From Sphaeroforma arctica JP610 (lineage: Eukaryota), in contig NW_014040332.1 of assembly GCF_001186125.1 (NCBI RefSeq), positions 1 through 35,676 on the forward strand: DNA of 35,676 nt, given 5' to 3'. This document shows positions 1-35,676 of this stretch, piece by piece. The notes under the pieces are model-generated. The model was not told the DNA's origin and ran no database searches. It saw only the letters and a list, made by a program, of their open reading frames with translations. Position 1 is the first letter of the stretch, and each line of letters opens with the position of its first letter. The position numbers and the translations under genes are program-made.

Positions 1-110
1 GTGTGTGTGTGTATATATATATATGTATATATATAGATGTATGTATATATATAGGTATATATATATATATAAGTGTGTGTGTGTGTGTGTGTGTATGTGT
101 GTGTGAGTGT
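1..110. repeat. (GT)n/(AT)n compound microsatellite
   Basis: Dinucleotide runs are directly visible. Similar tracts occur at ~2690-2880, 6235-6356, 13005-13100 and 35617-35676. Confidence 0.95.
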
Positions 111-295
111 AGGTGAGTTTGTGTATTTTATATATATTGTATTAACTCATGCTTCGTTTGTCCTGAGCGCATGTCCCATCAATGATACGAAGCTTCCCAA
201 TTCCGCTCGCCTCAATACCATTGTTTGTTTCATCACTTTTTAAGTATTCCGTCACTCACACATTTTCTGGCGCTGATACAAATATATGTACATAG

Positions 296-431
296 TATAC
301 GCTGGCCGTAGCCTACTGCTGGGTGTAGTGGAGCATCCCATTCATCTAACGCTGAAAGCAGGAGCCGAGAAGAAGCAAACGGGTGATTCAATCGGCACCA
401 GTAGACCTATCTGGAACGAACAGTTGGATCT
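296..431 (+). CDS. Internal exon, N-terminal half of a C2 domain
   Basis: Acceptor tacatag| and donor |gtatgt. Translates (V)YAGRSLLLGVVEHPIHLTLKAGAEKKQTGDSIGTSRPIWNEQLDL, matching the C2 K-x-x-T...P-x-WNE signature. Ends in phase 2, compatible with exon 1818-1927. Confidence 0.75.
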
Positions 432-667
432 GTATGTGTGCATTCGAACATTTGGATATGTATGTGAACAATCCAAACAGTGTGATATGTATGTGTACAA
501 TCCAAACAGATAGATAAGTATGTGTACAATTGAACAGTTAGATATGTATGTGTGCATTCCAATATTTGGATATGTATGTGTACAATCCAATCAGTGTGAT
601 ATGTATGTGTACAATCGAACAGTTAAATATGTATGTGTACAATCCAAACAGTGTGATATGTATGTGT
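417..667 (+). repeat. 28-29 bp minisatellite, about 9 copies, spanning the exon/intron donor junction
   Basis: Unit cgaacagttggatctgtatgtgtgcatt and diverged copies. The first copy is the last 15 nt of the exon plus the GT donor. Confidence 0.9.
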
Positions 668-727
668 TGATTCCCACCCAGGTTGTTGTCTGGTTCTGAG
701 CTTGCCCTTGACTGTGAGTCGCTTCGT

Positions 728-869
728 GGGATCTGCGTGTGTTTTGTAGATCTAAGGGATCTGCATGTGTTTTTGTAGATCTATGGGATCTGCATATGTC
801 TTCGTAGATCTATGTATTTGCTTGTGTTTTTGTAGATCTATGGGATCTGTCTGTGTTTTTGCAGATCTA
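728..869 (+). repeat. 28-29 bp minisatellite, about 5 copies
   Basis: Unit gggatctgcatgtgtttttgtagatctat. Confidence 0.9.
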
Positions 870-1817
870 GATGCATTTCCGCCTGTCCATCGCCAGTCAT
901 ACGTTCGTAAGGCCTGAGCGTCGCACAACCAGGCAGTTCAGAGAGCCGAACCCTCATCACTTGTCCCGTGCGTTTGTTCGCCGAGTGTATTGTATCCGTC
1001 TGTGGTGTGTGTATGCACAATCTCTGCCAGGCATTTGCAACCTGTCTGTCTATTCTGATCCGCCGTGCTATAGCCATGCTCAACCAGTACCATCTGTGTG
1101 GAACTTCAGTGACCAACGGGTGTGCGTGTTCGTGGGTGTGACTTGTGCGATCGAATACCTCGTACTATTCACACTGTTATACTCTCAACTACCAGTTGTT
1201 CACAGACTGTCTCGTCTCTGTAGAGTCAGTGTTCCGATGTATTGTAGCTGTCAACCGATGCTATGTCTGTGTAGATGTGTTTGCACTACTTGCCAACGCC
1301 TGCTTGCATATCGACATGCATCTACGAAGCGTGCACTCTGTATACCACAAGGCCCATTAAAAGGCGTGTTCAGTCACTGTCTTTCCACACGTGGCGTAGG
1401 TCTCCTGCCTCGCAATCCAACGACCTGCTCTTGTGTTGTCTTTTGAATGGCATGTACGTTTATTTCTGTGATTAACGATACACTTGGCGATCGCGCGATA
1501 ATTGTTTTGGGTTTGGCTTTCTTTTTCCTTTCTGTCTTGTCTATGGCGTATGGTTGTAGAGATAAGCGATATAAAAAAATTGTCTTTTCTTTTTTCTTTC
1601 CTTTCTTGTCTATGACGTATGGCTGTAGAGATAAACTTACTGTCGCCCACTCTCCGCGGCCTGCTCAGTCGTCCTCGTTTACATCCGGGGGCCTTGGGGA
1701 AAGGAGTTGTTGTTCGGAATACAGCAGGCACATCTCTCTGCATCTGTCATGTCTTGACCGTAAAACCTCACTCCAAAAATCCTAAACCCTAAACCCTCAC
1801 ACGCCATACTACAACAG

Positions 1818-1927
1818 CAACATCAAGAAGAAAAAGCACAATGAGCTGAAGATAAAGCTCATGGTGCGGACGGTCGCGCTGGGGGCCCTCCGCATCGGAA
1901 TCGACACGCTGCCCTTTGAAGAAGGAG
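1818..1927 (+). CDS. Internal exon, middle of the C2 domain
   Basis: Acceptor acaacag| and donor g|gtgtgt. Splices in frame to give ...NEQLDL-NIKKKKHNELKIKLMVRTVALGALRIGIDTLPFEEG, fitting the C2 'L-x-I-x-L...LG-x-x-x-I-x-x-x-L' strands. Confidence 0.75.
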
Positions 1928-2327
1928 GTGTGTGAGACTGACCTTTCTGCAGTGATTACTTTATGTATGTCACTTGGTGTGTGTGACTGACCTTTATGCA
2001 GTGATTGCTTTATGTATGTCACTTGGTGTGTGTGACTGAACTTTATGCAGTGATTGCTTTATGTATGTCACTTGGTGTGTGTGACTGAATTTTATGCAGT
2101 GATTGCTTTATGTATGTCACTTGGTGTGTGTGACTGACCTTTATGCAGTGATTGCTTTATGTATGTCACTTGGTGTGTGTGACTGACTTTTATGCAGTGA
2201 TTGCTTTATGTATGTCACTTGGTGTGTGTGACTGACCTTTATGCGGTGATTGCTTTATATACATTACTTGGTGTGTGTGACTGACCGTTATGCGGTGGTT
2301 GCTTTACATACATCACTTGGTGTGTGT
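1927..2327 (+). repeat. 49 bp minisatellite, 8 full copies, starting at the splice donor
   Basis: Unit ggtgtgtgtgactgacctttatgcagtgattgctttatgtatgtcactt at 1927, 1976, 2025 ... 2270. Confidence 0.95.
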
Positions 2328-2761
2328 ATGGTGTAGCAGGTTGACTTTGGGCGTTGTCCTGTGCGTCTCACATGTTGGGTGAGTTATAGATGCTTTGTTG
2401 TTCCTATCACTGCGCATGTACAGCGACGGCATGTGTGAACATCTGAGTTATTGGGGTACATTGTTTTTGGGATCTATTGCATGCACAAGGAATGTATAGT
2501 AATAGCATTAATTATAGGGAGTGCATATGCGAATGGTATTGAACATAAGACGAGAAGAATTGGGGGGAGAGGTTGGAGTAGAATAAAGTTCGATTTTTGT
2601 GGAGAGTTCCTTATGCTTTACAAATATATGCATGCTTGCTCATGTGTGTTTACGGATATATATATGCTTGCCCATGTATGGTTACACATATATATGTGTA
2701 TAGATATNNNNNNNNNNNNNNNNNNNNTATATATATGTCTTGTCTCTACTATATATTATAA

Positions 2762-2799
<38 letters not shown>

Positions 2800-2956
2800 G
2801 TATGTATATATATATATAGATATATATATATATATATATGTTTGCCCATATATGTTTACAGATATATATATGATATATATATATGCTTGCTCATGTATAT
2901 TTACAGATATGTATGCTTGCTCATGTATGTTTACGGATGTTATGCTTTGCTCACAG

Positions 2957-3076
2957 ACCGAAAAAGTTGGTACGGAATCTTTTCGGAAGATGGAGAGAAG
3001 CTGTGCGAAGTTTGCATGCGGATATGGATATCAGCACAGACCAGGATCAAGCCCAAATCTAAGATGCGCTTACTTG
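2957..3076 (+). CDS. Internal exon, C-terminal strands of the C2 domain
   Basis: Acceptor ctcacag| and donor g|gtatgt, phase 1/1. Translates DRKSWYGIFSEDGEKLCEVCMRIWISAQTRIKPKSKMRLL, with the C2 'WY-x-I/L ... E-V-x-M-x-I' end. Confidence 0.75.
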
Positions 3077-3636
3077 GTATGTATAGGTCTGCGCAAATCT
3101 TACTTCATCAAACAGAATTGGCCTGCTCATGAACCCTCTTATGCCACAAACAGGCACTTGAAGAAGTTGTTATAGCCACACACTGGTAGGGTGCAGGGTA
3201 GTGTGGGGCCTGGTCCGGTAGAGCTTACAGAGTCTACATGGCGTAGCCCGTGCCTTTACTTTGCGTCCATTAATTGAGAATGTATGGAGGCATCTCATAG
3301 TGGGACGTTGGTAGTTAGTCGTGTTGCAACGCACTTGTGTGCGATATATCTCTACGCCCCTCGGCGGGGTTCGTTCAGACTTGCTCTCATCCCGGCTAGC
3401 CCTATCATCAATGTCGGTATCATTGCTAATAGCGATGGGGTCGAAGGCTAGTTAAAGGTGCGCATACCTCACCACGATCACCTCTGTCAACGCTTAGATT
3501 GAAAGGCAGATCGCAAAATAATAAACATGCAGGACATGTATGTATATGTATATATATAGATGTTTGTCCTCAGCATTCATATATATGTACACATACACAC
3601 ACCCACACATACTACGTGTTTTTCTATCCACTTCAG

Positions 3637-3775
3637 CATCCCCCCTCTCGTCCCTTGGGTCCAGGGGCAACTTCGATCAAGACACCAGCCGCGAGTCTTT
3701 GGACTCGACCAGTAGCGTACACCACGCACCTATCGCCCACACATCCTCCATGCTACCATCCTTGGACATTACCAG
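3637..3775 (+). CDS. Probable next exon, Ser-rich low-complexity linker
   Basis: Pyrimidine-rich acceptor cttcag| and donor ag|gtaggt, phase-compatible with the previous exon. Translates ASPLSSLGSRGNFDQDTSRESLDSTSSVHHAPIAHTSSMLPSLDIT. Confidence 0.55.
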
Positions 3776-3844
3776 GTAGGTGCCTCGGGCGCGAGGGTTT
3801 GTTCAAGTTAACTGCCTTGTACAAGTGCGCATCTCCTCATGGAT

Positions 3845-4018
3845 ATGTATCTGTGCATATGTAAGTAGTACCTGTGGCATGAAGTCGTGTGTATATGTGC
3901 GTGTTTGCCTGTGCATGTGTATGTCTGCATACATTCGTAGTACCTGTGGCATGGAGTCGTGTATACGTGCGTATTTGCATGTGCATATGTATGTCTGCGT
4001 ACATTCGTAGTGCCTGTG
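3845..4018 (+). repeat. ~70-72 bp tandem duplication (2+ copies)
   Basis: gtagtacctgtggcatg(a/g)agtcgtgt...tacattc is repeated. Confidence 0.85.
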
Positions 4019-4079
4019 CACGTGACGAGAGTTGGACCTCGGTGTTGTGCTCAGCATTGCGCCGTCGTTTTATAGCAAG

Positions 4080-4420
4080 GTGTGCCTGGTGCCGTGCTCG
4101 TGGGCGTGTGGTGTGTGCATTGGGCGTGACACTTCTATTATTTTAGCCATGGGTAGCCAATAGGTGTCTTGTACAATGTGCGATGAGTGAAGGGTGGTGT
4201 GGGGTATATATATATATATATTTGTATGTGTATCCGTTTAAACAGTAGATGTGTGCCTAGTGCCGTGTTCGGAGGCGTGTGGTGTGTGCATTGGGCGTGA
4301 CACTTCTGTTATTTTTAGCCGCGGGTAGCCAATAGGTGTCTTGTACCCTGTGCGATGAGAGAAGGGTGGTGTGGGGTATATATATATATGTATGTGTATC
4401 CGTTTCAAAACAGTAGATGT
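4080..4420 (+). repeat. ~170 bp tandem duplication (2 copies)
   Basis: gtgcct(g/a)gtgccgtg...gggtagccaataggtgtcttg...aaacagtagatgt occurs twice. Confidence 0.9.
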
Positions 4421-6291
4421 CGCAATCGTTTATTCGTGCACCGAGGGCCATCGGCAAGGTCGGCTTCAAGTTACTTCGACGGCTGTTTGCTCCACCGCGA
4501 AAGTCTTGGTGCAATGTGCTTTATTCCGTATCACTCGACTATAAGGCTCTCATCTGCGGCCCAATGTAGTGGCCATTGTTGGTAGAAAAGCATCTTATTG
4601 GAATATTGGACATTTCTCAAAATCAACAATGGGCATTTTTGTAATTTACACTTCTGCAACTCAAAATATAGCAAGGGCCGTTATACCAAAATTGCCAATA
4701 TTTAAAGTTATGAATCATGTTTTCAAAAAGCTGCATGAAGCAGCTTATTTGGAAAATGCTGGACTGTATTTTAATTTACGTAAACAAATTTTAAAATGTC
4801 GAATTCCTTGGGAGTGATTTACGGCGCGGTATTTTAAAATTTCCTTTTTTTTGAACGTAGGCACAATGGAATGGCCTTTCCCAATATAGTCACAAGGGAC
4901 TCAATATTTAAATATCCAATTCAAATTTTCTGTGCGCCTGTAACCGTTGTAGCAAACTATAAAAGTGGTCAATCAAGGCCATTTATGATACTGGTCATTA
5001 TTGAGTTGCAGAACAGGGCTCAAGTATAATTTTGCTCCATCGCATATCGACAATTACAATGTATGTAGGGTTTTAGGGGGTCTTTTTGAGATTCAGGGTC
5101 TCAATTGCTGGGTCCAGGTCGTAATAATAAATACGTTTACACTAACTAAGTTAGGTTAGGTGAGTGTAGCATGTGCATAGCAAAGTGTGTTGTATCTACA
5201 TCTTCATGCATGCATGCCCGCCCATGATTGTAGTACTACCAACACACGCGGAATGCACTAAGTCGCAGGATGTCATTTCGAATCCATCCCATGCAGTTTC
5301 ACGCCCACCTCTGGGCCGCCGGGGGGTATCATTGTCATCAGAGGCGATCGATTGGGAATGTCGGAAGGGGTGAGTTTAGCAACCACAGTGCTAACTGGCC
5401 ATGCTTTCGAAGCCCTGTTTATGTCCGTGTATAGGGATAGTCCTCTACTTCACTCGTCTCTTTCAGTGTGTGTGGTTGTATATACCTGGCCCAAGTGGTG
5501 CGTGTGTGTGGTTGTATATGCCTGGCCCAAGTGGTGTGTGTGTGGGATGTGCACCCTATAGACATCGGGGCCTGCGAGAGGGCGAGCTTTGAGCTCTCTC
5601 TGTCGTCGGCCGTTGTATCACATCCATGGTCTGTTGGGTGCTGCAATCAGCTGTACACGGCTGAATCGCTGCCTTATTGGATGTTGCACTGCGCTGTATA
5701 GATATGTATACACAAAGGTACGCTTGCTCATGGCCATTGTACATTGATGACCTCCCTCACCTATCCACCTATTCATCTATTCACCTATTCAACGTGCACT
5801 ACACCTGCATGGCTCTGCCTTTACCTGTACGCCAGGTGCTGTCCTCAGGTGTGTTCGCCTGACATCAATGTGCCTCTCATATCTGGTTGCTGTGTGTGAT
5901 GTGTGCCTCATCGTGTTTGCTCGCGTGTGATTCGCTATGACTACACGGGATCTACACACGGTGCCCCAAACGCACATGCCTTATAACAGCGCATTACACA
6001 CAATGTCAGGAAATCAACACAATCACCGTAGCCGGACACACAGTGGAGGAATTCGAGTGGAAGAGTCGTGCGGAGATTAGGGTGTCTACCTCGGAAGAAT
6101 CGGAGGGCGCTGGAAGGGTGTGTTTGAATCTTTATTTTCTCATGTATTACGTTTACGATTGTATACGAACCAAATTTTGTTTAATTAACTACATATGAGT
6201 TGTATTTAGATCACTTTATATGTACACATTGATGAATATATATACATATATATGTATGTATGTGTGTGTGTGTGTGTGTGTGTGTAAGTAG

Positions 6292-6356
<65 letters not shown>

Positions 6357-6971
6357 CGAAAACTTGTATATGTCTGCCCGTGCATCTAAATGTCATGTAT
6401 TCCCAGGATAGTTCTGGAGTCCCTGCTATAGATCGATCAACACAACGTCTGCATTATACACAACTTTTGACACTCTTTTCATAACACACAGGGTATACTA
6501 ATACGTCTATACACTCTGTAGGTAGTGATATGGTTTAAGGACGGCGACTCTGCGACGTCCGATACTATGTACACGTTCACCGAACTGGGGGAGAGCCGCA
6601 AATCCATGCAGGTTGAGATGGGTGGGTATAAATTGCTGAGGCATTGAACTACTGTACATATCTCTGAAACTGATTCGTTCGTAAGTCAACCGCAGGCCCT
6701 GTCCTAGTACACGTTGTGCTGTTCCTGTGGTAGTCGTCTGAACTGATGTTCTTGGCGCGATGGCGGAGGGAACTTTGTTTGTATGTGTAGTGGAAATGGG
6801 GTCAGCCTAATCGCCGAGGGAGTTTTTGTGTCACCCTGTTCGTATGTTTACTTGGATCAAACCGTTGCTCAGCCGTAGCCTATGTATATCCCTCCCTTTG
6901 AATCATATTTACCAATGAACCCGTGCGTGCACAACGAATTGCGATTCCACCATTCCAGACTGTTCAGTCCG

Positions 6972-8115
6972 ATACATCCCTCATAGCATATTCTTGATAT
7001 CTCATAACATACAACATTAGCAAAACACTTGATATCTCATAATATACAACATTAGCATACCCTTGATATTTCATAACATACGACATTAGCACACCCTTGA
7101 TATCTCATAACATACAACATGGATCCAACAATCAGAGGCGCAGCAACCAGACATCCAACAAATCTTCATACATCCCTCGTAGCATACCCTTGGTATTTCA
7201 TAACATGCAACATGGCTCCAACAGTCAGAGGCCAATACATCCCTCGTAGCATATCACTTGATATCTCAAAACATACAACATGGCTCCAACAATCAGAGTC
7301 CAATACATCCCTCGTAGCATACCACTTGATATCTCATATCATACAACATGGCTNNNNNNNNNNNNNNNNNNNNNNNNNNNNNNNNNNNNNNNNNNNNNNN
7401 NNNNNNNNNNNNNNNNNNNNNNNNNNNNNNNNNNNNNNNNNNNNNNNNNNNNNNNNNNNNNNNNNNNNNNNNNNNNNNNNNNNNNNNNNNNNNNNNNNNN
7501 NNNNNNNNNNNNNNNNNNNNNNNNNNNNNNNNNNNNNNNNNNNNNNNNNNNNNNNNNNNNNNNNNNNNNNNNNNNNNNNNNNNNNNNNNNNNNNNNNNNN
7601 NNNNNNNNNNNNNNNNNNNNNNNNNNNNNNNNNNNNNNNNNNNNNNNNNNNNNNNNNNNNNNNNNNNNNNNNNNNNNNNNNNNNNNNNNNNNNNNNNNNN
7701 NNNNNNNNNNNNNNNNNNNNNNNNNNNNNNNNNNNNNNNNNNNNNNNNNNNNNNNNNNNNNNNNNNNNNNNNNNNNNNNNNNNNNNCTAGTACCACTCGA
7801 TATCTCATATCATACAACATGGCTCCAACAATCAGAGGCGCAGCAACCAGATATCCAACAAATCTTCATACATCCCTCGTAGCACACCCTTAGTATCTCA
7901 TAACATACAACATGGCTCCAACAATCAGAGGCGCAGCAACCAGACATCCAACAAATCGTCATACATCCCTCGTAGCATACCCTTGATAAACATACAACAT
8001 GGCTCCAACAATCAGAGGCCAATACATCCCTCGTAGCATATCACTTGATATCTCATATCATACAACATGGCTCCAACTATCAGAGGCGCTGCAACCAGAC
8101 ATCCAACAAATCTTC
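6972..8115 (+). repeat. Complex minisatellite containing an N gap (7354-7786), built from the acceptor region and first ~32 nt of the IPT exon
   Basis: Recurring modules cttgatatctcataacatacaacatggctccaacaatcagagg, cgcagcaaccagacatccaacaaatcttc and atacatccctcgtagcatac. Confidence 0.9.
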
Positions 8116-8265
8116 CCGGAGAGGGGTTCGGAAGCCGGCTGCCAAGTGGTGACCATTGACGGCGAAAGCTTGGGCAACAACCACGACGACCTCGTGTACC
8201 TGAGTGTTGCGGGGTGGCTGTGTGACCTGCAACAGGTGACCTGGAAGTCATCGAATTGTATCAAG
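8084..8265 (+). CDS. Exon encoding most of an IPT/TIG (Ig-like) domain
   Basis: Acceptor ctatcag| and donor aag|gtgagc. Translates ALQPDIQQIFPERGSEAGCQVVTIDGESLGNNHDDLVYLSVAGWLCDLQQVTWKSSNCIK, fitting the IPT pattern P-x-I-x-x-I-x-P-x-x-G...VTI-x-G-x-x-LG...D...G-x-x-C seen in Sec5/EXOC2 and plexin TIG domains. Confidence 0.8.
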
Positions 8266-8570
8266 GTGAGCTCTGCCATGCTGTGGTGCAAGTTAGTGGT
8301 ATCTACAGGGGTTGGGGGGGGGGGGTGATGGTCCTTGCTTACTTGCTTACTTGCTTACTTGCTTGCCTGGGTATGCGATGTATATGCTTGTGTGTTAGTA
8401 TATCTGCGTGTCTTTGCAGGTGTGTTTGTTTTGTATGTCTGCTCAGATCCGACTTCTGACTTTGCACATAGCTGGTTCGAAGTTCACTGCCAGGCGGCGG
8501 AGATTCTGTGGCTGCACTTGGTGTATTAGTAGAACCTTCATAAACATCAATGTGTACTTGTTAAACTCGG

Positions 8571-8602
<32 letters not shown>

Positions 8603-9146
8603 ACTCTTTAATTATACACTCGGATTATACACTTTGTCATTATACCTATACACTCGAAATATATAAATGTGTACTTGATACATGTGTCAGCTATCGTTCT
8701 AGCGTGTACGCGCTTGCTCGAACGTGTGTTCTGTGTAGTATTGTAGTGTTGTGTAAAAGGTGCGTGGCTGTGTATGGAAACACTCATTTCAACCTCAGAC
8801 ATGCCAAGCAGGCGGTTAATACTCTGCCCAATTCATAAGGAGACACGCATGCTCGAATGCATATCGCAGCAGATGGTTTTATTGAGGGGGTTCAATGGCA
8901 GAGCGGGTAGTGTTTAAAACAACTTGTACGTAGAACTGTTCATGCGTTTACTAAGATGGCTCAATGGCAGTGCTCCGTTAGTCACGGCATCGTGTATTTT
9001 ATGGGCCCATGCAGTCGTATCGCCGTTTAGCCATTGCGCGCGAGTATTAGTGCGTTGGCTACTTACATGTATTCTGAAGTGTTCCTTCTTGTCATTGATA
9101 TCTTGCTCATGTCCTTGTCTTCTTCCTTCTTCTCTCTGTCCCTCAG

Positions 9147-9222
9147 CTACTGACACCGCCTGGCTGCGGACGGGGCCCTGTTGTGCTGGTCACGGTATCT
9201 GGCGGGCCAAGTACTACGCAAG
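9147..9222 (+). CDS. Exon completing the IPT/TIG domain
   Basis: Strong polypyrimidine acceptor ...tctgtccctcag| and donor g|gtatgc. The phase 0 join gives SSNCIK-LLTPPGCGRGPVVLVTVSGGPSTTQ, the typical 'TPP...G-x-V-x-V-x-x-x-GG' IPT end. Confidence 0.8.
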
Positions 9223-9246
9223 GTATGCAACGGATGATCTGTACTG

Positions 9247-9383
9247 TTCAGTGCGTTAGCGGCGGGTTGTTTGGTTGAATGAAAGATCAGATCGTTTGGT
9301 TGCAGGTGTGTTTATTCAGTGCGTTAGCGGCGGGTTGTTTGGTTGAATGAAAGATCAGATAGTGTGATTGCAGGTGTCTTTAT
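9247..9383 (+). repeat. ~68 bp tandem duplication just after the splice donor
   Basis: ttcagtgcgttagcggcgggttgtttggttgaatgaaagatcagat occurs twice. Confidence 0.9.
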
Positions 9384-9743
9384 GCACCCGCCGTGTGCAT
9401 CACCTGTGCCTTAAGAAGTATTCCAGGAAGCGGCGGATGTACGATTTTTACAACATTGTATGGTCTACAGTTTGTCAATGGTTCAATACCGGTCTGCTGC
9501 TGTCTAGTGGAGTAATATCGAATGACTAATCGGCATTGTGTAATATTCGTATTCTAATCGCGCCTAAATGTGGCCTTATGCCGACTGCTCGTCAAATGGA
9601 ATTGCTTTCCTTGTTGCCATACCCTTGCACGTGTCACGTGGGTCTGACAGATTGTACTACCGTGTCGATCGTCCTGTACTGTGATTACAATTTGTGATCT
9701 CGGAGAACTTGAGCACGCACGTCCCTTCCCAACCACGACCCCA

Positions 9744-9919
9744 AGCTAGTCGTACGTTGATAAAGCCTTTTATCAGATAGGACAGAGATGTGCTGAAGCA
9801 ACAGCTGGTCGAGTGTTGATGAAGCCTTTTCTCAGATAGGACAGAGATGTGCTGAAGAAACAGCTGGTCGTGTGTTGATGAAGCCTTTTATCAGATAGGA
9901 CAGAGCTGTGCTAAAGCAA
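9744..9919 (+). repeat. 59 bp tandem repeat, 3 copies
   Basis: agctggtcg..gttgatgaagccttttatcagataggacagagatgtgctgaagcaac at 9744, 9803 and 9862. Confidence 0.9.
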
Positions 9920-12900
9920 TATGTATCGTTGCATGTGCATTCATGTCGGGCTCGTAAATCTCATGAACATTTCAGCTATGGCTGGCATCTGCGGCATACT
10001 GTGTGATCACATATCGACTGTCAGCCTAAGCTCAATATATTTGAAGGTTTGCCGCGGAAAGTAACCCCCCAAACCATAAATACATAGAGAGCGTTCAATT
10101 AGAATTACATGCGCAAATTTGATATTCTTGATAGTATCGTATGCTGCCCACTACATTGCAGAACTGCTAGTAAGCGATGCACTCGACTTGCGCTTCCTTT
10201 CATCTCCCCTCAACAGTTTCTCTTCTCCCAATTTTGCGTTTCACAGTTGAATATACGTACTCGAAGAAGCCATTGCCGCTGGAAGACAGAGCGGTCACAG
10301 GTATCTTGATTTGTATTGAGTGACTGTGTGTATGTGTCTGCTTTGCACCTACGTATCAACGGCAGAGTTCGCTATTGAGTTGGCAATAGGTACTTCTGAC
10401 TCATAATTACTACTCATATTAGAATCTGAGCGTGGCAATAGTAAGGCATGTTCTATATGCGTACGGTGTTGCGGCTTTGGCTTGGCACTTTAAAATGCCA
10501 TCGTGGCTGTTGTTGTCCTAATTGTTTATTAGTACTTAATGTTATAGTGATCACTGTTTCTTTCTTTCTTTCTGGGTAGCGCATGCAGTCTCATCGCCCT
10601 CTCCGCACTTCCAACCTGCAGGTTTTATTTACATCTGTATACTGAGCACCTGTATAGTTCACCATACTCAATACATAACTGAGCACCTGTATAATTCACC
10701 ATACCCAATACATATACCTGTCTATATTGAAATCACAAACTGATACCCGTACGTATTTAAGCACCGATCATTCTATCATGTCTATGTAGACATCCAGAAT
10801 CATTACGTGTTTGCGTATGCGGGCTTACTTGCTCATGTAAACACCCTCCCGATCTTGTTGAGGAGTTCTCAATTTGGTAGTCACTCTGGCTCAATATATG
10901 TGTATACTCGCCGAATCTGTACCTTAGTCAGTACGCTCAACTTATTGATTCTCTCTCCTCTGCCGATAAGATGGCAATTTGCAACCGTTCATATTAAGTC
11001 CAATAGCAATCATAATGTTAGGCTCGTTCCCCAAAGAAACAAGTTATCACTGCATTTTCTTCTCACGTGAGTAAGAGTGGATGAGTTCCATCCGTGTAAC
11101 TTGTAAGCAAACAATCTCAATCTTCTGCTCCTTAAATAGAATTGAGCAACTTTTCCGCGTCAGAACTGCAAGAGCTGGCGACTTGGCAATCGGATACGAT
11201 AAAAGGTGTGTTATTAGGGGGGCCTGTATTCTGTGACACAGTTTGTGTGATTGTAGCAGGTGTGTGAAAGTATAGAAATTATAGTTGAGATCAACCGGTA
11301 TGTGTACTCAAAACTATCTTATGGAGCTATTAAAGATATGTGCTATTATGGAAAGTTTTGAAAAGTTGTAGAAGGTATCTCCCAAAGTTCGTGTATGTGG
11401 AGTGAGGTCTGTATGCCCAAAAGGTTTGTATTAAAGTATTTAGATGACAGTATAATTTCGTGTACGAAGCTTGGTGTTTGTTTGTATTAGGGGCACGACG
11501 TCAGAATATCACATGCTGACGTGTGGTTTTGGGATGGGTTGAGCCCGTTCGGACTGGCGTATACTGAAAGTTGGGGAGCATTTACTGTTCGGGTGGTGTG
11601 ATACGCGATGTATGTATTTATCATAACTGTCAGTGTTATGATAATCGGGGGACGTTCTCTGCTCGAGTGGTTGTATGGTGATGTTTAAGTTTGCTGGCAT
11701 TGTGTGTTAATGTTTGGGTCATTTGTAGATGACAATGCATCATTTGCTATTGGCAAGCAGAAACATCGACAAGGATAGTGTGTATCATCAGTACCTGGCT
11801 GACAATTTTATTTTATTACTATTGTGAGCAGATGTATTCAGGATCAATCCAAACATTTCGAAGATTTGTCCAACAAACTGCCGTTCGGTGACTGTTGAAC
11901 GTCTAAAGTGTGCGTGGCTCATCATTAGTATGATCGAAGTCTCCAGCTAGTTTTTTGTACTCATCGAGTACATACATCGTAATCATGCGAACATTACGAA
12001 AAGAGTGACAGTGAGCTACATCTCGCATGTCATTGTACTAAACTCATGTATGAACTCCCTTTGTCTGTAGACCTCAGGGAGTACTTAGACAAGTCGCGCC
12101 GTCAAATGCAAATGCTGGTGGAAAAGATAGGGGCCGACCATCCCGAGACATTACTCGCTTTCACAGAAGGCGTGGGCAACTCTTGAGTAGAAGCAAGATA
12201 ATTAGGCGTAAAATACAAATAAATTAGATATCTTAGACGAAAAGTACCCTGTTTATTTGTTTATATTGAGCTTATTTTCTTCAGGTCTCTTGGTGATGTA
12301 CAACAAACGTCACGCTTACCAACACAGGCAGTGTAAGAGAGTGAGGTTAAAAGGTGTCATAACAGAAGGATGATTACTTTCAGCAGCTGTATGGCTCGAG
12401 AAATATTTGAGTCATAGTTGAAAAAAACGATCTCTTGCTGTGAGCTGGTGACCCCGATTAGCTCGTGATGGTTTCCTTCTGGGGTATACAATGACGACTA
12501 TGGTATGAGAGGTGAATAAGAATCTTATTTTGCTATTTAATAATCTCATACCATGTCATATACTGACTGACGATCTTGATATTGCTTGCTGGATCAAGAT
12601 GTACACCCAAACCTAATCATGCAATAGCAATATCGACGATGGCAGTGTTCTTGTTTGTTATTTACATGATCATACGATCACCCAAAAAAAAATATCACTT
12701 TGCTTCTGTATCTAGTCTTCTTTCTACACGTTCGACCCCCGTATTGGCGTCGTGGCTCACTTATTTGAGTAAAAATGATAAACCGTTCTCGGATACCTGC
12801 TAGGGCTGCTTTGTCAATTGCGGCAGGTACATACGTGCGGTTTCGCCATGTGCTCGGTTTTATCTACCAAGCGGCAAGATAATGGGGCGATTTCTGGTTC

Positions 12901-13004
12901 ATTAAACTACGACCGAGCCCCAAAGCCCTAAATTATCTTGTGGTCTTCATCAGCGCGATTAATATGGTCTATAAATTTAGAAGTCAGTTTAAGTCACGAG
13001 TGCC

Positions 13005-13036
<32 letters not shown>

Positions 13037-16000
13037 GATGTGTGTGTGTATATATATTTGTATGTATGTATGTATGCATATACATCTACTATATATATGT
13101 GTATCCTTGTTCCTACTTCGTCAGACCCTGAACTTTATCGTCCCACAGGCAAAAACATCAACAACATGATGACTAGTTCGGTACGATATCTCCGTCAGTT
13201 TATTCGCTTGCTGGTGGCTATTCTGCACTGTATATACCTCTGGTTTCTAATCGGCACTCGTTGACATTTACGTGCTCTCTTCTTCCGATACGACGTGCCT
13301 AGGCTAACCCCACGACAAAAACGTTTACTCGACAAGCTACTTTCCGGCTTTAAATGTATGTTGGTATTGCTTTGTAGGCCTTGCAGTCGCAAGGAAAGAA
13401 TCCAAAAGACCCCAAAGCTGATAATATATTCTTTTTCAGTGTTGGTAGGCATGCAATCACGGTTGTATATGTTGCGCTGGGTGAGATACTACAACTACGA
13501 GCCTCAGACCAGATTTTACAGCAGGGAAACTCTTTGATTTATGAATAACATTGGAGTTAGCTCACTCCCGAGAGCAAATCAAGTTCCTTTCCCAAAAGTT
13601 GACTACATTTATTTTCCAACCCCCGAAAGCTGATTCAATATTTATTTTTCGACCAACTTCCGAGGGTTGGTTAAGTTTCTTATCTACAACAACTTAAAAA
13701 TGGTTGCTCCCCTATGTGAGTCACGGCTTTTGCCAAATACCATTATATGACTAGCGTAAAATTGAGTGAGAAGTCGAAATAGAATAGTATCAAAGTGTTA
13801 TAGTGTTCTGCTAAAGGCGTCGCATACTGACCATAATAAGGTTTCGCCCTGGCCAACCTAAGTGATTGAACAGATAACACAAACACCCTATAAAACCAAG
13901 AACAAAGTCTCTAAATGTGGAAAAGTCACTAAATGTACATTCACCCATTTTACTGATGGAAACGTACGGAAATATCAATACAATATGTGCAAGTGTACAT
14001 TTAGCGACAATTACATTTTTTTAATGTACATTTACTAACTTCATCGTGCAAAATTTGCTAACATTTACTTAAACCAAAGGTGATGTCATAATTATCTTAT
14101 TTAAAGTCCACCACGCTACACTCTTAAACACTGGGACAAACAACATTGGTAGTGGCTAGTGACACACCAACAGTTATCGCACCACGCTTGGCAAAGATGT
14201 TTACGATAGGTGTTTAGTTGTACTATTTTAGAATCACTACATCCGCCAAAATACTTTTAAAGCATTCAGTCCGACTATTTCCAAGATGAGATCTCGCAGA
14301 CACAAAACTACAGCACACATGTGTGAATAGTGAAGCGTTTTTGAATGCTATATAACTCGGCGTCATCTCTGCCCTAAATTGAACCGAATCGATTCGCCAA
14401 GGATGTCCGGCGCACAAAAAACAGGTACCCACCTACACTTTAAAGAAGCAGTTTTTACTTACGTAAAGTGTGCAGTCACCTGCAGTCTATCATCCGAGGC
14501 GTTACGAGATCGTTTCCAGTCTATCAGCCTGAACCCCATAACTTGTACTTTAAAGCTGGGAGACTCTATAATAGAAAGTAGGACGATTTGTGAATAAAAT
14601 AGTTTTCCACTTGCGATTTCGTCAACAGTCTCATATTCAAGATCTTCTTTATAAACTCATGTTGATCAAGGAGTGCAGCACCATCGGATGCACTACACAT
14701 TGTCAGGAAGTCTCTGTTTTATACAGCAACCCCTTCCCCCCCGCCTCAGCTTGAAGAATTCCAAAGTTGATTTATAAGTAGTTTTAATTACATAGTCTCG
14801 AAAAGCTCACATGAATTGTAGAAGAATAAATGAGAAATGGGGTTCGACCACATATTAAGGCAACATAATTTCTCATATATTTTGTTCACAGGCGAGGTAT
14901 ACTTAAAATTTATAAGTTACTCGGTTACTCTGCTACCTTTGTTGAGTTTAGGTCCCTGTAGTCCTGATGAACATAACGTACCTTTGACCTTCAGGAAGCA
15001 CATACATGCCATCGTTTTTAAAACTTGGATTGAATGATGCCTGAGGACATACCTTGACCTATACCAGGACGTTAAGTATGCAAAAAAGGTCACTCAGCAT
15101 CATCTTTTGATTTTGTATAGGAGTTTACGAAACTACTTAGTAAAAGCTTTCAATACATCTGAGTCATCAAACTACTGATGGTGGTAGATCGCATTGCGCC
15201 CCATCTGCGAACTACATGGTGTAGTATGTATTTTTATGTTTATAACGATGTGGTGAACGCTATCCACAAGGATTTAATCACCCACGAGGCCCAAGGTTCC
15301 GGAACGCTCATCACTGCAGAGCTAATCTACCGGTTCATCATGCTTCACGATGAATACAGTGAGAGACTACAGAAGTAGACGTATTTCTATATACGTTGAT
15401 AACGGTTTACGTCGTCAGCCCGAGAGTAGCTTGAGGCTTGCTTTCAAATTAATATACGTATAGGTGGGTCAGCCCGAGAGAAGTAATTTGAGACCTCTTC
15501 TCAGACTATTCTATTTATAGGACACGGGCCACCGGTTTGAGAGTTGTTCTTTTATTTCTAGAAAATACATCCGAGTGCTAAAGTGTTCTGCATAAGGTTT
15601 CTCTTACTGATCATGTGAGTTTTTACCCTGGCCAACCCAAGTGGTTGAACACTAGTACAACCACCATCAGTATATAATTGAGGGTGAGATCATAAATAAA
15701 TTCAAACGCACAATACTTTAGAAACACTAGCACTTTTCCACATTGCACGTTATCAAACGTAGCGACCAGTGACGTCAATTTTCTGCGTGCATGAGTAGTG
15801 ATTTAAATCTAGACACAGCAAAGAGGTAGATAGATTTATCATGAGTTGCGCCCACCGAAAAAGACAGTTGAATGACGGCCTCATTTTGTGGCTGTAATTT
15901 TGCCGAAAGGAACGTTGAAGAGCTGTCCAGATGAATCTCGTCAGAAGGAAATAAAGTGCTACTCTGAGGACGATCTCCGGCGTTCAAATTGTAGATACTG

Positions 16001-18949
16001 TACCATGGTGAAATATTACGAAATGGTTTCTGACAACAGGCGCGAGGTTGGCTTAAGGTGATAGGTGCCACTACAATCAAGTGTGATGGCTTCAAGAAGA
16101 GCAACTGAGCCTGCAATATGTTTAGTGCAAATCGAGGCAGGGTAGAAGACTTGGTTTCCGAGGAACATAAAGTGGACAACATCAATGGCAACTCTGGTCT
16201 GAGTTTCTTGATGACGAGTTAGATCAACGGTAAGGACTCGGTGATACGCATATATACAAACTAACAAGCCATGAGAACCCTGACACCCAGAAGTCCCAAG
16301 TACTATTCGAAACCCTACTAGGAGGAGTGATCGGCCGCCGTTGTCGATTACACAACTCACAGTTTAATTCAAGGGCGACGACTAAAAGAGTGACGAGTTT
16401 GCTGGGAAATGCTGTATGCCTAAGCGTTCTAAGAGACCTTCTAAAAAGGCAAACACTGAAGTGAAGTTCTCGTTTTGTTTTTTTTCTGACAAGGTCTTCT
16501 GCTAGAAACAAATACTGAGCCGACAAGGATGACTTAGGGCCGTATCTGAAACAATCCATCTCGTCCGTATCTGAAACAATACATCTCGTCATAGACCCAG
16601 ACTATTAGAGCTTGTATTTGGCGATAATATGTATGTTGTATAAATTCAAAGCACCGTATGTATTGAATATCTCGCTGATGGTCTATCTAGTGAGTGTGTT
16701 CATAAAAACAATTCATGTTCAAGATGATTATTCGTGTGTTAGCTACACAACAATGTCGATGAGTGTGTGTAGGCGGATTTCCCGCTATTGTTGATCGATT
16801 GCGAAAGGGATTCCCAAAGTCCCAATACTCTTGTAAGTAGTATAATATTAATGAAAGTGTATAATTGTGTGTAAGTGTGGTGTCCTGTGAGTATGTACGT
16901 TGATTGGACGTTTTGGTTGATTCAAAGTATGTGCATGCAATGGAACTATTTATCTATTGTACATTATGAATATCTATGTGTATACTAGTTTATTATCGTC
17001 GTGTAATTATACGTTAGTGTGAATATATTATTCACTTGAGTAGCCCTGTATTTACAATTTTCATTCAATTGTTCTAATTTTATACTGTCGACTCTATCCC
17101 ATTGAATATGTAGTTAAACTCTATACAAGTATACATCAATGTGATTTATTTGTGTCGTAATATTTGTGGAACTATGGTATTGCAAAGTTATTTAATTTTG
17201 TAATTCACTATCAAATTTGAGAATAAGCTTATGGATTGTCAGTTATATCTGTGGGGCGTCCATGAATTTCGTCTATACTCCTTGTGGAGCACATATAGCG
17301 TTTCTAATATACAAAATGATACATATTCATATATAGCTACTATGTCAATATGTGCGGGACTATAAATTCCTTGTCATCTCAGTGTAGCGTGTATTGTTCC
17401 AGTGTAATCTATATTTTAGTCTACGTTATTACTATATCTACAGTATAATATAGGTATCCTTCATTATATTATAAACATCCTCCACTATATTATGAACTTT
17501 CTGAATGCTATTTCATTTTACTTTAAAAATAAATGTGCGGCGAATGTCTGCCCAAATGTCTATACATGTGTGTATGTCGAATTTTTGTATATATTTGAAA
17601 TTTATCTATAGATTTCGTTTGAAATCCGTATATTTGTATTATAGCCCTCATCTTTGTGAACGTATGATCAATAATTCTTGTATAATGAAATAAAGCAAAA
17701 TATATTCTGTTATTTATGCCTGCATAGCATGAATTGTTATTGATGTATCAAGATTGACATTATTTTTATACTTTACTGATTGTTGTTTATGTACAAATCT
17801 GTATCATATGCTATTATTATATTAGTGAGTATTGTAATCTGAATATTTACATCCNNNNNNNNNNNNNNNNNNNNNNNNNNNNNNNNNNNNNNNNNNNNNN
17901 NNNNNNNNNNNNNNNNNNNNNNNNNNNNNNNNNNNNNNNNNNNNNNNNNNNNNNNNNNNNNNNNNNNNNNNNNNNNNNNNNNNNNNNNNNNNNNNNNNNN
18001 NNNNNNNNNNNNNNNNNNNNNNNNNNNNNNNNNNNNNNNNNNNNNNNNNNNNNNNNNNNNNNNNNNNNNNNNNNNNNNNNNNNNNNNNNNNNNNNNNNNN
18101 NNNNNNNNNNNNNNNNNNNNNNNNNNNNNNNNNNNNNNNNNNNNNNNNNNNNNNNNNNNNNNNAACTACCACTACCAATACGGTAAGTCTTGGCAGTGTG
18201 ATACTTCGCAGAACAAATTTTGCATATTCGTGCTTTTCCTTGGCGCTTGTATTCACTTCGATTCCTCGTACGTCGACCCTTTTTATGTCCTCGATGACCA
18301 GGATTGTTTGAGGGATATACCTGACATAATTTGCTCTCGATATCGAGTTCATTTGGAATTTGAAGAGTCGCCGAATACTGCTTCACGTATGTCTTGACAT
18401 GAAATACAGGGCTGTACCTGGATAATTAAAACAATGGTGGAAATATAGTGAATTTTCTTTAGCAATGAGCTAGCATTGAGCTATTGAGTATCGGCGTTCA
18501 AATTTACATACATTGGATCGGGTCTTATATATACATATATGTGAAAAAAAGTAAAAGCAAGTGACTTATCATTTCTCATCTTGTAGGTTGTACTTTTCTT
18601 TGAATTTATCATACTCCCGGGAATTGCCCAATGCTAATGTCATCAGAGTTCTGCCTCCGTGTACACATAGCCTTCCCAACGCTTCTCAACGTAAGCATGC
18701 GCAAACCGATAAACTTAGAGTGTGTGACATAAACCGTCCATTAATGTCAATTCTGCCTACAGTAGTGTAAAATCTGGCTGGCTATTAACATGCTTGACAA
18801 CGCAAAACAAAACAGAATCATTAGACACGTTCCATTAGACTTCAACGTTACCGAATACCGACCATGAACGGGTTCGTCTCTCAAGTCTTGAACAGTTGCC
18901 ATGACATGGTCCTTTGAAACTGTAGTAATCCCATGCAGAATTGTCATAC

Positions 18950-19358
18950 ATCAGTGGTAATTCGAGAGTTCGGGTCCCGACAAACCTCCTGCCAGCGTGC
19001 CTGCCGCCGGCCACGTGGGTCATCCGCAAAGAACTCACGGAGCCACAGGTTTGAAAGTGCCTGATGGTCAGTGAAGATTGCGATAGGGTGATGAGAGTTG
19101 CCAAACACCGCCCAATGCTTCCGAAGACCGTACTCCTGCGCAAGCCACTCCTTGTTAGCAACATGATAGGGAGGAAAAATACGGCACTGGCCAGAGTTCC
19201 CCTTTTCTCAGCACATAGATCGCACCACCAAGGCCGATATGCTCACAAGCATCAGTGAACTGGTAAAGCTGTTCACCCGGCTCTGGCGTAGCAAGGACCG
19301 CACATTGCTTCAGACTCTCGTAGATTAAATCAAACGCGGCTTGCTGGTCAGCACCCAT
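18950..19358 (-). pseudogene. Ty3-type RNase H remnant
   Basis: QQAAFDLIYESLKQCAVLATP...FTDACEHIGLGGAI...PVPYFS, then after a frameshift NKEWLAQEYGLRKH...IAIFTDHQALSNL...RRQARW. Confidence 0.85.
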
Positions 19359-19399
19359 GGCTGATATTGGTTTCAGAATCTTAGAGAACCCATCAATAT

Positions 19400-19960
19400 A
19401 TCGTTGTCAGAAAGCCACAGTGTGGTACCAAGATCGCACACGGTCCTGGCTGTCGGGACGGTCAACTTCAAGGAGTGCTGCTAACCGATCAGCTGAGATC
19501 GTGACGCCCTGATGGCTGTACCAGCGCCCCAAGATCTTCACATGCCGCTTATAGTATCTAATACACGCCTTTGACAGACCTACTGGATATCATATTTGTC
19601 GCACCGTTCAAAGAATGCAATAAGGTGATCCCAATGCTCCGAGGCGTCCACAGAGGAGATTACGATGTTATCAATATACCATTTGATACCCTGTAAACCG
19701 TCAAACAGGCGATCCAGGGTTTCTTGGCGAAGCTCGTGCAATACCGCCAGTCGTCCACGGTCTGAGGAGTAACCCGCGGGTTCTTCGGTACCAATAAAGA
19801 CTTCGTGGACCAGAGAATCTCCTCATTCTCTTGTTTTGCAACGATGCTCTGCTTGACCAGGTCATCAATCTTGCCCTTCATAGCCACCATCTCAGGGTGA
19901 TCGAGGGGTAGGTTCTCCTGACTACGGACTCTACCGGGTAGAGCTTGATTGGGTCAACCT
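19400..19960 (-). pseudogene. Reverse transcriptase remnant with internal deletion
   Basis: KIDDLVKQSIV...WSTKSLLVPK...WRYCTSF, then GIKWYIDNIVISS...EHWDHL (YxDD degraded to YIDN at 19667-19678), then ILGRWYSHQGVTISADRL. The motifs between WRYC and YIDN are missing. Confidence 0.8.
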
Positions 19961-21195
19961 TCATGATCCTGTGCTTCTGCTTTTCATAGGTTCGTCCCTC
20001 AATCAAGGCTTCCAGTTGTGCCAGGTCCGATTCAGACTTGCTAGCTTCCTTGGCCAGCTGGCGTAATCCAGAACGGTCAAACTCTAAACATTTGTTTGCA
20101 CGCCGATCACAGTCCTCGATCTCAGGCTTATCTGAGTCATCGAGGACATGATTTGGGAGATCGATACGATTGACCATATCTGGCAAGCGAGGAGGAATAC
20201 CCCTTCCACAACCTTGGCTTGCGGGATGACTTTCGCCGGGACAGAGTCCTGCTCAGTATGCTCCTCACGTGTCACGCGCCTCTTCTCCGCCCTTGCTAAT
20301 AGCAAGGCCCGAAGGTCTTGGACTTCTACACCGGAGGCGCCTCCTGTGGAGGTCACCCCGAGTGAGCCATTTGGCAGAGAGGTCGTAGGGGACTTAGGTC
20401 CACTAGTCACCGCTTGCGTTGGTCTCGGGACACGCTGGCCATGAGCCCCCGTCTTTTCATCGGTTCAAGTAGGCCCGCTTGCGGGTACCCTACGAAAAGA
20501 ACCGGTCGGAGGTTTTGCCATGGCGGACTTAGGTCCACCATTCGCCACCCGCGTAGACATCGTGAACGACTCATGCGTAGCATTGTCATTCCTAGCTGTC
20601 GCCTTCTTTCGTCTGGCCGGATAGGGACGCTTGTTATGCGCCCTAGGCCGGCTCATGGACTCTGTACTAGGAACAGAATCAGTATCATCCGACGAATCGG
20701 ATAACAGGCTCCTGCAGGATTGCTCACTGCTGTCGTCACTTGCATCCTTCCGAGCCGTTGGAATCGGACGCCTCAGAGACACTGGTCAACGGACGATAAC
20801 CCATAGTGGGCCATGTTATGTTCTCGTCACTCGAGATATCAGAGTCCGACATAATATCCCGACAGTCGTCATCCCCAGACGACACTTCAGACGCCGAACT
20901 TGCCGCAGTGGGCTGCAAAGTACTGTCCTCAGTAGAACTATCGCTATCCACACTGCTGCGAAAACGCTCGTTGACTCCACCAGCCACACGCTCTAATGGT
21001 CGACGCGGCTTATGCCGCTTCTTCATCACCTTCTTGCCCCGCGCCCGCGGTTTCTACTATCGGAACAAGCAATAGCTTGACTTGCGGGCTCAAAGGAACA
21101 TTTGTATCCTTAAGCCACGACCCCTTAATGGCTGACTGAGGTACTAAGATCAGCTCACAAACCCTAAAAACATCTGGTCATACCCAATGAGTATG

Positions 21196-21483
21196 TCACA
21201 GCCCATAGATATGTCTTCCACGACATAAAAAGGGTGGCCTTCTGCTAACGCATATGCTTCCCCAAGGATGACCAAATATCAAAGCTTCCAAGTCATCCCA
21301 TGGCACTGAAAACTTGGGAGCCAACGTCCTTATGCCATCTATTCCTTCCAATGGTGGCTCTGCATACCTGTCCCTGGGTGTCACACCGAGCTTCTCAAGC
21401 ATGCGGTTCGTCACAAGGTTGAACGTGCAACCCGAATCCGCATATGCCCACGTGTGAACAGCGCCAACTATTGCAGGAACCAC
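21196..21483 (-). pseudogene. Retropepsin-like aspartic protease remnant
   Basis: AYADSGCTFNLVT (DSG motif) ... GIDG ... LIFGHPW. Confidence 0.8.
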
Positions 21484-22302
21484 CGCACCATTTCATTTGC
21501 GACGCGGCATTTTCTTTGAAGCAGCGCCTGCCGACTTTCCATAACGTGGGCAGCCCTCGACCGTGTGTTTCGTATTGTGACAAACTGTATAATATAGGTC
21601 ACTTTCCGACTCCGACGACTCGGAATACGCCCTGTCTTCACTACAGCCCCCTCTATTCTTTCCACGCCCCCGCGAGCGCTTCTGGTCCTTCCCAGAACGT
21701 GAATGCGAACGCCCTCTGCACGAGCCGTCATCCTAAAAACGCGACTTCCGAGGCTTGGAATAACGCTCATGCCTGTCCTTCTTGTGATACCGCCCCGGAT
21801 TTCGCTCTCTCAGAGATCGAGAGCGTGGGCTCGACCACCGGCCTCGATTGCGATATTCACTCCCATGCTTCTTCCGGTCCTTACGCGACTTATAAATCAA
21901 ATAATCAAGTTGCGCCTGCCATTGTTGCTGTTAGGGGTTCGGTTGCTGCTGCTGACCACCTCTTCCTTTGGTGTTCTTACCTCCGTGGTTACCACCACCA
22001 CCACCACCCGCTTGTTGGCCATTACCATTCTGCGGGCGCTTCGGCTGCTAGTTATTCACCCGCGCCTTGACCCTAGTACTAACTCCGTCCTCAATCTTAA
22101 TGAAATCGAACAAGGATGGGCCGTAAAGTGCCCATGATTGCTGGAGCCAACTGAGCAAGCGCGGCGGGCCTTGCTCAGCAAAGCCAGCTACAGAAAGAAC
22201 GTGCTGCGTGTTATTGATTACAGTAAACCAGGATTGTTTACCAAGCATAAAACTACGGTCAAACACCGGAGGCTTAACAAGGTTTATCCCAACATCAACC
22301 AA
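21484..22302 (-). pseudogene. gag remnant with a degenerate CCHC zinc knuckle
   Basis: In frame with the protease. A G/Q/R-rich region is followed by YTVCHNTKHTVEGC at 21550-21591, i.e. CX2CX4HX4C with the first C replaced by Y. Several in-frame stops. Confidence 0.65.
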
Positions 22303-23169
22303 GGAGAGAATCTAAACTTAGAGAGGGACACAGAAATATTACAGATGGAAATTAATCTCGGAGCCGAAGTGCCGGGAGTACGGAATCATCAATATCGAAA
22401 ATCTCTGATGGGCATAAGGGCATCCCTAAATATCGAAGGAGTACAATCTAAACGTATAAGGCCAAATATTATAATGGAAGCCACGATCAGTTGAAGACGT
22501 GGCGACGCTGCCTTTGGATTGAATCATAGATTAAACGAGAACCCTTTTCACCTTAAGAGGTGTCCTTTAATGGCTCAAGGATTACGAGTCCAATGCATAT
22601 AAAAGCAGGGACTCGAATCAAATAAATCACAACTATTCCCTTAAAACTTAAAACACTTTAAGATACTTTATTATCTGAGAACAACACGTGTTGCGAAAAA
22701 TGAGCGTAAACAACAATTCAACAACCACGATTTGCTCATTTATCTCACTCACTACTTTCTCTAATAGCTACTAATGTTGCCATTCGCCATTGCGAGTGCT
22801 GCATATGCCTTGTTGTTGCCTTTGCGAAGAACCATACAAAAACGAGAAACCTTTTCTGACATTCCGGTCGGCAGGCGTAAGACTACTAAGTCAATCGCTC
22901 GTGACGCCCTAGAATCCAGGGGCACCCCATTCGCTGATTGCGATGTCCCTGTTGCTGAGCTCGCCGTTGTCGATCCCTTCGTAGACAAACCAGACGTAAT
23001 TTCTTTTGCGAGACGTTCCTTCCGATAGCGGTAAGCCTTCTCCGTCATCAGACGACGCGCTACCTGCCTCATCTGTTGTCTCATTGCATCGTCTTCTTGA
23101 GCCTGCGCAAATTGCGCCTTCTCCGCTTCTGTCTGTGGTGCATCACCACTGCCGTTGCTATTCGTTTAT

Positions 23170-24648
23170 TTGTAAAGCGCCCATCACGCTTACGCAAATA
23201 GTCAAACGCATCTTTGAAAAGTGCTTTCTTAATCTGATTACGAGCCACCCCGGCTCTGCTACCCATGCTACCCAAGCTGGTTTCCAATCACGGTACTCCT
23301 GTCATACCCAAGCACTTGCCGCCATGGAATCTGAGATACAGTCAGAAGAGGAGTGGAACGACGTTTGTCTGGACATTACCAAGGCATACGACAAGGTTGC
23401 TCTCCCACGCCTATGGGTACTTCTGCATCGGCATCCTACAAGGCTCAATCGTCGGCCCCCAGCTGTTCATTATCTACATGGATTCATTAGCTGTCACGTT
23501 AGCACAATTTCGGTCCAAGCTCCTCCGCTCTAGTTTATTTGTCGATGACACACGGATTCAAGCCCCTCAATCGGTTCCGCTCCAGCCCTTCTCAGATGAC
23601 ATTGATGCGCGGGGACGAAAATCTGGCCTCGAACAGGGTGTCATTAAACCCCGAGTACGATCTACCGACTTGCGACACGCGGCGCCAAATCTCCGTATAA
23701 ATGATGATCTTATCACGCCGACGCTTGCAGACGCACCTTGCAACACACGTTACCTCCCCCTGTAGATGGCGCCCGTACATGCCAAACCGAAACGCTCTTA
23801 ATATCTGAGGTTCCCACGCTCTCACGACCAGGGATCAACCTCGCCAGACATATGGAATCCCTGGTTGCAGCATTGTCTATAGGTATCGCCTCTTTCCGCG
23901 CTTATGGCTTCCAAGGCTTCAGCTGGCGACACCCCCGCAACCGACTGGTGCTGTTCGAAATATTCCTCCTATCCACGGCTACATATGGCCTGAATATTAT
24001 TGCCTGGGCTCCGCCTATATGGAAGGATGCGTTGGACCCCCTGTTCGAGCGCTTTAACTCAGCACTCATCTAAGCAGCAGCCATCATCACGGGCACTAAA
24101 TATTCTCGCTTTTCCACTTTTGTGGCCTGCTCTCCGCGCGACCATTCGCGGGCTACCTCGGAGGTTGCCTGGGAATACAACTCGATTCAATGGCCAGCAC
24201 AAATACACTCACCCCCCTGACGCAACCCGCCTTGGCCCACGACAAACCATCACTGCGCTTCCCGTACAGTATCTATGCTCACATGAAAACTGTACACTAA
24301 ACCACGGGCGGGCGTACACCCGACCATGTAGCCCTCCGCCAACGCTGTGACGACATCAGGAAGAACTCAACAAATCGCTGGTCCAACAAGGAGATCGCGG
24401 CAATGGCCCGGCGCCAATACTACTACCAACTGTTTATAGGTAAACCGCCAACCTCAAACCGAGACAAAGCCAGACACGACAGCTTCAACCGCTGCTTCGA
24501 GCCTACACCAATCCGGCTCTGTGCTATGGTTGTAACGAATACGTACATGTTCACATTGATCAACTACCGCACCGACGGCTGTCTCTGCCCTGTCTGCCCG
24601 GTAGCCACAAGTTCACCACCAGCCACTTTACCTGCATACAACAACTGA
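23170..24648 (+). mobile_element. 5'-truncated, degenerate non-LTR (LINE-like) retrotransposon RT
   Basis: PITLTQIVKRIFEK, QAGFQ, VCLDITKAYDKV, (frameshift) GILQGSIVGPQLFIIYMD, LFVDD, post-RT RNRLVLFEIFLLSTATYG, and a possible C-terminal Cys motif CLCPVC. Confidence 0.85.
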
Positions 24649-25991
24649 TTCGACGCATCCTTTTAGGCCCGAAACTGTCGCCCATTGGCCCTGACCTCCT
24701 TCAGCAATTACAGGAGTGCCACGACTTCCACGGTATCTGGACCCTCCACGAACACCTTGGATCTTTTCTCCAGCATGTAGAAGAACCACCGTACCCTCAC
24801 CCGTCTCTGACACATCAGCAGATGTTCCCCATACCCCGGCTAATCACGCTGTTGAAGTACTACTTCCAAATTTCGGTTCAAACCAAATCATCGCGCTTCT
24901 TGGTTCCGCCTATGATACTTCCGATCCAGGCCAGCTAGCACATACCGAATGTATCCGTGGTCTGGTGCGGCATTGGCTCACCCCCATCCTCGCTCCTCGA
25001 CCGAATTATGACGGATAACCTGGTCCTACTCGGTATTTCGTACTCTGCACTAACCCAGTCCACGGTACTACACGGCGCAGACCCGATCCGTACCACAGAG
25101 GTGGGTACGCTACTTAGTAGGTCAGCAAGCGAACACATGGCACATTCGATGATATCAGTGTTTTGTCAGCCCTGGCCCGAATTGACTCGGCGCATGTCCT
25201 CCATCGTCGACTCACTCGGCCCAAGCTTCAAACGGAAATTCACTGACCACTTTTTCCCATCGATCTTTCCCGAACCACTACAACGGCTACGAGAGCCATA
25301 CCATATGTTCATACATTGTAACATACATACATTGTAACTTATCTTTTTTTGAAATTAATAATATTATCCCTATACCTGCCGCTCCTGAGTCCGGCTGGAT
25401 AGCCTTGGGATCCTGTCGCCCTACAGGCCGAGATAACGTGGCCCGTTCCGGGAGTGCTGACACATCAGAGTCAGCAATTCGTCCATTATCAGACGGCGTA
25501 TGCAGCGCAACATTGCACTGGTCTGCCAAAAATTTCTCTGCACGCTGATATACCACATTGCTGGCGCCACCCAAGTTGTGCTGTTCTGATTGACTACGCA
25601 AAAGAGGGGTTGCACTCTTCCCCAAAAAGCTTTCGTTCTGGGATACCAACGTTGTTGGCTGAAAAGGCCGCAGTTTCCGCTGATGTTTGTGCATCACGAG
25701 GTGATTCATCTAGAAAAAAATTCAACAAGGATCTACTCGCCATGTAGATGAGGAGTTCCTGCAAGGGATGCACCGTCACCTGCGGATCTTTCCGCAGTGC
25801 ACGGACAAACGCTGCGACTGCTGCATGCGAGGTGTCTTTGCGCAAATGGTACCATTCATCCGCATATAGCGTGGCCATCGCCACTAGCCGCATGTGGATG
25901 CCTTGCATGCCAGAAAGCATGTTCAGCTGGATCTTGCTACAAAACTGCTGGTCGATATACAGGCTCAGCATTTGTTCCTTGGCTTCACTTT

Positions 25992-26062
25992 GGCCATCGC
26001 CAAGATTTGTGAGTGCCGGAGAGGCCATCGCCAAGATTTGTGAATGCCCGAGAGGCTATCGC
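25992..26062 (+). repeat. 31 bp tandem repeat (2+ copies)
   Basis: ggccatcgccaagatttgtga(g/a)tgcc(g/c)gaga. Confidence 0.85.
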
Positions 26063-26999
26063 CTTATTAATCGATGCACTCCACGCAAGAAGAAAAAAAG
26101 TCATCGCTCTGAACCATGCTGCCTATTCTGATAACAACTCTAACTAGTTCACCAACTGGTCGCACCTGCATATCTAGCGAATTCATGTAGCGCCCACTTT
26201 ATATTCTCTAAACTGCCAACTGAATAGAATTTCACCTCACCTGCAAATATATCAGTTATAAAGATTACATTGTTGTCTTGTGTATTTTTAAAGATGAATT
26301 ATATGAGTAGTGACGATAACAAACAACAATATACTTTTACGCTTATAGTTGAAGTACGAATAAACGTCTACCGTGTTTGTTGTGTTGTAGAAATACGGCC
26401 TCCGGTCAGTCTAAAATATCAAGATCAAATGAGATAACACATTGGTTTTTATTTGTATTTAAAATAATTTAATTCAAGTTATTTTTCCTATATTTCCAAA
26501 GTGTTCTAAATTCACTTTGATGGCTCCAATAGCCTGAGTATTTGGTATGACTCATTTACTTGGACCTATTTGAGACGATAGTAGATGTAGAATATTATAA
26601 ACTAAATTTTATAATCTCTGAACTACTACTTATAGGTTTTGGTCTCCCCGCCAACCTCCAAAATCCAATAAGTCTTTTTCTTTTTATCTTTTCTTCAGAT
26701 GGAACTTTGTTTATATTAGCTAATGTATTAACTTGACATACGTTCTTATGTCTATCTACAAATTAGACATGTGGTCATGAACACTTAGTACTTCTAGTGA
26801 AAATTATCGTAATAACATGGAACTAGCTAAGGCCATGGATCAAAGACTCAAAGCTCTTAGGGAACCTGAAGCTCGCACTTTAAAGTGCTGCTTAAAGAAC
26901 AGCCAGGTAGCTGCGAAANNNNNNNNNNNNNNNNNNNNTCATCCAGCCAGCGCTACACAGAATCTGATTGACTCAGAAGAGCTCGTGAGTAGAAGTTAA

Positions 27000-28258
27000 A
27001 AAAAGTAATTTAACTCATCGAGCATATGAGCATACTTTATAAGATGGCTATTCGTGCAGGGCTTGATCACCCGGCGCTGAAAGGAACCATACGTGAAGTA
27101 TACCGACGCTGTACTGATTGTGAAAAGAACCAGATCGAGCGCTACGGTTGGGCACCCCTAAAAAGTGTGACAGAAGACCAATCGATGCGCCGAGTCATAG
27201 TCGATTTGATTAAACTCCCGCGATCCAAGCATACTGGCGATGTATATATCTGTCTTTTCTTATGTGTGGCTCCGGGCTGTAACTTGCTTTATGCAATACC
27301 GAGCAAACGCCCGCAAACAGTGGCAGAGTTATGCTATCACGTCTTTAATGACTTCGGTTTCCTCCGAGTACTATGTTCTGATAACGGTAGAGAGTTTTGT
27401 ACCGATTTAGGGTTTAGGGTTTTAGATGACCCATAGGCGTGGTGTTCCTTATAAACCTCACACGCAGGGTGCAAATGAAACATGTCATAGAGAACTGAAG
27501 AAGCTATTGCGTACCGCACTAGATGACGCTGAGGATAAGTGGCCTTTTCATTTAAAATGGGTTCAGACTCGAATGAATAACTGCATGAATCCTCAGACTG
27601 GAACACTCCCATTTCACTATTTCTTTGGCCGCTATAGTGAATGACAAGCAACGTTTGACAAAACTGCGCCCGAGAAACACGTAACTCCGTGGCTACAAAA
27701 GATCGAGCAAATGCAGAACGTTGTTTACCCCTGTTTACTCGAGCACAAAAATCGTGTCCTACTTAAAGCGTATGACCGATGGAATAACACTAAGAACAAT
27801 GTTCAATCCAAAGTTGGCGATTATGTTACTATTGAAAATCGCAATGCCAACGTTACCGAACTCTCTTCTACGATAATTGGACCTTTTGTTATTTCTTACC
27901 ATGATGGGAAGAGTGATACTTACGAAGTGAATAACATAGATGGTACTAGCTCAACTAATCTAGACACTCACCGTATCCCTACCTCCGAACTCTCATTCGC
28001 TCGCTCATTTGATTCTGATGTCTCAGTTATGGAGTCACAAGTCAAAGATATAATTGACAAACATCCGAAGACGGTTACACTTACTACAAGAACCGTTTTA
28101 TGGATGGGACAGTAGCTTGGCTAACCTCCGATGCGTTTCGTGAATCTCGCGACTTCCTTCGTATATTTATTAGGAAATGGAATAAGCGTTTACATAAGAA
28201 CACACGAGATAAACGGGAAAGGATTTCCTCAGGTGACTACAAACCCGGATGGATATGA
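27000..28258 (+). mobile_element. Degenerate Ty3/Gypsy integrase (CTDC zinc finger, D,D,E core, GPF module, chromodomain-like tail)
   Basis: VYRRCTDC, RVIVDLIKLP, CSDNGREF, YKPHTQGANE, IIGPFVI. After a frameshift near 28060 it reads VKDIIDK-TSEDGYTYYKNRFMDGTVAWLTSDAF. Confidence 0.9.
27406..27425 (+). repeat. Interstitial telomere-like repeat (TTTAGGG)2 TTTTAG
   Basis: tttagggtttagggttttag lies inside the integrase core. Confidence 0.7.
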
Positions 28259-28667
28259 AATTTCTTATTTGCCACCTGCTTCCTATGTGACTAAACTTTC
28301 TGATCTGCTTACCAACAGAGCAGAAAATTCTTCGAACTTACTCACTAATTTATTTTTTATTTTCTCAAGTTGGACTTAGAGGTATTTTATTGGTTAGTTT
28401 GATTGGGTGATTGTTTCGAGGCGTGAACTGTAAACTATGCGTCCAATGAAGTGATATCTAGTCTTATTAACTAAAACATAAATAAATCTAGACCGAAGTA
28501 GTGAGTGATTAGAGCGGAGCATATAGACAATAGTCTCAGTCTAAAATTCCCTATTCTTTTTCTCATTACCAAGGGCTGAAGCTAAACTTATTTAGCATTT
28601 TAATTTTTAACGTATTAACGTATTGTCTTAGTAACGTAAACAGCCTAGAGGAGACCGACTTTTACAT

Positions 28668-29245
28668 ATGTTTAAGTTTAAATACGCTATCGATATTATA
28701 ACGAAAGGAAAAAATAAGGCAGCGAATGTAGCTAAGGCTGCAAACGCGAAAGGGTTTGCTGTAGGTGAAGAAAAGCAGAAAACACCCCCGGTACTATCAG
28801 TAAAAGCTGAAGCAACTGAGATCACGCCGGTACAACCGGCACCAACTCTGATTAAACAGAAATGTAAGTAGTTGGTTGACTCGTGTGTAGGTGCATCCGG
28901 AGGTAACGTGACTACGAAGCCACAGAAGCCGCCAGCGAAGAAGGCGAAATCTCAAAAGGGAAAAGCCGAGAAAACGCAATCCTCGGAAAATTCAACTTCA
29001 GAGAAAGTGCGACATGCACTGGAATCAGATGTATCATCCCCACCAGTGGACACGCGCACAGCACGTAGGCAAGATCCTACTTACCATATGATAGCAAGGG
29101 ATAGGAGAACCTTCCTGAAGAACTACCAACCAATGGTACATGAATTGAGACCTACTAAGCAGCGGAAGAAACAGCAAGCCGCAGCGAAGGATCAAAGTCA
29201 TGGTGAATAAGGGGAAGATGACTCGGAGGATGTGCCAATAGTGTA
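28668..29245 (+). pseudogene. Lys/Ala/Pro-rich low-complexity ORF of unknown function, interrupted by in-frame stops
   Basis: ORFs 28668-28871 and 28872-29210 are in the same frame, separated by a single TAG. An acidic tail GEDDSEDVPIV follows the next stop. Confidence 0.45.
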
Positions 29246-30039
29246 AGATTCGGTCTATTAAGGCGATATTAACGCCTTAGAGTAAATAAACGCGTAGGTA
29301 AATTCTAAGTATCGTGAAAATATCAAAGTAAAAACGAAATGAGACGTTTAGTAAAGTTAGGTATGCCTCGTGAAAACAGCAATACTCTGAGGGATTGTGA
29401 GGCTGAGACATTGCCTATATATAATCCTCTCAGTACTGTTTCCGCCGAAGGGATTTTATTTAGTGTTTCGTTGTCGCTCTATTAGACACTATGGTATGTT
29501 TCATTGGGGCGAATCCGAGAGACTCTTAAAATCCTATCTTTAGAAGAAAAAAAATAAAAAATACTCTTGATGTCCTTAGTTATTGTCTTAACCAATAACT
29601 TGCCACTATCAATAGTACATTGTATCATACATACTTGCCATTTTTGAAATAAACAATATTATCCCTATCAATATTACCGACTTAGCCCTCATCAGGCTGG
29701 CACATCTGGTTGGCTGATCGGAGGATCAACTAGGTAACGTTAATAGTCCCTAGAAACCTATATTCGGTTGAGCCATCTCGTTACTGAAGTATTCAGATAT
29801 AAATAAAGTTGGAAAGTAAATATAGTTCTATTAATAGAACTAGACCAACCCATATGTTTGGTATTTTACTGAGGCCTTGTAATGGCCTCGTCCAAATATC
29901 TGGTATGTAAAATGGAAAAGGTATTAATTAATAAAAGCATTAAAAACCATTTAGGAAACTTAAGTTCCTCGTACTATTAAGAGTACGTTTATAATTTACG
30001 TACTGCTTAAGAGTACGTTTATAACGTAGAGTCTAATGT

Positions 30040-30077
30040 GGAGGCCCGGCTTATTACACAGCCCCAACCCTGCTTTG
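30040..30077 (-). promoter_or_regulatory. Candidate polypurine tract and start of the 3' LTR of the minus-strand Ty3 element
   Basis: The minus strand reads AAAGCAGGGTTGGGGC|TGTGTAATAAG about 140 nt after the pol stop. The PPT is imperfect and the LTR end is not established. Confidence 0.4.
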
Positions 30078-30197
30078 AGACCCACGAGAAGCAAGATGCC
30101 CACTCAAGCTGATATTGGATCAAAAAGCGAGAAAGGAAGAACGGGTCGAAAACATTAAGTAGCATAACTTATAGTTAATGTTTCTCAGGCGGAGAAG

Positions 30198-31542
30198 CTA
30201 AGCGTTCTCGGTTACCCTGTGAGTTTTGGGCTTGAGTCCAGTAGGTCCGTGGTGGTCGACTGCACGTTTCTTACGCTTCAGTGTCTTAAGCACATATGAA
30301 GGGTGAGCATTAAAGCTCGGGATAAATGCTGTAGACTGATAAGTTTTAACTTCCGTGCCTTCAGACGNNNNNNNNNNNNNNNNNNNNATAAAGCTTGTAC
30401 GGTAGTATGTATAGCCTCCCTTATCCGTTCTCCATATAATGTCTTTAAATTCAGAATGATCAAGAGGAGCATTAGAGTCATGTCTTCTTGCGAGTCCTAT
30501 ATTAAGCGCACTAGAACCATCGGGGTTATTTACCTCGTACGTTCCACTTTTAGTGTCTGCTACAGAGATTACATATGAACCTATCCATTTAGATGTTAAT
30601 ACAGTAGCATCGGAATTACGTTGATGGATGTTAACTCTGTCACCGACCTGATACTCTGCTATCTTCTTGGTAGTGTTCCAACGCTTTTTCCCTTTTAATA
30701 AGGCTATATTGCGTATTTCTCGCAAGCAAGGATATACAACGTTATAATTATGTTTGTACCTTCTCTAACCATGGTATCTCATGGTGATCAGGTTCGTCCT
30801 TGTTAAACGGGGTTTGTAACTCACTATATCTGCCACGAAAATAGTGAACGGGTGTAGTTCCTGTAATCAGATCAGCACACTCGTTCATCTGTGTTTGTAC
30901 CCACTTAAGATGGTACGGCCAATCATCTGCATCATCCGTTAATGCAGTACACAAGAAGAACTTAAGTCTTCTATGGCGCGTTTCATTCGCGCCTTGCGTT
31001 TGCGGCTTATATGGCACACCTCTCTTATGGCATATGCCTGATACGAGTACTAGCAATTTCATTACATCATCGCAGAACTCACTACCGTTATCAGTGCACA
31101 TAATACCTGGGCACCCGTGGTCAGCAAAGACTTGGCAACATAATTCTGCCACGGTCTGCATATTCTTATCCTTTAATGGATAGAGCAAGTTAAACCGTGG
31201 CGCCACATCAAAGAAGTGGCATACGTAACGGTCGCCTATGTGCTCGGACGTGGGCAGGTCAACCAGATCAATAATGACCCTGCGCCATGGAACATCTTCA
31301 GTCACACTCTTAAGCAGGGCAAACCCAAAGCGCTTGATCTGATTGAGATCACAGTCTGTACATGACTGATATACTCTGTCAACTAAAGCTGCCAGCTTAA
31401 GGTGCGCGATCCCATTTTGCTTAGCATCTTCAAGTGTGTCTACTACGTTCTGGTGCTTCAGCTTATGGTTTTGCGTCAGCCAAGCAAAAATGTTTTCATC
31501 ATTCTGCTCCTCCAGAATAAAGGTAGGGTGTTGAGAATCCAC
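30198..31542 (-). pseudogene. Ty3 integrase
   Basis: HKLKH...CTDC, RVIIDLVDLP, TDNGSEF-(35 residues between D and E)-QGANE, YQVGDRV...KWIGSYVI (GPY/F-like), and tail FKDIIWRTDKGGYTYYRTSF. Confidence 0.92.
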
Positions 31543-31934
31543 TTGTGTGGTCTCTAAGTCTGTGGTGTTTTCAGACTCCTATCCTGCTTTCGCATGAGTG
31601 TCATAAGTGCGCTCATGTGCGTTAGATACACCTGACTTATTAAATAGTCGCATTATACATGTATACGCTTCTGAATTGTCTTTTATTAATCCCTTTAGAA
31701 ATAGGGTTTGAAAGATCTCGGGCTTGGACTTTATGTTAATAAACAGAGTCCTAGCTAGAGACTGACGCTTCTTAACAGTAGTGTCATTAGTAGATTGTAT
31801 TTCTTGTGCACAGACTTCAAATGCTGTGCTGCCTTTGAACTGCTTAACGCTCAATTGGGTAGAGAGTGGAATCTCTGATTCTTTGACCTTGTTAAGGAAG
31901 GTCTCAGAAGGGGTTCATTTGGTTGTTCCAATGG

Positions 31935-32392
31935 GACCTATACGATATATTATAGTATGTTTCCAGGGCGTCTTCTGGACGGCTCGGGTACCCTGATATA
32001 GGAAAGTATCTACTTCCCTATTTTTATATATTGGCTCGCATTGTATCATGCTTATTAATTTATTGAGCCATCGATCGTTACTCTGTAATGGGCAACACAA
32101 CGCGATGGTAGTTTTATGTATATGAACATAATTTAATAGCTGGGCAATTAACTGCCATGGTGGCTTTATGTATATGAACATAATTTAATAGCTGGGCAAT
32201 TAACTGCCATGGTGGATTAGCCCACGCATTATGTTTGGAGAGGTCTATTTGGAAGGCGTCTCCCAAAGGATGATTTAAAGTCCTGTAATTTGATAGTTGT
32301 GCATTATGATGTGCAGCAAACATATCTACAGTATGTGACCCAAATATCTTTTGAGCCAGTTCAAACCACCTGGGGTTACATTTCCAGTCAGT
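31935..32392 (-). pseudogene. Dam-like DNA N6-adenine methyltransferase domain fused within pol
   Basis: After collapsing the 52 bp duplication: TDWKCNPRWFELAQKIFGSHTVDMFAAHHNAQLSNYRTLNHPLGDAFQIDLSKHNAWANPPWQLIAQLLNYVHIHKTTIALCCPLQSNDRWLNKL...DTFLY...KTPW. This has the SAM-binding D-x-FA..NA motif and the catalytic NPPW motif (32207-32218). Confidence 0.85.
32113..32215. repeat. Tandem duplication with a 52 bp period (51 identical nt)
   Basis: 32113-32163 is identical to 32165-32215. Confidence 0.95.
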
Positions 32393-32434
32393 GGCTAGTA
32401 ACTCACGTACGGATTTACTAAAGTCCGGTACGAA

Positions 32435-32800
32435 GCGTGATAACATATCCGGTAAATGGTTATGTATTCCTGACAGATGTTTTATATCAAAATGAAACTT
32501 TGATATTGTATCATGCCAGCGACTCAGTAATTGTGAGTCGGGTTTTATCTCTTTCATATATTGAAGGAATTTCTGATCACACATCAGCGGAAATGCTGTT
32601 CCGTATAAGTAATCTCGGAAGTGTGTTAGAGCTGCCACTATGGCTAATAGCTCTTGTTTAACAGTTGGGTAATTCAACTGTGAAGCATTCATTGCTCGAC
32701 TAAAGAATTGTATACATCTAGGTTTGTTATCTATAACCTGATATAATACTCCTCCTAAGGCTAAGTCGGAGGCGTCCGTTGCAATTTCAAACGACACGCC
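32435..32800 (-). pseudogene. Ty3-type RNase H
   Basis: FEIATDASDLALGGVLYQ...IQFFSRAMNASQLNYPTVKQELLAIVAALTHFRDYLYG...LSRW...HLSGIHNHLPDMLSR. Confidence 0.92.
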
Positions 32801-33183
32801 ATCGAACAGAGGCTTGCTGGACTGCATGTTTGAGCGCTTTAAATGAGTCATCACACTCTTTAGTCCACAAGTCTCCTAGTTTGCCTTTATGACATCTTAA
32901 GTGTCCAAAAGGTTTAAGGTAGTCAGCTAAGTGTGGTAATCCATCTGAAAAGAAGTTTACAAACCCACACATGTTGTTAACATCTCTTCCTGTAATTGAT
33001 GTTCGCCAATCTAACAGGTGTTCTACCTTACCGGGGTCGATTTTAATACCTTCCCCAGATATTCGGTAGCCTAAGAGCTGTATTTCGCTCATGGCGAAGT
33101 GGCATTTTTTCTCCGTCTGACTAGTGCGGTGTGTTCGCCCTTAGTTAGTATGTTGTGATTCTTGTTTTCCTTGTGACTTGTTG

Positions 33184-33348
33184 TTTAGTATTTCTAGCCG
33201 GTTTCAATAGGGAAAGTATTTGTTTATGCTGCACTTGCTGTTTAGTATTTCTACCCAGTTTCAATAAGGAAAGTACTTGTTTATGCTGCACTGGTTAATT
33301 AGTATTTCTACCGAGTTTTAATGGTGAAAGCATGTGTTTATGCTGCAC
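33184..33348 (+). repeat. 57 bp tandem repeat, 3 copies
   Basis: ttagtatttcta....gtttcaata.ggaaagta.ttgtttatgctgcac. Confidence 0.9.
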
Positions 33349-33925
33349 CCCACGCTTGGGCAACAATTGACGATCCTTGTGCATATTGCACTGGTTTCTT
33401 CTTTTGTCTTCGGGTTTGTCTCGTATCGAAAGGTTTCATTGGGAAAGGCTTATATGGTAGTGAAATGAGAGGTTATTATGGTAGAGTTTTGTCTCCGGGC
33501 CAGCCAAAATATAGTAGGAAGTACAATGGACATATGGCATTTTATTTTTGTCTTCAAGGATATAAATAAATACACCAGTTGGTAGTTTGGTACATAAATA
33601 CGTGGATGCGGATTGAGGTGCAATGATTTTAGTGTGACAGACTTGAAACTTGACAGGCTTGAAAGCCTCAAAATCTCACAGAACTTTTTGGCGCCATAGT
33701 GAGAACTAGCGTTCGGTTATCTGTATTTATTTACGACGCTATTCAGTAAAAAAAATACCAGAAGACTATGGTTTTCAACGTTTACCGAAGAATGTTGAAT
33801 ATTTTCGTTCCCCAGTGTAAACGTAAATATAGTATTTATGTATTTTCAGGTCCCTTGCGTTTATTTATTTATTTTGGTTTTTTAACGGTTAAAAAGAAAA
33901 TACCGCCAGACTTGATGAGAGTTGA

Positions 33926-33973
33926 GACTGAGACTCCGAGTCTGACTGAGACTCCGAGTCTGACTGAGAGTCT
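33926..33973 (+). repeat. 18 bp tandem repeat (2+ copies) with internal dyad symmetry
   Basis: gactgagactccgagtct x2 followed by gactgagagtct. Confidence 0.85.
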
Positions 33974-35676
33974 GTGACTCTGGTTCTCAACTTTTCAGTT
34001 CTCGCGTTCATCAGTGTATTTATTTCCATAGCCAACTTTTTTCAGTTGGCTACTCAAGAGTCTCATTAGACTCTCCGTTCATGAGGGGGTTTTTTTGGGT
34101 TGTTTTAGTTTTGTAAAAAAAAAAAAACACACCCAAGTGAAACCAAAAGAAATATTACACGACATTTCCAATTCCAAAATATCTAGAAATAGTTTGAAAC
34201 AAATATTTAATGTCCAGTTTTGTATTGCGTTTATTACGGATATCATGTCAATCTGGCTGTTGACTAAATAAAAATATTTAGTTAACGACAATAATAATTT
34301 ATACCAGTTTCAATCGTATTGTTTTTTGATTCTGAGGCCATGTGCAACCAACAGTAGATAGGGCAATACAAGAGGTGCAAAGCTACACGTTTGAGATATT
34401 TACGAGCTATATACAAATACACTTGGCGTTGTATTACAGTCTCCCTTTTCCCAAGGTTTATCCAGCCATGGTGAGTAAGCGTGGCGAAATTGACTGATAT
34501 GCTAATACACCTACCATCCTGCTTGCACACAACGTCACGATCTGAGGCAACCGTTCGTAGTGTAGCCGACTACCGAGGCCGTTTAAGCATGCCGAGCTAA
34601 TTCATTTGGACTATTGCACTTAAGCTCAATCCCTCGTAGTGAATACATGCCTTAACTTTAGACCTACGGATGTAAAACAGCATACTTATTCTTCGCAAAA
34701 CACATTTAGATAGGCTGCATCTCAATTCAGAAAACATACGCAACGATTGCCAGAAGCATTTCAAGCAGCAAAACATAAGTAGGTTCGGCTACAATACTTG
34801 TGCAATGCAAACACTCACATGAAGCTCACGAAAGACACTGAAATGGAGAAAGTTGAGAGTTCATCCTCTGCTCAAGAATTAGAAAATATGGCTGTGCTGC
34901 GATGTGTAAATAGCGGAAGAATAGCAATATAGTGCATGGATCACATCGTATTTCAAATCAGATACTAATGTTATATGTATTCAAGCGGTAGAGGTGGTCA
35001 GTTGCGTCAGAATACCCAGTAGTATGTAATTTGTATGGCAATATACCTGGAACACACGGCATAAACGGCGCAATCGTAGGCTGGTTAATATTGGAAGTAC
35101 CGCTTCTCTCAGTTTGTCGTGCAAATCTCTACCATCGGGATCCCAGCAATATAGCACTGTATGGTGTCGTCTCCAACGAAAATATCATTAATTGTAGATC
35201 GGTCAGAGATTTGGTTCCTTTGCATGTTAGTATCAGCGACTTACATGCGCATGTATTCTTCGTAAATTACAGACTCAGAAGCGTAGAAACAACGGACGAT
35301 CCAAGCACGGACGTGGCCACGTTAAGCCCGTCCGTTGCGATAACTGTGGACGATGCGTTCCCAAGGACAAGGCTATCAAGCGTAACCTAGTCCGTAACAT
35401 GGTAGAGGCCGCTGCCATCCGTGATCTTCAGGAGGCTTCTGTCTACGACAGTATGTTTATGTGTGGATTCAAATTTTGTTTAATTATGTAGGGTTTGTCA
35501 GCGTTTTCAAAGTTCCTGATAATAGAACTTAAATCACAGTGGTTAATATACGTGCGAAATACGCGCAACAAAGGTACACTCTACCAACATGTGTATTGTG
35601 TGATAGTCGCAGCATGGTATATTATATATATATATATATAATTATACATATACATATACATATACATACATACATA

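What the first reader, a model, noticed from the sequence alone, without database searches (positions are those of the whole stretch)
30198..33113. Integrase-type (Ty3/Gypsy) LTR retrotransposon with a Dam-like N6-adenine DNA methyltransferase embedded in pol between RNase H and integrase
Seen: the Ty3 RNase H (..PDMLSR) runs in one open frame into DWKCNPRWF..FG..VDMFAAHHNAQ..DAF..D..WANPPW. Once a 52 bp duplication is removed and two single stops (31915, 31579) are read through, the same frame continues through a linker into an HHCC, D,D(35)E integrase. This argues for an ancestral RT-RH-MT-INT polyprotein, not a chance nested insertion. Established: (N/D/S)PP(Y/F/W) is the catalytic motif of amino (N6-A/N4-C) MTases. 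A related phage-Dam-like MT domain follows RNase H in DIRS elements, but those use a tyrosine recombinase and a different RH. Canonical Ty3 pol is PR-RT-RH-INT with no MTase. Inference: the element may methylate its own cDNA or insertion site, for self-marking, for escaping silencing, or to mimic 6mA that marks active genes in several unicellular eukaryotes. I cannot confirm from sequence alone whether this architecture is already described.
Basis: partly seen in the sequence, partly recalled or inferred. Interest (0 to 1): 0.9.

Follow-up and report, generated by a model that had tools for sequence, protein, structure and literature searches.

The report
Broken gypsy retrotransposon carrying Dam methylase
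This is a dead, truncated copy of an abundant gypsy-type jumping gene that really does carry a phage-like adenine-methyltransferase domain between RNase H and integrase, which likely helps mark new copies as active chromatin, but this kind of element was already described in 2026 in what is most likely the same protist species.

Summary
On the minus strand a Ty3/Gypsy RNase H runs in frame into a Pfam Dam (PF05869) domain, then a linker and an HHCC/D,D(35)E integrase. Both stops and the 52-bp duplication are private to this copy. Two natural relatives encode RT-RH-Dam-integrase in one unbroken ORF. The Dam domain is 63-71% identical among the three, the adjacent linker only 20-25%, so it is maintained and no one-off chimera. 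This copy is dead: cut at 33113, no gag, protease, RT core or 5' LTR, more frameshifts. The window's RPS26 exon is identical to that of Sphaeroforma arctica. This scan noted such elements on other DNA (23 findings). Two leads remain: a chromo-like integrase tail, which the preprint says this lineage lacks (only), and one intact relative with Cys at the catalytic position. Verdict: real, already known.

The parts
32805..33113 (-). C-terminal thumb/connection of Ty3-type reverse transcriptase; the element is cut at 33113 (no RT catalytic core, protease, gag or 5' LTR)
   Evidence: tblastn 63-64% identity to P0002/P0003; depth falls at 33113-33144, other copies run on unlike the window at 33113 (42 contigs in X1), and a flank contig 33078-33700 with no differences bridges the junction in 3 of 4 runs
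32435..32806 (-). Ty3-type RNase H, frameshifted against the RT thumb
   Evidence: Pfam RT_RNaseH E 1.3e-27; 67-70% identity to the intact relatives
31927..32389 (-). Phage-Dam-like (PF05869) amino-methyltransferase domain; SAM-binding motif I near 32297-32326, catalytic motif IV at 32207-32218 with Asn in first place
   Evidence: Pfam Dam E 4e-6 to 2.5e-5; profile of P0002/P0003 against two Gordonia phage Dam proteins: probability 78%, E 1.7e-5, 90 columns; motif labels recalled, positions counted on the alignment
32111..32214 (.). 52-bp tandem duplication that breaks the Dam frame; private to this copy
   Evidence: joint 32110 to 32163 in one contig and depth dip in 4 of 4 runs
31468..31926 (-). 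Poorly conserved linker with the two premature stops (31915-31917, 31579-31581)
   Evidence: 20-25% identity among the three sequences; no Pfam hit; stops private to this copy
31351..31467 (-). Integrase HHCC zinc-binding domain
   Evidence: sequence; aligns to P0002, where Pfam Integrase_H2C2 scores E 0.043
30757..31290 (-). Integrase D,D(35)E catalytic core
   Evidence: Pfam rve E 6.2e-6; 60-67% identity to the relatives
30390..30746 (-). Integrase C-terminal region, ending in the first part of a possible chromo-like tail that is cut by the assembly gap 30368-30387
   Evidence: tblastn 50-53%; the tail of P0003 gives Chromo as 21 of 30 Atlas hits
30061..30076 (-). Purine-rich tract just before the LTR (likely polypurine tract)
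   Evidence: sequence
29242..30058 (-). Probable 3' LTR, 817 bp, TG...CA ends with a 5-bp terminal inverted repeat
   Evidence: inner edge: depth step and 31 contigs with mixed continuations at 30051 in run X5; outer edge from the sequence only, since reads were laid from 29400

Best explanation
This is a dead, 5'-truncated copy of a repeated Ty3/Gypsy family whose Pol carries a phage-Dam-like domain between RNase H and integrase, and in intact copies that domain likely methylates adenines in the element's own reverse-transcribed DNA so that new insertions would gain transcription-friendly 6mA. Shown here: the domain order, its presence in one unbroken ORF in two natural relatives, conservation of the domain at the level of RNase H and integrase, and that the breaks are private to this copy (about 0.95 sure). 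Taken from the 2026 preprint: the domain was probably captured from a DIRS element, S. arctica has 6mA downstream of active start sites, and its Dam-LTR insertions carry more 6mA and more transcripts than other LTR elements. Inferred and untested: the domain is packaged with Pol, acts on cDNA or RNA:DNA hybrid, and host AMT1 then maintains the mark (about 0.5).
For: One ORF RT-RH-Dam-INT in P0002 (1376 aa) and PR-RT-RH-Dam-INT in P0003 (1400 aa). Identity in Dam 68/71/63% against RH 77/67/70%, integrase core 56/60/67% and linker 20/25/24% for P0002-P0003, window-P0002, window-P0003. A profile of two phage Dam proteins scores the window N-half 22.1 bits; the best of 500 shuffles of the P0002 segment scored 5.8 (434 reported). 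All 10 weak phage matches (E 0.2-1) but one lie on annotated methyltransferases (9 of 10). Depth is continuous and far above the flank across RH, Dam and integrase in 4 of 4 runs. Host RPS26 exon is 100% identical over 49 aa to S. arctica. The preprint reports 6mA enrichment and higher expression in S. arctica Dam-LTRs.
Against: No catalysis has been shown: representative eukaryotic Dam domains did not raise 6mA in dam-minus E. coli (preprint). P0003 has an unbroken ORF and a conserved Dam domain but Cys in place of the catalytic Asn. All Pfam Dam scores (22.9-27.1 bits) are below the curated cut-off, and the C-half alone gives no hit. The 6mA enrichment could be host AMT1 marking transcribed elements. 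Only two intact relatives were found, both unnamed.
Confidence: 0.55

Rival explanations
1. The domain is kept for a non-catalytic job (binding SAM or nucleic acid, scaffolding Pol, or recruiting host AMT1), and the 6mA on these elements is laid down by the host.
For: Cys at the catalytic position in intact P0003 while the domain stays 68% identical to P0002; negative E. coli assay; unchecked scan notes on other genomes report conserved domains with lost motifs.
Against: 2 of 3 sequences keep the full motif IV and all 3 keep the motif I Asp; the preprint finds the catalytic triplet conserved in nearly all sampled domains; P0003 is one protein seen on 2 contigs.
Confidence: 0.28
2. The enzyme is active but its role is to protect the cDNA (from host nucleases, deaminases or DNA sensing) before integration, as phage Dam-like enzymes protect phage DNA, and not to set chromatin state.
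For: Nearest detectable relatives are phage Dam-family enzymes; DIRS elements keep the same domain in lineages without AMT1 or 6mA (preprint).
Against: The preprint reports that Dam-LTRs, unlike DIRS, co-occur with AMT1 (9 of 13 species) and show 6mA on integrated copies.
Confidence: 0.15
3. One-off chimera, nested DIRS fragment or misassembly.
For: The copy is broken, lies among other decayed elements and has an assembly gap.
Against: Two independent unbroken ORFs have the same order; contigs of four runs cover the whole stretch at family-level depth.
Confidence: 0.02

Closest known systems
Ichthyosporean DAM-LTR lineage (Fernandez-Moreno et al., bioRxiv 10.64898/2026.05.21.726589; whole main text read, figures and supplement not seen)
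   Same: Ty3/Gypsy Pol with a Dam domain, host S. arctica or a very close relative, conserved catalytic triplet, same proposed 6mA self-marking model.
   Different: The text does not give the domain position for this lineage (it does say RT-Dam-integrase for the Chloro-Ochrophyta clade; Fig. 2b not seen). It says the lineage lacks chromodomains, whereas the tail of relative P0003 looks chromo-like. Whether this exact family is in their set could not be checked.
DIRS tyrosine-recombinase retrotransposons with RT-RH-MT Pol (PMC3783388 and PMC5890265, passages read)
   Same: A PF05869 Dam-like domain in Pol together with RT and RNase H.
   Different: DIRS lack aspartic protease and DDE integrase and use a tyrosine recombinase; this family has protease (P0003), Ty3-type RT/RH and a DDE integrase.
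Phage Dam-family methyltransferases, PF05869 (Gordonia phages Samman98 gp59, BritBrat gp56)
   Same: Motif order and about 31% identity over 90 columns.
   Different: Stand-alone phage genes; here the domain is fused inside a retrotransposon Pol.
KnitGypsy-Dnmt3 of Klebsormidium nitens (PMC5890265, passages read)
   Same: A Gypsy Pol that has captured a DNA methyltransferase kept under selection.
   Different: That is a C5 cytosine enzyme, structurally unrelated to Dam.

Membership tests
Ty3/Gypsy LTR retrotransposon | Pol order PR-RT-RH-INT with Ty3-type RT/RH | tested here: met
   P0003 has PR, RT, RH, INT in that order; best solved-structure matches are Ty3 Gag-Pol, E 3.7e-76; the window copy keeps RT thumb, RH, INT
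Ty3/Gypsy LTR retrotransposon | HHCC plus D,D(35)E integrase | tested here: met
Ty3/Gypsy LTR retrotransposon | Paired LTRs, primer-binding site, polypurine tract, target-site duplication | tested here: inconclusive
   One probable LTR with TG...CA ends and an adjacent purine tract; the 5' end is missing, no mate in the window, no genome held
DAM-LTR (2026 preprint) | Pfam Dam domain in the ORF or vicinity of LTR-type RT/integrase (preprint threshold E 1e-5 by hmmsearch) | tested here: met
   hmmscan E 4e-6 (window N-half), 7.4e-6 (P0002), 7.6e-5 (P0003); E-values are not on the preprint's scale and are borderline
DAM-LTR (2026 preprint) | Conserved catalytic triplet of motif IV | tested here: met
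   Present in the window copy and P0002; first residue is Cys in P0003
Ichthyosporean DAM-LTR lineage | Host is an ichthyosporean | tested here: met
   RPS26 exon 100% to S. arctica, 96% to the next hit (labelled CFRG), at most 90% for the other 118 of 120 listed; one short gene only
Ichthyosporean DAM-LTR lineage | Falls in that clade in the Dam and RT trees | not testable with these tools
Ichthyosporean DAM-LTR lineage | Lacks a chromodomain | tested here: inconclusive
   No Pfam Chromo hit in P0002, P0003 or window tail pieces; Atlas features give Chromo for 21 of 30 hits, top score 0.90
Active N6-adenine DNA methyltransferase | SAM-dependent methyl transfer to DNA | not testable with these tools
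   Preprint assay of representative domains was negative in E. coli
DIRS retrotransposon | Tyrosine recombinase, no DDE integrase or protease | tested here: not met
   DDE integrase and protease present, no Phage_integrase hit in P0002 or P0003

The most novel reading that the evidence does not exclude
This family carries, besides the Dam writer, a divergent chromodomain-fold tail on its integrase that Pfam misses, so ichthyosporean Dam-LTRs would be writer-plus-reader elements, against the preprint's statement that they lack chromodomains; and one sister family has kept the Dam domain with Cys at the catalytic position, giving a natural active/altered pair in one genome to test whether 6mA on these elements needs the element's own enzyme.
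Probability: 0.45. Interest if true: 0.4.

Novelty: already known. Interest (0 to 1): 0.2.

Why it matters
Retrotransposons that bring their own adenine methyltransferase could write an activating mark on themselves, the reverse of the usual silencing logic. That idea and this host are already in print (2026 preprint), so the copy adds an example only. What stays open is whether the domain is an active enzyme; the Asn and Cys subfamilies seen here, in a culturable protist with nanopore 6mA data, offer a direct comparison.

Tried and rejected
No whole genome is held, so copy counts, paired LTRs and dN/dS were not obtained; summed contig depth is no copy number. AlphaFold2 of P0001 with 3 sequences gave mean pLDDT 36; no fold search was run on it. 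The intact Dam domain and the integrase tail were not folded, so both folds rest on sequence and feature methods. The profile search of protein representatives never ran. The Atlas did not answer for the P0002 Dam segment or for the P0002 tail, so the chromo lead has no replicate. Scans of metagenome and viral contigs gave one locus each with 25 and 12 matched residues; L001 is an unrelated GC-rich frame, L002 was not examined; both treated as chance. PHROGs: DNA methyltransferase phrog_111 at E 0.0019 for P0001 only, 1 of 4 proteins. PDB search with the second copy's tail gave only a terpene synthase match, taken as chance. Dinucleotide ratios show no clear signature (ApT 1.01, CpG 0.77 in the internal part). 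Expression: no RNA holder listed. No tRNA genes in the window. No earlier scan notes for this genome or these sequences. Rejected: nested DIRS fragment, misassembly, DIRS membership.

Full report
Observation. The element lies on the minus strand. The ORF 32114-32875 matches Pfam RT_RNaseH (E 1.3e-27) and, in the same frame, Dam PF05869 (E 2.5e-5). A tandem duplication with 51 identical bases at offset 52 breaks the Dam frame just after the catalytic motif. The frame that starts in the duplicate carries the Dam C-half, a stop at 31915-31917, a linker, a stop at 31579-31581, an HHCC motif and an integrase core with the D,D(35)E spacing (Pfam rve E 6.2e-6). The copy has further damage: frameshifts near 32800 and 30750, a 10-codon gap near 30495 and an assembly gap at 30368-30387.

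The breaks belong to this copy. Contigs of four public runs were laid on 31540-32260. At both stops 97-100% of the summed depth reads a sense codon in 4 of 4 runs. Depth dips over the duplication in 4 of 4, and one contig of X6 skips exactly 52 bases. On 29400-33700 (four runs, two shared) depth is continuous and far above the flank from 29400 to about 33113, with no drop over the Dam domain. At 33113 other copies continue unlike the window, while a flank contig without differences bridges the junction in 3 of 4 runs: this copy is really truncated there and lacks the RT core, protease, gag and 5' LTR. A depth step and mixed continuations at 30051 mark an LTR edge; the sequence shows a purine tract, then TG at 30058, and a matching inverted end at 29242, giving a probable 817-bp 3' LTR whose outer edge I did not test with reads.

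Intact relatives. A search with the Dam N-half among longer proteins returned 1 of 3 candidates, P0002 (1376 aa); a search with P0002 residues 560-730 returned 2 of 141 candidates, P0002 itself and P0003 (1400 aa). Both are single ORFs with RT, RH, Dam and integrase in that order, P0003 also with an aspartic protease. Their RT/RH match Ty3 best in the PDB (E 3.7e-76). Identity by domain for P0002-P0003, window-P0002 and window-P0003 is 68/71/63% for Dam, 77/67/70% for RH, 56/60/67% for the integrase core and 20/25/24% for the linker. The Dam domain is thus as constrained as the essential enzymes. This is protein identity among three sequences, not dN/dS.

Is it a methyltransferase fold? Pfam Dam is hit in all three sequences but below the curated cut-off (22.9-27.1 against 28.1 bits). 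Weak tblastn matches in phages (E 0.2-1) fall on annotated methyltransferases in 9 of 10 records. Two of these are true PF05869 members (E 4e-26, 3e-24), and the profile comparison with P0002/P0003 gives 78% probability, E 1.7e-5 over 90 columns, running past the place of the duplication. A profile of the two phage proteins scores the window N-half 22.1 bits, against at most 5.8 for shuffles; the C-half alone does not score. The structure prediction failed (pLDDT 36). The motif names (I, IV) are recalled. P0003 has Cys in place of the catalytic Asn.

Host. The RPS26 exon at 35303-35449 is 100% identical over 49 residues to the protein named Sphaeroforma arctica, 96% to the next hit and at most 90% to the other 118 of 120 rows listed. 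The host is most likely S. arctica, an ichthyosporean protist; this rests on one short gene.

Literature. A search for retrotransposon, adenine methyltransferase, Gypsy and DIRS returned 2 papers. I read the whole main text of bioRxiv 10.64898/2026.05.21.726589 (figures and supplement not seen). [quoted passage not shown] It reports more 6mA and more expression on S. arctica Dam-LTRs than on other LTRs, proposes methylation of reverse-transcription intermediates followed by host AMT1 maintenance, and found no activity in dam-minus E. coli. Passages of PMC3783388 and PMC5890265 document the DIRS Dam domain and a Gypsy with a cytosine methyltransferase. Searches were seen as listings only. The closed supplement bears on whether this exact family and domain order are shown. 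This scan holds 23 earlier findings with the same words in at least 3 genomes (8 shown); I had found the preprint before reading them.

Mechanism. Most likely the domain travels with Pol and methylates adenines in the element's cDNA or RNA:DNA hybrid, seeding a mark that host AMT1 keeps and that favours transcription (about 0.55). Shown: order, conservation, motif. Published correlation: 6mA and expression. Inferred: catalysis and timing. The main rival is a non-catalytic role (0.28), supported by the negative assay and the Cys variant; protection of cDNA is third (0.15); a chimera is excluded (0.02). This copy makes no working protein.

Residual lead. The last folded-looking 70 residues of the P0003 integrase gave Chromo for 21 of 30 Atlas feature hits, top score 0.90 with 174 shared features; shuffled proteins reach 0.9 in 4-10 of 100 cases and the calibration was not made for protein parts. 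The tail is 55% identical between P0002 and P0003. By eye it follows the three-strand-plus-helix chromo pattern with an incomplete aromatic cage (pattern recalled). Pfam and PDB searches do not detect it and the replicate on P0002 did not complete. A search for chromodomain, ichthyosporea and chromovirus listed 3 papers (listing only apart from the preprint). It is a lead, not a result.

Verdict. Real feature, correctly seen, already described in this lineage and most likely this species. Interest 0.2.

Noticed in passing
window 26808-28334 (+): Second decayed element of the sister family, tail to tail with the finding: linker remnant and integrase, 89% identical to P0003 over 124 residues; no Dam or RH match upstream. 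Its tail keeps more of the chromo-like segment (about 28030-28237, frameshifted).
   Followed up: partly
P0003 residues 693-696: Unbroken relative with Cys in place of the catalytic Asn of motif IV, while the rest of the Dam domain is conserved.
   Followed up: partly
P0003 1255-1325; window 30390-30440 (-): Possible divergent chromodomain at the end of the integrase.
   Followed up: partly
window 18835-21492 (-): A third, unrelated decayed Gypsy-like element (protease E 0.006, RNase H E 3.5e-6); no match to P0002/P0003 Dam; runs towards an assembly gap.
   Followed up: partly
window 23000-24900 (+): Decayed non-LTR-like reverse transcriptase remnants (RVT_1 E 1.6e-5, 2.6e-4).
   Followed up: partly
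window 28872-29210 (+): Lysine-rich 112-residue open frame between the two convergent elements; no Pfam hit.
   Followed up: partly
window 33176-33346: Three tandem 57-bp repeats just beyond the truncation point.
   Followed up: no
window 29616-29668 and 25312-25373: Short 77% similarity between the probable LTR and a site 4 kb away.
   Followed up: no
window 35303-35449 (+): Exon of the ribosomal protein S26 gene, 2.2 kb from the truncation point.
   Followed up: yes
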